A DNA stretch of 64,000 bases from contig CAYNAR010000003.1 of NCBI GenBank assembly GCA_964395625.1, positions 5,857-69,856 of the forward strand. The letters are read 5' to 3'. The position numbers were made by a program, and so were the translations under genes. This document shows, in pieces, positions 1 to 64,000 of the stretch. The DNA comes from an uncultured Gammaproteobacteria bacterium. Lineage in GTDB: Bacteria; Patescibacteriota; Patescibacteriia; Patescibacteriales; WJLG01. The first letter of the stretch is position 1; each line of letters opens with the position of its first letter. A model generated the notes under the pieces. The model saw nothing but the letters and a program-made list of their open reading frames with translations. It was not told where the DNA came from and did not search any database.

Positions 1-3000
1 ACAACATGATCCAGTATAGGAGCGATGCCGTTTCCATGATACCGAATAGGGGTTGGTCTATGGATAGCACCGTTTATTTTTCCGCCACCTCTACAGACAA
101 AGATGGAGACTTTATCACTACCTATTATCAGGTTATCGGCACTAACGATACTTATGCTACCGCTACTTCGGCTCCAGCCTCCGCCTGTTTGTCCGGCATT
201 TCCTATGCTGCTTGTACTAGTAAATATTGGACTAATTTCGGTTCATGGTCTGATGCGGATTTTAATTATCGCACTAAAATAACCGCCTTGGCAACGCAGG
301 TGACTGCAGATTTGACTAACTTTCCTGTCTTTTTGAATATGTCCGCTTTAGGAGTCAACCATCCGATTTGGAGCAATATGCGCGAGGATGGCGGAGATTT
401 GATGATAACTAATTCCACCGGCACTCGTCTGCCTTTGGAGTTGGTTCGCGTCTCTACTTCAACCAAAACAGGAGAGCTTTATTTTAGAGCTGACACATTG
501 GCAGATTTGGCCAATACCGATTTTTATTTATATTACGGATCTTCTACCGCTTCTCAGCCGGCTTCGACAACCACCTATGGTGCTCGCAATGTTTGGTCTA
601 ACGGTTATCGCGGTGTTTGGCATTTAAACGAGTCCGGTGTCGGGGTTCGCGATTCCACCAGCTATGCTAATAATAGCTCATCAGTTGGCGGCAACCCGAC
701 TTTCGGCGCGACCGGTAAGCTCGGCTATGCCATTAATTTTAGCGGCACTAATTATATCTTAATACCGAGTGACAATGATTTAGAGCCGACTACTAATTTG
801 ACCATTTCATCCTGGATAAACAGGGGTGCTACGCAAAATGACTATGCTAAGCCTTTTTGGTACGGTACTAACGGTGCCGATCCTTATCCGGCTTACGGTT
901 TCGAGTTTAATGCCGCCTCCGATTCTGATTTATCTTTCGGTTCTGCTGCTGGAGGAGCCCATCGCAATACGCCGGTTTATACGACAACGGCCAATACTTG
1001 GATTTATTTGGTTGGTACTTACGACGGAACGACCTTCCGTCTTTACACCGACGGAACCCAACGCACCACACTCGCTTACACTGGTACGATATCCAATTAT
1101 GACAATGTCAGTGGTCTTGGCATAGGTAATAGATATGAACTTACGCAAGGATTCACCGGTTCGGTTGACGAAGTCCGCATTGCTGCCTCCACTCGTTCCG
1201 CCACTTGGATCTCCACCGAACATAACAACATGAATGGACCATATAGTTTCTTCTCTACTAGCACGGAAGAGGTTCTTCCTTTGACAAAGCTTGTCGCCGT
1301 CACTTCGATTCCCGATTCCGCTGTCGGTTATAAATGGCAGTCCATGTCTTGCGATAGTAAAAATCTGTGTTCCGGTTGGACAAGATTCGATAATGCCACG
1401 CCGAATTTCATGGTTGATACCGTCAATCCGACAGTTCCCGGTCCTTTGACGTCCAGTAAGCGCTCTGAGACGACTATCACCGTTAGATTCGGAACAGCAT
1501 CCTCCGATACGAACTTTGCCGAGTACAAGATTTTTTATAAGGCAGGGTCTTCCGGGGTGAAACAAAGCGATCTTGTTTGGGGATCTTCCTCTGATTCCGA
1601 TTTATCTAGCGCGACTTTTAGCGGTACGGCCACTACTACAATAACCGGATTAAACTCCGGTACTCAATACGTCTTTAATATTTTTGCCTATGACTTGGCC
1701 GGTCGCGTAGCTAGTGCGACTACGGAGGTGGTAATCAGTACGGCTGGTTATCCTCGCGACCCAGAAGATTTAGTGCAGTATAAGACTGGGGCCACTATTT
1801 TGAATAATGGGGATTGGACCAATTTGAGTCAGGTCAGTCTTTACGCTAGTTCCACAGGCAATGAGAGATATTTCCAATTGGTCGACAATAGTACGTCGTT
1901 CACTTCGGCAACGACTACTCCTGTCAGTCCATGTTTCAATAATACGGAATATGCCGCTTGTACCAATAAGATATGGAAGAGTTCTTGGCCTTGGTATGGC
2001 AATAGCTTCCCTTATCGTGTAAGAGTAACCGCCGACAGCGCTTATGTGGACGCCGATTTGAATAATTTTCCGATGTATTTTAATGTTGCGAACATTCCAG
2101 TCGACAGTAATTTTTGGAATCATGTGCGTGAGGATGGAGGAGATATAGTGATGACATCTGATGATGGAATAACCAGATTACCATTGGAATTAGTGTCTTT
2201 CGCCACCTCTACCCACAGTGGAGAGATGTATTTTAAGGGTAATGTTGAAAATTCCACCTCTACTATTTTCTATATATACTATGGTTCTTCGACGGCTTCT
2301 CAGCCGGCTTTCGGTGCGGCTTATGGCCGTAATGCGGTTTGGACTAATGGTTTTGAGGCTGTCTGGCATTTGAACAGTATAACCAGCCTTAGCGATTCTA
2401 CCGGCAATGGTCATAATGGTACGTATTCAGGCAATCCGACTAATTATTCTTCAGGAAGGCTTGGTGGCGCCATCGCTTTCGATGGAGTCGGTGATTATAT
2501 AAGCACTGGCGTTTTTGGCACTAACACGATAGATTTCGGTAATGCCGATTATACCGCCAGTTTTTGGGTTAGGCCAACCGATACGACAGCTGGCGCTCTT
2601 ATGGCCAAGGGCACTAATGATACAACTTGGAGTTCTAATGAAAAGCAATTCTTTTTCACCAGCGTGGCTGGAGCTGCTGGAAATGGTTTGATACCGAACA
2701 TGGTCGGCTGGGGTTGTGATTGGCAAGGCGCCGCCGCTGGAAATACTGTTACCTCTGGTGCCTGGAATCAGCTCGTCTATAGCCGTACTGATTCTACGAA
2801 CACCAAAGCGATTTATATAAACAACACATCTAGGACTTTAGTAGGAAATTACAATACCACGAATACTGCAGACACTAATACTTGGATTCTATATCTTGGT
2901 CGTCGTATTTCTTCTGATGTTAATCCTAACGAAGATTATCATGGTGTCATGGATGAAGTTAGACTTTCCAGTACTACAAGGTCTTCCACTTGGCTCTCCA

Positions 3001-6000
3001 CCGAATACAATAATCAGAACAGTAATAGTTCTTATTTTGGCGTGTCTTCCGAGGAGTCCTTATCGGCAGGCGTCAATCCCATAACCGTTTTAAGGATACC
3101 AGATTCAGTAGTTGGTTATAAATGGCGCGCCATGACTTGTAATAGTGATGGTTGCAGCGATTGGGTTTCTTACAATTTGGCTACGCCGAATTTTTATGTC
3201 GACGCGACATCTCCGACGAGACCTGGTAATTTGACGGTAGATAGTACCGCCACCGACAGAATGACGATTAATTTCGGCTCCGCCACTGTGGAGTCCAATT
3301 TCGCCTATTATCGTATATATTATCATGTCGGCACGACGACCGATCCGAGGGAGACTGATTTTGTTTGGGATTCTTTTTCCGACCCGAATCTTGCCAGCCG
3401 TACTTTTAACGGCGCGGGATCCACTACAATAACCAATCTTCTACCGAATACGTCGTATTCTTTCTTGATATTCGCCTATGACTTAGCTGGCAATAAAGCT
3501 AGTAGTTCGGTCCGCGCTTATTCTAAGACGAAATTCTATGCCGCCAATCCGAGTAATCTTCAGCAATGGAGGAATAGCACCGAGTTAATAGAGAATGGTG
3601 GTTGGACAAATAGTAGTACCGTTCAGTTTTTAGCTACTTCCACAGGGGCTCAGGGTACGGTTTACATGTATTATGAAGTTTTAGCTAATGGCTCCTCCTT
3701 TATAACGTCGACTTCCACACCGGCTTCTTATTGTAGTTCGGGGACATCTTTTGGTTCGTGTGCTTCGAGAGTTTGGCGCGGTCAGGGTTCTCGTGTTTTT
3801 GTTCCGGGTCTCCCTGATTCGGCGACCGGGTATAAATGGCAAGTTATATCTTGTAATGAAGATACTTGTTCGAAGAATTGGACTGTTTTCAATGCTTCAC
3901 AGCCTAATTTCATGGTCGATACCGTCGCTCCGACGGTTCCTGGTAATTTGACTATAGACGCCGTCAGTCCGACTACGATTACTTTGAATCTCGGTTCTGT
4001 TGTAACAGAATCGAACTTTGCCGAATACAAGATATATGCCAGACCCGGCGCCGGTGTCACGGAAAGCGACTACCTCTGGGGTTCTTCTTCTGATTCCGAT
4101 CTTTCGTCCCGTACTTTTAATGGAACTGGCTCGACCACTGTGACCGGATTGACCGCTTCCACGACGTATTATTTTAATATATGGGCTTATGACTTAGCCG
4201 GAAACAGGACGAAGGCTTTAGTGGAGGCATATCGTTCGACTCAGGGAGGCTTGTTCAATCCAAGCAGTTTAGTGCAGTATTATCGAGACACTCCTTTGTC
4301 GAATGGAGAGTGGACTAGTTCTTCGACTGTTGGTTTTTCGGCTACGTCCTCTAATTCCGGAGGCTACACTTTATTGTATTACCAAGTCATCGCCGCCAAC
4401 TCCAGCTTCACAACCGCCACAACTACTCCTGGCTCACCTTGTTATACAGGTACTAACTATGGGGCGTGCGTTTCCAAAGTGTGGTATGATGCGAACACTG
4501 ATGCATCGAGCTGGTATAATTTATCGTATCCTTATCGTGTCAGAGTGACGACTAATAATTCCAAGGTCGATGCCGATTTGACCGATTTTCCGGTTTATTT
4601 GAATCTTTCCGTCCTTGGCGTCAATAGCCCTTTTTGGAACAATGTGAAAAGCAACGGAGGCGATATCTTGGTTACTAATTCTTCCGGTACACGTTTGCCT
4701 TTGGAGTTGGTCTCCATTTCTACTACAAATAAGACTGGCGAAATGTATTTTAAGGGTAATTTGAATAATAACTCGGATACCGATTTCTATATATATTATG
4801 GATATGCTGCAGCCACACAGCCGGCTTCCACGACGACCTATGGCTCGCGCAATGTTTGGACCAATGGATATCGCGGTGTTTGGCATTTGAGCGAATCAGC
4901 AGGTTCTACAGCGGTACGCGACTCTACTAGTTACAGCAATCATAGCTCCGCTATTTCCGGCCCTACTCTCGGTTCTTCCGGAAAAATCGGCACGAGCGTT
5001 TTGTTTAGTGGTGCCAATAGGATTTTAATCCCGACATCTAATAATTTAGAGCCAGCTAGGAACCTGGTGTTTTCGCTGTGGATAAATAGGTCCGCTACAC
5101 AAAATACTTGGGCTAAGCCTTTATGGTACGGCTCCAATGCCACCAATCCTTACCCAGCCTATGGTTACGAGTTCAATGACACCTCCGATACGGATATAGT
5201 CGCGTCAGTCATAGCTGGTGGTGCCAGAAGAACGGTCACCCCTTATACGACTTCCGCCGGCACTTGGGCTTATTTAGTGGCTTCGTATGACGGAACTACG
5301 TTGCGTTATTATGCTAACGGTTCTGAGTATGCTCAAACCGCTTACACTGGCACTATCTCCAATTATGATAATACGAGTGGTCTCGGTATCGGCGACAGAT
5401 ACGAGACTGGTCAAGGTTATGCCGGTTATGTCGATGAGGTTCGTATAGCTTCTACCACTAGGACTTCCGGTTGGGTGTCGACGGAGTATAATAATATGAA
5501 TTCTCCGGAGACATTCTTCTCTACCGGCACAGCCACATCTTTCCCGTTGCCGTATAAGAGTATTAAAGTAAATTCCTTCCCTCAGTCGTCCATAGGTTAT
5601 AAATGGCGCGTCTTAGCTTGTAACCAGTATTCTTGCTCCAAAAATTGGACGGATTTCAACGTGACCACTCCCAACTTTAAAGTCGATACCACAGCCCCGA
5701 CGGCTCCTGGTAATTTGACTTTGGCGGGTCGTCGTACCGATACGATAGTTCTTGGCTTTGGTAGCGCTTCTTCCGAATTACACTTCTCGCAATACAAGAT
5801 ATTTTGGAAACAAGGAATGTCCGGCGTGACGCAATATGATAATTTACATGGTTCTTCTACTGATATTAATTTGGCCAATATAAATTATAATAGTGCCTCG
5901 ACGACGGAAATATCCGGACTTTTGCCGAATACTCGTTACGTGTTCAATATTTTTGCTTATGACCAAACTGGTAAGATTGCCAGTGCCACCGAACAGTCAT

Positions 6001-9000
6001 TCCAAACATCCAACTTAGTTACGGAGACATATAGTTACACATCAGGATCTTCTGCTGGTTGGATCAACAGCCCATACGCTTGGGATGGCAATGATGATAC
6101 TTACGCCTATCGTGATATACCGGGATCTTCGGCTAATGATTCCTCGTCCTATCTGCTGGGCGCAGCCAATAATGCTGTTAATTCCACCAAAAAGATATTA
6201 ATGGTCGAAATGGGATTAGAGGGGTATAGTCAGGATAGCGATGCCATGGATTTTGTAATCCAGCCGATATTCTTAGGTTTAACGGCTGGTGCGACGTCGA
6301 CTTTGGATGGTTCCTTGTATGGTCGTATCGACGGTGACGGTACTTATTATGTCGATATAACCTCTGATGCCAATGCGCCGGCATCTTGGACGTGGAACGA
6401 TGTCATTAATCTCGATGCCAGAGTCTATGGCCTCAACTCTTCATCTACCAATGTCAGAGCATATGTTGATCAAATCCGTTTGCGCATCGCCGTCGATGCT
6501 TTCCCTGAGGTTGTGACCAATCAGGAGCAGAGATATGCCAACGGAACGACTTCGATACCGGTCGATTCTTGGATTAACGCCGATTCGTTGAACCTAAAAG
6601 CGGAAGGCAAGGATCCGGATTCTCTGGAGAAATTATTCCTTTATTTCCAACTCGTTCCGACGACCACATCCTTTATAACCTCGACATCTACCAAGTCTAT
6701 TGGTGCTTGTAGTTTTGGTACGGCTTACAATTCATGCACTTCGACCGTTTGGACCGCTGCCTATGTTGGTGATCCTAGAGATTTCAGCGTCGTTCCTTTC
6801 GTCGGATCGACTACTGTCACGTCGATACCCGATGGCTCTTATAAATGGCAAGTCATTGCTTGCGACGATGATGATGTTTGCTCTCCGTCATGGACGAGAT
6901 TCTCCGCTTCTTCCACTCATGTCAGAGTCGATACGACTAAGCCGGCTTCCCCGGGAGGTTTGTCGTTTGTCAGTCATAATAGCGGTTCGATAGTGATATC
7001 GTTCGGCGCTCAGACGGTGGAGGATAATTTTGCCAGATATCGTATATATTATAGAAAGAGTTCGACGACTGCGCCTATGGAGTCCGATTTAGAGCATGCC
7101 GATAGCAATCTTAATTATATAGATTATAATGGAGCGGCCACGACTACCATTTCCGGTTTATCCAAATCTTCGGAGTATCTAATAAATATTTGGGCCTATG
7201 ATAGAGCTGGCAACAAAGCTTCGGCTACGGTTCCGCTTTTGGCTTCGACGACTGACGGCTATATTTTATCCGAGACTTCTTATTTGATAGAGAATGACGA
7301 CGGAGCTTCTGTAAATTTGAACACTTCCCCGAGTCTTGCCAATGTTCCTTTATCCGGCGTCGAGAAAGGACAGAGGGTCAATGTTCGTTTCCAGATACAA
7401 AACACCGGCTTCGACCAGACTTACAATAAGCGTTACAAGATACAGTATGAGAACAATACAGATTACCCTGGACTTTGGTACGATGTCGGAGGAAGTTCCG
7501 ATATAGCTTATTCCTACGGTCTTTCCGGTGCTAATGGAGACGCCATAACATCGGCTAAAGGATCTGTTAACGGCAATATTTGGGTCAATGGCCTCTGGCA
7601 AGAGGGGACTGGATTATCCAATTTCTACAATTTGGCGGTCAATAGTTATACCGAAATAGCTTTCTCTTTGCAGACGGTCAATGCTATCGCCGGCAAGACT
7701 TATCGTTTAAGGGTTATAGACGGTTCCGGATCATCTACGTTGGAATCTTTCTCCAATTATCCTGCTTTGACGATGACAAGTTCTCCTGTTAAAAGGTATT
7801 CCAAAAACGCCGTTTCTTCCTTGCCTTCCGGATATAGCGATTTGACTTATTATCTTGATAACCAAGGTTATTTAGATACGGCTTCGAATAATGCTTCTCG
7901 TGATAGTATTATCGGTTCTCCTTCTTTTATGGTGTTTAATTTTGTTTCCAAATTGGGCAACTACGATTATGGCTTGAGCGCCTCTTGGGATGGCCAGACT
8001 ACGCTTTCACCGGCCACCAATCCGGTCTTCTTGCAAATTTATCGCTTTGGCACGGTTAACTCTTGGGTTACTGTCACGAGTAATAATTCAGCCGCTATCA
8101 ATACCGACTTTACTTTAGCCGGCTCCGTTAGCTATCAAATGGAGGATTATTTCGATTCTAATTTCAACACTTATTGGCGCGTCTACCAGTCTTCCGGTAG
8201 CGGAACTTTGCGTACTGATTATTACAATCTATCCACTACGACGCTTTCTTCTTACGTCAGCCAGAACCATTATCGTTGGCGCAACGACGATGGCTCAATT
8301 GGTTATAACAATTGGTATAATGATGATTACACCTATAGAAGATTGGTGACATTAGATAATTCTCTTGTTCCTGGACGCAGTAATCAATCGGAATTCACCG
8401 TTTTGATTTCCATGACTGACCTATATTTGCGCTCCACCGCTTTTTCTGGGCACGTTCAAAACTCTTCGGGCTATGACATTCTTTTCACTAGCGCTTCCGG
8501 TACGGCCGTGAAATTGGATTATGAGATAGAGAAGTATACGCCATCGACAGGAGAATTGGTTGCTTGGGTTAGGTTACCGGCCTTATTCCCTCTCAATGAT
8601 ACATATATATACATGTATTATGGCAATGCGACCACTACGGCATCCCAGGAAAATATTTCCGGAACATGGGGTTCTAATAATAGGGCTGTTTGGCACTTAG
8701 ACGAGAGTGGGGCCTCTACGACCAGAAACGATTCTACGGCTAATGCTAACAATGCTTCGACCGAAGGTTATGATGGCGACGAGGATACGGCTACCAATAT
8801 AGATGGCACCGACGATTTTGACGGAACTAATGATCATTTATCCGTAGTCGATAGCAATTCTTTAGATATAACGAGCGGTGTAAGCATATCAGGTTGGTTC
8901 AACCCGGATAATACGGCGACCTTGGGTAGTTTGACTTCCGGAGGATACGCTCAATATCAATTAGTCGGCATGAGATGGGGCGCTACCGGAGCCACCGATT

Positions 9001-11909
9001 GCACTCCTTCGTCGTCATTCTCTCCTTCATCCATAAATCCTTATAACGGTGCCGTCTATGGACAATCGAATTGGTTGACCGGCGGTTTCTGGAAGATGGT
9101 CGATACTAGTTTGCCGACTGTCTACGCCGATTCCAATCAGTATACAGTCGACTTTAACGATGTTTGGGGTTCGGCCGCCGACAACAGCGAATCCTATGTG
9201 GCTTCTTATATATATTCTCCGCGCCAGAAGCAGGTCACTTTCTCTGTCGGTTCGAACGATTCGAGAATGATTTGGATCAATGGTCAGTTGGTAAGCCAGG
9301 ATTGTGCTAATCAGTCATTGGTATTAGATGATCAGTCTTTTAATTACACCTTGAAGCAAGGATGGAATACTTTCGTTATGTTCGTTTCCAATGGTAACGG
9401 TAGCTATTCGGCGCAGTGGAGAATTTCTTCGACCACTCAAGGAATGTATTATACGTCAAATCCGAGGATTTTGGTGGACAAGAATGAATATCAATTAGCT
9501 TTGAAAGGAGCTTATCTAACAGCTTCCTACGGAGCGGCCACTGTCGATTATTCAATATCCGCTTCTTCTTGGCAGTATTTCACTTTAGCCGGAGACAGCT
9601 CTTCTATCGATTTGTACATTAACGGTGTCTCTCGTGCCTCTAGCAGTGTCACCACCGCGGCTTCGGCCAATACCGAGCCCTTGCGTTTGGGTTATTTGTT
9701 TGATGGTAAACTGGACGAGGTGGTCATTAGAAACGTCAAAGATTCCAAGGATCGCGTTAAGGCTAACTACAATAACCATATCAATCAAGGAGTCGGTTCC
9801 GGAAAATTCGTGAAGAGTTTGAGCTCTGAACAGACCTATACCGGAGCTTCGGCTTCTTGGCGCGAGAACGAGGATGTCGGCAGTCCGATTCTTGGCGCGG
9901 CCTTGAATAGAAATGAGAATATACGTTTACGTTTGTCTCTTTCCAATACTTCAGGAGGAGCTTCTGTTTCTACATCTTATCGCTTGCAATATGCTTCCAC
10001 TTCAGTGAATTGTTTCTCCGGTGTCGGTTCTTGGTATGACTTGCCGGTTTACTCTACTGCGCAACATTTCGAGATGTCTTCTTCGACATATGTTATTAAT
10101 CAACAATTGACTTCCAAGGAGTTTACGGATACTGAAGGTTACTCTTTTGTTTCCGGTTCAGCCGTAGAAGAGGCCAATGCGACTTCCGCCTCTATTAGCT
10201 TGTTGCAGAACGAATATACGGAATTGGAATGGGTGATTCGTGCTAGTCATTATGCTAAAGACGGAACGACTTATTGTTTTCGTGTCGTTAACAACTCGGG
10301 CGGATTGTTGGACTCTTATGATAGATATGCGGAGGTTACTATGTCGGGAACGACTAATACGGCTCCTTCGTTCACTTATCTTCCTGGCGATGGAGGATCG
10401 GCCACCTCTACTCCGACAACTAATGGTTACGATGTCAATTTCAGAGCCACAGCCCTCGACAGTCAGGGAGATGAGTATTATTTGGCTATTTGTCAGACTA
10501 ATTCCGTGGCCGTCGGTAACGGTATAGCGCCTACTTGCCCTGGTGGTTCTTGGTGCGTCTCCAATCTGGCTTCTTCCAGTCAAGAAGCTTCCTGCTCGTA
10601 CACGACTAATTCGGCTATGGAGAGTTTGGATTGGTATGCCTTTGTCTGTGATTTGCGTTGGGGTGCCGGCGTGGCTAAATGTTCGGCTTCTAGCCAGGGA
10701 GAAGTTCCTCAGCAAGCTTCTTCGTCTCCTTTCAAGATCAATCATCGTCCATCTTTTACTGCTTTAAGCACTACAGTAGACTTCCGTGATCCAGGAGGAG
10801 TATTTACTATTTCAGCCTCCGGAGGAGATACTGACGCCAATGGACCGGATGATACCATGTATTTTTACGCTTGTCGTACGAACTCGGCCACCTTCTCTTC
10901 CGGTTGTGTCTCTGGACAGACTATTTGTTCTTCTACTGGTGCCGTTTCCTTGAATCCAAGTTGCACATACACCGATGTCGCTCCTACTCCGGCCGGAGCC
11001 AATACTTACTATGGTTTCGTTTTTGATAGTCATGGCGCATCATCTTCTCCTTCCGTACGTTCGAATACTTACACCATCAATAACGTTATGCCGGTTCTCG
11101 GTAGTACTGTCTTGAATGGCGGCAGTGATATAACGCTTAATCTTAAGGGTGCGGCGAATAGGTCGGTTCAAGTGGTGAATACTTCGGTTACGGATCAGAA
11201 CGGTTGCCAATCTTTAGTTTCGGCGACAGCCGCCGTTTTCTTGTCATCAGTGAGCGGTTCTTTCAACTGCACCGCCGACGGCAATAATTGTTATCAGATA
11301 GGTACTGGAAACTGTTTACGTAGCGATTGTTCTGGAGCCGATGACGCCATAGCCACCTATACTTGCACCGTCGGCATGAGATTTTATGCTATCCCGACCG
11401 ATAATTCCAGCAACAATCCATGGTCCAGTGACAACTGGTTATCTCGTATTCAGGTGTATGATGGCGCAAATTATGCCGCTACGACATCGGCTGGAGTGGA
11501 GGTTAATACTAATGCGGCCTTGGAGATTGCTGAAAACACTATAGATTTTGGCGGTTCGTTGTCGCCAGGAGATAATACGGGAGCTACTAATCAAGAGATA
11601 ACCGTCGTCAATTATGGAAATTCCCCGCTAGACGGAGATTTGGAGGGGTCTTCTTTACGCAGTCAAATATACGACTACATATCAGCAAACAATATTGAAT
11701 GGAGTTTGACGTCTGGGTTTAGCTATTTTACTGGGAACGATCTTTCCACTACGCCACAGACCGTTGGACTCGCTTTAGGTAAACCTACTTCAGACACCGA
11801 TTTGTCCGATAATATTTACTGGGGCATCGGTTTGCCGGCCACGACGACTGGCGGAACTTTCGAAGGCTCGACTACTTTAAGTGCGGTTTTGGATGGTTTA
11901 AGTTGGTAG
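1..11909 (+). CDS. Giant secreted/cell-surface protein, 5'-truncated by the window edge (at least 3967 aa). It contains four DUF2341-like + LamG (concanavalin-A-like) modules, five 'GYKW..C..C..W / PNF.VDT..PT.PG' + fibronectin-III-like units, a PA14-like insert and a Cys-rich C-terminal domain.
   Basis: Single uninterrupted ORF from 6 to 11909 with no in-frame stop in nt 1-5. The first residues (..IQYRSDAVSMIPNRGW..) match the interior start of later repeat modules (LVQYKTGATILNNGDW, LQQWRNSTELIENGGW, LVQYYRDTPLSNGEW), so the gene continues upstream. DUF2341-like signature 'YR.(K/R)(I/V)T........DL(T/N)(N/D)FP(V/M)(F/Y)LN ... DGGD(L/I).(I/V)T...GTRLPLELV ... GE(L/M)YF ... Y(L/I)YYG'. LamG-type signature 'GVWHL.E....DST...N...G...G..G..G.A..F.G...I......L......T.S.W....' ending in 'G..DEVR(I/L)(A/S)S..RS..W..TEYNN'. 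Fn3-like signature 'T.I...(F/L)G......NF..Y(K/R)I(F/Y)Y ... GL...T.Y.FNI(F/W)AYD.AGN'. Confidence 0.9.
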   Translation, partial: NMIQYRSDAVSMIPNRGWSMDSTVYFSATSTDKDGDFITTYYQVIGTNDTYATATSAPASACLSGISYAACTSKYWTNFGSWSDADFNYRTKITALATQVTADLTNFPVFLNMSALGVNHPIWSNMREDGGDLMITNSTGTRLPLELVRVSTSTKTGELYFRADTLADLANTDFYLYYGSSTASQPASTTTYGARNVWSNGYRGVWHLNESGVGVRDSTSYANNSSSVGGNPTFGATGKLGYAINFSGTNYILIPSDNDLEPTTNLTISSWINRGATQNDYAKPFWYGTNGADPYPAYGFEFNAASDSDLSFGSAAGGAHRNTPVYTTTANTWIYLVGTYDGTTFRLYTDGTQRTTLAYTGTISNYDNVSGLGIGNRYELTQGFTGSVDEVRIAASTRSATWISTEHNNMNGPYSFFSTSTEEVLPLTKLVAVTSIPDSAVGYKWQSMSCDSKNLCSGWTRFDNATPNFMVDTVNPTVPGPLTSSKRSETTITVRFGTASSDTNFAEYKIFYKAGSSGVKQSDLVWGSSSDSDLSSATFSGTATTTITGLNSGTQYVFNIFAYDLAGRVASATTEVVISTAGYPRDPEDLVQYKTGATILNNGDWTNLSQVSLYASSTGNERYFQLVDNSTSFTSATTTPVSPCFNNTEYAACTNKIWKSSWPWYGNSFPYRVRVTADSAYVDADLNNFPMYFNVANIPVDSNFWNHVREDGGDIVMTSDDGITRLPLELVSFATSTHSGEMYFKGNVENSTSTIFYIYYGSSTASQPAFGAAYGRNAVWTNGFEAVWHLNSITSLSDSTGNGHNGTYSGNPTNYSSGRLGGAIAFDGVGDYISTGVFGTNTIDFGNADYTASFWVRPTDTTAGALMAKGTNDTTWSSNEKQFFFTSVAGAAGNGLIPNMVGWGCDWQGAAAGNTVTSGAWNQLVYSRTDSTNTKAIYINNTSRTLVGNYNTTNTADTNTWILYLGRRISSDVNPNEDYHGVMDEVRLSSTTRSSTWLSTEYNNQNSNSSYFGVSSEESLSAGVNPITVLRIPDSVVGYKWRAMTCNSDGCSDWVSYNLATPNFYVDATSPTRPGNLTVDSTATDRMTINFGSATVESNFAYYRIYYHVGTTTDPRETDFVWDSFSDPNLASRTFNGAGSTTITNLLPNTSYSFLIFAYDLAGNKASSSVRAYSKTKFYAANPSNLQQWRNSTELIENGGWTNSSTVQFLATSTGAQGTVYMYYEVLANGSSFITSTSTPASYCSSGTSFGSCASRVWRGQGSRVFVPGLPDSATGYKWQVISCNEDTCSKNWTVFNASQPNFMVDTVAPTVPGNLTIDAVSPTTITLNLGSVVTESNFAEYKIYARPGAGVTESDYLWGSSSDSDLSSRTFNGTGSTTVTGLTASTTYYFNIWAYDLAGNRTKALVEAYRSTQGGLFNPSSLVQYYRDTPLSNGEWTSSSTVGFSATSSNSGGYTLLYYQVIAANSSFTTATTTPGSPCYTGTNYGACVSKVWYDANTDASSWYNLSYPYRVRVTTNNSKVDADLTDFPVYLNLSVLGVNSPFWNNVKSNGGDILVTNSSGTRLPLELVSISTTNKTGEMYFKGNLNNNSDTDFYIYYGYAAATQPASTTTYGSRNVWTNGYRGVWHLSESAGSTAVRDSTSYSNHSSAISGPTLGSSGKIGTSVLFSGANRILIPTSNNLEPARNLVFSLWINRSATQNTWAKPLWYGSNATNPYPAYGYEFNDTSDTDIVASVIAGGARRTVTPYTTSAGTWAYLVASYDGTTLRYYANGSEYAQTAYTGTISNYDNTSGLGIGDRYETGQGYAGYVDEVRIASTTRTSGWVSTEYNNMNSPETFFSTGTATSFPLPYKSIKVNSFPQSSIGYKWRVLACNQYSCSKNWTDFNVTTPNFKVDTTAPTAPGNLTLAGRRTDTIVLGFGSASSELHFSQYKIFWKQGMSGVTQYDNLHGSSTDINLANINYNSASTTEISGLLPNTRYVFNIFAYDQTGKIASATEQSFQTSNLVTETYSYTSGSSAGWINSPYAWDGNDDTYAYRDIPGSSANDSSSYLLGAANNAVNSTKKILMVEMGLEGYSQDSDAMDFVIQPIFLGLTAGATSTLDGSLYGRIDGDGTYYVDITSDANAPASWTWNDVINLDARVYGLNSSSTNVRAYVDQIRLRIAVDAFPEVVTNQEQRYANGTTSIPVDSWINADSLNLKAEGKDPDSLEKLFLYFQLVPTTTSFITSTSTKSIGACSFGTAYNSCTSTVWTAAYVGDPRDFSVVPFVGSTTVTSIPDGSYKWQVIACDDDDVCSPSWTRFSASSTHVRVDTTKPASPGGLSFVSHNSGSIVISFGAQTVEDNFARYRIYYRKSSTTAPMESDLEHADSNLNYIDYNGAATTTISGLSKSSEYLINIWAYDRAGNKASATVPLLASTTDGYILSETSYLIENDDGASVNLNTSPSLANVPLSGVEKGQRVNVRFQIQNTGFDQTYNKRYKIQYENNTDYPGLWYDVGGSSDIAYSYGLSGANGDAITSAKGSVNGNIWVNGLWQEGTGLSNFYNLAVNSYTEIAFSLQTVNAIAGKTYRLRVIDGSGSSTLESFSNYPALTMTSSPVKRYSKNAVSSLPSGYSDLTYYLDNQGYLDTASNNASRDSIIGSPSFMVFNFVSKLGNYDYGLSASWDGQTTLSPATNPVFLQIYRFGTVNSWVTVTSNNSAAINTDFTLAGSVSYQMEDYFDSNFNTYWRVYQSSGSGTLRTDYYNLSTTTLSSYVSQNHYRWRNDDGSIGYNNWYNDDYTYRRLVTLDNSLVPGRSNQSEFTVLISMTDLYLRSTAFSGHVQNSSGYDILFTSASGTAVKLDYEIEKYTPSTGELVAWVRLPALFPLNDTYIYMYYGNATTTASQENISGTWGSNNRAVWHLDESGASTTRNDSTANANNASTEGYDGDEDTATNIDGTDDFDGTNDHLSVVDSNSLDITSGVSISGWFNPDNTATLGSLTSGGYAQYQLVGMRWGATGATDCTPSSSFSPSSINPYNGAVYGQSNWLTGGFWKMVDTSLPTVYADSNQYTVDFNDVWGSAADNSESYVASYIYSPRQKQVTFSVGSNDSRMIWINGQLVSQDCANQSLVLDDQSFNYTLKQGWNTFVMFVSNGNGSYSAQWRISSTTQGMYYTSNPRILVDKNEYQLALKGAYLTASYGAATVDYSISASSWQYFTLAGDSSSIDLYINGVSRASSSVTTAASANTEPLRLGYLFDGKLDEVVIRNVKDSKDRVKANYNNHINQGVGSGKFVKSLSSEQTYTGASASWRENEDVGSPILGAALNRNENIRLRLSLSNTSGGASVSTSYRLQYASTSVNCFSGVGSWYDLPVYSTAQHFEMSSSTYVINQQLTSKEFTDTEGYSFVSGSAVEEANATSASISLLQNEYTELEWVIRASHYAKDGTTYCFRVVNNSGGLLDSYDRYAEVTMSGTTNTAPSFTYLPGDGGSATSTPTTNGYDVNFRATALDSQGDEYYLAICQTNSVAVGNGIAPTCPGGSWCVSNLASSSQEASCSYTTNSAMESLDWYAFVCDLRWGAGVAKCSASSQGEVPQQASSSPFKINHRPSFTALSTTVDFRDPGGVFTISASGGDTDANGPDDTMYFYACRTNSATFSSGCVSGQTICSSTGAVSLNPSCTYTDVAPTPAGANTYYGFVFDSHGASSSPSVRSNTYTINNVMPVLGSTVLNGGSDITLNLKGAANRSVQVVNTSVTDQNGCQSLVSATAAVFLSSVSGSFNCTADGNNCYQIGTGNCLRSDCSGADDAIATYTCTVGMRFYAIPTDNSSNNPWSSDNWLSRIQVYDGANYAATTSAGVEVNTNAALEIAENTIDFGGSLSPGDNTGATNQEITVVNYGNSPLDGDLEGSSLRSQIYDYISANNIEWSLTSGFSYFTGNDLSTTPQTVGLALGKPTSDTDLSDNIYWGIGLPATTTGGTFEGSTTLSAVLDGLSW
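261..1263 (+). repeat. Intragenic DUF2341-like/LamG module, copy A. Its closest paralog is at 4521-5528.
   Basis: The translated segments align end to end by eye, with the majority of positions identical. Example: 'QPASTTTYGARNVWSNGYRGVWHLNESG' versus 'QPASTTTYGSRNVWTNGYRGVWHLSESAG', and 'TGTISNYDNVSGLGIGNRYE' versus 'TGTISNYDNTSGLGIGDRYE'. Confidence 0.8.
4521..5528 (+). repeat. Intragenic DUF2341-like/LamG module, copy B (paralog of 261-1263).
   Basis: See copy A. The module at about 2007-3050 is a more divergent third copy, and about 8330-9800 is a fourth copy with an insert. Confidence 0.8.
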
Positions 11910-11955
11910 GGGCTTACCCCTTTGGCGTTTTTTATATATAATAAAGGAAGGTGAA

Positions 11956-13590
11956 ATGAAAAAAAATATTTTTTTCTTCAATTGGTTGATTTTCTTTTTG
12001 TCGTTGGCGATTTGTTTTGTCGTCGCCTTCTTTGTTTTGTCGTTGTTCGATTTTAATCGAGCTCAAGCGGCTACCGGAGACAAAATACCACCACAAATTT
12101 TCAATTCTAAGATAGAGAATATAACGGCGACATCGGCTACGGTAATTTGGCAGACCGACGAAGAATCGGATTCCATGGTCAACTATGGGTTGAATCGTAA
12201 TTACGGCATTGCGCGAGACCCTTTCTATGATAAAAAAGGGCATCAGATATTGATCGACGACCTATTGCCGGCGACCACTTATTATTTTCGCATGATATCT
12301 ACTGATCAGGAGGGAAATCAGACTATCTCTAGCGATTACACGTTCACTACCACCGGAGAGCCGAAGAAGGAGGAGGCCGCCTCCGACACGCAAGGCCAGT
12401 TTCCTGGACCATCCGACCAGCAAGGCACTTCGCCTGGGCCTTCAGATCAGCAAGGCACTTCGCCTGGGCCTGCTAAGACGGAGGGTGATTATTCTTTGCC
12501 TGCGACAAACGAACCGCTGACAGAAGACGTTATCGAGGTTTTGCAGAAAATAAACCAGATAACAAGTGAACAGGTGTTGGAAATAATCCAAGAGCAGATT
12601 CAACAGCAGGCGGAGATTCAAACTGATAAGTTAGAAATAATTTTGGACAAGGTGGATGTGGAGACGGGGGTCGACTACGCGATATTACGTTGGAAGACTA
12701 ATAAAGAGGCTAATTCCGTCGTATCCTTGGTTGAAGAGGGTGAATATAATGCCGAGGTGACTGATCCGTACCGTTGGTCGGAGGGGCAATTCGATGATAA
12801 TACAAAAGACCACGAAGTTGTCGTCACTGGCCTTAAATCGGCGACTATTTATCATTTTCAGGTTTCCTCCGAGACTTCTTTAGGTCAAAAGAGTGTTTCC
12901 GCGGATAGTGTTTTTGTCACTAAGTCCGTATTGCCGGAAATATATAATATTAGTATAGCCAAGATAGAGGAGGATGCGGCAACTATAACTTTCACGACCA
13001 ATATTCCATGCTCCTCCTTGGTTGAATATACCAATCTCGATAATGGTGACACGCGCATGGAGGGTTCATCGGCCTATACGACCATTCATAACGTTCGGTT
13101 GTCTGATTTGAAATACGACACTTATTATTCGGCCTTAATAATAGTGGAGAGTGAGTACGGGGAAAAAACAAGAAGCGCGCCGATTACCTTTTTGACTATA
13201 AAGGACGAAATCCCTCCTGCCGTATCCAAAGTCAAGAACGAATCCACTCTTTATCCTGGTGCCGACAATAAGGTGCAGACTATCGTGTCCTGGGAGACCG
13301 ACGAATTGGCTATATGTCAATTCTTCTATCACCAAGGGTTGATAGCTCCGGATAAGGTCGAGGAGTTGCCGATAGAGAAGGACTATGCACAAAAGCATAC
13401 TCAGGTCACCACTAATCTTTTGCCGTCGACCGTCTATAAATTTTGGGTCACATGCTATGACGACGTGGAAAATAAGGCGCGGTCGAGCGATTTTATAATC
13501 TTAACTCCAAGTCGCGAGCAAAGCATTATCGATATCATATTGAAGAACTTCGAAGGCACCTTCGGTTGGGTTAAAAAAATGGGTAAATAA
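11956..13590 (+). CDS. N-terminally membrane-anchored protein with about four fibronectin-III / purple-acid-phosphatase-N-like domains.
   Basis: ATG preceded by 'aaggaaggtga'. Hydrophobic N-terminus 'FFFNWLIFFLSLAICFVVAFFVLSLF'. Repeated pattern 'I...T.TSA.I.W.T.E..(D/N)S.V.YG' (for example 'IENITATSATVIWQTDEESDSMVNYGL' and 'GVDYAILRWKTNKEANSVVSL'). The stop lies 1 nt before the next start. Confidence 0.8.
   Translation: MKKNIFFFNWLIFFLSLAICFVVAFFVLSLFDFNRAQAATGDKIPPQIFNSKIENITATSATVIWQTDEESDSMVNYGLNRNYGIARDPFYDKKGHQILIDDLLPATTYYFRMISTDQEGNQTISSDYTFTTTGEPKKEEAASDTQGQFPGPSDQQGTSPGPSDQQGTSPGPAKTEGDYSLPATNEPLTEDVIEVLQKINQITSEQVLEIIQEQIQQQAEIQTDKLEIILDKVDVETGVDYAILRWKTNKEANSVVSLVEEGEYNAEVTDPYRWSEGQFDDNTKDHEVVVTGLKSATIYHFQVSSETSLGQKSVSADSVFVTKSVLPEIYNISIAKIEEDAATITFTTNIPCSSLVEYTNLDNGDTRMEGSSAYTTIHNVRLSDLKYDTYYSALIIVESEYGEKTRSAPITFLTIKDEIPPAVSKVKNESTLYPGADNKVQTIVSWETDELAICQFFYHQGLIAPDKVEELPIEKDYAQKHTQVTTNLLPSTVYKFWVTCYDDVENKARSSDFIILTPSREQSIIDIILKNFEGTFGWVKKMGK
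12409..12468 (+). repeat. Two tandem 30-bp in-frame copies encoding PSDQQGTSPG.
   Basis: ccatccgaccagcaaggcacttcgcctggg / ccttcagatcagcaaggcacttcgcctggg. The 3 differences are all third-codon-position and synonymous. Confidence 0.9.
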
Positions 13591-13591
13591 A

Positions 13592-14911
13592 ATGGAACCA
13601 GCAATCAGAGCCAGAAACATGCAAATCGTCTACAACCTTGGAAAGAAAAACGAGTTCAAGGCGATTTCTGATTTTTCTATAGACGTTTTTCCTGGGGAGT
13701 TCATTTCATTCTTTGGTCCTTCCGGATGCGGTAAATCTACGGTTTTCTACTCTATTTTAGGAGTTTTAAAACCATCTTCCGGGGAGATATTGGTGAACGG
13801 CCAGAATCCTTATTCTTTTTCTCCGCTCGAGATGGTCAAATATCAAGCCAAGACCATCGGCATTATTTATCAGGCTTTTTTTCTTATTCCTTCCTTGTCG
13901 GTCATAGATAATGTCGCCTTACCACAGACTTTTTTGGGAACTCCTTTCAGCAAGAGAAAGAAGAGGGCGCAGGAGTTATTGGATCGTTTCGGTGTGGGAA
14001 CTAAATCTGAGACATATCCGGCGTTGCTTTCCGGAGGTCAGAGCCAAAGAGTCTCCGTCGCTCGCGCCATGGTGAACAATCCGGATATTTTATTGGCCGA
14101 CGAACCTACCGGTAATTTGGACTCTAAGTCTTCTGATCAAGTCATGAATTATCTGATGGAATTATCCGATCGCGACAAGAAGACGGTTATTATGATTACG
14201 CATAACGCCGCCCAGCTTCATTATTGCCATCGCGTCTTTTACATGAAGGATGGAGCGCTATTGCGCGTCGTCCCAAATCCTGATCGTCAGCAGATAGCTA
14301 AATTCGACAAGCAGAAGGTTTTGGTGACCGAGATAGAGATATTATCCAAAATTTATCCTTATTCACAACCGGAAGAGTTGAAGGTTAAGAGTATTATCAA
14401 CTATTTAACTCAGGATTTGGACTTTATGCAGTTGGATAGATTAGAGAAGGCTACGGCTAAAATGCTTTCCAGAAAAATAAGCCGAGAAGCGTTCTATGAT
14501 TATTTGAAAGTCCCAATTTTAAATGGTGGTGTCGGTTTGACCGAAGATCGCGCTCAAGCGATGTCTTCCAAGATAGATCAAATATTGAAGCAGTCGGAGG
14601 ATGTAAGGCGCTATAGGCGCCGTATGAACGCCGGACTTTTCTATAATCGCGAAGATAAGCTGATTAGTGATATACTATTCTATATAATAGAAGAGTCTAA
14701 GGTTTTTTTGACCAGAGAGATGAAGATGCGCTTGAAACAGTTGGTTAGGGATCGTGTTTCTGGGTTGATTAGAAAGGAAGAGCTTGAGGAGGTGTTGAAA
14801 AAACCAATCGAGGAAAGGGGATTGGGCTTCGATCGCGATACGATGTTTAAGGTGGTTTCTTATTTTGAGAAGCTTTTAACGCAAGGAGTCGATACGACCA
14901 ATAAATCTTAA
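13592..14911 (+). CDS. ABC transporter ATP-binding protein (MacB/LolD/FtsE-like NBD) with a C-terminal helical, charged extension of about 210 aa.
   Basis: Walker A 'GPSGCGKST', signature 'LSGGQSQRVSVARA', Walker B 'ILLADEPTGNLD', H-loop 'ITHN'. The residues after about aa 225 have no ABC motifs. Confidence 0.92.
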   Translation: MEPAIRARNMQIVYNLGKKNEFKAISDFSIDVFPGEFISFFGPSGCGKSTVFYSILGVLKPSSGEILVNGQNPYSFSPLEMVKYQAKTIGIIYQAFFLIPSLSVIDNVALPQTFLGTPFSKRKKRAQELLDRFGVGTKSETYPALLSGGQSQRVSVARAMVNNPDILLADEPTGNLDSKSSDQVMNYLMELSDRDKKTVIMITHNAAQLHYCHRVFYMKDGALLRVVPNPDRQQIAKFDKQKVLVTEIEILSKIYPYSQPEELKVKSIINYLTQDLDFMQLDRLEKATAKMLSRKISREAFYDYLKVPILNGGVGLTEDRAQAMSSKIDQILKQSEDVRRYRRRMNAGLFYNREDKLISDILFYIIEESKVFLTREMKMRLKQLVRDRVSGLIRKEELEEVLKKPIEERGLGFDRDTMFKVVSYFEKLLTQGVDTTNKS

Positions 14912-14913
14912 TT

Positions 14914-16107
14914 ATGATTAGAGTAGACGATACATTCGCTTTGGCGACCAGAATGTTCCGCACTAGGCCGATGAGAACTTGGCTTACTATTCTTGGTATT
15001 GGTGTCGGTATTTCGGCCGTCGTCGTCTTGGTCGGACTTGGTTATGGTCTACAGAAATTATTGCTCGAAAAGATCGTTTTCGGCGAGGCGATGCTTTCTT
15101 TGGATGTCGTCACGCCACCATCGCAAATCATTGTCATAGATAAGAATAAGTTGACTGAATTCAGCGATATGTCCAATGTCGAGGATATAGCCCCTCTCGC
15201 TAGCTTCAGTTCTTCGGTTACTTATGGCGATTTGACATCGAGCATAATGCTCAATAGTGTCAATTCCAATTATTTTCGTTATGCCGGTGTGCGTGTTTCC
15301 GAGGGTGATTTCTTTGCTGATAACGAAAAGGATCGCGTGGTTCTTTCGTCTGCCGTTTTAAAGCTTTTCGGCAAGGAGCCGAAAGATATGATAGGTCAAT
15401 ATATCTCGATAAAAGTATTAATTCCTTCTCCCGATGGCAAAGTGCAAGAAACCCCGCTTAATAAACAGTATAGGGTAAAAGGTGTCGTCGACGACGAAAC
15501 ATCGCTTTTCGCCTATATGCCATTGGAAGAATTATCGAGCCAGGTCTCCATTCCTTTCTACGAAAGAGTCAGAGTTAAAGTCACCAACAGGGAGGTTATA
15601 AATCAAGCCGAAAAAGAATTTCTTGATAAGGGTTTTATAGTCAACGCTTTGTCTAAGACCGTCGAGCAAGCCAATAAGATATTTACAGGCATCCAAGTAA
15701 TGTTGGCCGTCTTCGGTGGTATTGCTCTCGTAGTTTCCGCCATCGGTATGTTTAACACCATGACCGTTACTCTTTTGGAGCGTACTAAAGAAATAGGTAT
15801 TATGCGTACTATCGGTGCGTCGAACGCCACTATTATGATATTGTTTTTGTCAGAGGCTATTATCATGGGATTTTTTGGAGGATTGTCCGGGGTTGTGATT
15901 GGTGTTAGTGGTGGCCTGGGGTGTAATTTGGGTCTTTCTTTATTAGCCAAGAAAATGGGCGGTGAAGCAGTGGGTCTTTTTGATTTTCCTTTGACATTTT
16001 TGACTTTTTTGATAGTATTTTCAGCTTTCTTGGGTGCTGTGACCGGTTGGTTTCCGGCCAAGCGCGCCGCCACCCTTAATCCGTTGGACGCCATTAGGTA
16101 TAGTTGA
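14914..16107 (+). CDS. ABC transporter permease, FtsX/MacB family (N-terminal TM, extracytoplasmic domain, C-terminal 3-TM FtsX domain).
   Basis: Typical 'LR..P.RT.LT.LGI.(I/V)G(I/V)..VV' N-terminus and C-terminal '(K/R)EIGI(M/L)R..GA....I..(L/I)F..E(A/S)' followed by 'P(A/S).RA(A/S)...P..A(L/I)R'. There is a 2-nt gap to the upstream NBD gene. Confidence 0.92.
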   Translation: MIRVDDTFALATRMFRTRPMRTWLTILGIGVGISAVVVLVGLGYGLQKLLLEKIVFGEAMLSLDVVTPPSQIIVIDKNKLTEFSDMSNVEDIAPLASFSSSVTYGDLTSSIMLNSVNSNYFRYAGVRVSEGDFFADNEKDRVVLSSAVLKLFGKEPKDMIGQYISIKVLIPSPDGKVQETPLNKQYRVKGVVDDETSLFAYMPLEELSSQVSIPFYERVRVKVTNREVINQAEKEFLDKGFIVNALSKTVEQANKIFTGIQVMLAVFGGIALVVSAIGMFNTMTVTLLERTKEIGIMRTIGASNATIMILFLSEAIIMGFFGGLSGVVIGVSGGLGCNLGLSLLAKKMGGEAVGLFDFPLTFLTFLIVFSAFLGAVTGWFPAKRAATLNPLDAIRYS

Positions 16108-16151
16108 AGGAGTAGTATAGTTTATTTTATAAAAAGTAAAATAGTTATTAT

Positions 16152-16682
16152 ATGTTGAAGTCAATATTAAATAAAAAGAAAGTCGTTATTTTGAGTGTGA
16201 TTCTATTAGCAGTAATCGTTGTCGTCGGATCTATTTTGATAAAAAATAAAAAAGAGAAAAATGTTTTAGAGGAGAAGCAGAGAGTAGAGGAGTCGCGTCA
16301 GCAAAGAATGGGGGCCGCGTCATGGTCTCGGGTAAGTTTCTTCGAAGGGTTGCCTATAAATGTCACACTTGCCATACCTTCTTATTTGGAAGGGAATTAT
16401 CGAATTATAAAGGGTGCGGATTTGGTCAGATTCTTATATATAAAAGATCCGTCCAACCCAGTGGAGATGTTTTTCGTTAGGGTGGGTAGTAATAATGAAT
16501 TCAATTTGTCCGAAGGCGAGTCGGAGCTACCATCCAAATGCTCGGACTATAAATTTTCTTATAAGTTATCCAAGACCGATGAATACAAAGGCTCTGATAT
16601 TAGTGGGTTCTCGCAGGCGATGGACGATATGAAATTCTTCCTTTCTGGCGAGGGGTATTTCGAATGTCGCGACAGAAAGTAA
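16152..16682 (+). CDS. Hypothetical protein with an N-terminal TM anchor.
   Basis: ORF with 'VVILSVILLAVIVVVGSILI' anchor. No recognisable motifs. Confidence 0.6.
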   Translation: MLKSILNKKKVVILSVILLAVIVVVGSILIKNKKEKNVLEEKQRVEESRQQRMGAASWSRVSFFEGLPINVTLAIPSYLEGNYRIIKGADLVRFLYIKDPSNPVEMFFVRVGSNNEFNLSEGESELPSKCSDYKFSYKLSKTDEYKGSDISGFSQAMDDMKFFLSGEGYFECRDRK

Positions 16683-16692
16683 TTATAAAACA

Positions 16693-17298
16693 ATGAATTG
16701 GGTCGATATATTAAAAATAACTATTCTTTCCGGTGTATTATTGGTGGTGTTTTTCTTTTTTCGTCGTATTTTGTTTTGGGGGTTCACTCCTTTATTACCT
16801 CATCATCCTGAAGTGGCTGAAAGAATAGTGAAAGAAATAGAGCTTCCTCCTAACGGCGTTTTCTACTGTTTTGGTTATGATGATTCCGGCCTGTTGTCCT
16901 GCTTGGAGAAAAAGTTTCCCGGCAGGACTATTATCGGAGTGGATAATGGTCGTTTTAGTCATTTTTTTTCAAGAATACAGAAGATTTTAAAAGGTAGTAA
17001 GGTGAGAATATTGCATAGCACCTATTATCGTACGGATTTACGGCGGGCTAATGCAGTCTTTTGTCACATGACTCCGGAAGAACTGAAAGAATTGTGCAAA
17101 AAACTGAAGCTGGAACCACCGACAGATTCCATCGTTATTAGTGATGGTTTTATAGTGCCGTATATGGAGACTTCAAGGGTTATAAGAGTTGAGCCGAAGA
17201 AGAAGTGGTATAGCTTTTTGGTGCATCATAAGAAAGTTTTGACCATACAAGAAAAGGAGCACACGAGGGACGGAAATATTTATTTTTATCAGGTATGA
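16693..17298 (+). CDS. Hypothetical membrane-anchored protein with a weak, degenerate class-I methyltransferase-like motif.
   Basis: N-terminal TM 'ILSGVLLVVFFFF'. 'VFYCFGYDDSGLLSCL....PGRTIIGVDNG' loosely resembles SAM-MTase motifs I/II. The assignment is weak. Confidence 0.55.
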   Translation: MNWVDILKITILSGVLLVVFFFFRRILFWGFTPLLPHHPEVAERIVKEIELPPNGVFYCFGYDDSGLLSCLEKKFPGRTIIGVDNGRFSHFFSRIQKILKGSKVRILHSTYYRTDLRRANAVFCHMTPEELKELCKKLKLEPPTDSIVISDGFIVPYMETSRVIRVEPKKKWYSFLVHHKKVLTIQEKEHTRDGNIYFYQV

Positions 17299-17359
17299 TC
17301 CGTTGAGAAACCCTTTGTTTTATAAGGTTTGTGACAACCTTCCTTCGTCACTTGTAAAG

Positions 17360-17368
17360 TGCTATAAT
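17360..17368 (+). promoter_or_regulatory. Candidate extended -10 promoter element (TGcTATAAT) upstream of the 17416 gene.
   Basis: 'aagTGcTATAATatt' lies about 48 nt before the ATG at 17416. No good -35 was seen. Confidence 0.4.
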
Positions 17369-17415
17369 ATTGGTAGTAATAATATGCTGTGGATAAGTTT
17401 ATCCATTCATGCTAT

Positions 17416-19179
17416 ATGGGAAAGAAAATAAAAGAAAAAGCAAAAAAGTCATTGCCTTTATTCCTGATGATATGTCTGGTGAATTTATTTTTCATGGGCT
17501 TTTCTTTTAATTTGAATTTTGATTTAGTCGGATTGAATCAGAATCGCGGTTTTTTGGATTTTGGGCGCGATGTTAAGGCCGATCAAGCCTCGACTACGGT
17601 AACGGTTATGAACGCTCCGCCTTGGTTCACTGTGGCTCCGGCGGAAAATCCATCTTCTACCTCGACTACTCCGGTTAATGTTGGCGCGAGTATCGGTTTC
17701 CAAGGTACTGGAACTGATGGAGAAGGTGATGATTATTGGTTTATAGTCTGTACGACAACTCAGGCTACGTCAACGATCGCTGCTCCTGCTCCGACTTGTG
17801 TCGGCGGAAACTATCTTTGCAGATCGAATAAGGCGAGTTCGACCGTGCAGGCTACTTGTACTTATAATAGCGTCAAGAACGTAGTATCGGAGACGCAGGT
17901 TTGGTATGCCTTCGTTTGCGATGACCATGCCGGAGACCCTCGTTGTAGCGTTGTAGGGGCTCAAGGCTCCGGTGATAGCGGGAGTCCGTTTTACGTGAAT
18001 CATTCCCCAACTCTTGTAAACGCTTATACTTCGGTCGATAATCAGGCTCCTGGAGGAACCTTCACGATATATGCAGAATCTACGGATACAGATAGTGCTG
18101 GCGGAGTCGATCAGATAGAGATGTACGCCTGCTCGACCAATGCTTGGACACTTTCCGGTGGATGTACGGCAACGACTCTTTGCACGGCTTCATCCACGTC
18201 TCCGGACGTCAGTTGTCAATATACGGATACGGCACCTACCCAAGACCAGGCTTATAACTATTGGGTTTTTATAAAAGATTGGCATGAATTGACTGGCATC
18301 GGCAATGGTGATACCTCCACTTATACGATAACTAACGTCGCACCAGTCGTTTCCAACGTTACTTTGAATGGTGGTGCGAATATAGGGTTGAATATTAAAA
18401 ACGCTCCTGGCATGGATGTATTAATAGGGTCCGTTAGTGTGACCGATAATAATGGTTGTCAGGATGTATTGACCGCCACCAGTACTGTTTATTTGGGTTC
18501 TGTGGCAGGTGGTGCGAATTGCGCGGCCAATGATAACAATTGCTACAAAACACCAGCAGCATTTTGTTTCGTAACCGCTTGCGATGCTGGTCCAGATATC
18601 GATGCGACAGTTACAGTGACTTGCAGCACCACCATGGCTTTTCATGCCGTTCCTACCGATGCCGACGCTGCATCGGCTGCAACCTCTTGGTTTGCCAGAA
18701 TAACAGCTTGGGATGAAACGACTTTCGGCTCTGGAGATTATAACACTCTTAATGGCGTCGAAGTTATTTCTACGGCCGCTTTAGAGGTGACGCAGACTTC
18801 GATAGATTATGGAATAATACAAGCCGGTTTGGATAGCGGAACAAAAAATTCTACAACCACGGTAGTCAATTATGGAAATACCCCGATCGATACCGCGCTT
18901 TCCGGCATGGACATGTTACGTGAAGGCATTGGTCCTGAATTAATAGGAATAGAAATGCAACAATGGAGTTTGAGTAACTTCGTTTACGGAGGTGGAACTA
19001 TAATGTCCTCGACAACCCCCTCTACAGCTGATACCGTAATAGGACGTCCGACGAGTGCGGTTGATGTGGTTGACGATGTGTATTGGGGAATCGGATTGCC
19101 GAACAGCATACCATCGGCCGATTACGAGGGTTACAACATCTTCACTGTCGTGGAGGATTTGGATGGAAACTGGAATTAG
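17416..19179 (+). CDS. Secreted Cys-rich protein, a free-standing paralog of the C-terminal ~560 aa of the giant protein.
   Basis: The ORF track starts at GTG 17389. The ATG at 17416 gives 'MGKKIKEKAKKSLPLFLMICLVNLFFMGF', a signal or anchor sequence. It is colinear with giant-protein residues encoded at about 10350-11906, for example 'WYAFVCD', 'SPF(K/Y)(I/V)NH.P', 'PGG.FTI.A...DTD', 'Y.C(R/S)TN', 'YTI(N/T)NV.PV', 'LNGG..I.LN(L/I)K', 'V.VTD.NGCQ', 'TAALE(I/V)...(T/S)ID(F/Y)G', 'VVNYGN(S/T)P(L/I)D', 'YWGIGLP'. Confidence 0.85.
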   Translation: MGKKIKEKAKKSLPLFLMICLVNLFFMGFSFNLNFDLVGLNQNRGFLDFGRDVKADQASTTVTVMNAPPWFTVAPAENPSSTSTTPVNVGASIGFQGTGTDGEGDDYWFIVCTTTQATSTIAAPAPTCVGGNYLCRSNKASSTVQATCTYNSVKNVVSETQVWYAFVCDDHAGDPRCSVVGAQGSGDSGSPFYVNHSPTLVNAYTSVDNQAPGGTFTIYAESTDTDSAGGVDQIEMYACSTNAWTLSGGCTATTLCTASSTSPDVSCQYTDTAPTQDQAYNYWVFIKDWHELTGIGNGDTSTYTITNVAPVVSNVTLNGGANIGLNIKNAPGMDVLIGSVSVTDNNGCQDVLTATSTVYLGSVAGGANCAANDNNCYKTPAAFCFVTACDAGPDIDATVTVTCSTTMAFHAVPTDADAASAATSWFARITAWDETTFGSGDYNTLNGVEVISTAALEVTQTSIDYGIIQAGLDSGTKNSTTTVVNYGNTPIDTALSGMDMLREGIGPELIGIEMQQWSLSNFVYGGGTIMSSTTPSTADTVIGRPTSAVDVVDDVYWGIGLPNSIPSADYEGYNIFTVVEDLDGNWN

Positions 19180-19193
19180 GTAAAATATTTTAA

Positions 19194-19222
19194 AGAGCGT
19201 CTTTATAAGACTCTCTTTTTTG
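19194..19222 (+). terminator. Rho-independent terminator.
   Basis: agagcgtc..gactctct stem (1 mismatch) followed by a T-run. Confidence 0.55.
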
Positions 19223-19380
19223 TTTAAAAAAAGCCATAAAAACAAAACAATACGATAATAGTTTTCCCCAGATTATTCCCTTTTTCAAGGTTTGCATTTG
19301 TTGGCTTAATATTGTATGATTTAGGATGTGATAGTATACCCATTAAAATTATTAGCATGGGTATTTTACGGTTAAAGGAA

Positions 19381-20430
19381 ATGCTGAGAAAATTAGCGCC
19401 TTTCCTAATTTTATTATTGTTCATCGGTTGGGCCTCTCCGGCTTCAGCCGGTTTTGGCGTATCTCCTCCTCGCATTAAAAATCATCAATTGACGCCTGGT
19501 TCTATTTATCCGGTCAAGATAATGCTTTTACGCTCTTCTGCCGAAGAAGATCTTCGTGCTGTTGTAAAGTTTACGGCTCAAGAGATGGAGCCATGGATAA
19601 AAATAGACAAGGGGGAGGAATTCGTGTTGCCGGCCGGTGAATTACAGGTGCCGATGACGGTTACTTTTAATATTCCAAAGAATGCCGAACTTGGTAATTA
19701 TACCGGCAATATAAATATAAAAGTCCTTCCCAAAGATGGTGGTTCCGGTGTCTCTATCGCGCTTGGTGCCAGAATAGATATTGATATAGCTTTGACTAAT
19801 GTATCAAATCCTGATTTTTTGGTTAGAACCGTCTCTGTTCCTGACTTTGAAAAGCTTGGTTCTCCGTGGAATTGGAAGTTTTGGTCGAAGATTTTTGATA
19901 GTTTTTTCTATCGCGTTAGAGTTTTGGCCAGTGTGGAGAATACTAGTAGTGTAGATACTGCACCATCAAAGATAAGTCTAGAGGTTTATGACTTGGTAAA
20001 AAGCAAAGTGCTAGAGTATGGAGAGGATAAGACGATGGAGAAAATCAAGGCTTTTTCGACGGGCAACGTAGAAGCTTCTTTTCCTACGAAGCTGCCGCCG
20101 GGTCAATATTGGGGTAAAGTTAAGGTTTATAAAGAGAATGAAATAGTCAATTTTTACGAGATAGCTTTCTCGGTTGAAAAGCCGGGTGTTCTTGGTGCTG
20201 GAGCTAGGTCTCTTGGTGCCGGACCTTGGTTGCTTTTAGGTGGACTGGTTTTTGTTTCCGTCTTTTTAGTGGCGTTCCTTATAAAGATAAGATTCTGGCG
20301 TTTTGTATTCGTTTTACTTCTTCTTCCGACCAAACCATTAGCTAAGAATGTCGGCGTTGCCGCTAGTGGTATAAACAAAGGTTTCTGGAGATGGATAGCT
20401 AAACAGGCTGAAAAGCATAAGGATAAATAA
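19381..20430 (+). CDS. Surface protein with a signal peptide, 'GFGVSPP' N-terminus, Ig-like ectodomain and C-terminal TM plus basic tail. The architecture is DUF916-like, which is an inference.
   Basis: The preferred start is ATG 19381 ('MLRKLAPFLILLLFIGWASPASA|GFGVSPPRI'); the ORF track start at 19312 is less likely. The C-terminal 'PWLLLGGLVFVSVFLVAFLIKIRFWRF' is a TM segment. Confidence 0.65.
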   Translation: MLRKLAPFLILLLFIGWASPASAGFGVSPPRIKNHQLTPGSIYPVKIMLLRSSAEEDLRAVVKFTAQEMEPWIKIDKGEEFVLPAGELQVPMTVTFNIPKNAELGNYTGNINIKVLPKDGGSGVSIALGARIDIDIALTNVSNPDFLVRTVSVPDFEKLGSPWNWKFWSKIFDSFFYRVRVLASVENTSSVDTAPSKISLEVYDLVKSKVLEYGEDKTMEKIKAFSTGNVEASFPTKLPPGQYWGKVKVYKENEIVNFYEIAFSVEKPGVLGAGARSLGAGPWLLLGGLVFVSVFLVAFLIKIRFWRFVFVLLLLPTKPLAKNVGVAASGINKGFWRWIAKQAEKHKDK

Positions 20431-20444
20431 ACCAAGGCGACTTT

Positions 20445-21749
20445 ATGTTAAGAAAATATAAAATATTGCCAATATTTTTTTTCTGCCTTTTTTTTGTTTT
20501 TTTTAGCTTTTCTTCGGAAAGGGTTGGTATTAGACAGGTTTTGGCGGATGAGAATATTCCAACTTTTTTGCAGATATTGTTGATTTGTGGAGATGGTGTT
20601 AAAGACCCTCTTTGGGAATTTTGTGACCCAGGTGACGTTTTAATGGGTTATTTGCCAGATACCGGCACATCCACTTGCCAGACGATGAATAATCCTCATA
20701 CCGGTTCTCCTTATGTTTCCGGTAGATTGGGCTGTACTAGCGATTGTACGGCTTTTTCGACAAGTACTTGTTATACTTGCGGTGACGGGTTCAAGGAAGG
20801 TCCCGTGGAGGAGTGCGATGGCACTGATTTTGGTGGTGGAACGACTTGCATGGATTACGGTTACACTAGCGGTAATTTGCATTGTGCTCCGGGTTGTAGA
20901 TTGGATCTTAGCGAGTGTGTGATTATTGGAACTACGGAACCAAAGGAAGGTGAGACTCCGACTACTGGTGGCGGAGGTGGTCTTTCCGGCGGTTCATCTG
21001 GTTTTTTGCCAGGACAAAAGATAGAGCCTGATAAGACGGTTGTCATTATAAAGGGAAAATCTTACCCTAATTCAGACGTTAGAGTCTTAATCGACGGTAA
21101 AGTGGTCGGAATCGTCAAAGCCGACTCCGCTGGAGATTTTCGCTTCCAAGAAGATGACATAACCCCAGGAATAGCCACCTTTGGTCTTTGGACGGAGGAT
21201 GAGAGAGGTTTGAAGTCGACTTTAGTGACAATAACTTTCCGCATAGCCTCTAAGTCCGTGACTACGATATCCAATATATATCTTTCACCGACAATCGATG
21301 TCGACAAGAGGAAGGTGGCTCAGGGTGAGGATATAAAGATATTCGGTAAAAGCTCCCCAAGCGTCAATTTGCAGGTTAATGTCAATTCTCTGGTCGAAAA
21401 CATAGTCACTACCACAAGTAATACCGTAGGAGACTGGACACTGTCTTTCAATACGAAGAGTCTCGAGGAAGACTTTCATTCCGCCAAAGCAATGATAAAG
21501 TTGAAAAGTCAGGAAGGTGTGATCGAGAGTAATTTTTCTCGAAGTGTTAGTTTTTATGTCGGTGTCGGGGGTCCGGATGTGGGAGAGTGCGGTATAGCTG
21601 ATTTGAATTGCGATGGCGCTGTCAATTTGGTGGATTTCTCTATTTTGCTTTATAATTGGAATACGACCGAGGCTAAGGCCGATATAAATAAAGATGGTAA
21701 AGTAGGGTTACCGGATTTCTCTATAATGATGTTCTATTGGACCGGATAG
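20445..21749 (+). CDS. Secreted protein with two Cys-rich 'CGDG..E..EECD' repeats, a Gly-rich linker, two Ig-like/carboxypeptidase-regulatory-like domains and a C-terminal dockerin-type double EF-hand.
   Basis: Signal 'ILPIFFFCLFFVFFSFSS'. 'CGDGVKDPLWEFCDPGD' and 'CGDGFKEGPVEECDGTD' match the myxococcal-type cysteine-rich repeat pattern. The C-terminal 'DLNCDGAVNLVDFSILLYNW....ADINKDGKVGLPDFSIMMFYW' is two D-x-N-x-D-G-x-x-x-x-x-D calcium loops, each followed by a helix, as in dockerin. Confidence 0.8.
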   Translation: MLRKYKILPIFFFCLFFVFFSFSSERVGIRQVLADENIPTFLQILLICGDGVKDPLWEFCDPGDVLMGYLPDTGTSTCQTMNNPHTGSPYVSGRLGCTSDCTAFSTSTCYTCGDGFKEGPVEECDGTDFGGGTTCMDYGYTSGNLHCAPGCRLDLSECVIIGTTEPKEGETPTTGGGGGLSGGSSGFLPGQKIEPDKTVVIIKGKSYPNSDVRVLIDGKVVGIVKADSAGDFRFQEDDITPGIATFGLWTEDERGLKSTLVTITFRIASKSVTTISNIYLSPTIDVDKRKVAQGEDIKIFGKSSPSVNLQVNVNSLVENIVTTTSNTVGDWTLSFNTKSLEEDFHSAKAMIKLKSQEGVIESNFSRSVSFYVGVGGPDVGECGIADLNCDGAVNLVDFSILLYNWNTTEAKADINKDGKVGLPDFSIMMFYWTG

Positions 21750-21772
21750 ATTTAAGTTTTAAATTTTAAATT

Positions 21773-22795
21773 ATGAATAATAAATTGATATTTTTAATTT
21801 TTTTGCCGTTGCTTCTTCTTATTCCGAGTTCGACTTTTGCTGCGACATTGTATCTTGATCCGGTTTTAGGCAAGCTGGGTCCGCAAGACGCCGTAGAGGT
21901 TAAGGTCAAGATAGGTGTGGCCGATGGAGAATGTATTAACGCGGCCAATATAGTTTTGAATTTTCCATCGGACGTCTTAGAGGTTAAGGATTTTATTTCC
22001 GGAGATTCATTGTTCTCTTTGTGGGTGGATAGACCAAACGATGAAAAAATAAAAGAAGCTAACGAAAAAGGAATCATTTCTTTTTCCGGTGGTTTGCCTG
22101 GTGGTTATTGTGGTAGGGTTTCCGGCGATCCCGGTGATAGCAATGTTTTAGGGGCGATAGTTGTCTCTCTTAAAAAACCCATCGTTTTTAGTAAAGCAGG
22201 TATGGATTTTTCCTCGAATACGGAAGTTTTTTTGAATGATGGTAATGGAACTTTTGCGAATATCTCTACGCAAGGAATGAATTTTGAGATAAGTAGCAAG
22301 GCATCTGGACAGCCAAAAGACGATTGGGGTAGGAGGATAAGGGAAGATAAAATTCCTCCGGAAACTTTTGTTATAGAGATAAGTAAGGATGACAGAATAT
22401 CGGATGGTCGTTATTTTATCGTCTTCTCTACTACCGATAAGCAGACAGGAATAGATCACTATGAGGTTTTGGAGAACAAGAAGGATGACGCGACCTCTTG
22501 GTTGGATAATCTGGTCGGTGTCTTAAGGAGAGCTTTGAATAAGCAAGAAAAGGAATCTTCTTTTGAAGTCGCCCAATCGCCGCATATCCTTAAAGATCAA
22601 AATTTAAAAAGTCAAATTAAAGTCAAAGCGGTAGATCGTGCCGGGAATGAGAGGGTTGTGGAATATCATAATAAGAGTAAGAGTGTCGCGACGGCTAGTG
22701 GAAAAATATCATGGCCGGTCATCGCTTTAGCACTTCTCGTCTTCGGCGTACTGATGTCTGTTTTTGCGGTGTTTAAAAGGATTAGAAAGGGGTAA
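21773..22795 (+). CDS. Cohesin-like domain protein with a signal peptide and a C-terminal TM anchor.
   Basis: 'ATLYLDPVLGKLGPQDAVEVKVKIGVADGECINAANIVLNFPSDVLEVKDFISGDSLFSLWVDRP...ISFSGGLPGGY' fits the cohesin-domain pattern annotated in CPR proteins. The 'IPPETF' Ig-like domain follows. The C-terminal 'WPVIALALLVFGVLMSVFAVF' is a TM segment. Confidence 0.75.
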   Translation: MNNKLIFLIFLPLLLLIPSSTFAATLYLDPVLGKLGPQDAVEVKVKIGVADGECINAANIVLNFPSDVLEVKDFISGDSLFSLWVDRPNDEKIKEANEKGIISFSGGLPGGYCGRVSGDPGDSNVLGAIVVSLKKPIVFSKAGMDFSSNTEVFLNDGNGTFANISTQGMNFEISSKASGQPKDDWGRRIREDKIPPETFVIEISKDDRISDGRYFIVFSTTDKQTGIDHYEVLENKKDDATSWLDNLVGVLRRALNKQEKESSFEVAQSPHILKDQNLKSQIKVKAVDRAGNERVVEYHNKSKSVATASGKISWPVIALALLVFGVLMSVFAVFKRIRKG

Positions 22796-22840
22796 TTTTG
22801 ATTTGCTAGCGTGTTTATAAAAGTATATAATAATAACAAG

Positions 22841-24610
22841 ATGATACAAGGAGTAAAAAATAAAATAATATTGTTTGGGTTCGCGTTTTTGTTTTCTTTG
22901 TCGGTTTTTTTTCCGATAAACAATGCTTTTGCGGCTGATGTCTCTTTGTATTTTAGTCCGTCGGCAAACACCCAGACTGTTGGTGGTAGATTTGTCGTTT
23001 CCGTCAAGATAAATACTAACGGGCAGGCCGTCAATGCGACTCAGGGTGTTATTTCTTATGATAATGAGGCTTTGAGGGTTGTCAGCGTCTCTGGCAATAA
23101 CTCGGTTTTCGCTTTTTGGACCGAAGAACCGTCTTTCTCTAATCAAAATGGTTCTATAAAATTCGGAGGAGGAGTTCCAAGTCCCGGTTATAATGGAAAT
23201 GGAGGACAGGTTTTTGCCATAACTTTCCAAGCGTTGCGTCAGGGGGCGGCAGAGGTTAGTTTTGTCTCCGGTTCCGTGTTGGCTAATGATGGTAAGGGTA
23301 CTAATGTTTTGACTGGTATGGGTGGAGCTAATTTTTCCATAAATCCGGCCGTCGAAAAAAAAGGTGAGCAGATATCGAATGTAAGGGTTGCCGGGAAGAA
23401 TGATTCCGTGTCGATTGGTCCGGAGGTTTTTTCCGACACCGATCCTGACCAGGACGTATGGTATCGCGACAGACAGATAAAATTCTACTGGAAGATTCCA
23501 GAGGGGTCCGAAGGGGTGAGTGTGGCATTTAATAAAAGCGCGGACACCGATCCGGGTGATAATTCTGTGGGTATTATAGATAATAAAGAGTTTATAGCCG
23601 ATTCCGATGGAGTCTGGTATCTGCATCTCAAGATAAAGAATAAAGACGGCTGGAGTGGTATCACTCATCGTCCCGTAAAGATAGACACTACACCTCCTGA
23701 GTCTTTCGAGGTTTGGAGTAAACAAGAGGATCCGAACGATTGGCCGACGGTTTTTTTTAAGACCGTCGACAAATTATCCGGTGTCACTAAATACGCCTTG
23801 GTCGTCAATAGCTTGAAATCGGAGCCATACATAGTCTCTCCGGATAAGGATTCTTTAAAGGTGACTAATTTGGAAGTCGGCCACCATACAGTTATGGTAA
23901 GAGCGGTGGATGAGGCTGGCAATGAGAGTTTTTCGACTATAGAATTTGAGATAAAGCCGATATTGGAGCCCAAGATAGATGATTTTTCAAAGGAATTGGC
24001 TCCGGATGATCATTTCTTCGTCTCTGGAACCTCGATTCCTGATGCCGCTATAAAATTATCAGTCAAAGACACTGGCAGTGATAGGGTTTTGACCTATTAT
24101 TTGAACGCCGATAAGAGCGGTCGTTGGTCGTTCGTGATGCCCAATGGTTTGAATGAAGGGCGCTATATATTTTGGTCGGAGGCGACCAATCCTAATGGGT
24201 TGGCCAGTCGCTCGTCGAGTGTCTTTAGCTTTTTAGTTACCCCGCCGGTATTCGCTCGTTTTGGTACCGTCGTCGTCGATTATTTCACGGTTTTCGCTTC
24301 TTTGTTGTTCGTTTTGGCTTTGATAATCTTCTTGGCCGTTCTAACGACAAAGATGTTACGTAAGAAATTGAGAAAGGAGACTGTCGAAATAGAGCAGGTT
24401 TTAGAGAAGAATTTAGAAGTTTTGCGCGTCGCCTTGGCAGAAGAGGCCTTGTCATTAGCCAGGACCGCCAAAGATAAGAATAAGAGCGGTGCTCGTAGTG
24501 ATATAGTCAAAGAGGTAGCTTGCTTGAAACAAAGATTGGATGAGAGAATAGATAATACCGGCCGTCGAATAATGAAAGAGATTAAGGACGTAGAGAGAAT
24601 TTTAAAATAA
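22841..24610 (+). CDS. Cohesin-like domain protein with a signal peptide, Ig-like domains, a TM segment and a cytoplasmic coiled-coil tail.
   Basis: The ATG at 22841 is preferred over the GTG at 22811 ('MIQGVKNKIILFGFAFLFSLSVFFPINNAFA'). 'VSLYFSPSANTQTVGGRFVVSVKINTNGQAVNATQGVISYDNEALRVVSVSGNNSVFAFWTEEPSFSNQNGSIKFGGGVPSPGY...VSFVSGSVLANDGKGTNVL' is a cohesin-type pattern. TM 'FTVFASLLFVLALIIFLAVL' is followed by a K/E-rich tail. Confidence 0.8.
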   Translation: MIQGVKNKIILFGFAFLFSLSVFFPINNAFAADVSLYFSPSANTQTVGGRFVVSVKINTNGQAVNATQGVISYDNEALRVVSVSGNNSVFAFWTEEPSFSNQNGSIKFGGGVPSPGYNGNGGQVFAITFQALRQGAAEVSFVSGSVLANDGKGTNVLTGMGGANFSINPAVEKKGEQISNVRVAGKNDSVSIGPEVFSDTDPDQDVWYRDRQIKFYWKIPEGSEGVSVAFNKSADTDPGDNSVGIIDNKEFIADSDGVWYLHLKIKNKDGWSGITHRPVKIDTTPPESFEVWSKQEDPNDWPTVFFKTVDKLSGVTKYALVVNSLKSEPYIVSPDKDSLKVTNLEVGHHTVMVRAVDEAGNESFSTIEFEIKPILEPKIDDFSKELAPDDHFFVSGTSIPDAAIKLSVKDTGSDRVLTYYLNADKSGRWSFVMPNGLNEGRYIFWSEATNPNGLASRSSSVFSFLVTPPVFARFGTVVVDYFTVFASLLFVLALIIFLAVLTTKMLRKKLRKETVEIEQVLEKNLEVLRVALAEEALSLARTAKDKNKSGARSDIVKEVACLKQRLDERIDNTGRRIMKEIKDVERILK

Positions 24611-24639
24611 AAGCCGCCGCTTTAAAAGGCGGCTTTTCT
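24611..24639 (+). terminator. Rho-independent terminator.
   Basis: agccgcc-gctttaaaa-ggcggct followed by tttt. Confidence 0.75.
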
Positions 24640-24645
24640 GAAAAA

Positions 24646-25323
24646 ATGAAACATCGTTTTTTATTGTTTTTTTTGTTGGTCGCCATGGCTCTGTCCGGGT
24701 GTTCTGCGGAAAAAAATAAGGATGTGTCCGAGCAAGACGACATTCTTTTGGCTCAGGATTGCGGTCTTGATCGTTTTCCTTGTTGCGCATCCGATCCGGT
24801 TTGTAATTTTGGTCAACAATGTTGCGTCGATCCTAATAATAGCAATCGTAATCATTGTGCGGATTCTTGCTCTTGTGGTAAGGAGGATGATTTTTGTTGC
24901 GAGGGGGGTAAGTGCTCGGAAGGGCTTGATTGTCGAGATGGTGTTTGCATTCGTTGCGGAAACGAAGGCGAGGCTTGTTGTCCGAAGGAGATCTCCTGTT
25001 CGGTCGGATTATCTTGTTTGAACGATGAATGCGTGAAATGCGGACTTGTCGGTAATCCTTGTTGTCAAGGTTCTGTTCCGTGTTTAGTCGGCGATGGCGA
25101 GAATAACGAGTGCTTCGCCGGTCTTTGTCGTAGTTGCGGATTTAATGGGGCTCCGGCTTGTGAAGGTGATAAACCGTGTCTTCCGGGGCAGCTATTGACC
25201 GGCAACCGTTGCGAGCGTTGTGGGCAGGATAATCAACCCTGTTGCGCCACATCGAGCGACGCAATTTATGCTTGCGACAAGAAAGCCGGTTTGTCTTGCA
25301 AGCTTGGTTTTTGCGAGAAGTAA
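24646..25323 (+). CDS. Cys-rich repeat lipoprotein with six ~28-35-aa 'CG....CC....C..G..C....C' units.
   Basis: Lipobox 'LVAMALSG|C'. Repeats start at CGLDRFPCC, CGKEDDFCC, CGNEGEACC, CGLVGNPCC, CGFNGAPAC and CGQDNQPCC. About 40 Cys occur in 225 aa. Confidence 0.8.
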   Translation: MKHRFLLFFLLVAMALSGCSAEKNKDVSEQDDILLAQDCGLDRFPCCASDPVCNFGQQCCVDPNNSNRNHCADSCSCGKEDDFCCEGGKCSEGLDCRDGVCIRCGNEGEACCPKEISCSVGLSCLNDECVKCGLVGNPCCQGSVPCLVGDGENNECFAGLCRSCGFNGAPACEGDKPCLPGQLLTGNRCERCGQDNQPCCATSSDAIYACDKKAGLSCKLGFCEK

Positions 25324-25397
25324 TTATTTTGCCACCGAGGTCTCAAAATGTTAAAATAGAAACATAATCCTTTTGTGTTTTAAGGTTTTTTGTTTAT

Positions 25398-26972
25398 ATG
25401 GAGATAAATTTGGATTTAGCCTCTTTTTCCGATTCTTTGATGGTCGCTTTGTCGAATATCGCTAGCGCACCGGATGTTTTTTTAATGAACATGTTTCTGT
25501 ATTTGGGGTGGATACCGATAAGTTTTACCTTCCTTTGGGGTGCTCGTTTGCTTTGGATAGAGTATCGTCAGAATCTTTGGGCTGAAAAGAACGCTAAATT
25601 TACCTTTTTGGCGATCGATATCCCTCGTGGCAACGCTCAATCCCCGAGAGCGGTCGAGAATCTTTTCAGCTATCTGGGCGGTGCGCATGGTTCGACTAAT
25701 CTAATGGACACTTATTGGGAAGGAAAGTTCCAACTCGGTTTTAGCTTTGAGATAATCTCTAATGGTGGATATACTCAATTTTTGATCAGGACGCCCGTTG
25801 CCAATCGTGATTTAGTTGAATCAGCTATATACTCTCAATATCCCGACGCCGAAATAACCGAGGTCGAGGATTATGCCAAGCAATATGCCGATGTCACTTT
25901 TCCTAGTGATAAATACGATATAGCCGGTGCCGAGTTCGTTTTGGTGACCGACCAAGCCTTGCCTATAAAGACTTATCCTGAATTCGAACACCAATTCGGC
26001 GAGCCGGAGACGACCTTCCGCGACCCAATGGCCGCTTTAATGGATCTTTGTTCTTCGCTCAAGCCTGGAGAACAGTTATGGTATCAGATATTGGTCATAC
26101 CGACTGATATGGCTTGGCCTTCTTTCATCGAAGATAAAGTGTCCGATATCTTGAAGGAGAAGAAGAAAGCTAAGCCGACGATCTTTAATGATTTAGCCGA
26201 TCAGGCCATGTCTTTTATAAATGTTGGGGCTAATATGATAGTCGGCGGAGAGCCGGCCGCGCCAAAAAAAGAAGAAAAGAAAGATGATTCTTTGAAGATG
26301 ATGAATTTGAAGCCGAAACAGAAGAAACAAGTGGAGAGTATACATGAGAAGGCTTCTAAGATGCCTTTCAAGATAAAGATTCGAGGTGTGTATTTTGCGG
26401 AGAAGGAAGTGGCTAATAAGGCGAAGGGTTTTGCCGGTTTCGTCGGTTTTATGAAGCAATTCACCGCTACCGATCTTAATGGACTAAAGCCTGACATGGA
26501 TAAGACCGGTACATCGACGGCTTATTTGTTTAAAGACTCCCATCTTAATCAGAAGAAGAACAAGATATTGAAGAACTATATAGCCAGAAGTGGTTCTAGT
26601 GGCCGCCCGACTTTTTATCTTAATGTCGAAGAGCTGGCGACGATTTGGCACTTTCCTATCGAAGGTGTCGTTAAAGCTCCTTTGATACAAAAGACTTCCG
26701 GTCGTAAGGCTGAGCCGCCGATGACCTTGCCTCAGGCGGATCGTTTCGTCAGTGAGGAAAAGATAGAGCCTCTTTTCCTTGGTGATATAGACGAGGAGGA
26801 TGAGAATGACCCTCTATTCTTCGATGAGAAGCCGCAGGAGAAAAAGACCGAGCAGGTCGGTCTTCCTGCTGAATCTTTTCAAACCAGTATTAAAGACTCC
26901 AGCGAAGGAGATGATGATAACCCCTTTTCCGACGAAAAAGGTGCTCCGCCGTCAAATCTACCATTCGCTTAA
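25398..26972 (+). CDS. Membrane protein (N-terminal TM hairpin, large soluble domain, acidic C-terminal tail), genetically coupled to the downstream T4CP-like ATPase.
   Basis: TMs at 'VFLMNMFLYLGWIPISFTFLWGARLLWI'. Conserved-looking 'LAIDIPRGN.QSP.AVEN', 'IYSQYPDAEI' and 'LATIWHFP'. The tail is rich in D/E/K. There is a 9-nt gap to the next gene. Confidence 0.75.
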   Translation: MEINLDLASFSDSLMVALSNIASAPDVFLMNMFLYLGWIPISFTFLWGARLLWIEYRQNLWAEKNAKFTFLAIDIPRGNAQSPRAVENLFSYLGGAHGSTNLMDTYWEGKFQLGFSFEIISNGGYTQFLIRTPVANRDLVESAIYSQYPDAEITEVEDYAKQYADVTFPSDKYDIAGAEFVLVTDQALPIKTYPEFEHQFGEPETTFRDPMAALMDLCSSLKPGEQLWYQILVIPTDMAWPSFIEDKVSDILKEKKKAKPTIFNDLADQAMSFINVGANMIVGGEPAAPKKEEKKDDSLKMMNLKPKQKKQVESIHEKASKMPFKIKIRGVYFAEKEVANKAKGFAGFVGFMKQFTATDLNGLKPDMDKTGTSTAYLFKDSHLNQKKNKILKNYIARSGSSGRPTFYLNVEELATIWHFPIEGVVKAPLIQKTSGRKAEPPMTLPQADRFVSEEKIEPLFLGDIDEEDENDPLFFDEKPQEKKTEQVGLPAESFQTSIKDSSEGDDDNPFSDEKGAPPSNLPFA

Positions 26973-26981
26973 TCATACTCT

Positions 26982-28898
26982 ATGACAAATAGTGAGATAA
27001 CGGTTTTTGCGGAAACGACTTTTCGCAACAAGCGTTTAAAATTCGGCATCAAGACGGACGATAGACGACGCCATATGTATGTGATCGGTAAGACTGGTAT
27101 GGGTAAGTCTACTATTTTGGAAAATATGATTGTCGACGATATCCGTGCCGGTAGGGGAGTGGCCGTCGTCGACCCTCATGGCGACTTGGCCGAGAAAATA
27201 ATGCAATTCATTCCTTCGGAGAGGGTGAAGGATATTATTTATTTCAATCCGGCCGATACGGAATTTCCTATCGCCTTCAATATCGTGGAGCAGGTGGACG
27301 CTAAGGTTCGCCATCTTGTCGCGTCCGGTTTGATAGGCGTTTTTAAGAAACTTTGGGCGGATTCTTGGGGTCCTCGTTTGGAATATATTTTGCGTAACGC
27401 CATCTTGGCGGTTTTGGATTATCCTAACTCAACCTTGCTTTCGGTTATACGTATGCTTTCGGATAAGGTCTATCGTAAGAAGATCGTCGATGCGGTTCAA
27501 GATCCGATGGTCAAATCGTTTTGGCAGAAGGAATTCGCCGGATACGCCGATAAATTTGCCTCTGAGGCCGTCTCTCCTATTCAAAACAAGGTCGGTCAAT
27601 TCTTGTCCAGTTCTTTGATTCGTAATATCATCGGTCAATCCAAATCTTCCATTGATGTCCGCAAGGCCATGGACGAGGGAAAAGTCTTGATCATGAATTT
27701 TTCCAAAGGGCATATAGGAGAGGATAATTCCGCCTTACTTGGTGCGATGATGATTACCAAGATACAGTTGGCGGCTATGAGTAGAGTTGACATACCGGAG
27801 AAGGAGAGGCGTGATTTCTATCTTTATATCGACGAGTTTCAGAACTTCTCTACCGATTCTTTCGCCAATATATTATCGGAAGCTAGAAAATATCACCTCA
27901 GTCTTATTATCGCTCATCAATATATAGAGCAGCTCACCGACACTGTCAAAGCGGCCGTATTCGGCAACGTCGGAACTTTAGTCTCCTTCCGTGTCGGCGC
28001 GGTCGACGCGGAGGAGCTCGTCAAAGAATTCGCCCCCGTCTTCACGGAGGAGGATATTTTGAATCTTCCTAAGTTTGAATTCTATATCAAGTTAATGATT
28101 GACGGTGTTGCCTCCACTCCGTTTTCGGCGAGAGGTCTTTTGCCTCTACGTGAAGACGAGAAGACTCATAATTTGGATAAAGCCGTCGAGTGGACAAGGA
28201 GGAATTACGCTAAAGAGAGGATATTGGTGGAGGAGGAGATTATGCATTCTCATTTTAACGATGATCAACCCATGGCTCATGTCGCTCCAGGGCAAGTTAT
28301 AAATATTCCTTCTCAACCGGCCTCTTTACCGCCGGTGATTAAGGGTGGTTTTCCTCCGGCCATAAAGAACTTCCCATCTTCACCTAGTCAAGCGCCTAGA
28401 GAAATTCCGTCGCCGAAAGAAGAGATAAAATCCATCGCATCGCATGTGGAAAATGTTCCGGTTCAAGCTCCGGTGATCCCAGTGGCTAAGCCTGTAATAA
28501 GGATAGATAAGGACAATTCATCGAGTATCCTCAATGAGGCGATTTGCTCTAATTGTGGTAGTCAGACCAAAGTTCCTTTTAAACCGGATGGCACCAGACC
28601 GATCTATTGTAAAAATTGCTTATCGGAATTGAAGAAGAAAAAGAAGGACGAGATGGACGAACGTAAAAATACGCCACGTCCTAATTTCTCGGAGATATCG
28701 CCATCCGCTTTGGGCAAGGAATTGGACGCCGAGCCGGTGGAAGCCTCAGGATTGTCTTTGTCGACGCTAAAAGAGTCGGCCCTTGTAAATTTTTCTAAAA
28801 ACAGCCATAATCATAAAAATCCATCGCAAGACATGCTTAAAGACGGTCAAATAAAAGAGAAAGAGTTGACCGAAGGCGAGGATATAATATTCGATTAA
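26982..28898 (+). CDS. VirD4/TraG/TraD-like (type IV coupling protein / HerA-FtsK superfamily) P-loop ATPase. It lacks N-terminal TM helices and carries a Pro-rich linker and a C-terminal CxxC..CxxC zinc ribbon.
   Basis: Walker A 'VIGKTGMGKST', 'VVDPHGDL', 'FNP.D.EFP(I)AFN', Walker B 'FYLYIDEFQNF' and 'IIAHQYIEQL' (TraG-D_C-like). C-terminal 'CSNCGSQTKVPFKPDGTRPIYCKNC'. Confidence 0.8.
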   Translation: MTNSEITVFAETTFRNKRLKFGIKTDDRRRHMYVIGKTGMGKSTILENMIVDDIRAGRGVAVVDPHGDLAEKIMQFIPSERVKDIIYFNPADTEFPIAFNIVEQVDAKVRHLVASGLIGVFKKLWADSWGPRLEYILRNAILAVLDYPNSTLLSVIRMLSDKVYRKKIVDAVQDPMVKSFWQKEFAGYADKFASEAVSPIQNKVGQFLSSSLIRNIIGQSKSSIDVRKAMDEGKVLIMNFSKGHIGEDNSALLGAMMITKIQLAAMSRVDIPEKERRDFYLYIDEFQNFSTDSFANILSEARKYHLSLIIAHQYIEQLTDTVKAAVFGNVGTLVSFRVGAVDAEELVKEFAPVFTEEDILNLPKFEFYIKLMIDGVASTPFSARGLLPLREDEKTHNLDKAVEWTRRNYAKERILVEEEIMHSHFNDDQPMAHVAPGQVINIPSQPASLPPVIKGGFPPAIKNFPSSPSQAPREIPSPKEEIKSIASHVENVPVQAPVIPVAKPVIRIDKDNSSSILNEAICSNCGSQTKVPFKPDGTRPIYCKNCLSELKKKKKDEMDERKNTPRPNFSEISPSALGKELDAEPVEASGLSLSTLKESALVNFSKNSHNHKNPSQDMLKDGQIKEKELTEGEDIIFD

Positions 28899-28903
28899 AA
28901 AAT

Positions 28904-30511
28904 ATGGCTTCGGAAAATTTACCTATTAATAGCTTAAAAATAAGCAAAGCTTCTGATTTGACCGGCAAAGACCGAGTTCTTTATCGTTCTCTGGAAATAC
29001 TACCAGGATTTTTAGCGATAGGCTTGCTTCTGGTCTTAATCGTTCTTTCCTATTTTAATCCCTTGTTGGTGGCTTATTTTATAATAATATTCGATATATA
29101 TTGGTTGTTATTAGTGTTGTATCTCGGAATACATCTGTTCGCTTCTTATTTTAAGATGCGTAATGGAGAGAAGACTTCTTGGGCTAAAAAATGCGCCGAT
29201 TTGTCCGCCGGCAAAGTAGAAGGATTGCCTAATGATTGTTTGGCTAAAAAAGGATGGAAAGCCGACGATATTATACATGTGATAGTCGATCCTACGGCTG
29301 TAGAGCCTGTCGAAGTATTGCGTCCAAGTCTGCAATCAATCATAGATAGCGGTTTCCCGACCAAGCAGATGATTTTCGTCTTAGCCTTGGAAGAAAGAGA
29401 AGGGGAAAAAGGTATAAACAAAGGAAAAGAGATAGAGAAAGAGTTTAGCTCGTATTTTCTTAATTTTATCGTTCCGGTCCATCCGGATGGCGTAGCGGGA
29501 GAGTTGAAGGGCAAGGGGGCTAATCAGGCTTATGCCGCCGAAGTCTTGAAGAGGGAGGTAGTGGATAAGGAGAACTTGGATTACGACAAGATATTGGTGA
29601 CCGTCATCGATAGTGATACGGTTTTTTATCCAGGGTATTTTCATTGTCTGACCTATAAATTCTTGACAGTCAGTAAGCCCTACAGAGCCAGTTATCAACC
29701 GGTTCCGCTTTATCACAATAATATCTGGAATGTTCCTTTCTTCTCCCGTGTCGCCGCGATGAGCAATACTTTTTGGCAAATGATGCAACAAATCAGAGTC
29801 GAAAAGTTGGCCACATACTCTTCTCATTCCATGACTTGGCGCGCTTTGACGGACATAGGATTCTGGTCCAAGAATATGGTTAGCGAGGATTCGAGAATAT
29901 TCTGGCACTGTTATCTGCATTATAATTGCGATTATCGCGTCGAGCCTTTGCATTTCCCGGTTTCGATGGATTCTTTGCAGGTCTCCAGTCTTTGGAGGAC
30001 GGTCGTCGGTCTCTACAAACAACAGCGTCGTTGGGGTTGGGGAGTGGAGAATTTGCCGTACTTGGTTTTTAATGTGATAAAAAGATGGAAGCAAATAAAG
30101 AAGCGCGATGCTTTAGGGCGCATAGCGGTTCAAATCCATGGTTTTCATTCCTGGGCCACTAACGCTTTGATAATAGCTTGTATAGGGTGGTTGCCGATAA
30201 TACTAGGTGGTGAAAAATTCAATTCGACCGTAATCTCTGGCAATCTTCCGCAAATAACCAGAAATCTCATGACTATAGCGATGTCCGGTTTGCTTTTTTC
30301 GGCCATCGTTTCGACCCTTCTTTTACCTCACAGACCGGAAGGTGTCGGTTTAGCGAGGAAGATAGGAACTCGTTTTTTATCTGTTGTGGAATGGTTTTTC
30401 TTGCCGATGGGTATTATCGTGTTCGGTGCCATACCGGCGCTAGAGGCACAGACAAGATTGATGCTCGGTAAGTATATGGGCTTTTTGGTCACCCCCAAAG
30501 ACAGAAAATAG
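28904..30511 (+). CDS. Processive family-2 glycosyltransferase (cellulose/chitin/hyaluronan-synthase-like) with flanking TM segments.
   Basis: D,D,D,QxxRW architecture: 'VTVIDSDTVF', 'MVSEDSRIF' and 'YKQQRRWGWG'. There are 2 N-terminal and several C-terminal hydrophobic helices. Confidence 0.85.
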   Translation: MASENLPINSLKISKASDLTGKDRVLYRSLEILPGFLAIGLLLVLIVLSYFNPLLVAYFIIIFDIYWLLLVLYLGIHLFASYFKMRNGEKTSWAKKCADLSAGKVEGLPNDCLAKKGWKADDIIHVIVDPTAVEPVEVLRPSLQSIIDSGFPTKQMIFVLALEEREGEKGINKGKEIEKEFSSYFLNFIVPVHPDGVAGELKGKGANQAYAAEVLKREVVDKENLDYDKILVTVIDSDTVFYPGYFHCLTYKFLTVSKPYRASYQPVPLYHNNIWNVPFFSRVAAMSNTFWQMMQQIRVEKLATYSSHSMTWRALTDIGFWSKNMVSEDSRIFWHCYLHYNCDYRVEPLHFPVSMDSLQVSSLWRTVVGLYKQQRRWGWGVENLPYLVFNVIKRWKQIKKRDALGRIAVQIHGFHSWATNALIIACIGWLPIILGGEKFNSTVISGNLPQITRNLMTIAMSGLLFSAIVSTLLLPHRPEGVGLARKIGTRFLSVVEWFFLPMGIIVFGAIPALEAQTRLMLGKYMGFLVTPKDRK

Positions 30512-30521
30512 TACGTAGGCC

Positions 30522-30552
30522 ACATCCGAGCTTATAGCCCGGATGTTTTTTA
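30522..30552 (+). terminator. Rho-independent terminator.
   Basis: catccg-agcttatagcc-cggatg followed by tttttt. Confidence 0.75.
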
Positions 30553-30609
30553 TTTGGTATAATTCAAATAAGAATAAGCGATGCGAAATTGCGTTAATTT
30601 TTATTTTAT

Positions 30610-33273
30610 ATGATTGAATCACATTCTTTGTCGGTAAAAGCTTGCCTAAAGGAGCTTAAGACTTCCGAAAAAGGATTGTCTTTAAAGGAAGCCTTTTCGC
30701 GTTTCGAAAAGAATGGGCCGAACGATATAGTAATAGAGAAGAAAATCTCTAAATGGAAAATATTTTTTAAGCAATTCCAAAGCCCTTTTATATATATACT
30801 GCTGTTTGCCGGCACTACGTCGTTACTGCTTAATGAAATAGCCAACGCCACCGTTATACTATCGGCAGTTGGGTTGAATGCCCTCGTAGGCTTTTTTCAG
30901 GAGAACAAGGCCAACGACTCCTTGAAGAAGTTGCGTGATTTGGTTAGACATCAAGCGATAGTGTTTCGTGGCGACAGAGAGAGAAAGATAGACGCTCGCC
31001 AAGTCGTGGTCGGAGATATCGTTATGATAGAGGTAGGATCACGTCTCCCCGCCGACGGTCGTCTGATAGAGTCCGCGGAATTATCGATAAACGAATCTTC
31101 CTTAACGGGGGAGTCCTATCCTTCGAAAAAGACGATTGATAAGCTCTCTCCGGGGACAGCTTTGCCGGATAGGAAAAATATGGTGTATGCCGGCACCGTG
31201 GCCGTTTCCGGTCGCGGTAGAGCGGTTATAACCGCCACCGGTAAAAATACGGAAGTCGGTAAAATATCCCGTCTTTTGGATATTCAGGAGGAATCCACCC
31301 CATTGCAAGAGAAGATAGAGGGTTTGGCTAAATTTCTAGCCACTATCTTTCTGTCTATTTGCGCGCTGGTTTTCGCAATAGGAGTATTTGAGGGGCGCGG
31401 TGTCTATGAAATGTTCTTGGTGGCCGTCGCCTTGGCTGTTTCCGCCATTCCCGAAGGACTTTTGATATCCATGTCTTTTATTTTGGTCATAGGCATGCAG
31501 AGACTCTTGAAGGTGAGCGCTTTGGCCAGAAAACTAGTCTCTGCCGAGACTTTAGGCTCCACCACCGTTATTTGTTCCGATAAGACCGGTACTTTAACCG
31601 AGGGGCGAATGGAAGTATCTCATATAATAATCGGCGAGAACGAATTCGAGGAGGATAATCCCGGCTCGCGCCAAGAGATGGGCGAGGCTAAAATGGTTCT
31701 ATTGGCTTTGCAGATCGGGGCGATGTGCAATAACGCGATAGTCGATAATCCGGAAGATTCTCTTAAAGAATGGGTTTTTTCGGGCACGCCGACGGAAGAA
31801 GCATTGCTTAAAGCGGCCTATGAGGCCGGAATAGATCGTTTCGAGCTTGAAAAGAAAGAGAAGCGCTTGGTCGAGAAGCAGTTCGATAGTGCGACGAAGT
31901 TCATGGCTACTATCAATAGCAGAGATAGCGGTTTTGTTATGTATGAAAAAGGCGCTCCGGAAATCGTTCTTGAAAAATCCAAGATTTTTTATCACAAAGG
32001 CGCCTTTACTCAATTGAAAGATTCAAATAGGCGTTCTATCGTCAAGAATTTCGAGAAAATGACTTCTTTGGGGTTTCGGTTGATAGCCGTGGCCTATAAA
32101 GATTTATCGTTGGACGACTTGAACAAATCTTCCACTCCTGATTGGGGTTCCCTTGATAGGGATTTGACTTTTGTAGGACTGATAGCCCTAAGAGATCCTT
32201 TGCGTTCCGATGCGAAAGACACTATCAGGGCTACTAAGGAAGCTGGAATAAGGCCAGTCATAATAACCGGTGATCATAGTCTTATAGCTGTCGCCATAGG
32301 TAAGGAGATCGGTTTAGAGATCGATAAAAAGACGATCGTTTCAGGTGATGAGTTGGACAAAATGGATGATAAGGAGCTCAAGAGGCGTTGCGCCAAGATA
32401 AATGTCTATGCCAGGGTCAGTCCGCACCACAAATTAAGAATAGTGAACGCACTGCGAGCGCGAGGAGAGGTTGTGGCGATGGCGGGTGATGGCGTCAATG
32501 ATGCGCCGGCGCTTAAAGTCGCCGATGTTGGAATCGCTCTTGGTAACGGTTCAGATGTCGCCAAAGAGGCTTCGGACATAATTCTGTTGAATAATAATTT
32601 CAAAGTTATTGTATTGGCGGTTGAAGAGGGGAGAAGGATATTGTCCAATTTGCGTCGCGTGGTGACATATCTGACATCCGATTCTTTTTGCGAGATAGTT
32701 TTGATTACCGGGTCGATATTGATCGGTGCCCCTTTGCCTCTTCTGCCGGTCCATATATTATGGCTAAATATCATACATGATGGAATGCCGAATTTCGCTC
32801 TATCCTTCGAGAAGACGACGAAGAAGATGATGAAGAGAAAACCGGACAAACGTTCCGCTTCCTTACTTACTCCAGAGATGAAGGCTATAATTTTCTTTGT
32901 AGGAATGGTGATTAATGTTGTTATCTTTGCCTTTTTCTTCTGGATGTATCGTCTTGGCGTGGCCATAGAATATCTAAGAACTTTAGTCTTCGGCATACTG
33001 GGCGTCAAATCTCTGCTCGCCATCTTTTCCTTAAGGTCTTTATCTCGCCCTATTTGGTTAATGAATCCTTTCGGCAACCCATATCTTTGGGCAGCCGTCG
33101 GGGTTAGTACTTTCTTGTTCTTATCGGCGATATATTGGGTTCCTTTGCAAATCCTTTTAAGTACTGTGCCATTGCATGCTAAGGATTGGTTGATAATCTT
33201 CTTCTTCTCTTTGATTAATCTTTTATTGATAGAGGGAGTTAAAGTGTTTTATTCTCTAAAGGTTAAAAAATAA
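30610..33273 (+). CDS. P-type cation-transporting ATPase, P2 (Ca2+/Mg2+, SERCA/PMCA-like).
   Basis: 'ICSDKTGTLT' phosphorylation site, 'TGES', 'ITGDH', 'MAGDGVNDAPALK', an N-terminal Cation_ATPase_N-like segment and 10 predicted TMs. Confidence 0.93.
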   Translation: MIESHSLSVKACLKELKTSEKGLSLKEAFSRFEKNGPNDIVIEKKISKWKIFFKQFQSPFIYILLFAGTTSLLLNEIANATVILSAVGLNALVGFFQENKANDSLKKLRDLVRHQAIVFRGDRERKIDARQVVVGDIVMIEVGSRLPADGRLIESAELSINESSLTGESYPSKKTIDKLSPGTALPDRKNMVYAGTVAVSGRGRAVITATGKNTEVGKISRLLDIQEESTPLQEKIEGLAKFLATIFLSICALVFAIGVFEGRGVYEMFLVAVALAVSAIPEGLLISMSFILVIGMQRLLKVSALARKLVSAETLGSTTVICSDKTGTLTEGRMEVSHIIIGENEFEEDNPGSRQEMGEAKMVLLALQIGAMCNNAIVDNPEDSLKEWVFSGTPTEEALLKAAYEAGIDRFELEKKEKRLVEKQFDSATKFMATINSRDSGFVMYEKGAPEIVLEKSKIFYHKGAFTQLKDSNRRSIVKNFEKMTSLGFRLIAVAYKDLSLDDLNKSSTPDWGSLDRDLTFVGLIALRDPLRSDAKDTIRATKEAGIRPVIITGDHSLIAVAIGKEIGLEIDKKTIVSGDELDKMDDKELKRRCAKINVYARVSPHHKLRIVNALRARGEVVAMAGDGVNDAPALKVADVGIALGNGSDVAKEASDIILLNNNFKVIVLAVEEGRRILSNLRRVVTYLTSDSFCEIVLITGSILIGAPLPLLPVHILWLNIIHDGMPNFALSFEKTTKKMMKRKPDKRSASLLTPEMKAIIFFVGMVINVVIFAFFFWMYRLGVAIEYLRTLVFGILGVKSLLAIFSLRSLSRPIWLMNPFGNPYLWAAVGVSTFLFLSAIYWVPLQILLSTVPLHAKDWLIIFFFSLINLLLIEGVKVFYSLKVKK

Positions 33274-33275
33274 AA

Positions 33276-33680
33276 ATGTGGAAAGAGAAAAGAAAAAAGA
33301 ATATCGTATCCGCCTTTTTGTCTAGTCCTTTGTTTTTATCTTTCGTCCTCTTGGGCCTTCTGGCAGCAATAGGTTTCCCTTTGTATGGGAATATTTCGAA
33401 CCGTTATCGGATAGATAACGAGATCGGCGATTTAAAAAAAGAGATCGAAGATTTGGAGGCCGGTAATAGTGATTTAAAGAAGCTACTTTCTTATCTGAAG
33501 TCCGAGCAATTCGCCGAAACCGAGGCGAGGATGAATTTTGGTCTTAAAAAAAGCGGCGAGGAAGTGGTTGTCATAAAAGAGGATGATCAAATGATCGAAA
33601 GTGGTGTTGCCGAAGAGTCCGAAGACGAGGAAGAATCATCTTTATCTAAATGGCTGAGATATTTTTGGGGTAAAAAATAA
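33276..33680 (+). CDS. Septum formation initiator family protein (FtsB/DivIC-like).
   Basis: Single TM 'LFLSFVLLGLLAAIGFPLY' followed by coiled coil 'IGDLKKEIEDLEAGNSDLKKLLSYLKS..F.E.EAR..(F)GL.K.GE.V'. Confidence 0.8.
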   Translation: MWKEKRKKNIVSAFLSSPLFLSFVLLGLLAAIGFPLYGNISNRYRIDNEIGDLKKEIEDLEAGNSDLKKLLSYLKSEQFAETEARMNFGLKKSGEEVVVIKEDDQMIESGVAEESEDEEESSLSKWLRYFWGKK

Positions 33681-33710
33681 AGAACGGATTGATCCGTTCT
33701 TTATTTTTTT
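33679..33710. terminator. Bidirectional rho-independent terminator.
   Basis: agaacgga-ttga-tccgttct flanked by an A-run on the left and a T-run on the right. It serves the + strand ftsB-like gene and the - strand tRNA-Thr/structured-RNA transcript. Confidence 0.8.
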
Positions 33711-33729
33711 GAGCCGAAAGTGGGATTTG
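33708..33729. repeat. Direct repeat (22 nt, tttgagccgaaagtgggatttg) of the tRNA-Thr 3' end. The second copy is at 33865-33886.
   Basis: Exact 22-mer at both positions. A partial inverted copy (caaatcccac) is at 33823-33832. Confidence 0.85.
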
Positions 33730-33856
33730 GTCACAACTCTCGTCGGCTTCCGCCTTCTCGGTCGCGACCCCAGCTCGCGGTTCTCGGCGCCAAAATTGCG
33801 CCTCGAACATCGCTCCGCTTTTCAAATCCCACATTGAGCCAAGAAGTTGGCTCAAT
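33711..33856 (-). ncRNA. Candidate structured RNA or palindromic insertion element of unknown class, GC-rich, lying between tRNA-Thr and the terminator.
   Basis: Minus-strand RNA features, in order: a 5' hairpin GAGCCA-ACUUCU-UGGCUC; a 10-bp closing helix GUGGGAUUUG/CAAAUCCCAC; GCGG/CCGC; a hairpin UUCGAGGCGC-AAUUUUG-GCGCCGAGAA with tandem G.A/A.G; and a hairpin GGUCGCGAC..GGC-GGAA-GCC..GUUGUGACC with a GNRA loop. The core is much more GC-rich than its surroundings. Confidence 0.45.
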
Positions 33857-33868
33857 TTATATAATTTG

Positions 33869-33940
33869 AGCCGAAAGTGGGATTTGAACCCACAACCTAC
33901 GGTTTACGATACCGTTGCTCTACCGTTGAGCTATTTCGGC
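33869..33940 (-). tRNA. tRNA-Thr (anticodon CGU).
   Basis: Hand-folded cloverleaf: GCCGAAA/UUUCGGC acceptor, U8A9, D stem GCUC/GAGC with GG, anticodon stem ACGGU/ACCGU, loop AU-CGU-AA, T arm GUGGG-UUCAAAU-CCCAC, discriminator U. CCA is not encoded. Confidence 0.9.
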
Positions 33941-33990
33941 TAACTTGGTATTATTAAATTATCATATAAGCTCACATAAAATCAAGTTTC

Positions 33991-35706
33991 ATGATCATTA
34001 ATAAAAAACTTTTTGTTTATCCTGTTTTTTTAGCTATTTTTTCTTTATCCTGCTGTGCCAATAATGCTTTGGCCGTCGACGGGATAGTTTTCGACGAATC
34101 AAGCCCGGCATCCTCTTCGATGTCTTCTTTTTCGTTTTCGACTAGTACGGAGGTGATCTCTGAGCCTGTTTCTACTCCGATCAATGAAAAATATTCCATA
34201 GAGTTGGATAAGGGGACTATAGCTAAGGGGTATACCGTGGCTCCGTTCGACGGTTCGTTGAAGCTTTCCTTGGTCCCTGGGATATTGTCTTCTTCAACCA
34301 GAGTGGACGCCGAGATATTGAATGAGAATATCGAATCTCCTTGGCGGTTCGATCGTTTGAGTCCCGTCTATCAATTCGAATTTCGCAACAAGGCCTCTTA
34401 CGACAATCACAAGCCTTTCTACATACAGATTTCTTACGATAAGGAGGACAATGGATTGAAGAAGGTTTTTTTCTACGACAAGACCGTGGGGGCTTGGCGC
34501 GAATTGCCGACGATCGATTTTCCGAAAGAGAAATTCGTTCGTTCTTTAATACACTTACCTTTCGCTCGCGTCGCTGTATTCACGGATAAAAGTGTCATGG
34601 GGAACGGTAAGGCTAGCTGGTATGCCTACAAGGGTGGTGACTTCACTGCTTCCACTTTCTTTCCCAAAGGATCCAAACTTCGTGTCTATAATTTGGCCAA
34701 CGGTAAATATGTCGATGTAGTAGTCAATGACTATGGCCCGGAAAGGAAGTTGCACCCCGATCGCGTAGTCGATTTGGATAAAGTCGCCTTTTCCAAGATA
34801 GCATCGATAAGGGACGGTATTATAGATGTCAAAGTGGAACCACTTTCGATCGTCCCTGATTCGCGCGGTTTTGTGATGGGCGTAGCTAAAAACGGCAAGG
34901 CTACGGTGTTGCCGGAGACGACTTCTCGGTCATTGGCTATTTTCGACGAGAAATCAGGAAGCTTTATTTATGAAAAGAATGCCTCCTCGTCTTTGCCGAT
35001 TGCCAGTTTGACGAAGTTAGTCGCTGCCAAGGTCTTTTTTGATCAAAATCCTGACTTGACCCGCGTGGTCGAATACAAGAAACAGGACGAGGATTTTAAT
35101 GCCACTTATTCCGATCCTGAAAGGAACGCCAAACTTAACGTCAAGGATGGTGAGACTATGACGATAGAGGATTTGGTCTATTCGGCCTTGGTTGGATCGG
35201 CGAATAATGCCGTCGAGTCCCTAGTTCGCGTCAGTGGTATCGCAAGAGACGATTTTATCGGCAAGATGAATGATTTTGCGGTATCCGTCGGTGCCTTAGG
35301 CACTAAATTCATCGAGCCGACCGGCTTGGCTTTTCAGAATGTGAGTACGGCCAAGGACTATGCTATAATGATAAAAGAAGTATTGGCCAATCCGGTTATT
35401 CAAAAGATAAGCACGACACCTAAGTACACTTTTAACACTATCAATACAAAAAAGCCACATACTCTCTATAATACTAATGCTTTTTTGCGAGAAGGACTAT
35501 TTGCCTTGGAGAATCGATTGAGCATAGTCGGTTCGAAGACCGGTTTTCTGGATGAAGCAAGTTATTGTTTGGCTACTAGTGTTTCCGGTCCTTCCGGTGA
35601 GAGGTTGACAGTGGTCAATTTGGGTGCAGCTACCAAAAACGACAGTTTTGAAGAAGTCAAAGAGCTGATAAGATACGGTCTTAAAAAAATTTCCGCCAAT
35701 GATTAA
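33991..35706 (+). CDS. Fusion protein with a signal peptide, an unknown N-terminal domain, an RlpA-like double-psi beta-barrel and a D-alanyl-D-alanine carboxypeptidase (S11, PBP5-like).
   Basis: RlpA/DPBB: 'GKASWYAYKGGDFTASTFFPKGSKLRVYNLANGKYVDVVVNDYGP...RVVDLDKVAFSKIA'. S11 motifs: SxxK 'IASLTKL', SxN 'GSANNA', KTG 'GSKTGF'. Confidence 0.85.
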   Translation: MIINKKLFVYPVFLAIFSLSCCANNALAVDGIVFDESSPASSSMSSFSFSTSTEVISEPVSTPINEKYSIELDKGTIAKGYTVAPFDGSLKLSLVPGILSSSTRVDAEILNENIESPWRFDRLSPVYQFEFRNKASYDNHKPFYIQISYDKEDNGLKKVFFYDKTVGAWRELPTIDFPKEKFVRSLIHLPFARVAVFTDKSVMGNGKASWYAYKGGDFTASTFFPKGSKLRVYNLANGKYVDVVVNDYGPERKLHPDRVVDLDKVAFSKIASIRDGIIDVKVEPLSIVPDSRGFVMGVAKNGKATVLPETTSRSLAIFDEKSGSFIYEKNASSSLPIASLTKLVAAKVFFDQNPDLTRVVEYKKQDEDFNATYSDPERNAKLNVKDGETMTIEDLVYSALVGSANNAVESLVRVSGIARDDFIGKMNDFAVSVGALGTKFIEPTGLAFQNVSTAKDYAIMIKEVLANPVIQKISTTPKYTFNTINTKKPHTLYNTNAFLREGLFALENRLSIVGSKTGFLDEASYCLATSVSGPSGERLTVVNLGAATKNDSFEEVKELIRYGLKKISAND

Positions 35707-36379
35707 ACTTTTCAACGCATATAAATCGTATAAGCCAGGACTGCCCGTCTTGAAGGATGTTAATCTGCATATCAAGCCGGGAGAGTTCGTGTCCATAGTC
35801 GGTCAATCCGGGTCCGGAAAGACTACATTGGTCAAAGTCCTTATCGGCGAGGAGAGAATAGACGATGGTAAAGTGGTTATAGGGGGGTGGGATATAACAC
35901 GTATCAATCGTCGCGAAGTTCCGTTTTTGAGGCGTCAAATAGGTGTCATTTTTCAAGACTATAAATTGCTTCCAAGGAAAACTTTATTCGAGAACGTCGC
36001 TTATGCGTTAGAAGTTTGCGGACAGGGTTCGGCGAGAATTAAGAAGATAGTCCCGCACGTTTTGAAGATCGTCGGATTAGAGGAAAAGATGCATCGCTAT
36101 CCTCATGAAGTTTCGGGAGGAGAGAGGCAGAGGACGGCCATCGCTCGCGCCTTGGTGCATAGTCCGAAAGTTCTATTGGCCGACGAGCCGACCGGCAATC
36201 TCGACGCCATAAACGCCAACGAGATAACCGACCTACTTTTGCATATAAATAAATTCGGTACGACAGTGGTCTTGGTCAGTCATAATAAAGAAATAATAAA
36301 TCGTCTCAATAAGCGCGTCATAGTCATCGACGGAGGACAGATAGTTTCCGATCGCGAGCGCGGTAAATACGCTTTATAA
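35699..36379 (+). CDS. ftsE: Cell division ATP-binding protein FtsE.
   Basis: 'GQSGSGKTTL', 'FLRRQIGVIFQDYKLL', 'VSGGERQRTAIARAL', 'LLADEPTGNLD'. It overlaps the upstream gene by 8 nt and is followed by ftsX. Confidence 0.92.
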   Translation: MIKLFNAYKSYKPGLPVLKDVNLHIKPGEFVSIVGQSGSGKTTLVKVLIGEERIDDGKVVIGGWDITRINRREVPFLRRQIGVIFQDYKLLPRKTLFENVAYALEVCGQGSARIKKIVPHVLKIVGLEEKMHRYPHEVSGGERQRTAIARALVHSPKVLLADEPTGNLDAINANEITDLLLHINKFGTTVVLVSHNKEIINRLNKRVIVIDGGQIVSDRERGKYAL

Positions 36380-36386
36380 AAATAAA

Positions 36387-37301
36387 ATGTCTTTTCTTTC
36401 TTTATTTCGTATAATAAAATTCAGCTTTCAGGATATCACTAGGAATATCTGGCTTTCTATGGTGACGGTTATCATCCTCATCTTGGCTTTGTTTTCCGTT
36501 AACATGCTTTTGGTGGTCAAGATAATCGGCACGGCTGCCGTCGGGGCGGTGAAGGATAAGATAGATATCAGTTTGTACATAAATCCCGAGTCTGACGAGA
36601 TGGAGGTTTTGGCTTTGAAGTCTCAAATTTCAAGATTGAGCGAAGTCAAGGAAGTCAAGTATATCTCCAAAGAGTCCGCCTTGGAGTATTTCAAAGAGAA
36701 GAATAGCGATAATCCGGAAGTCCTTCAAGCTTTGCGCGAATTAGGCAAGAATCCTTTAACGCCGACTCTAGTGATCTCTCCGAACAATGTTGAGAAGTCC
36801 GATAGCTTGATCCATGAGTTGAACAAGATTGAGAGCGATATTATCGAATCTAGGAATTTCACAGATCATAAGCAACTTCTGGCCAAGATAAATTCCGTGA
36901 CCGATAAAGTCACCAAGGCCGGCATCTTCTTGTCTTTGGTTTTTTTGTTAATTACGCTAATGGTGATATTCAATTCTGTCAGGGTTGCGATTTATACGCA
37001 CAATACCGAGATAGCCATCATGAGACTGGTTGGAGCTCCTAATTCTTTTATTTTCTGGCCATTCCTTTTGTCCGGGATTATATATGCATTGGTTGGCATA
37101 ATCGCTATAGTATTTATGTTCTATCCGTTCCTTAGTTTGTTGCAACCGTATCTCGAGACGTTTTTCGTCGGTTATAATATCGATATGGTGGATTATTTCA
37201 ATAAGAATTTCTTGCAGATATTCGGTCTGCAATTCGCCTTGATAGCCTTGATAAATATGGTCGCTTCTTGGTGGGCCGTTCGTCGTTACGCTCAAGTGTA
37301 A
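36387..37301 (+). CDS. ftsX: Cell division permease FtsX.
   Basis: Typical topology (TM1, extracellular domain 'DISLYI....E......I..L..VKEVKYISKE.AL..F', FtsX 3-TM domain 'EI.IMRLVGA...FI..PF') and adjacency to ftsE. Confidence 0.9.
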   Translation: MSFLSLFRIIKFSFQDITRNIWLSMVTVIILILALFSVNMLLVVKIIGTAAVGAVKDKIDISLYINPESDEMEVLALKSQISRLSEVKEVKYISKESALEYFKEKNSDNPEVLQALRELGKNPLTPTLVISPNNVEKSDSLIHELNKIESDIIESRNFTDHKQLLAKINSVTDKVTKAGIFLSLVFLLITLMVIFNSVRVAIYTHNTEIAIMRLVGAPNSFIFWPFLLSGIIYALVGIIAIVFMFYPFLSLLQPYLETFFVGYNIDMVDYFNKNFLQIFGLQFALIALINMVASWWAVRRYAQV

Positions 37302-37449
37302 AATTGGTGGCATAATGAAAAGATCGATATAAGTCGATCTTTTTTTGTTTATTTTAGAAGAGGACGAGAGGGATTTTGACAAAGATTTAAAAATACTTTA
37401 TATTCTAAACAGCGCCATTAATCGGTGCTTTTTTATAAGTATATAAATT

Positions 37450-37520
37450 TGGGAAGTCGTCCAATGGTAGGACAGCGGCCTTTGAAGCCGTTTATCATGG
37501 TTCGAATCCATGCTTCCCAG
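37450..37520 (+). tRNA. tRNA-Gln (anticodon UUG).
   Basis: Hand-folded: U1-A72 acceptor UGGGAAG/CUUCCCA, D arm GUCC-AAUGGUA-GGAC, anticodon stem GCGGC/GCCGU, loop CU-UUG-AA, T arm CAUGG-UUCGAAU-CCAUG, discriminator G (bacterial Gln identity features). Confidence 0.9.
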
Positions 37521-37574
37521 CATTACGCTACGCCCAGTAGGGGTAAATCCATGCTTTGTCGGCATATAACAAGA

Positions 37575-37602
37575 TCCCGGTCCAAAACCGGGACTTTTTT
37601 TA
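37575..37602 (+). terminator. Rho-independent terminator downstream of tRNA-Gln.
   Basis: tcccgg-tccaaaa-ccggga followed by ttttttt. Confidence 0.75.
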
Positions 37603-37686
37603 TTTGCTTTTTATCTTTTGTAGTGCTAATTTATATCGTTAACGTTGGTTCATTAAAACAATAATATCGGACAAGGAGAATTTATC

Positions 37687-39875
37687 ATGAAAGCTCAGAG
37701 GCAACTCGATGATTTTTTCGCTTCTTGCGAGGAAAGTTCACTGGCGTTATTGGTGGATATAGTGAGTAAGGCAAAGGGGTCTTTGCGTAAGATTTTTAAT
37801 TTCAAGGGGGTTAGTCACGACGATCTTGTAGGTCGTTTAATGATCAGAGTTAATGATTTTTCTTATCAAGATGATGATATCGTGTTTAGCCGGTTGGTAG
37901 CAAAAGCTAAGTTTTGCGAAGCGACTTTTAAAGAGAGCGATAAGCACATGTGTCTTTTAGGTGCGATTCTTTCAACTCCCGAATCGGTGGCTTGCCACGT
38001 TTTGGAATCGATCGATGTCGATTGTGAAAAAATGCTTACGGATATTGCTAATGAATTTGAATTCGAAAAAGATATTTTTTATTTTAATTCTAAAGAGGAG
38101 TTTTCCATGAGTGATACAACAAGAGCTAAGAAGAAAAAGGTTTCGATAGCCGCTGACTATGGCGTTGATCTTACTGAAAGGTACAAGACGGAAGCGCCAA
38201 AAGCCTTCGTCTCTCGGGAAAAATATATTTCACAGCTAACAAGAATGCTTGGTCGCATGAATAAGAATAGCGTATTGGTGCTTGGCGGGTCCGGTGTCGG
38301 CAAGACGGCCTTAATCAACGAGTTGGCTTATCGCATAGCTACTGGAAAAATTGGTGGTTCTTTGGCGGAAATGAGTATATTCGAATTAAAATTCGAGGAG
38401 TCTGATGATTTACCGAAGAAATATAGCGAGATGTCGGATTTTGTTTCCAGAATAATGGGTTTGTTCGATGATTTGAGTAAGGTGGTTTTTTCGTTGATTG
38501 GCAAGAAGTGGTTTTGTCTGGCGCTAACAGCGATATCTTTACAACCTTCGATTTTTTAAATTCTATTAGCCCTGTTTTTCGTGAGTCTCGAGCCAGATTT
38601 ATCTTAGTCGGTCATTTTGACAGTTATGAAGAGTTTACCATGGATTTTCCGCAAGTTTCAGGATTGACCGGGGTTTTGAAAATCGAAGAAGCTTCGGAGA
38701 ATGAAACCGTGGATATGATGATGGCCAGAAAGTCTTCTTATGAGGATCACCATGGTGTGAAATTTTCCGAAAGTGCTATCCGCAAGATAATGACTCACAA
38801 TAAAGATGATTACGGTGGCGTATATTTGCCTGGCAGGGCTCTGGATATTTTAGACGATCTTGGTAGCGATTTTTCCAAGTCAGGAGTTGTCGAAATAGGC
38901 GAGGCGGAGGTCGAGTCGTTTTTTAAAGAAGATAAAGTTGCGACATCGGCTGTCGTTTCTGTGAAAGAAGGTTATGAAAGTAAGTTATCGAACCTGGCGA
39001 AAGAGCTAAAGAGCAGCGTTATAGGACAGGACTTGGCTTGCGAGCTGACCACTGATGCTATAATGGCGATAAATGATCCTGACAAGCCGATAGCTTCGCT
39101 TTTTTATGCCGGACCATCAGGCGTCGGTAAAACGCTTCTGGCTAGAAAATTGGCCGAGATACTTTTTGGCGATAGTGAAAGCTTTGCACGTTTTGATATG
39201 TCGGAATACTATGATAAGCATGAAATAGCTCGTTTGATTGGCTCTCCTCCGGGATATGTCGGATACGATGATGGCAGTAAGTTGGCCACACAGCTCAAAA
39301 AAAGACCGAACTCAGTCATTCTTCTCGATGAGATAGAAAAGGCCCACCATTCCATATTTGATATTTTACTGCAGATTATGGATTATGGTTCGTTGACTAA
39401 TGGCAGGGGCGATAGGATGTGTTTTAGAAAGAGCATTATAGTGATGACTTCTAATATCGATTTACGAAAGGGTCGTTCTATAGGTTTTTCTAAAGAGAAG
39501 AGCGATAAGGAGAAACGAATGGCTTTTGGTCAGGCTATGCAAGATCATTCATTCCGCAAAGAGTTCATAGGTCGTGTCGATCAGTTCGTCGAGTTTAGTC
39601 AGTTGTCTTCAGGCGACTTTTTAAAGATAGTCGATTTGGAGATCGCTAAAATCGCCGAGTGCGCTAAGAAAAGAGGATTGGGGAATTTGGTTTTTGGACA
39701 AGAGGCTAAGGAGCTTATTGTTGCCAGAAGCGAAACAAGCGAGTATGGTGCTAGAAACCTAAACAATACTTTGCTTAAATTGGTTCGCGTTCCTTTGGGT
39801 AAAATGTTGATTTGTGGTGGCCCCAAGGAAAAGATAGAAGTTTCGGCAAGTGATAATGGATTAGTGTTCATTTAA
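37687..39875 (+). pseudogene. ClpA/ClpC-family double-AAA+ chaperone ATPase interrupted by a frameshift in a T6 run (38486-38491). It is either a pseudogene or a homopolymer sequencing error.
   Basis: Frame A (37687-38559) has Clp_N-like repeats plus D1 Walker A 'LGGSGVGKTALINELAYRI'. Frame B (from about 38481 to 39875) has 'FFVDWQEVVLSGAN' (D1 Walker B region) and D2 'VIGQD.A', 'FYAGPSGVGKTLLARKLA', 'SEYYDKHEIARLIGSPPGYVGY', 'VILLDEIEKAH'. Adding one T gives the continuous sequence '..SKVVFFVDWQEVVLSG..'. Confidence 0.85.
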
Positions 39876-39882
39876 CTTTTAG

Positions 39883-39908
39883 ACCCGCTTTAAACAGCGG
39901 GTTTTTTA
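39883..39908 (+). terminator. Rho-independent terminator.
   Basis: acccgc-tttaaaca-gcgggt followed by tttttt. Confidence 0.8.
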
Positions 39909-39930
39909 TTGTTATGCTATAATAGCCTAT

Positions 39931-41181
39931 ATGCAATACGACCTTATCGTTATCGGTGGCGGGCCGGCTGGCATGATGGCGGCCGGTAGGGCGGCAGAAA
40001 AAGGCGCTCGAGTTTTGTTATTGGAGGGAAAACGTTCTCTTGGTAATAAGTTGTTAATCACTGGTAATGGCAGATGCAACATAACCAATAGCATAGATGA
40101 TCCGCGCATCTTCGCCGAAAAGATGGGTGGTGACGGAGGTAAATTTCTACTGTCGGCCTTGACTCGTTTCGGAGCGGCGGAAATAGTGGATTTTTTTAAT
40201 TCCAGAGGAGTGGAGACGGTCGTAGAGGATAATGGCAAAGTTTTTCCGCAAAGCTCCAGTTCTCGCGAAGTGCTGGATGCCCTTATCTCCTATCTTGAAG
40301 AGTATAAAGTCGAAGTGATGGAAAATTCTAAGGCGGTTTCTTTTGAAATAAACGAAGGTCATATAAATAAAGTGTCGCTTAATGACGGCCGTGATTTAGA
40401 GGCCAATGGTTTTATCGTGGCCACAGGTGGTAAGTCTTATCCACTGACCGGATCAACCGGTGAAATGTATGACATAATAGCTTCTTTAGGACACACTATA
40501 ATCGAGCCACGCCCGATTCTTTCCGCTATCGAAGTCGAGGAAAAATTTATTAAAGATATCGAGGGTGTCTCTTTGTCGGATGTAGAGCTATCGGCGTATG
40601 CCGATAATAATAAAATCGGAAGCGAGAGCGGGGAGATAATATTCACTGGAAAAGGGATCTCTGGGCCGGCCGCGATAAATTTTAGTCGTTCTATAGATAC
40701 TTTTCTGTTTACCGAAGGAAGTCGTGGTGCCTTGGAGATAAGGTTGGATCTGTTGCCTTCTTTGGATTTTTCTCAGCTTGACGATAGGCTCGAGAAGGAT
40801 TTTCAAGAGGAGTCTAATCGGATGATCAAGAATTATTTGTCCGACTTGGTTCCCTCTCGACTCGCTTCATTGATTCTTTCGTTAGCCAAGGTGGGAGAGG
40901 AAAAGCGTTGCAATGAGATGACTCGAGATTCGCGTAAGGCCATCGCCCATGTTTTGAAGGAGATGAGCTTCACCTTTAAAACTTTGAGCGGTTTCGATCG
41001 CGCCATGGTGACTCGCGGTGGCGTTTCCATTAAAGAGATCGACCCGAAGACGATGCGTTCGAAGTTGGTCGACAATTTGCATTTTGCCGGAGAAGTTTTG
41101 GACTTGGACGGCCCGACCGGCGGGTTCAATCTACAAATCGCTTGGTCGACTGGATTCGTGGCTGGGGTCACAGCTTTTTAG
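39931..41181 (+). CDS. NAD(P)/FAD-dependent oxidoreductase, HI0933/YhiN (BaiN-like) family.
   Basis: 'YDLIVIGGGPAGMMAAGRAAEKGARVLLLE', 'GNKLLITGNGRCNITN', C-terminal 'VTRGGVSIKEIDPKTM.SKLV..L.FAGEVLD.DG.TGGFNLQ.AWSTG'. Confidence 0.9.
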   Translation: MQYDLIVIGGGPAGMMAAGRAAEKGARVLLLEGKRSLGNKLLITGNGRCNITNSIDDPRIFAEKMGGDGGKFLLSALTRFGAAEIVDFFNSRGVETVVEDNGKVFPQSSSSREVLDALISYLEEYKVEVMENSKAVSFEINEGHINKVSLNDGRDLEANGFIVATGGKSYPLTGSTGEMYDIIASLGHTIIEPRPILSAIEVEEKFIKDIEGVSLSDVELSAYADNNKIGSESGEIIFTGKGISGPAAINFSRSIDTFLFTEGSRGALEIRLDLLPSLDFSQLDDRLEKDFQEESNRMIKNYLSDLVPSRLASLILSLAKVGEEKRCNEMTRDSRKAIAHVLKEMSFTFKTLSGFDRAMVTRGGVSIKEIDPKTMRSKLVDNLHFAGEVLDLDGPTGGFNLQIAWSTGFVAGVTAF

Positions 41182-41201
41182 ATAGTTTAATAATTATATA
41201 T

Positions 41202-42944
41202 ATGAAGACGTTAAAACTTTTATTTCTGGGTCTTTCGCTGATGGTAGGTCTATCGGCCTGCCAAATGCCCATCACCGGCAAGCAGTTCACTATGCCGCTA
41301 CTAGAAAAGGCTCCAGCCGAGGCTATATCTTTGATGCATAAGACGATGGCTGAAAAAGTCAGGAGTCATAAGGAAGATGGCGTAGCCGACATCATCATTA
41401 AGATGCCGGATTTTAAAAAGGCTATAGAGGAAAAAACCGCTGAAGCTGAAAAAAAGCGTTCGCTTTCGACTACCACCGCGGAGGATTATTACGGACTAAC
41501 CTACGAGTCTTATGATCCGATATTGATGATGGCATCCATGATACCTAATACGATAAAAATAAACGGACAATCCGTTTTTACCGAGGTCAAGAACAATGGC
41601 AGAACTGCGGATGTCGAGGGCGATGCGAAATTGTCGGTCGATCTTGGTAATATGGTTTATTCCGGAGAATTTTCGACTAAGACGATCGGTAGCAATGATT
41701 TTGTGATGCTACGGAGTTTGCCGTCTATTCTGGAGAAAGCCATGGACTCTTCCATGATGAATAAATGGATCAAGACTGACGACGTATCTGGTCTCGAGGA
41801 TGTCGGAGATGTCGGCTTGGTTCCGGGTCTAATGTCTGGTGCCGGCTCATCCACCGACGAGATAAAGAAGGATGTGGAGGATAAAAAGAAGAAGGTCGAA
41901 GATATTTTCTATAAGTTAGAAAAAGAATTGGACGCTATGAGCATCTTCGTATTTGTCGAGCGTTTGCCGGACGAGAAGATTGACGGGGTGAATTGTTATC
42001 ACTACAAGACTTTCATAAATCCGGATGTTTTCGACAAGATCAAGTCCGCGTCGGTGGAGATTGGTGGTTTAGTCGATTTGGACGAAGAAGGGTCGAGCAA
42101 GTTTAATGAAAAAATTTCGAAATTAAAAGAATCTTTGATAGATAATAGCGGAGAGATTTGGTTCGGTAAAAAGGATTTCTATTTGCGCCAAGTCGATGCT
42201 GGCATGAAATTCGATATAGCTAAAATAGTCGGCGCGGAAGAATATAGCAAATACGGAGAGATGACTTTGGAAATTAGAAGTAAATACAAACTTTCTTCTT
42301 TTAATCAGGTCGATAAAATAGTGGAGCCGGAAGACGCTAAGACGATCAAGGAGATAATAGAATCCAGCCCGGCGCTCAATTCGGCCAGAATGAAATCGCG
42401 CAATGCAAGGAGAATGGCCGACATAAAACAAGTTCAAACCGCAGCCGAACTTTACTATAACGATGAAGGCGAGTATCCGGCTAAAATAATCTTCGATGGA
42501 AAAAGTAGTATCTTGGGGTCGTCTTCGCTGATTTACTATATGTCCTCGGCGCCACAGAATCCTAAGCCCAATGACGGTGATTGCCCGGTTGATTTTGAAT
42601 ATCAATACCAAGTTTCCGCCGACGGCCAAGGGTATGATTTGAAATATTGTTTAGGGGGCAGTACCGGTGGTGTGCCGGCCGGCATGCGAAATGCCACTCC
42701 TTTCGGAGTCAATACTTTGTCTTATAGCGAGGAAGCTGTCTCGTTTAATGAGAGAATGGCCTCTTCTGACGATCAGAATCAGGGCGATCAACTATCGGAT
42801 GCAGATAAAGATGGTTTACCGGATATATACGAAGAGATTTATGGAACTAATCCGAATAAGGCTGACACCGACGGCGATGGTTATTCGGATGGCGCCGAGG
42901 TTGAAGGCGGTTATAATCCTATCGGCCCCGGTAAATTACAATAA
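41202..42944 (+). CDS. Lipoprotein with an unknown central domain, a pilin-like globular domain lacking the hydrophobic pilin helix, and C-terminal thrombospondin-type-3 calcium-binding repeats.
   Basis: ATG 41202 gives 'MKTLKLLFLGLSLMVGLSA|C', a lipobox; the ORF-track start at 41142 overlaps the upstream gene and is rejected. 'LNSARMKSRNARRMADIKQVQTAAELYYNDEGEYP' matches the region just after the N-terminal helix of CPR type IV pilins. 'DADKDGLPD...NPNKADTDGDGYSDG' is TSP3-like. Confidence 0.8.
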   Translation: MKTLKLLFLGLSLMVGLSACQMPITGKQFTMPLLEKAPAEAISLMHKTMAEKVRSHKEDGVADIIIKMPDFKKAIEEKTAEAEKKRSLSTTTAEDYYGLTYESYDPILMMASMIPNTIKINGQSVFTEVKNNGRTADVEGDAKLSVDLGNMVYSGEFSTKTIGSNDFVMLRSLPSILEKAMDSSMMNKWIKTDDVSGLEDVGDVGLVPGLMSGAGSSTDEIKKDVEDKKKKVEDIFYKLEKELDAMSIFVFVERLPDEKIDGVNCYHYKTFINPDVFDKIKSASVEIGGLVDLDEEGSSKFNEKISKLKESLIDNSGEIWFGKKDFYLRQVDAGMKFDIAKIVGAEEYSKYGEMTLEIRSKYKLSSFNQVDKIVEPEDAKTIKEIIESSPALNSARMKSRNARRMADIKQVQTAAELYYNDEGEYPAKIIFDGKSSILGSSSLIYYMSSAPQNPKPNDGDCPVDFEYQYQVSADGQGYDLKYCLGGSTGGVPAGMRNATPFGVNTLSYSEEAVSFNERMASSDDQNQGDQLSDADKDGLPDIYEEIYGTNPNKADTDGDGYSDGAEVEGGYNPIGPGKLQ

Positions 42945-42996
42945 TTAGCTAGGTATTTACAAAAATTTATAATCGTGTTATCATACTGTCATGAAC

Positions 42997-43023
42997 AAAA
43001 GCCGCTTTGTGGGCGGCTTTTTG
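42997..43023 (+). terminator. Rho-independent terminator.
   Basis: gccgc-tttgtgg-gcggc followed by ttttt. Confidence 0.7.
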
Positions 43024-43082
43024 CTTCCCCTTGTTCGAGTATTTTAAAAGGGTGGCTTGTAATAATTAAATTGTTAAACACA

Positions 43083-44534
43083 ATGGCCGAGCAAGTAATT
43101 TTAAGCTTCAATGAAGTAACCTTTGAATATAAGGAAAAGAAGCCTCTTTTGGACGAGGTGTCTTTTAGTATCCGTACCGGGTCGAAGATAACCTTGATGG
43201 GTCAAAATGGTGCCGGAAAGAGCACTCTTTTCGCCTTGATAAAAGGAGAGCTTAAACCAAAGGAAGGTCAGGTCAACATCACTAATGGCGCCTCTATCGG
43301 CGCAGCTGCCCAGACCATGGACAGGAAATACTTCGATTTGACCATCGAGGATTATTTCGCCGAAGCTTTCGAGATCGCCCCGAAGAATTTAAAGAGTCAA
43401 ATCTCCAAGGTTTTGGAGGCGGTCAATTTGGACGTCCCGACCGACCGCAAAGTCGGTAATCTCTCCGGCGGACAACAGGCTCGCTTGCTTTTGGCTTTCG
43501 CCTTGATTCAGAATCCTGACATTTTACTTCTTGATGAGCCGACAAACAATTTGGATAGTGCCGGCATCGATCATTTGATACAATTTTTATTGATGTACGA
43601 TAAGACCGTCTTGGTCATCTCTCATGATGCCGATTTCTTGAATCTTTTTACCGATGGAGTTTTGTATTTGGACGTCTTCACCAGAAAGATAGAGTATTAC
43701 GAAGGTAACTACTATGACGTGGTTGAACAGATCGAGCGTCGTATCGAGAAAGAGCAGATGAAGAACGCTCAATTGGAGAAAGTAATCAAGGACCGTAAGG
43801 AGAAGGTTAACTTTTTCGCCAACAAGGGTGGTAAGATGCGTAAATTGGCGCAAAAGATGCGCGAAGAGACCGAGGAGATGGAGGAGCAGAAAGTCGATGT
43901 GCGTCGTGAGGATAAGACTATCCGCGAGTTCGAGATTCCTGTTCAGGATATTTCCGGCGACATTGTGACTATTGATTTTGTTAAGACTATCCGTAATCAT
44001 GAGGCTGTAGAGAAGAAGGTCGACAAAGTTTTACATAAGAGAACCCATCTTTTGATTAAAGGCCCAAATGGTGTCGGTAAATCCACTTTTTTGCGCTCGC
44101 TCGTAGGTAACGATCATCCTGGTGCCAAGATTCTGGATGGCGTGCGCGTCGGTTATTATAGTCAGGATTTCACTAACTTGGATTTCGATCAGACTGTGTT
44201 CGAATCTTTGAAGAGCGCCATGATTGATGAGGAAGACGAGCAGAAGATGCGTTCGGTGGCCGCCAGTTTCTTGATTACCGGAGATTTGATGGGTCACAGA
44301 GTCGACGATCTTTCCGAGGGACAAAAAGGACTTCTCTCCTTCGCTAGATTGGTTTTGATGAAGCCTGGTCTCTTGATACTCGACGAGCCTACTAATCACA
44401 TCAACTTCCGTCATATACCGGTCATCGCTCAAGCCATCAGTGAGTACGAGGGGGCGGTGGTCATGGTCTCGCATATGGATAATTTTGTGAAGCAGATCAG
44501 GATCGACGATTATCTCGATTTAGGCAAAGACTAA
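43083..44534 (+). CDS. ABC-F family ATPase (tandem NBDs, no TMD; translation-factor-type).
   Basis: ATG 43083 ('MAEQVILSFNEV') is preferred because the upstream part of the ORF covers the terminator. There are two NBDs ('GQNGAGKST'...'LSGGQQARLLLA'...'LLLDEPTNNLD' and 'GPNGVGKST'...'LSEGQKGLLSFA'...'LILDEPTNHI') with a charged linker 'ERRIEKEQMKNAQLEKVIKDRKE'. Confidence 0.9.
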   Translation: MAEQVILSFNEVTFEYKEKKPLLDEVSFSIRTGSKITLMGQNGAGKSTLFALIKGELKPKEGQVNITNGASIGAAAQTMDRKYFDLTIEDYFAEAFEIAPKNLKSQISKVLEAVNLDVPTDRKVGNLSGGQQARLLLAFALIQNPDILLLDEPTNNLDSAGIDHLIQFLLMYDKTVLVISHDADFLNLFTDGVLYLDVFTRKIEYYEGNYYDVVEQIERRIEKEQMKNAQLEKVIKDRKEKVNFFANKGGKMRKLAQKMREETEEMEEQKVDVRREDKTIREFEIPVQDISGDIVTIDFVKTIRNHEAVEKKVDKVLHKRTHLLIKGPNGVGKSTFLRSLVGNDHPGAKILDGVRVGYYSQDFTNLDFDQTVFESLKSAMIDEEDEQKMRSVAASFLITGDLMGHRVDDLSEGQKGLLSFARLVLMKPGLLILDEPTNHINFRHIPVIAQAISEYEGAVVMVSHMDNFVKQIRIDDYLDLGKD

Positions 44535-44557
44535 AATTTGTATTCTCAAAATTTTGA

Positions 44558-44593
44558 GCCGCTACTAGTTTTATCGCTAGTAGCGGTTTTTTG
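44558..44593 (+). terminator. Rho-independent terminator.
   Basis: gccgctactag-ttttatcg-ctagtagcgg followed by tttttt. Confidence 0.85.
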
Positions 44594-44737
44594 TTTATCT
44601 ATTTTAAATTTATTATTTTACTATTTTTTGAAAAGTGATAGAACGATATTTTTTAAAATCGTACATTTATGCTATAATATAAGACATAAATAAATAATAA
44701 TTATCGCGCTATCCTCATGTCATGGCGCCTAACGTCT

Positions 44738-46108
44738 ATGAGAAAAACTAAAAAAATAGTATTTTTCTTGCTTCTGACGGCATTGATTATGCCGTTGACT
44801 GCCGTTAAAGCCGACGATGAAGCGGAGTCTATTGTCGCCACCGATCAAAATACGGATGGTATTACCGCCTTGTCTATCGGCGCTTTATCCGCTGAAGCGG
44901 TCAATTCCGCTAATAATGAGAATTTTAAAGTTGTCACCATCAAGGGTTCTTTGATAGAGATAGGTAATACGACAGCCGAACAGACGACCGTTGTCGTTAG
45001 AGTTAATGAAAAGGGGACGACGACCGATGTGACCATCGAAGTTCCGACTAAGATAGCCTCTCTTAATACCGGCTCCGGCGCTAAAGCCGATATGAGCGAC
45101 TGGATCGCTGGCGATCAGTTGGTCGTTGTGGCCAAAAAATACGATAATAGCGGTTTATTGGTCGCGCAGAATATCCGCAATACTTCTTTCAAGGCTCAGC
45201 ATCGCGGTGTGAATGGTTGGATAAAATCCGTCGATGCTACCAATAAATCCGTAACCGTGGAGTGGGGAAAGAATAACTATACTGTAAGTTTGTCCGCCGC
45301 CAAGATTGTCGCCGGTGCCAAGAATCCGGCTGCTGTCGGTGACCTAAAAGTCGGCGATCGCGTCCGTTTGCGCGTCGTGGATGATCGTGACAAGAATCCG
45401 GCCACTTGGAAGGGGGAGACCTTGGTGGTATTGCGTCGCGGCAATGATAATTTCATGCGCGTCACTCGTGTCGTCTTCCCGGCTAAAATCGCCTCTATTC
45501 CCACTGATTTGTCCTTGCCGGCCGCTATCGAAGTCGAGATTCAAAAGTCCAAATTCTTCCAAGTCGGAGATGTTAATAATGTAATCGGTGAGCCGGGATC
45601 GAAAGTTTATTTGGATATATCGACCAGTACTCAATTGATGCGTCGTTTCCTCGGTAAGGCTCTTCTGTCGGAATTCACCGTCGGCGATGACCTTTGGGTC
45701 GTTGGTCGTCGCAATGAGACTACCGGACACATCGAAGTTCAAATGATTAGGAATGATTCCATTCAAATGCTCGGAGTGGCGCAAAGAGTCGGCTTGGTGG
45801 CATCGGTCGATCCGTCGGCCAAGACCATATCCATCAGAGTTTTGCCGGCTATCAAAGGACAAGATACTGTGATCGTCAACGTCTCCGATAGCACGAAGAT
45901 ATTTATCGATGGCAAGGAGAAGGCTTTGGCCGATGTGAAGATCGGCGACGTCGTTAAAGCGAAAGGAGTCTACAATCGCAATACTAAGGCTATCGATGCC
46001 AAGACGATCGGTATAACATCCAAAGAAAACAATAAGAGCATTAGAGAGAAGGCTGATAATCTCAGAGAAAGAATGAAGGAAATGCTTAAAAAAGGCTTTA
46101 AAAAATAG
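44738..46108 (+). CDS. Secreted hypothetical protein with repeated small beta-barrel (DUF5666-like) segments.
   Basis: ATG 44738 gives the signal 'MRKTKKIVFFLLLTALIMPLTAVKA'. The motif '(V/I)GD.V.(L/A).(V/G)' recurs, for example 'LKVGDRVRLRVVDD' and 'VKIGDVVKAKGVYN'. The family call is weak. Confidence 0.7.
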   Translation: MRKTKKIVFFLLLTALIMPLTAVKADDEAESIVATDQNTDGITALSIGALSAEAVNSANNENFKVVTIKGSLIEIGNTTAEQTTVVVRVNEKGTTTDVTIEVPTKIASLNTGSGAKADMSDWIAGDQLVVVAKKYDNSGLLVAQNIRNTSFKAQHRGVNGWIKSVDATNKSVTVEWGKNNYTVSLSAAKIVAGAKNPAAVGDLKVGDRVRLRVVDDRDKNPATWKGETLVVLRRGNDNFMRVTRVVFPAKIASIPTDLSLPAAIEVEIQKSKFFQVGDVNNVIGEPGSKVYLDISTSTQLMRRFLGKALLSEFTVGDDLWVVGRRNETTGHIEVQMIRNDSIQMLGVAQRVGLVASVDPSAKTISIRVLPAIKGQDTVIVNVSDSTKIFIDGKEKALADVKIGDVVKAKGVYNRNTKAIDAKTIGITSKENNKSIREKADNLRERMKEMLKKGFKK

Positions 46109-46117
46109 GAAAATAGC

Positions 46118-46149
46118 AAAAATCGCCTCAATTTCAGGGGCGATTTTTG
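46118..46149 (+). terminator. Rho-independent terminator.
   Basis: aaatcgcc-tcaatttcagg-ggcgattt followed by tt. Confidence 0.7.
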
Positions 46150-46182
46150 CTTATATTGGACAATAGAATTGATTTATTTTTA

Positions 46183-46211
46183 TTGACTTTTTATTATTTA
46201 TATGGTATACT
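46183..46211 (+). promoter_or_regulatory. Sigma-70-type promoter: TTGACT, 17-nt spacer, TGgTATACT (extended -10).
   Basis: ttgact-ttttattatttatatgg-tatact lies about 60 nt upstream of the ORF at 46274. Confidence 0.6.
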
Positions 46212-46273
46212 ATGGATAGAGTAATAAAAAAAGTTAATTAGAAATATAGAACATTAAAAAGGAGTAATAAATA

Positions 46274-46609
46274 ATGAAAACAGGGTATTTTTTGAAGAAG
46301 GACGCTGACTATGTCGTCAGTATGTCAAAGCCGGTGCCGTTCACTTGCTCTTTGGTGGTGCTACCATCGGAAAATATTATACTAATTAGTAAATTTGCTG
46401 GTGATAACGGTCTTTATCTGATTACTGTTTATGACAGTCTTGAAGATGTTCGTGCTAATTGGCCAAAAGTTTGTGGGGAATATCGCATAGCCCCGGCCAA
46501 TATAGTTTCTTTTAAAGAATCTAAAACGCCACCACCGGCAAATAGTGGGTCAAAAAAAACTGGGAGATGTCGTGATTTAGAAAAGTACAAGGAGTACATT
46601 CACCGCTAA
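46274..46609 (+). CDS. Hypothetical small protein (111 aa).
   Basis: Strong SD 'aaaaggag' 9 nt before the ATG, plus its own promoter and terminator. No recognisable motifs. Confidence 0.6.
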   Translation: MKTGYFLKKDADYVVSMSKPVPFTCSLVVLPSENIILISKFAGDNGLYLITVYDSLEDVRANWPKVCGEYRIAPANIVSFKESKTPPPANSGSKKTGRCRDLEKYKEYIHR

Positions 46610-46612
46610 CAA

Positions 46613-46650
46613 AAGCCTCGCCACTTCCATGTGTGCGAGGCTTTAAATTT
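46613..46650 (+). terminator. Hairpin terminator with a weak T-tract.
   Basis: aagcctcgc-cacttccatgtgt-gcgaggctt followed by taaattt. Confidence 0.55.
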
Positions 46651-46750
46651 GACTTTTTTTCTTATTTATGATTAAATATGACAAAAGGACTTTCCATCCT
46701 TTTGTTCGAACATTAAATATTCACAGTTTTATTTCCAAAAGGAGGATTTA

Positions 46751-47098
46751 ATGGAAAATATAGTTGGGTATTTTTCTAATAACAGAATTCAGGATAGTGA
46801 TAAAATATTGGAAGCCCTTCCTCAAAGATTCAGGATAAGCAAAGATGACGCCAAAAGAATGGAATGGAGCGATGTCCCCAGCGGCAAGAAGGTGGTTTTT
46901 GTAAGGAAGGTTGATGGACTAGAAGATCGTGTTTTTGTGGCAGAGGTTTGCTCAAAGCCTTCTTTCATTTTTCACATGAGCATTTCTTTGGGTCTTAAGT
47001 TCTTGGGTGTCCATATTTTTCTTGTCGACGAAAACTTCTCGGTTTTTAATGAAGAGAAAGAAGTTGACGATTTTTTTGAAATAAAAGCTGTCGCCTGA
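46751..47098 (+). CDS. Hypothetical small protein (115 aa).
   Basis: Strong SD 'aaaaggagg' 7 nt before the ATG and a terminator immediately downstream. No recognisable motifs. Confidence 0.6.
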   Translation: MENIVGYFSNNRIQDSDKILEALPQRFRISKDDAKRMEWSDVPSGKKVVFVRKVDGLEDRVFVAEVCSKPSFIFHMSISLGLKFLGVHIFLVDENFSVFNEEKEVDDFFEIKAVA

Positions 47099-47111
47099 AA
47101 ATTCACACAAT

Positions 47112-47142
47112 CCGCCGAGATTTATATTTCGGCGGTTTTTTA
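47112..47142 (+). terminator. Rho-independent terminator.
   Basis: ccgccga-gatttatatt-tcggcgg followed by tttttt. Confidence 0.8.
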
Positions 47143-47202
47143 TTTTTGTTAATTTCCAATTTTCTTTCGGTTATGATAAAATATTAAAATCACCAATACA
47201 CC

Positions 47203-47673
47203 ATGGAAAAGGAGAATCTTTCCAGGGCATTTTTTTCCTGCCCCTTAGGGCTTCTAGAGATACGCGCTGATGAAAAGGGCGTTGTTTCGCTTTTATTTTC
47301 CGGTGGTGGAAAAGAATCTGACGATAAGAATATACCGTCCCATTTGAAAGTGGCGCTACATCAACTTAAGGAATATTTTTCCAGACAACGAGACGCTTTC
47401 GACTTCCCGATGAATTTAAAGGGCACGGCTTGGCAGAAGAAGGTTTGGCGCGAATTGTTGAAGATACCTTGTGGCAAGACCGCATCCTATTCTGAATTGG
47501 CGGAGAAACTTGGCGGTCGTGAAAAGGCTAGAGCGGTCGCGTCGGCTTGCGCTCAGAATAAATTGATGTTGGCTATTCCCTGCCATCGTGTCATCGGAGC
47601 GGACGGGGGGCTTAAAGGTTATGCCGGAGGTTTTCGTCACAAGAAATGGCTTTTGGATTTCGAGAGTAAATGA
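47203..47673 (+). CDS. ogt: Methylated-DNA--protein-cysteine S-methyltransferase.
   Basis: Active-site 'IPCHRVIGADGGLKGYAGG', with the helix-turn-helix segment 'GKTASYSELAEKLG..KA.RAV..A...N'. Confidence 0.92.
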   Translation: MEKENLSRAFFSCPLGLLEIRADEKGVVSLLFSGGGKESDDKNIPSHLKVALHQLKEYFSRQRDAFDFPMNLKGTAWQKKVWRELLKIPCGKTASYSELAEKLGGREKARAVASACAQNKLMLAIPCHRVIGADGGLKGYAGGFRHKKWLLDFESK

Positions 47674-47681
47674 TTGGATAT

Positions 47682-47716
47682 AAAAAACAGCCCTTTGTAT
47701 GAGAGGCTGTTTTTGT
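47682..47716. terminator. Bidirectional terminator between convergent genes.
   Basis: aaaaaacagcc-ctttgtatgaga-ggctgttttt. Confidence 0.75.
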
Positions 47717-47722
47717 TTTGTC

Positions 47723-48865
47723 TTATTCGGCTATTAATTTTCCCCAGACAGTTTTTGTTGGTGAGGAGAATTTTATTTCCGAGGCGTCGGCCGGCATGAA
47801 TTTTATTATGCTTTGCGGCGAGGCTATTTTTTGTTGTATCTCTTGTTCACCGTTATAGATTATTATTTCGTTCGTGCAGGCCGTAGCACCGCCATCTTTT
47901 ACGATTAATCTTATTGGAAGGCCTTTTTTGATTTTTATGACGTTCGGACGGAAGCCCGAAGAGGTGACCTCTATTTCCACTGTTTGATATTTGTCGGTTG
48001 GTACGGAGTTGGCGAAATATTGTTCGGCGCTGACCTCTTTTTTTCCAGCGGCTTTGTTGATTGGTTTGCTCACTTGTCTTTGCAGTCCGGAATCGGACCA
48101 GCCTCTGCCGGCGGTCAGAAGACCCAAAATGATGATAGTTAATCCGGATATTTTGACGATGTTTTTAATTTTAACGCTGGGCAACGTAGATATAAATGCT
48201 CCGAAAGCGAACATCGTCGGAATCGTGCCGGCGGCGTAAAAAGCCATCGCAAGCAAGCCTTTAATGAAGCTCCCGGTCGATAGAGCGTAGAGTTGCATAG
48301 CCTGCAAAGGACCGCATGGCATAGTGGCGGTTGCTAGACCGATTAGCAATGGAGCTTTCGAGGAATTCTTTTGAAGGATCGCATTGATTGAACTTGTTAG
48401 TCTATCGGGAAGTTTCAGTTTTATGCCAGATAAGAATTTACCGCCCGTGATTATTCTAATTCCCATTACGACTATCATAATGCCGGCGATGAATACGAGG
48501 ACTCCGGAAAAATAGGAGTTTATTTGAAAAGCTGATCCGAATAATCCTAATAATCCGCCAGAGATGGTGTAAGAAAAGAATCTACCGATATTATAGAGCA
48601 GATGGTTTTTTATTTCGATTTTTTGTCCCAAACATAGTTTTTTGGCGCTATAGGAGGCTACGAAGCTGCCGCACATGCCGACGCAATGGAAGGATGCCAG
48701 TAGTCCGATGACGAAGATTATTGGCAAGCCGACATCTTTTTCGTTTAAGCGCCCCATTATAGCGAAGGCCCCTTTATTTGATAATAGGAAGTAAAAGAAA
48801 ATCATAGCTAAAAATAGCGCCAGAAAGGCAATGATCTTCTTTTTGCCGGTTTTTTCGGTGTCCAT
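47723..48865 (-). CDS. Polytopic membrane protein of the DsbD_2 / TauE-SafE-like family with a C-terminal cupredoxin-like extracytoplasmic domain. It is the only minus-strand CDS in the window.
   Basis: 'SFHCVGMCGSFVASY' and 'TMPCGPLQAMQLYA' are paired Cys motifs inside TMs. The C-terminal 'YQTVEIEVTSSGFRPNVIKIKKGLPIRLIVKDGGATACTNEIII' is cupredoxin-like. Confidence 0.75.
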   Translation of the reverse strand: MDTEKTGKKKIIAFLALFLAMIFFYFLLSNKGAFAIMGRLNEKDVGLPIIFVIGLLASFHCVGMCGSFVASYSAKKLCLGQKIEIKNHLLYNIGRFFSYTISGGLLGLFGSAFQINSYFSGVLVFIAGIMIVVMGIRIITGGKFLSGIKLKLPDRLTSSINAILQKNSSKAPLLIGLATATMPCGPLQAMQLYALSTGSFIKGLLAMAFYAAGTIPTMFAFGAFISTLPSVKIKNIVKISGLTIIILGLLTAGRGWSDSGLQRQVSKPINKAAGKKEVSAEQYFANSVPTDKYQTVEIEVTSSGFRPNVIKIKKGLPIRLIVKDGGATACTNEIIIYNGEQEIQQKIASPQSIIKFMPADASEIKFSSPTKTVWGKLIAE

Positions 48866-48971
48866 ATGGTTATTCTTGGTTATTTAAGTTTTTCGCTGAT
48901 TATCATTATAGCACAATAAATAACGGGCAAAGAGCTTTGCTCGCTATCGGTTTTTCTGGTAAATTGTAAGA

Positions 48972-51437
48972 ATGGATTTCAATCAAGAACAAAAGGAAAT
49001 AATCGATAGCGTCTTCGGGGTCTATCTTCTTTCGGCTCCGGTAGGGACCGGCAAGACTACGGTTCTGACCGAGCGCGTGATCAAGGCCTTGGAGAATGGC
49101 GTCAAGCCGGAGGAAATTTTATGCCTCACTTTCACTAATCGCGCCGCCGAGGAGATGTCCGATCGCATTCGTGCTCGTGTCGGAAAGAAAGAAGTGAGCG
49201 ACTTGATAACTACCAAGACTTTTCATGGTTGGTGCGCTTATTTTTTGAAGGCCGAGGCCAAAGAGATCGGTTTATCGCGCGACTTCGCCATCTTCGAGGA
49301 AGAGGAGCAGCGTGAGGTGATGAGACAGATTTTGTCGAAACACCCGGAATTTCCTATTAATGAAGAAAAAGAAGGACGCGAGATATCGGAACTGATCGAG
49401 CGCATCTACGATTGGGAGTTGCTCAATTTGAAAAAGCAGATCGGTGTCAAGATAGAGGAGAAGGATTTAGACAAGACCGTGTCCGCCATCGCCGTCGAAT
49501 ATCGTCAGACACTTTCCGATCAGCACGCTTTGGATTTCAACGAGCTGGTGCTTTTGACTTTACGTGCTTTGTATTTGAATGAGAATATTAGGAAGAAATG
49601 GCAGGATAAATATCGTTTCGTGCAATTGGACGAATTTCAGGATACGCATTTGTCGGAATATTTGGTCGTTAAGGAATTGATTAAGAATCACAAGAATGCC
49701 GCATTTATCGGCGATTTGGACCAAACTATTTACTCTTGGCGCGGCAGTCAGCCGTTCTTTTTAAAGAAATTGATCCAAAGCCACTTTCCGGAGTTCAAGG
49801 AGATGAGTCTGACCACTAATTATCGTTTCAACCCCAATGTCCTATCGGCGGTAAAATCTTTTTTAGGTAGCTTCATTAAGCCGGAGACTAAAGAATTGAA
49901 GACTCTGAAGAGCGACGATGTGGTAGAGCCTGCCGTTTCTGTTTTTGGCGCTCACAATTTCAACGAAGAGATGTCTTACGTGATAGACAGGATAGAGAAG
50001 GTTAAAAAGGATAATCCCGATGAGCGATCCGTAGTCATCGCGCGCGCTAATTATTTGATTAATCGCGCCGCCGAGGTCTTCGAGCAAAAAGGCGTGGCTC
50101 ATATCACGGTTGATAAATACGAATTCTTCCGTCGTCAGGAGGTTAAGGATGTCTACGCTTATTTGAAGATAATCTTCAATCGTTTCGATTTGGAAGCCTC
50201 CTATCGTTTGGTCAAAAGGCCGCCGCGCAACATTGGTGCCACCACGATGAAAAACATCATTGATCAAGGTTCTTGCGGTCTTAAAGTTTCCGATTTTTTG
50301 AATTTCAGAAATTATAAATACCCAGAACCTTTTTTTGACTTGGCCAATCGTTTCGCCAAGGGTCGCGTAGTGGTTCTCGATACCGAGACTACCGGCACCG
50401 ACCCGTTTCGCGACGATATAATTCAGGTTTTTGCGGCTGAGGTCATTAATGGACAGGTCGGCCGTCGCTTCCATCATTATATGAAGAATGATGTGCCGGT
50501 CGGCTTTTCGGAGTCGGTTCACGGTATTTCCGATGAATTTTTGAAAGAGCAAGGCGAGGAGCCCGCTAAGATTTTGCAAGAATTGAAGGAATTTTTGGCC
50601 GACAGTCCGCCGATCGGTCATAACGTCAATTTCGACTTGGCGATGATCAGGGAGAACGGCAAGAGGCGAGGCGTGGATTTTGAATTCAAAGAATATTACG
50701 ATACGCTCGATTTGTCTCGTCGTTTAGTGGATTCGCCGAACTATCGTCTCGGAACCTTGTCCGAGATGTTCGGTCTCGCTAGTGCCACGCACGACGCGCG
50801 CGACGATGTGGATGCCACCATCGGTCTTCTCGGCGTGTTGGTGAGGATGCTGTCCAAAGGAGCGCCACAGCGCATGACTCTATGGCAAGAACATTCCGGC
50901 AAGTTTTTAAAGTTGGCCACTCTGATAGACTCATGGCAGAAGATAGTCGAACATTTGCGTCCGGCCGCGGTTTTGGAAAAGATTTGGGAAGAGTCCGGTC
51001 TACGCGAGTATTATGATAACGACGATGAAGCGGATAGACGACGTAAATCCGTAAAAGAATTGAAAGACGTGTTCGAGGAAAAGGATGATTCCGCGAAGAG
51101 GGCGGAAGCGTCTTTGCGAGAGTTGATCCATTACGCGGCCTTGGTCAAGGATATAAATTTCATCGGTCTGGAAAAAGGCAAAGTGCCGATAGTCACGGCC
51201 CATCAAGTGAAGGGTTTGGAGTTCGACCATGTCTTCGTCATCGGCGCTAACGAAAGGACTTTTCCCAATTATCGATCGGATTTGGAAGAGGAGAGGAGAT
51301 TGTTCTATGTCGCTCTGACGCGCGCCAAGAAAAAAATCTATTTGACGTATAGTAAGTTCAGTGATTACGGTTCACCGCAGGCGGCGAGCAGGTTTATCGA
51401 TTGTATCGATGAGAGGTATAAAGAAGTGGTTTTTTAA
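48972..51437 (+). CDS. UvrD/PcrA-family superfamily-1 helicase with an embedded DnaQ-like DEDDh 3'-5' exonuclease domain.
   Basis: Helicase motifs: 'APVGTGKTTVL', 'CLTFTNRAAEEM', 'VQLDEFQDT', 'IGDLDQTIYSWRG', 'TNYRF', 'TAHQVKGLEFDHVFVIG', 'RRLFYVALTRAKK'. Between motifs IV and V lie 'VVVLDTETTGTDP..DDIIQV', 'IGHNVNFDLAMI' and 'HDARDDVDAT', which are Exo I/II/III with His. Confidence 0.88.
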   Translation: MDFNQEQKEIIDSVFGVYLLSAPVGTGKTTVLTERVIKALENGVKPEEILCLTFTNRAAEEMSDRIRARVGKKEVSDLITTKTFHGWCAYFLKAEAKEIGLSRDFAIFEEEEQREVMRQILSKHPEFPINEEKEGREISELIERIYDWELLNLKKQIGVKIEEKDLDKTVSAIAVEYRQTLSDQHALDFNELVLLTLRALYLNENIRKKWQDKYRFVQLDEFQDTHLSEYLVVKELIKNHKNAAFIGDLDQTIYSWRGSQPFFLKKLIQSHFPEFKEMSLTTNYRFNPNVLSAVKSFLGSFIKPETKELKTLKSDDVVEPAVSVFGAHNFNEEMSYVIDRIEKVKKDNPDERSVVIARANYLINRAAEVFEQKGVAHITVDKYEFFRRQEVKDVYAYLKIIFNRFDLEASYRLVKRPPRNIGATTMKNIIDQGSCGLKVSDFLNFRNYKYPEPFFDLANRFAKGRVVVLDTETTGTDPFRDDIIQVFAAEVINGQVGRRFHHYMKNDVPVGFSESVHGISDEFLKEQGEEPAKILQELKEFLADSPPIGHNVNFDLAMIRENGKRRGVDFEFKEYYDTLDLSRRLVDSPNYRLGTLSEMFGLASATHDARDDVDATIGLLGVLVRMLSKGAPQRMTLWQEHSGKFLKLATLIDSWQKIVEHLRPAAVLEKIWEESGLREYYDNDDEADRRRKSVKELKDVFEEKDDSAKRAEASLRELIHYAALVKDINFIGLEKGKVPIVTAHQVKGLEFDHVFVIGANERTFPNYRSDLEEERRLFYVALTRAKKKIYLTYSKFSDYGSPQAASRFIDCIDERYKEVVF

Positions 51438-51459
51438 AGTTATTTTTCTTTTTCTTATT

Positions 51460-51497
51460 GCGAGCATTAAAAAATCTCCGTATTTTTCGATGCTCGC
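51460..51497. repeat. Palindromic intergenic repeat unit (GCGAGCATTAAAAAAT ... ATTTTTCGATGCTCGC).
   Basis: gcgagcattaaaaaat-ctccgt-atttttcgatgctcgc is a hairpin of about 16 bp with 2 mismatches, 23 nt after the helicase stop. The same half-site recurs at 54287, 54597 (inverted) and 56557. Confidence 0.8.
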
Positions 51498-51582
51498 AGT
51501 AATGTAAGAAAAATAAATAAAGTATTTTATTTTTCATTTTTATTTTGATATAATTTATAATTCATAACTCATAATCGACCAT

Positions 51583-51936
51583 ATGTCACAAATACAAGAG
51601 ATTTTCGACCGCTTACAAAAATTCAAGGGCGAGCAGAAAGAGTTAAAGACTATGTATCGCGATGCTCTAAGAAACAGCGCCGAGTATCAAAAGGTCTCGG
51701 AAGAATTGAACAAGTTGAAGGAAGAGAAGAAATCCATCGAGGCCAAGGTTAAAGAGGAATTCGCCAGAGAGATGGACAAGATGGAGGTTTTGAGCAACGA
51801 GATAAAGAACGATAATCAAGTCTTGTCCGATGCGGCCATGGCTAAGGTGGCAAAGGGTGAGAAGATAGAGATTCGTGATGAATACGAGAATGAATATGAG
51901 CCGATATTTAGCGTGAAATTCAAGAAGATGGGTTAA
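51583..51936 (+). CDS. Hypothetical K/E-rich coiled-coil protein (117 aa).
   Basis: The ORF shows heptad-like 'KELKTMYRDALRNSAEYQKVSEELNKLKEEKKSIEAKVKEEFAREMDKMEVLSNEIK'. Confidence 0.6.
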   Translation: MSQIQEIFDRLQKFKGEQKELKTMYRDALRNSAEYQKVSEELNKLKEEKKSIEAKVKEEFAREMDKMEVLSNEIKNDNQVLSDAAMAKVAKGEKIEIRDEYENEYEPIFSVKFKKMG

Positions 51937-52052
51937 TAGAAAGCGTTGGTTTTCGCACCCTTTTATAATAATATTTACCTAATATAAGGTAAGTATTATT
52001 TATTTTTATTAAAAATGACTTTGTGCGGAAAGTTTTTTTGATGGTATTTTAT

Positions 52053-52081
52053 TGACATTTATGACAATATGTGCTATATTT
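52053..52081 (+). promoter_or_regulatory. Near-consensus sigma-70 promoter: TTGACA, 17-nt spacer, TATATT.
   Basis: ttattgaca-tttatgacaatatgtgc-tatatt lies about 110 nt upstream of the ATG at 52191. Confidence 0.65.
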
Positions 52082-52190
52082 TATTGAATATAGTATTTTG
52101 GAAAACTATATTCAAAAAGGTCAAAAGCCTTTAATTGAACCTTGAAAATAAAAAATAATACATAACATACCCCCCCACAAGGAGTTGAAG

Positions 52191-53228
52191 ATGAAACTTG
52201 AACTGTTCACATCCATTGTCGTAGCAACATTATTTTTTATGTTGCTAAGTGAGGACGATCTCCCCACTAAAGAAGAAAGTGGGGGGATGTTCGAAGGAAG
52301 GAGTTTTGGAGCTGTCGAAGCTTCCGTGGTTAGTCAGTCCGTTACTAACGCAATCGACTCCTTGAAGATAGTTAAAATCAAAAAAGCCGATTCTGTTTTG
52401 GCGGAAAAACCAATAGTAATAGTGTCTCACAAACCAAAGTCTTCTCTGAACACGTCACGTAAACCAACAAAAATAAACGACCACTGGAAAGACAGAAAAA
52501 GAAAACACATTAAAATGACTGTTGGTCAGAAAAAGAAGCTATTTAGAGATCTTTTCGGTTGGTTGATTCTTGAAAGGTTGGTTAGTGAGGGTGTTGTAAG
52601 CGCTGATGTATTGCACAGAGATTCATTAGCGATCGAGCGTTTTATCGATACTTCCGTGCATATGTCAGTACTTCTTTCTTTGCCGGCTCAAGAGTCTGGT
52701 TATAACCCATTCATCAAGAATGTCGGATCTAGCGCTAGGGGGTTTTACCAGTTTATTAACGACACTGGAAAGAAGATGTGTGAAGAGCTTGGAATAGACG
52801 TAAAATCCTATGACCCTTACAACCCATATCAGAATGTTACGCTTGGCGTTCATTTGTATGTCCGGAGTTTGAAGAAATTCAGGAGCGTCAATTGGGCAAT
52901 TGGTGTTCATCATGATGGTGAAGGTGGTGTTTACGACACTAATAGGGTTTATGGTGGTATTGATAAAAACCCTTTTGTTTTAGCTGTTCGTGGTGCGATG
53001 AAGATAAAGTATAAGGAACCTCCGGAAGAGGCGTATCGCTTATGGCAAGAAGAGATAATGTCATACAATTGCTTAGAGTGTGTCGAGTATTATTCTTCAT
53101 TGAAAGACACGACGAAAATTCAAGTGGTCGACACTTCCTTTGTTCCTAGGGATACTGTAATGATGCCATTGATGGTAAAAGAAAAATCTTTAGTCACAAA
53201 AGAAGTTTTATCTCGTACATTTTTTTGA
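52191..53228 (+). CDS. Membrane-anchored lytic transglycosylase (SLT-domain-like) protein.
   Basis: ATG 52191 lies 7 nt after GGAG; the ORF-track start at 52185 is TTG. TM 'LFTSIVVATLFFMLL'. 'LPAQESGYNPFIKNVGSSARGFYQFI' matches the SLT catalytic E-S ... G(L/F).Q pattern. Confidence 0.7.
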   Translation: MKLELFTSIVVATLFFMLLSEDDLPTKEESGGMFEGRSFGAVEASVVSQSVTNAIDSLKIVKIKKADSVLAEKPIVIVSHKPKSSLNTSRKPTKINDHWKDRKRKHIKMTVGQKKKLFRDLFGWLILERLVSEGVVSADVLHRDSLAIERFIDTSVHMSVLLSLPAQESGYNPFIKNVGSSARGFYQFINDTGKKMCEELGIDVKSYDPYNPYQNVTLGVHLYVRSLKKFRSVNWAIGVHHDGEGGVYDTNRVYGGIDKNPFVLAVRGAMKIKYKEPPEEAYRLWQEEIMSYNCLECVEYYSSLKDTTKIQVVDTSFVPRDTVMMPLMVKEKSLVTKEVLSRTFF

Positions 53229-53233
53229 CAATT

Positions 53234-53260
53234 AGCCCTGAAGTGATTCGGGGCTTTTTT
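53234..53260 (+). terminator. Rho-independent terminator.
   Basis: gccctg-aagtgatt-cggggc followed by tttttt. Confidence 0.7.
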
Positions 53261-53261
53261 A

Positions 53262-53290
53262 TTGACATTTTATATATTTTATGATATAAT
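53262..53290 (+). promoter_or_regulatory. Consensus sigma-70 promoter: TTGACA, 17-nt spacer, TATAAT.
   Basis: ttattgaca-ttttatatattttatga-tataat lies about 85 nt upstream of the ATG at 53376. It shares the 'TTTTATTGACATTT' context with the promoter at 52053. Confidence 0.7.
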
Positions 53291-53375
53291 ATAGGTATAA
53301 GTCGAAGGTATTTTAGTTAATAAAAACGGCTTATATTACAGCACATTAAAAAAGAATAATAAAAAAGGAGAAAGT

Positions 53376-54212
53376 ATGAAAAGTGCGAAAGAAAAGGTAG
53401 AGGTTTATTTTATGGTATTTTTGTTGATTTTTGAGAGGCTATTCGAACCTGTATTTGGTTTTTTGAGGAGGCATCTTGGCTGGATAGTAGTGATTATTTT
53501 GGTCGGCATTCTGGTTATGATGCCCGAAAAAGACAAGACGGATGTAGTCAAAGATGTAGCGATTGTTCAGGCTTCGGTCGGTATCGGTGAGTTTGCCCCT
53601 ATCACGGAGGAGCGCGAGAAGGAGGTGGCATCCTATTTGCAAAAAGCCAGAGCTGCCATCATGCAAGCTCGGAAATTTCTCTCAGCCAGTATCGATAAGA
53701 GTGCTGTCGTTGTTAGCCATAATAAGAGTTATGAATATTTATTGGATTTCGTTCGAAACAATAAGTATGACAAGTCTTTTGATAAGGCTTTGAAGGAGTA
53801 TGGCTTCTTGATAGAAGCGGAGATTGGTCGTTATCCTGGTACGAAGATAACGAAAAATCTTGTCGCTGCCATGATAGCTCATGAGTCGCGTTGCGATCCT
53901 GATATAATTGGCCGAGATGGTGAGCTTGGTTTGATGCAAATCTTACCGAAAACAGCCGCTCACTTTGGCTACACCAACAAGGAAGACGTAAAGGATCCAG
54001 CTATTAACATTCATATTGGTGTCATGTATCTTGCTCAGCTAGAGAAGAATATGGGGTCTTTGCCTAAAGCGTTATCCGGCTATAACAGAGGAGAAGAAGG
54101 TGCCAAGGATAAAATTGCCACGAATCCTGATTACGCATTGACATATGACTATGTCGAAAGCGTAAGAGCCATTCTGGAAATTTCCGGTGAAGATAAGTCG
54201 ATTCTCCTTTAA
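53376..54212 (+). CDS. Membrane-anchored lytic transglycosylase (SLT domain).
   Basis: SD 'aaaaaggag'. TM 'WIVVIILVGILVMM'. 'MIAHESRCDPDIIGRDGELGLMQILPKTA', 'NIHIGVMYLAQL' and 'ALSGYNRGE' are canonical SLT motifs. Confidence 0.85.
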   Translation: MKSAKEKVEVYFMVFLLIFERLFEPVFGFLRRHLGWIVVIILVGILVMMPEKDKTDVVKDVAIVQASVGIGEFAPITEEREKEVASYLQKARAAIMQARKFLSASIDKSAVVVSHNKSYEYLLDFVRNNKYDKSFDKALKEYGFLIEAEIGRYPGTKITKNLVAAMIAHESRCDPDIIGRDGELGLMQILPKTAAHFGYTNKEDVKDPAINIHIGVMYLAQLEKNMGSLPKALSGYNRGEEGAKDKIATNPDYALTYDYVESVRAILEISGEDKSILL

Positions 54213-54236
54213 ATTTCTTTTTTGTACATTCAATCG

Positions 54237-54266
54237 CCCTGCTGTGGAATATCAGCAGGGTTTTTA
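54237..54266 (+). terminator. Rho-independent terminator.
   Basis: ccctgctg-tggaatat-cagcaggg followed by ttttt. Confidence 0.85.
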
Positions 54267-54286
54267 TTTATTGCTTTTTCCTTGTG

Positions 54287-54612
54287 GCGAGCATTAAAAA
54301 ATTAGGAAGAGACCGTAGACGTAAAAACCGTGTCCCGTCTGCGGGACTAGGTTTTATAGACGAAGGTCCCTAATTTTTCGCCGCGAGCTACTTTTTGGTA
54401 CTTTTTTGAAAAGTACATATAAAAAAATGTATTTATCTCGCCACTTTTCAAAAAGTGGCACAAAACTGCTCACAGAAAAAATCTCCTAATTCTCACTAGG
54501 AAGCCTAGTAAATTTTCTATACTCACCCCGACCTCAAGGGCTCGGGGCTCAAACAACGAAAATTTACACGGCTTCTACGTTCGCATTTTAACGTAGATTT
54601 TTTAATGCTCGC
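54287..54612. repeat. 326-bp non-coding element bounded by perfect 16-bp terminal inverted repeats (GCGAGCATTAAAAAAT / ATTTTTTAATGCTCGC) and packed with internal hairpins. It may be MITE-like or a nested REP-like element.
   Basis: TIRs at 54287-54302 and 54597-54612, with a degenerate internal right end 'atttttcgccgcgagc' at about 54374-54389. Internal hairpins: gtcccg-tctg-cgggac, gtactttt-ttg-aaaagtac, gccacttt-tcaa-aaagtggc, ctagg-aag-cctag, ccccga..tcgggg, ctacgt..acgtag. There is no ORF. Confidence 0.7.
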
Positions 54613-54728
54613 TATAAGGAAGATAAGACACGTGATGTTTATTTATTTTATTTGTATAGCACAATAAAGATTTTCTTGCTAAATTTTCAACGTTTAGTTA
54701 ATATTAAATTAAACATTATATTATTTTT

Positions 54729-56546
54729 ATGAAACCTCAAGAACTACGCCAAAAGTACTTAGATTTTTTTAAAGAAAACGGACATTCCGCCATAAAAAGC
54801 GCCTCTTTGATACCGGAAAACGACCCGACAGTGCTTTTTACTACCGCTGGCATGCATCCTTTAGTGCCTTATTTGATGGGCGAGACCCATCCGGCCGGTA
54901 AACGCTTGGTCGATGTCCAGAAATGCGTCCGCACCGACGATATCGAAGAGGTTGGTGATAATCGCCATTTGGTTTTCTTTGAGATGATGGGTAATTGGTC
55001 GCTTGGTGATTATTTTAAGCAAGATTCTATAAAATGGAGCTTCGAGTTTTTGACTTCGCCGAAATGGCTGGGTTTGGATATTAATCGTCTGGCCGTCTCC
55101 GTCTTTGCCGGTGATAATGACGCCCCTTTCGATCAGGAGGCCTTCGACCTTTGGAAAGAACTTGGTATTCCGGAGAAGAGGATTGCTAAATTGCCAAAAA
55201 AGAACAACTGGTGGGGTCCGGCTGGCGTGACTGGTCCATGTGGCCCGGATACGGAAATATTTTACTGGACGGGGGATGCCGACAAGACGCCAGAAAGTTT
55301 CAATGATGACAATGACCTTTGGGTGGAGATTTGGAACAACGTCTTCATGCAATATAACAAGAAGGCCGATGGCACTTTCGAGCCTTTGGCGCAGAAGAAT
55401 GTGGATACCGGAATGGGCATGGAGAGAATTTTTACCGTAATAAAAGGCCAAAAAACTGTCTTTGATACCGATTTATTTCAACCATTGATAAAGAAGGTCG
55501 AGGAATTGTCCGGTAAAAAATACGGGGAGAACGAGGAAGACGACCGTTCTTTTAGGATTATCGCCGATCATTTACGCTCTTCCGTGTTTATAATAGGAGA
55601 CGAAAGAGGAGTTCCGCCGAGTAATACCGGTGCCGGTTATATCGTTCGCCGTTTGCTTCGCCGTGCCGTGGTCCACGGTCGTCGCTTGAATATATCCGCT
55701 TCCGCATGGCTTTCTTCCGTCGCCGAGATGGTTATTGGTGACTATAATGAGGCCTACCCTGAATTATTAGCCAATAAGGAGTTTATTTTAAATAATGTTA
55801 GCGAGGAAGAGTCGAAGTTTGAAAAGACATTGGAGAATGGTCTTAAAGAGTTCAATCAGCAATGCGAAACTTTGACTTGCAAGATGGAAGATAGTGACGA
55901 CATAAGTGTCACCATTCCCGGCGATATGGCCTTTATGATGTTCTCTACTTTTGGTTTTCCTATAGAATTGATCAGGGAGATCGCCAAAGATAAGAAAATG
56001 ACCATCGACGAAGCCGGTTTTGCCGAGGAATTCAAGAAGCATCAAGAGCTTTCTCGCACAGCTTCCGCTGGTATGTTTAAAGGTGGTTTGGCTGATGCTA
56101 GCGAAGAGACAAGGCGTTTGCATACCGCCGCCCACCTTCTTTTGGCTTCTTTGCGTCGTGTTCTTGGTCCTCATGTTCTTCAAAAGGGTAGTAATATAAC
56201 GGCGGAACGTCTGCGTTTCGACTTCTCTCATGGTGAAAAGATGACTTCCGAGCAAATCGCCGAAGTGGAGAGAATGGTCAATGAGACTATAGACAAGGAT
56301 TTGCCGATCGTTTGCGAAGAGAAAACTCTGGAGGAGGCCAGGAACCAGGGCGCGATGGGTGTCTTCGATTCTAAGTATGGGGAGATGGTCAAGGTTTATA
56401 AGGTGTGTTCCGGGGACGAAGTCGTCTCTTGCGAGATATGCGGTGGTCCTCATGCCGAGCGCACCGGCGAACTCGGTCATTTCAAAATAGCGAAGGAGGA
56501 GAGCTCTTCCTCTGGTGTGCGTAGAATAAAAGCCATTCTGGATTGA
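54729..56546 (+). CDS. alaS: Alanine--tRNA ligase, short form (catalytic, tRNA-recognition and editing domains; no C-Ala domain).
   Basis: 'LRQKYLDFFKENGH..I.SASL(I)P.NDPT(V)LFT.AGM..(L/F).PY(L)' and 'RHL.FFEMMGNWS(L)GDYFK'. Editing-site 'HTAAHLL' and 'CGGPH'. It has 605 aa and ends shortly after the editing domain. Confidence 0.93.
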   Translation: MKPQELRQKYLDFFKENGHSAIKSASLIPENDPTVLFTTAGMHPLVPYLMGETHPAGKRLVDVQKCVRTDDIEEVGDNRHLVFFEMMGNWSLGDYFKQDSIKWSFEFLTSPKWLGLDINRLAVSVFAGDNDAPFDQEAFDLWKELGIPEKRIAKLPKKNNWWGPAGVTGPCGPDTEIFYWTGDADKTPESFNDDNDLWVEIWNNVFMQYNKKADGTFEPLAQKNVDTGMGMERIFTVIKGQKTVFDTDLFQPLIKKVEELSGKKYGENEEDDRSFRIIADHLRSSVFIIGDERGVPPSNTGAGYIVRRLLRRAVVHGRRLNISASAWLSSVAEMVIGDYNEAYPELLANKEFILNNVSEEESKFEKTLENGLKEFNQQCETLTCKMEDSDDISVTIPGDMAFMMFSTFGFPIELIREIAKDKKMTIDEAGFAEEFKKHQELSRTASAGMFKGGLADASEETRRLHTAAHLLLASLRRVLGPHVLQKGSNITAERLRFDFSHGEKMTSEQIAEVERMVNETIDKDLPIVCEEKTLEEARNQGAMGVFDSKYGEMVKVYKVCSGDEVVSCEICGGPHAERTGELGHFKIAKEESSSSGVRRIKAILD

Positions 56547-56556
56547 TTTTGCTAAT

Positions 56557-56573
56557 CGCGAGCATTGAAAATT
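56557..56573. repeat. Variant half-site of the GCGAGCATT(A/G)AAAAT repeat family.
   Basis: gcgagcattgaaaattt lies 11 nt after the alaS stop. No inverted partner was seen nearby. Confidence 0.55.
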
Positions 56574-56743
56574 TCAGAGGTGTTGTTTTATGTGGTTTCT
56601 TGTACAAGGAGGTGTCGGCGAATAATCATGCCGATATGTGTTTTTTGAAAGCTTACGAAAGGTTTTAAAGGAAACGTTTTTTAAAAGTCTGTTTACTAAT
56701 ATTAGTGAAAAAAAGATTATTGTCTTTTTCCACTGGATAGAGC

Positions 56744-56772
56744 TTGACAATTAAACAAAACTTCTATATAAT
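56744..56772 (+). promoter_or_regulatory. Consensus sigma-70 promoter (TTGACA, 17-nt spacer, TATAAT) for the infA-rpmJ-rpsM-rpsK-rpsD-rpoA-rplQ operon.
   Basis: ttgaca-attaaacaaaacttcta-tataat lies about 85 nt upstream of infA. Confidence 0.7.
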
Positions 56773-56856
56773 CCTTAAATACAAAGGTAAAAGACTAATT
56801 TTAAAACTTAAAATAAGCAATTTACCAATAGTTAGGTTTGGTAATTTTTTTTGTTA

Positions 56857-57099
56857 ATGTCAGAAAACAAAAATAATCAAGCAGCAAATTCCAAAGACTT
56901 CATTGAAATGGAGGGTGAGGTTTTGGAGTTGATGCCCGCCGCCAGTTTTCGTATCGCTCTTACCAGCGGTCACGAGATATTGGCCCACTTATCCGGAAGA
57001 ATGCGGATGAATAAAATTCGTCTGGCGGTTGGAGATAGGGTCAAAGTACAGATTAGCCCTTATGATCTTACCAAAGGTAGGATTACTTTCCGTCTATAA
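56857..57099 (+). CDS. infA: Translation initiation factor IF-1.
   Basis: '[64 protein letters not shown]' is an S1-like IF1. The ATG at 56857 is preferred over the TTG at 56851. Confidence 0.93.
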
Positions 57100-57139
57100 T
57101 CAGCTTATTTTTAAAATTCACTTTTAATTTTCATAGAAT

Positions 57140-57253
57140 ATGAAGGTCAGAGCCAGCGTTAAAAAAATTTGTAAAGATTGTAAAGTGGTCCGTCGCAAGG
57201 CCAGAGTTTGTGTTATTTGCAAGAATCCTAAACATAAACAAAGACAAGGGTAA
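57140..57253 (+). CDS. rpmJ: 50S ribosomal protein L36.
   Basis: Not in the ORF track because it is under 60 aa. Translation '[37 protein letters not shown]' is the canonical L36 zinc ribbon. Confidence 0.93.
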
Positions 57254-57274
57254 AATTATTAGCATTATATAATT

Positions 57275-57670
57275 ATGGCGCAAGCAAGAATAGCCGGTGT
57301 AAACATTCCGAGCGAAAAAAAAGTCAAAATTTCTTTATCTTATATCTATGGTATCGGTCCTGCCAGAGCTATGGATGTATTGAATGAGGCCAAAGTCGAT
57401 CCTGAAGAGAGGGTGAAGAATCTCACTGAAGCCCAGGTTAATAAGCTAAGAGATATTATTGAGAAGAAGTATGTCGTCGAAGGTGATTTGAGAAGAGAGA
57501 TCGTCGGCAACATCAAGCGCATGAAGGAAATCGGCGCTTATCGCGGTTTGAGACATGCCAAGGGTTTGCCTGTTCGCGGTCAGACCACTAAGCGTAACAG
57601 TCGCACTGTTCGCGGTAACGTTAGAAGGACGGCTTCCTCTGGAAGAAAACCGGCCGCTCAGAAGACCTAA
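57275..57670 (+). CDS. rpsM: 30S ribosomal protein S13.
   Basis: 'ARIAGVNIP..K.V.ISL.YIYGIG...A' and 'YRGLRH..GLPVRGQ.TK.N(S)RT'. Confidence 0.95.
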   Translation: MAQARIAGVNIPSEKKVKISLSYIYGIGPARAMDVLNEAKVDPEERVKNLTEAQVNKLRDIIEKKYVVEGDLRREIVGNIKRMKEIGAYRGLRHAKGLPVRGQTTKRNSRTVRGNVRRTASSGRKPAAQKT

Positions 57671-57698
57671 ACTTTTGCATAAATAGATTCAATATAAT

Positions 57699-58301
57699 AT
57701 GACTGAAGAGAAAAAGGATATCAAGGTGGCGGCAGAGGCCAAGACCGAAAAAGAAATCAAAAAAGAGATCCCGGTGGAACCGGAAGTTTCTTTGGATTTT
57801 GACGATGAACCGGATACCGATTCTTCTGGCGATAAGAAGCCGTTGATGGATACCGAGGAGTTGCCTGATGAAATCAAGAAGAAATTGGAGAGCCGCAAGG
57901 AAGAGAAATCCGGAAAGAAATTCAAGAAGAAAAAGAAGAAGGTTAGAACCGGTGTCGATGTCGGCAAGATTTACGTCAAAGCCACCTATAACAATACCAT
58001 AGTCACCGTGACCGATTTGAACGGTAACGTCATCTCTTGGGCTAGCGCCGGCATGGCCGGTTTCAAGGGCCCGAAGAAGGCTACCTCTTACGCCGCTCAG
58101 ATCATCACTAAGATCGCTTTGATCAAGGCTAAGGAAGATTTCGGTTTCAAGGAAGCCAGCGTCTTCGTCAATGGTATCGGCACAGGTCGCGAGGCCGCTA
58201 TCCGTTCCGTCAATGCCAATGGCATCAACGTAACCTCTATTAAAGATATTACCCCAATACCTCATAACGGCTGCCGTCCAAAGAAGCCGAGAAGAGTATA
58301 G
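57699..58301 (+). CDS. rpsK: 30S ribosomal protein S11 with an N-terminal acidic/lysine-rich extension of about 70 aa.
   Basis: Core '[46 protein letters not shown]......A...G.....V.V.G.G.GREAAIR......[19 protein letters not shown]'. The N-terminal 'MTEEKKDIK...KKFKKKKKK' is additional. Confidence 0.9.
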
Positions 58302-58319
58302 TTTATCAATAGTCCACTT

Positions 58320-58952
58320 ATGAAAAATATCGATCCAAAGTGCAAACAATGCCGTCGTATCGGCGAGAAGCTGATGCTCAAGGGTGCCCGTTGCAACTCC
58401 ACCAAGTGCGCCATGTCCAAGCGTCCTTTTCCGCCAGGTTTCCATGGTCCTAAATCCAAGGGTCCTGCTAAGAAGAGCGATTACGCTAAACAGCTCACCG
58501 AGAAGCAGAAGGCTAGAAAGCAATATTTGTTGTCCGAGAAGCAATTCGGGATAATCTTCGATAAGGCCGCTAAGAAAGTCGGTAACACCGAGAAGTTGTT
58601 GATTCAACTCTTGGAGATGCGTTTAGATAACGTCGCTTATCGTTTGGGATTCGCTTTGTCTCGCTCCGAGGCCAGACAATTGGTCAATCATGGTCATTTC
58701 ACCGTCAACGGACGCAAGGTCACTATCCCTTCCTTCAAGACTAAGACTGGCGATGTCATCAAGATGAAGGCCGCTTCATTGCGCAGCAAGAAGTTCGCCA
58801 ATCTTTCCGAGCGCATCAAGTCCGTCGACATCCCTGGTTGGTTGCATCTTACCTTGGACGATCTTTCCGGCAAGGTCTTGCATGAACCTTCCGCCAAGGA
58901 TTTGAAGACGAACCTCGATCCACACGTGATCGTCGAGTTCTATTCTAGATAA
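58320..58952 (+). CDS. rpsD: 30S ribosomal protein S4.
   Basis: 'CKQCRR.GEKL.LKG.RC...KCA', 'Y..QL.EKQK....Y', 'LE.RLDNV.YR.GFA.SR..ARQLV.HGH..VNG..V.IPS'. Confidence 0.95.
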   Translation: MKNIDPKCKQCRRIGEKLMLKGARCNSTKCAMSKRPFPPGFHGPKSKGPAKKSDYAKQLTEKQKARKQYLLSEKQFGIIFDKAAKKVGNTEKLLIQLLEMRLDNVAYRLGFALSRSEARQLVNHGHFTVNGRKVTIPSFKTKTGDVIKMKAASLRSKKFANLSERIKSVDIPGWLHLTLDDLSGKVLHEPSAKDLKTNLDPHVIVEFYSR

Positions 58953-59001
58953 TTTAATTTTTCTAATACCTCCCCTCATTAACAAGGAGGGCTGAAATTC
59001 T

Positions 59002-59832
59002 ATGGAATCCATCGCCAAACCAAACAAAGTAGAGTTTTTAAAGGGACAGAATCCTAACGAGGCCACTGTGGTCGTTGGTCCTTTTTATCCCGGCTACGGG
59101 ATGACCATCGGCAATTCTTTGCGTCGCGTGCTTTTGTCTTCTTTGGCCGGAACTGCCGCCGTTGGTGTTAAAATCGAGGGCGCCAGTCATGAATTCACTT
59201 CCTTGCCACATGTTAAAGAGGATGTCTTGCAGATAATTTTGAATTTGAAGAAGTTGAAGGTCGAATTATTGATCGAGACTGAAGAGGAGATTAAATTGGA
59301 GTTGGACGTTCGCGGTAAGAAAGAGGTCGTTGCCGGAGATATCAGCAAGGACTCTCGTATCAAGATCGCCAATCCGGATTTGGTCATTGCCAACATTACG
59401 GACATGGCCGGTTCCTTGAAGATGGAAATCACCATCGCTAAAGGACGCGGTTATCGCCCGGTCGAAGCCATCGAGGCCAAAGACAAGAAAGGCGAAATCG
59501 GTTATATCGATATGGATGCCATTTTCTCCCCGGTCCTTTTGGCCGGCTTGAAGGTGGAGAACGTTCGCGTCGGTAAGATGACTAACTGGGATAAGTTGAG
59601 CATTCAAATCATCACTGATGGCACTATAACCCCTGAAAAGGCTTATGATGATGCCGTTAAGATATTGCAGGATCAAGTCAGTGCCTTGACCGCCGGTCAG
59701 AGCAATGAAGAGACTGTTGTTTCCGATGAAGTCGAGTCTTCCGAAGAGGCCGAAGAGATCGCCGAGGAGTTCGAAGAGGAGGATGAAGAGCCAAGAAAGG
59801 AGAAAAAGTCTAAAAAGGCCAATAAAGAATAA
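59002..59832 (+). CDS. rpoA: DNA-directed RNA polymerase subunit alpha, N-terminal (assembly) domain only. The C-terminal domain is replaced by a 45-aa acidic tail.
   Basis: 'GPFYPGYGMTIGNSLRRVLLSSLAGTA..GVKIEG..HEF......V.EDV..IILNLK' and 'RGYRP'. The sequence ends '..ALTAGQSNEETVVSDEVESSEEAEEIAEEFEEEDEEPRKEKKSKKANKE'. No '(L/I)ELSVRS.NCLK' HhH motif is present. Confidence 0.9.
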   Translation: MESIAKPNKVEFLKGQNPNEATVVVGPFYPGYGMTIGNSLRRVLLSSLAGTAAVGVKIEGASHEFTSLPHVKEDVLQIILNLKKLKVELLIETEEEIKLELDVRGKKEVVAGDISKDSRIKIANPDLVIANITDMAGSLKMEITIAKGRGYRPVEAIEAKDKKGEIGYIDMDAIFSPVLLAGLKVENVRVGKMTNWDKLSIQIITDGTITPEKAYDDAVKILQDQVSALTAGQSNEETVVSDEVESSEEAEEIAEEFEEEDEEPRKEKKSKKANKE

Positions 59833-59853
59833 AAAGTTAGTAGATAAAATATT

Positions 59854-60204
59854 ATGAGACACAGAAAGAAAAAGGTAACCCTAGATAGGAAGACAGAGGC
59901 TCGTGGCATGTTGCTACGCAATTTAGCTTCCAGCGTTTTGATTTACGAAAAGGTCAAAACTACCGAAGCTAAGGCTAAGGCTGTCAGAAGCAGGGTCGAA
60001 AAGATGATTACCTTGGCAAAGGCCGGTGATTTGGCCTCTACCAAGAGATTAATCGCTTATTTGCCACAAAAGACTGCGGTCACCAAAGCTATCGAAGTTT
60101 TAAAGAGTCGCTACGAAAATCGCACTGGAGGCTATACTCGCATCGTCAAGATCGGTTCTCGCCAAGGTGATGGTGCTAAAGTAGTGATGATAGAATTAGT
60201 GTAA
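59854..60204 (+). CDS. rplQ: 50S ribosomal protein L17.
   Basis: 'MRHRKK...L.R....R..(M)LRNLA.S.(L)..E.(V)KTT..KAK..R...E(K)(M)IT.AK' and 'GGYTRI.K...R.GD.A'. Confidence 0.93.
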   Translation: MRHRKKKVTLDRKTEARGMLLRNLASSVLIYEKVKTTEAKAKAVRSRVEKMITLAKAGDLASTKRLIAYLPQKTAVTKAIEVLKSRYENRTGGYTRIVKIGSRQGDGAKVVMIELV

Positions 60205-60213
60205 AAAATTTAT

Positions 60214-60561
60214 ATGGAAAGAAAAGTTCATAAAATAGACGCCAGCGAACAGGCCCCGGGAAGACTTGCTTCTCGTATCGCCATTTTGTTGCGCGGAAAG
60301 AATAAGCCGACCTATCGTCCTCATATCGATGAGGGTGATATAGTCGAGGTGACCAATGCCGATAAGATAAAAATTACCGGCAAGAAGTTGATCCAGAAGA
60401 ACTACTACCGTGCTTCTCAATATCCGGGCGGTCTCAAGACCATTCCGATGTGGAGAGTCAAGGAGAAGAATCCGGGCGAGGTCATCATAAGAGCTGTCAA
60501 ACAGATGTTGCCAGCCACCAAGCTCCGTCCTGGTATGATGAAAAGATTGATTATTAAGTAA
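60214..60561 (+). CDS. rplM: 50S ribosomal protein L13 (short form).
   Basis: 'GRLAS.IA.LLRGK.KP.Y.PH.D.GD.V.V.NA.KI..TG.K...K.YY' and 'AVK.MLP...L...M...L'. Confidence 0.92.
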   Translation: MERKVHKIDASEQAPGRLASRIAILLRGKNKPTYRPHIDEGDIVEVTNADKIKITGKKLIQKNYYRASQYPGGLKTIPMWRVKEKNPGEVIIRAVKQMLPATKLRPGMMKRLIIK

Positions 60562-60578
60562 TCAAACAGATTTTAAAT

Positions 60579-61040
60579 ATGACTACTAAGAAAACCGCGG
60601 AAGCCAAGAAGGAAACGACTAAAGCTAAAACCGCTGAAAAAGAGATTTTTAAGGGCAAATACATCGCCACTATCGGACGTCGTAAGACTTCTGTCGCTCA
60701 GATCAGAGTCTATACCAACGGTGAAGGAAAATTCATCGTCAACGAGCGTCAAATAGCTAAGTATTTCCCGGAGGTTAAGGCCGAGTTGGCTGTTCAGCCG
60801 TTGAAGGCTGTCGGCAAGGATTCGGATGTCGATGTTTCCGTTATCGTCAAAGGTGGTGGAACCAATTCGCAGGCCGAGGCCATTCGTCATGGTTTGGCTC
60901 GTGCTATTTTGACCATCGATGAGGAGTACAAGGGTGTTATGAAGGCTAAGGGTTGGCTCACTCGCGATTCCCGCAAAGTCGAGCGCAAGAAATTCGGTCT
61001 CAAGAAAGCTCGCCGCGCCCCACAGTGGTCCAAGCGTTAA
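60579..61040 (+). CDS. rpsI: 30S ribosomal protein S9 with an N-terminal K/T/A-rich extension of about 25 aa.
   Basis: 'GRRKTSVAQIRV..G.G...(V)N', 'V.VKGGG..(S)QA.AIRHG(L)ARA(I)' and a C-terminal 'LTRD.R.VERKK.G..KAR...Q.SKR'. Confidence 0.93.
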   Translation: MTTKKTAEAKKETTKAKTAEKEIFKGKYIATIGRRKTSVAQIRVYTNGEGKFIVNERQIAKYFPEVKAELAVQPLKAVGKDSDVDVSVIVKGGGTNSQAEAIRHGLARAILTIDEEYKGVMKAKGWLTRDSRKVERKKFGLKKARRAPQWSKR

Positions 61041-61071
61041 TTACCGTTTATTTCGTTCAAATATTCAAAAA

Positions 61072-61098
61072 ACACACCATCTCACTGGTGCGTTTTTT
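61072..61098 (+). terminator. Rho-independent terminator.
   Basis: cacca-tctcac-tggtg followed by cgtttttt. Confidence 0.6.
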
Positions 61099-61122
61099 GT
61101 TTGTTTTTGCTATAATTTTATT

Positions 61123-61935
61123 ATGATCGGTGTCTTCGATTCCGGTGTCGGCGGCTTGACTGTCCTCAAATCTTTGTTGGAGTATTTGCCAGATTACGAC
61201 TATATTTATTTAGGCGACAATGGTCGCGCGCCATACGGAAATAAAACTAAAGAGCAGGTCTACGAGTATACCCGCCAAGCGGTCGATTTTTTATTCAGAC
61301 AAGGTTGCGACTTAATCGTCGTGGCGTGCAATACCGCTTCGGCTTTGGCTTTGCGCAAAATCCAGCAAAGCTATCTGCCGAAGAAATATCCTGGCAAGAG
61401 AGTCTTGGGTGTGGTGCGTCCGATGGCCGAGGCGATCGCCGACTTACACGGCATCGAGAAGGTCGGAATAATCGCGACCAAGGCTACGATAGCTTCGCAT
61501 ATCTATCACCACGAGATGAGGAAGCTGAGTTCTAGCAAACATGTAATAAGTCGAAGTGCCCCTTTGCTTGTCCCATTGATCGAGGGCGGTTCCACGGACG
61601 AAGCGAAGATCGAGGATGTTTTGAACGGATATTTATCACCACTCAAGAAAGAGAGAGTCCAAGCTTTGGTTTTAGGTTGTACGCATTATCCTTATTTACA
61701 AGATCAGATTTGCCAAATAATGGGTAAGGGTTGTAAAGTGTATAATTCCGGAGAGATAGTCGCCAAATCTTTAAAGGATTATTTGCGTCGTCACAAGGAA
61801 TTGGGCGTCAAGAGATCGATGAAATCGAAAGTGGAGTTTTATACGACCGGGAATGCCGAGAAGTTCAAGTCGCTAGGGGAGAGGTTTTTGAATAAGAGAA
61901 TCGTAAAAATTAAGAATGTCGATTTGAAATGGTAG
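61123..61935 (+). CDS. murI: Glutamate racemase.
   Basis: 'IGVFDSGVGGLTVL', 'Y.YLGDN.R.PYG.K', 'VVACNTASA', 'LGCTHYP'. Confidence 0.93.
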   Translation: MIGVFDSGVGGLTVLKSLLEYLPDYDYIYLGDNGRAPYGNKTKEQVYEYTRQAVDFLFRQGCDLIVVACNTASALALRKIQQSYLPKKYPGKRVLGVVRPMAEAIADLHGIEKVGIIATKATIASHIYHHEMRKLSSSKHVISRSAPLLVPLIEGGSTDEAKIEDVLNGYLSPLKKERVQALVLGCTHYPYLQDQICQIMGKGCKVYNSGEIVAKSLKDYLRRHKELGVKRSMKSKVEFYTTGNAEKFKSLGERFLNKRIVKIKNVDLKW

Positions 61936-61959
61936 GGGTAAAAAAATAATATTTTCAGT

Positions 61960-63048
61960 ATGGATAATTTGTTGGATAGGATAAATAGTCTAAAAAAACG
62001 CTTGGCTGATGTCTGGCGCGTTTTGAATTTGGAGGATTCGAAGGCTAAACTGATCGAGAAGCGTAAGGTTATGGAAGAAGCGGATTTTTGGTCCGATCAG
62101 GAGAGGGCGGTTAGGGTCAGTAAAGAGGCGGAGGATTTGGATAAAGAAACGAAGAAATGGGATGGAATCAAGTCGGAGATGGATAATCTATTCGATTTGG
62201 TCAATGAGGCAATAAGCGAAGAGGATAATTCTTTGGAAAAGGAGATAAATAGCAGTTTGACCGACTTGGAGAAGCGTTTCGAGGATTTGGAATTCTTCGC
62301 TTTGTTTTCCGGCAAGTACGATCGTAATAACGCGATACTTTCTATCCATGCCGGTACCGGTGGCGTGGACGCACAGGATTGGGCGCAGATGCTCGAGCGT
62401 ATGTATTTGCGTTTCTTCGAGAGTAAAGAGTGGCGCGCGGAAATACTCGATTTGACTCCCGGCAACGAGGCCGGCATCAAGAGCGTCACGATAAAAGTCG
62501 ATGGTCTGTGGGCCTTCGGGCACTTGCGCTCCGAGGCCGGCGTCCATCGCTTGGTGCGCATCTCGCCGTTCGACGCCGAGGCGATGCGCCAGACTTCTTT
62601 CTCCTTAGTCGATGTGATGCCGGAGTTCGACGACGTCGACGATATCGATGTTCCCGATATCGATTTGAAATTGGAGACTTATCGTTCTTCTGGTGCCGGA
62701 GGTCAGAATGTCAATAAGGTCGAGACGGCCGTGCGTTTGATTCATATACCGACCGGAATCACGGTCAATTGTCAGACTCAGCGTTCACAGCATCAGAATC
62801 GTGAGCTGGCTTTGCGTCTCTTGAAGTCTAAGTTGAAAGAAAAGCAATTAGCCGAGCAGTCGGCCGAGCAGAAAGAGGTGCGTGGCGAGGTGCATAAGGC
62901 CGAGTGGGGGAGACAGATCCGCTCTTACGTCCTACAACCTTATCAGATGGTCAAAGATCATCGCACCGAGCATGAGACTTCGGACGTTCGATCGGTCTTA
63001 GACGGCGATATCGATTTATTCATCGAAGCTTATCTGAAGATGAAATAA
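61960..63048 (+). CDS. prfB: Peptide chain release factor 2, a single continuous ORF with no programmed +1 frameshift site.
   Basis: 'SPF' tripeptide ('VRISPFDA') and '[16 protein letters not shown](L)IH.PTGI'. The N-terminal region is in frame from the ATG at 61960. Confidence 0.92.
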
Positions 63049-63053
63049 TAAAG

Positions 63054-64000
63054 ATGAAGAGGAGGGTCGTCGTTTTTATTTCTTGCTGTTTCTTCGCCAC
63101 CGGAATCGCTATCGCTTCTTTTTTGCCGATAAGGTTTTTATCTTTTGACAGCTATTTCTTCGCCGCCGCCCTATCGGCTCTAGCGGCTTTTTTTATCGTA
63201 AAATATTTTTCTTTTGACGATAGGAGAAAGTTGAAGATAGCGCTTCTTTGGTCGTCTTTTCTGTTCTTTGGTCTTTGGCGCTATGCCGTCTCCCTGCCTT
63301 GCGACGGTCCGCAGAGCATTTGGCATTATAATGGTCGCAAAATGTCCTTATCCGGCACTATCGTCAGCGAACCGGTCGACAAACCTAAAGGACAGAGTTT
63401 CGTCTTGGGAAAATTGTCGGATGGTAGAAAAAGTTTCGCTGGTAAGGTCGCTATTTCCGCGGAGCGTTGGCCGGAATACGATTTCGGGCAAGTCGTTGAT
63501 GTCGAGTGCGAGTTAGAAAGGCCGGGTATGATAGAGGATTTCGACTATGGCTCCTATTTGGCCGTGCAGGATATCTACTCTACTTGTAGTCGTCCGAAAA
63601 TAGTCGTCATCGGCGATGGTAAAAAAATAGATACGGTTTTTTGGCGCTCTGTCATGGTGGTGAGGAAATATTTTCGTTCAGCTGTCGATAGGGGACTGGA
63701 TGAGCCGGAGGCCGGACTCTTTAAAGCTTTCATCTTGGGCGATAAGGCGACGATCAGCGATGAACTATCAGAAAGCTTTCGTTCTAGCGGGTTGTCTCAT
63801 ATCGTGGCGATTTCCGGCTCTCATATAACTATGCTCTCCGGCATGGTTTTCTTTTTGTTGATAGCCGTCGGTTTGACGCGAAATAGGGCCTTCTATTTCG
63901 CCGTGCCTTTTCTTTTGTTCTATGTCTTGCTGGCAGGAGCTCCGCCATCGGCGGTTCGTGCCGGTTTTATGGGATTTCTGGTCCTTTTGGCTTTTCATAT
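63054..64000 (+). CDS. comEC: DNA internalization-related competence protein ComEC/Rec2, N-terminal part; 3'-truncated by the window edge.
   Basis: Not in the ORF track. Hand translation from ATG 63054 is open to the window end: 'MKRRVVVFISCCFFATGIAIASF...' is followed by an OB-like 'SGTIVSEP....GQSFVLG', then 'F.(A)FILGDK..IS.EL.E.FR.SGLSHIVAISGSHITMLSG', the ComEC competence-domain signature. Confidence 0.85.
   Translation, partial: MKRRVVVFISCCFFATGIAIASFLPIRFLSFDSYFFAAALSALAAFFIVKYFSFDDRRKLKIALLWSSFLFFGLWRYAVSLPCDGPQSIWHYNGRKMSLSGTIVSEPVDKPKGQSFVLGKLSDGRKSFAGKVAISAERWPEYDFGQVVDVECELERPGMIEDFDYGSYLAVQDIYSTCSRPKIVVIGDGKKIDTVFWRSVMVVRKYFRSAVDRGLDEPEAGLFKAFILGDKATISDELSESFRSSGLSHIVAISGSHITMLSGMVFFLLIAVGLTRNRAFYFAVPFLLFYVLLAGAPPSAVRAGFMGFLVLLAFH

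Follow-up and report, generated by a model that had tools for sequence, protein, structure and literature searches.

The alpha subunit's C-terminal domain (alpha-CTD) is regarded as a regular component of bacterial RNA polymerase, where it serves as the reader of UP elements and as the docking site for many activators. In E. coli, an alpha subunit deprived of this domain still assembles and basal transcription is kept, while UP-element and activator-dependent transcription is lost (PMC8321222). Natural loss has been reported in the same 2021 paper for the endosymbionts Hodgkinia and Tremblaya, for Euglena plastids and, in one sentence, for Parcubacteria, so that the bare loss is known in passing. 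The source cited there for Parcubacteria (Nelson and Stegen 2015, PMC4508563) does not have the word "polymerase" in its main text, and the claim is not traceable in it. CRP/FNR-type activators are notably absent from CPR (PMC12531629). In our literature search, no description was found of a replacement tail on CPR alpha subunits, of its charge organisation, of an AT-hook there, or of the mutual exclusion of CTD and basic tail, and the tail of the CTD-less alpha goes unmentioned in a 2025 study comparing promoters across bacteria, a CPR species among them.

Below we report the analysis of one such subunit, encoded in a window of 64 kb (the whole stretch of DNA analysed here) from a bacterium within the Patescibacteria/CPR, whose closest named relatives in homology searches are Falkowbacteria. 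Compared with the canonical RpoA of E. coli, B. subtilis and Thermus, the window alpha has a homologous N-terminal domain (NTD), the same operon position and a flexible acidic segment after the NTD; unlike them, it is without the helix-hairpin-helix domain PF03118 and ends 44 residues past the NTD, with a basic tip at the position where the CTD would start. The alphas of Hodgkinia, Tremblaya and Euglena plastids are similar in that the CTD is lost in reduced genomes and the NTD kept. However, PMC8321222 treats these cases as erosion and describes no replacement tail, whereas the loss in CPR spans large free-standing lineages and goes together with a conserved tail that is basic or an AT-hook. 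The Pfam domains of the window protein (Rpb3/RpoA insert and dimerisation) are shared by archaeal Rpo3 and eukaryotic Rpb3/AC40, which have no alpha-CTD according to the family definitions, but the window alpha is bacterial-type by NCBIfam, PDB and operon context.

Outside the alpha family, the closest worked-out precedent is the C-terminal HMGA-like region of Myxococcus xanthus CarD, together with its histone-H1-like variants, which forms the disordered tail of a protein that binds RNAP and likewise runs from an acidic segment into basic RGRP AT-hooks. The likeness is one of design alone, with no homology: CarD is an accessory factor on the beta subunit and carries four hooks in about 140 residues, whereas the CPR alpha has one short tip fused to a core subunit and present twice per enzyme. 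Highly acidic disordered segments on RNA polymerase are further known from the Firmicute delta subunit (RpoE) and from sigma-70 region 1.1, both possible nucleic-acid mimics. Neither of them replaces the alpha-CTD and their folded parts are unrelated; moreover, in the CPR alphas the acidic part is dispensable across lineages, unlike the basic end.

The rpoA locus and the missing C-terminal domain

The features of the locus are given here with coordinates in the window.

56744..56772, + strand: perfect TTGACA-17-TATAAT promoter upstream of infA (12/12 consensus), likely the operon promoter
56851..58952, + strand: infA, rpmJ (57140-57253), rpsM, rpsK and rpsD, upstream of rpoA in the same operon (Pfam eIF-1a, L36, S13, S11, S4)
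59002..59832, + strand: rpoA coding sequence, 276 aa plus stop codon (Pfam PF01193 and PF01000; TIGR02027 above cutoff; PDB RpoA at E=1e-49)
59002..59697, + strand: alpha N-terminal assembly/dimerisation domain, residues 1-232 (AlphaFold2 pLDDT about 80-90; last helix at 211-231)
59698..59790, + strand: acidic segment predicted to be disordered, residues 233-263, with 17 D/E, no K/R and net charge -17, at the interdomain-linker position of canonical alpha
59791..59829, + strand: basic C-terminal tip PRKEKKSKKANKE, residues 264-276, with 7 K/R, 2 E and net charge +5, where the CTD would begin
59854..60204, + strand: rplQ (L17; PF01196 E=4e-32), beginning 21 nt past the rpoA stop

The rpoA gene, of which one copy is found in the window, opens with ATG behind an AAGGAGG ribosome-binding site, and its product ends in ...SDEVESSEEAEEIAEEFEEEDEEPRKEKKSKKANKE. 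Pfam assigns to it PF01000 (E=5e-30) and PF01193 (E=5.5e-15), the two parts of the NTD, while PF03118, the alpha-CTD, does not appear even at E<=1. With the NCBIfam model TIGR02027 the score is 234.8 bits, just above the cutoff of 227.8, and the match covers model positions 2-230 of 298. Among the seven other matching full-length rpoA models, six stay under their cutoffs, which is of relevance to the annotation of CTD-less alphas, and all seven alignments end at model positions 232-263. The PDB matches are all RpoA chains (E=1e-42 to 1e-49), with alignments that end at about residue 250. An alignment of 30 relatives keeps the NSLRR motif and 63 further NTD columns invariant, and 80 related loci share the gene order rpsM-rpsK-rpsD-rpoA-rplQ, which is canonical for the alpha operon. 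The protein is a genuine RNA polymerase alpha subunit of the bacterial type, made by a CPR bacterium that resembles Falkowbacteria, and its preliminary description as a 276-aa RpoA confined to the NTD is borne out by the coverage of Pfam, TIGR02027 and PDB alike. In passing, within 58968-58991 a CCTCC about 12 nt upstream of the Shine-Dalgarno sequence AAGGAGG might form a 5-bp anti-SD hairpin with it, which is short enough to be due to chance.

The absence of the alpha-CTD, also claimed in that description, is confirmed by several lines of analysis. With all three frames translated over about 59600-59960, the frames other than that of rpoA are closed at the 3' end; tblastn searches of the window with the CTDs of E. 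coli, B. subtilis and Thermus give a best E of 0.53, which is noise; and a profile HMM built from 94 CTDs, on which positive controls reach a median of 71 bits, has no hit in the 64-kb window translated in six frames, its best score there being 6.4 bits. These three results rule out a frameshift or a hidden CTD. A hidden domain would moreover have no room, as had been remarked from the sequence, since rplQ starts 21 nt after the rpoA stop. Neither does a stand-alone CTD gene, the other escape considered at the outset, turn up with the profile in six frames of the 80 related loci (about 0.5 Mb in all, with flanks of 3-10 kb per genome), where the best score including the window is 7.9 bits. The identical 276-aa protein is encoded on contigs from four independent assemblies made from separate sequencing runs, which rules out an assembly error.

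The relatives show the same architecture. The best 120 homologues (56-100% identity, 247-309 aa, on many independent contigs) have PF01000 and PF01193 without PF03118 in 120 of 120 cases, and in 80 of 80 species-representative genomes, which were recovered using an alignment of CTD-less RpoA proteins, rpoA ends 19-75 aa past the NTD and is followed by rplQ after a median gap of about 20 nt. The records of these relatives are MAGs of Falkowbacteria, the Parcubacteria group or the Patescibacteria group. There is thus a very small chance left for the reading that a frameshift or misassembly conceals the domain, or that a separate CTD gene or a second full-length rpoA lies elsewhere: the survey covers 64 kb of the host genome and 3-10 kb flanks in the relatives, but the identical ORF in four assemblies, the same architecture in 120 homologues and 80 species, the closed frames with rplQ directly downstream, and the profile searches that came out negative for the window as well as for related loci of about 0.5 Mb all speak against it. 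The folded helix-hairpin-helix CTD has been lost in evolution.

It may be mentioned that several public MAG records with an rpoA operon of Patescibacteria type bear the titles "uncultured Gammaproteobacteria", "Nanoarchaeia archaeon", "Methylomirabilis sp." or "Methanomicrobia archaeon" (loci L001, L002, L004, L005 and others; proteins P0022, P0027 and P0095), and these titles are probably taxonomic mislabels.

Distribution of the loss in CPR

On a wider scale, the 150 best representatives of 50%-identity clusters divide into 94 with a CTD and 56 without, and about 40 of these 56 are genuine, the remainder being fragments or frameshifted entries. Homology searches place CTD-less alphas in Falkowbacteria, Kerfeldbacteria, Berkelbacteria and some Paceibacterota, and CTD-bearing ones in the CPR lineages Doudnabacteria, Andersenbacteria, Pacebacteria, Sungbacteria and Microgenomates. 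Since several CPR lineages retain the domain, its loss is derived within CPR and not a property of the whole radiation. The comparison across relatives, which the preliminary description had pointed to, therefore gives a double answer: the truncation is universal in the 120 best homologues and the 80 species, yet it stops short of several other CPR lineages.

When 253 NTDs are placed on a neighbour-joining tree, those from CTD-less alphas fall in many separate blocks, and the four CTD-less lineages named above are in different blocks with CTD-bearing CPR groups in between. The tree is noisy, resting on about 230 residues, and the 31 changes of its Fitch minimum are surely too many. These NTD sequences nevertheless make it likely that the CTD was lost independently more than once, and because the CTD-less groups sit in separate blocks, the tree suggests that the CTD was repeatedly and convergently swapped for a basic tail. 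In part of CPR, the CTD-less alpha with its tail is widespread, and it is both real and of biological significance; with the CTD systematically absent from large lineages, much of the textbook picture of promoter architecture and activation is inapplicable there.

Charge organisation of the tail and its possible role

The tail of the window RpoA has 44 residues (233-276). In the AlphaFold2 model, made with a 30-sequence alignment, it is predicted to be disordered with pLDDT below 50, while residues 1-232 fold confidently. The protein had been described as ending in an acidic tail, and this is correct for residues 233-263 (net -17) and incorrect for the last 13 residues, which are basic (net +5). 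The window tail thus has the character of an HMGA-like or H1-like tail, that is, predicted disorder (pLDDT <50) with a net charge of -17 followed by +5. The same order is conserved across species while the tail sequence diverges: 79 of 81 species have a net positive charge over the last 12 residues (median +6), and 69 of 81 a net negative one over the 28 residues before them (13-40 from the C-terminus; median -7). The tips are of two main types, Lys-rich (KKEKKEKK..KK) in 42 of the 81 species and AT-hook (KKRGRPKK) in 34, with about seven switches on the tree. On the KKRGRPKK tips of the relatives, Pfam AT_hook (PF02178) scores 10-12.7 bits, under its cutoff of 17.4 because the motif sits at the extreme C-terminus, and the R-G-R-P core is present by motif. 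The window tip PRKEKKSKKANKE has no AT-hook core (RGRP/GRP) and, with just 7 K/R in 13 residues, is the weakest variant.

As for the acidic part, it aligns in the PDB match with the interdomain linker of B. subtilis alpha. Such linkers, with a median of 27 aa in 240 CTD-bearing alphas, are themselves net negative in 183 of the 240, with a median net charge of -3, so the window segment is stronger in charge than typical linkers. The acidic stretch is probably a retained interdomain linker that has become more acidic, and from its position and from the acidity of canonical linkers we infer an architecture of NTD, retained linker and a basic tip replacing the CTD.

The preliminary description had taken the acidic tail as a possible DNA mimic or interaction module. 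This idea does not hold up well, for the segment occupies a linker position that is net-acidic in 183 of 240 CTD-bearing alphas, and it is missing from other CTD-less lineages. In its fuller form, the segment would act like sigma region 1.1 or the C-terminus of Firmicute delta, occupying or competing for the DNA/RNA-binding surfaces of the polymerase and thereby raising promoter selectivity and recycling. The 17 D/E with no K/R over 31 residues, and the excess of charge over typical linkers (median net -3), would suit such a role, and the delta C-terminal region also combines a Lys tract with an acidic tract. However, besides the coincidence with the ancestral linker position, the tails of the Berkelbacteria-like and Paceibacterota CTD-less alphas are wholly basic and histone-H1-like, without any acidic part. 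We therefore conclude that acidity is not what replaces the CTD, and consider mimicry an unlikely function of the tail.

The basic end shows a different pattern. In a pooled set of 483 full-length alphas (241 with CTD, 242 without), a basic tip or AT-hook stands at the end of 212 of the 242 CTD-less proteins (88%), whereas a net-basic extension past the CTD occurs in none of 239 CTD-bearing ones, in which a median of 0 residues follow the domain. The other 30 of the 242 have no basic end, and a few of them are purely acidic at the end (e.g. P0126). By this sequence comparison, what the CTD-less alphas have in common is a C-terminal tip that is basic or an AT-hook. The either-or of CTD and basic tail provides a testable hypothesis for how minimal cells keep contact with upstream DNA.

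Our preferred reading is that the basic tip on its tether takes over from the CTD in contacting upstream DNA, non-specifically or with a preference for AT, and that class I activation is lost; we assign to this reading a probability of roughly one half. Close to certain are the structural facts on which it builds, namely the absent CTD, its distribution over lineages, the predicted disorder and charge pattern of the tail, and the either-or of CTD and basic end, whereas a DNA-binding tip and the effects on promoters are what we infer from them. The tip most likely substitutes for the upstream contact of the CTD because the CTD and the basic end exclude each other, because many lineages carry a minor-groove motif and because the swap has apparently recurred. 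According to this reading, the NTD would dimerise and nucleate core assembly as usual, and the 44-residue tail predicted to be disordered would then follow, so that each alpha dimer would offer two tails as minimal tethered DNA contacts. The basic tips would bind the backbone or the minor groove upstream of the -35 hexamer, non-specifically or with a preference for A/T, and would stand in for the generic upstream-DNA contacts of the CTD. The acidic tether would keep the tip mobile and away from the DNA channel of the enzyme, and may shield a tip that is not engaged. Promoter strength would rest mainly on near-perfect -35 and -10 hexamers, with true UP-element read-out and class I activation gone. 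Several points count against a DNA-binding tip: disordered tails rich in Lys are also able to bind RNA, acidic proteins or membranes; the tip of the window alpha is the weakest variant; 30 of 242 CTD-less alphas have no basic end; S11 has a similar extension; and the composition upstream of promoters gives no positive sign (see below for the last two).

Extended to the radiation, this reading would mean that the folded alpha-CTD gave way independently, in several CPR lineages, to a short disordered tail, basic or with an AT-hook, carried on the linker that was kept, as a convergent minimal contact with upstream DNA, giving a class of polymerases without class I activation or UP-element read-out and reliant on near-perfect core promoters. 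This extension is put forward tentatively, as a possibility that we do not favour over its negation.

A simpler account is that nothing was replaced. The CTD would have been lost in reductive evolution as no activators or UP elements remained, and the tail would be the leftover linker plus low-complexity drift from slippage in GA-rich codons, with no specific function. Such a neutral origin agrees with the acidic part lying at the old linker position, with the poor conservation of the tail sequence and its length range of 19-75 aa, with the 30 of 242 CTD-less alphas that have no basic end, with the charged extension of S11 and with the promoters having no UP-like signal (see below for both). 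We consider it rather unlikely, given that the acidic-then-basic order persists in 69-79 of 81 species despite sequence divergence, that an exact KKRGRPKK stands at the extreme C-terminus in 34 species, that basic ends occur in 88% of CTD-less alphas versus 0% of CTD-bearing ones, and that most window proteins have no such tails.

Regarding the last point, among about 45 window genes the only long charged extensions are those of RpoA, at the C-terminus, and of S11, at the N-terminus. The S11 gene rpsK (57699-58301) encodes an 88-aa charged extension (57699-57962), acidic and then Lys-rich, in front of the Pfam S11 domain. It is kept in 72 related loci with a median of 84.5 aa and the motif ELP(D/E)(D/E)IKKKLE...KKKKKK. 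Because a protein of the same operon has a similar acidic-then-basic extension, a tendency toward charged extensions throughout the lineage is conceivable.

Promoters and other genes of the window

With the CTD absent, and since E. coli needs it for both, the UP-element and class I routes through the alpha-CTD are closed to the window enzyme. The preliminary description had reasoned that promoter recognition and activation must work differently here, and as far as UP-element reading and class I activation through the alpha-CTD are concerned, we judge this sound. The loss of these routes fits the lack of CRP/FNR-type activators in CPR and the presence of perfect-consensus promoters. No Pfam match to transcription or sigma factors was obtained among the scanned window ORFs, which comprised most of the larger plus-strand ORFs, the 3967-aa ORF and several others being left out.

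Near-consensus promoters had been noticed in the window, and it does contain perfect ones. Besides the infA site, a second TTGACA-17-TATAAT site is located at 53262-53290, and two 12/12 sites in the last 18 kb of the window are estimated to be far above the expectation from base composition. In about 45 of 80 related species, the infA-rpmJ-rpsM-rpsK-rpsD-rpoA-rplQ operon has a promoter that matches the consensus at 12 of 12 positions. In the related loci (L002-L080), the infA promoter lies about 2.2-2.8 kb upstream of rpoA, often with a C-rich triplet (CTC or CCC) before it. At the second site, an intrinsic-terminator hairpin with a T-run (53234-53261) adjoins the -35 hexamer of the promoter that follows, and because the terminator abuts the -35 there, it leaves no intergenic room for upstream activator sites. 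In many species, likewise, the stop codon or terminator of the upstream gene falls within 10-30 nt of the -35.

We also analysed the composition upstream of 88 promoter-like sites, many of them orthologous and thus non-independent. No clear UP-like A/T enrichment is found at -40..-50 (AT 0.60-0.65), and AT is mildly raised to 0.72-0.75 at -55..-70 of the same mostly orthologous sites. Lineages with AT-hook tips and those with Lys-rich tips do not differ significantly in upstream AT content (p=0.7-0.9), and the longest upstream A/T run shows a weak trend between them (p=0.07). As the composition tests, which are weak, give no sequence-specific UP-like element, a tip that binds DNA would probably do so with low specificity.

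The missing A/T signal also fits another reading, in which the basic tip has a target different from promoter DNA. This could be nascent RNA, ribosomes or rRNA (transcription-translation coupling), NusA or a partner protein that is acidic. RNA binding is known for Lys-rich and for extended AT-hook peptides, and in model bacteria NusA and other factors are among the contacts of the alpha-CTD. Against this stand the canonical RGRP core in 34 species, which is the classic minor-groove DNA motif, the precedent of CarD, where the corresponding activity is DNA binding, and the fact that the data name no partner. We regard such a target as improbable, and retain upstream DNA as the preferred one. The absence of the CTD is also of relevance to the design of expression systems in the first genetically tractable CPR bacteria.

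Some further genes of the window deserve mention. At 54729-56546, the alanyl-tRNA synthetase has just 605 aa, with catalytic and tRNA_SAD domains and no Pfam family recorded for its C-terminal part. A ClpB-like AAA+ chaperone is apparently split into two overlapping ORFs (37687-38559 and 38508-39875), the first with AAA_16 and the second with AAA_2, the AAA lid and ClpB_D2-small, which could be due to a frameshift, programmed or erroneous, or represent a genuine split. The region 6-30511 contains the 3967-aa ORF, followed by proteins with fn3, Big_13 and cohesin domains and many ORFs without a Pfam match, and a VirD4/TrwB-like coupling ATPase is encoded at 26982-28898; this region may be a surface or type-IV-secretion-like gene cluster.
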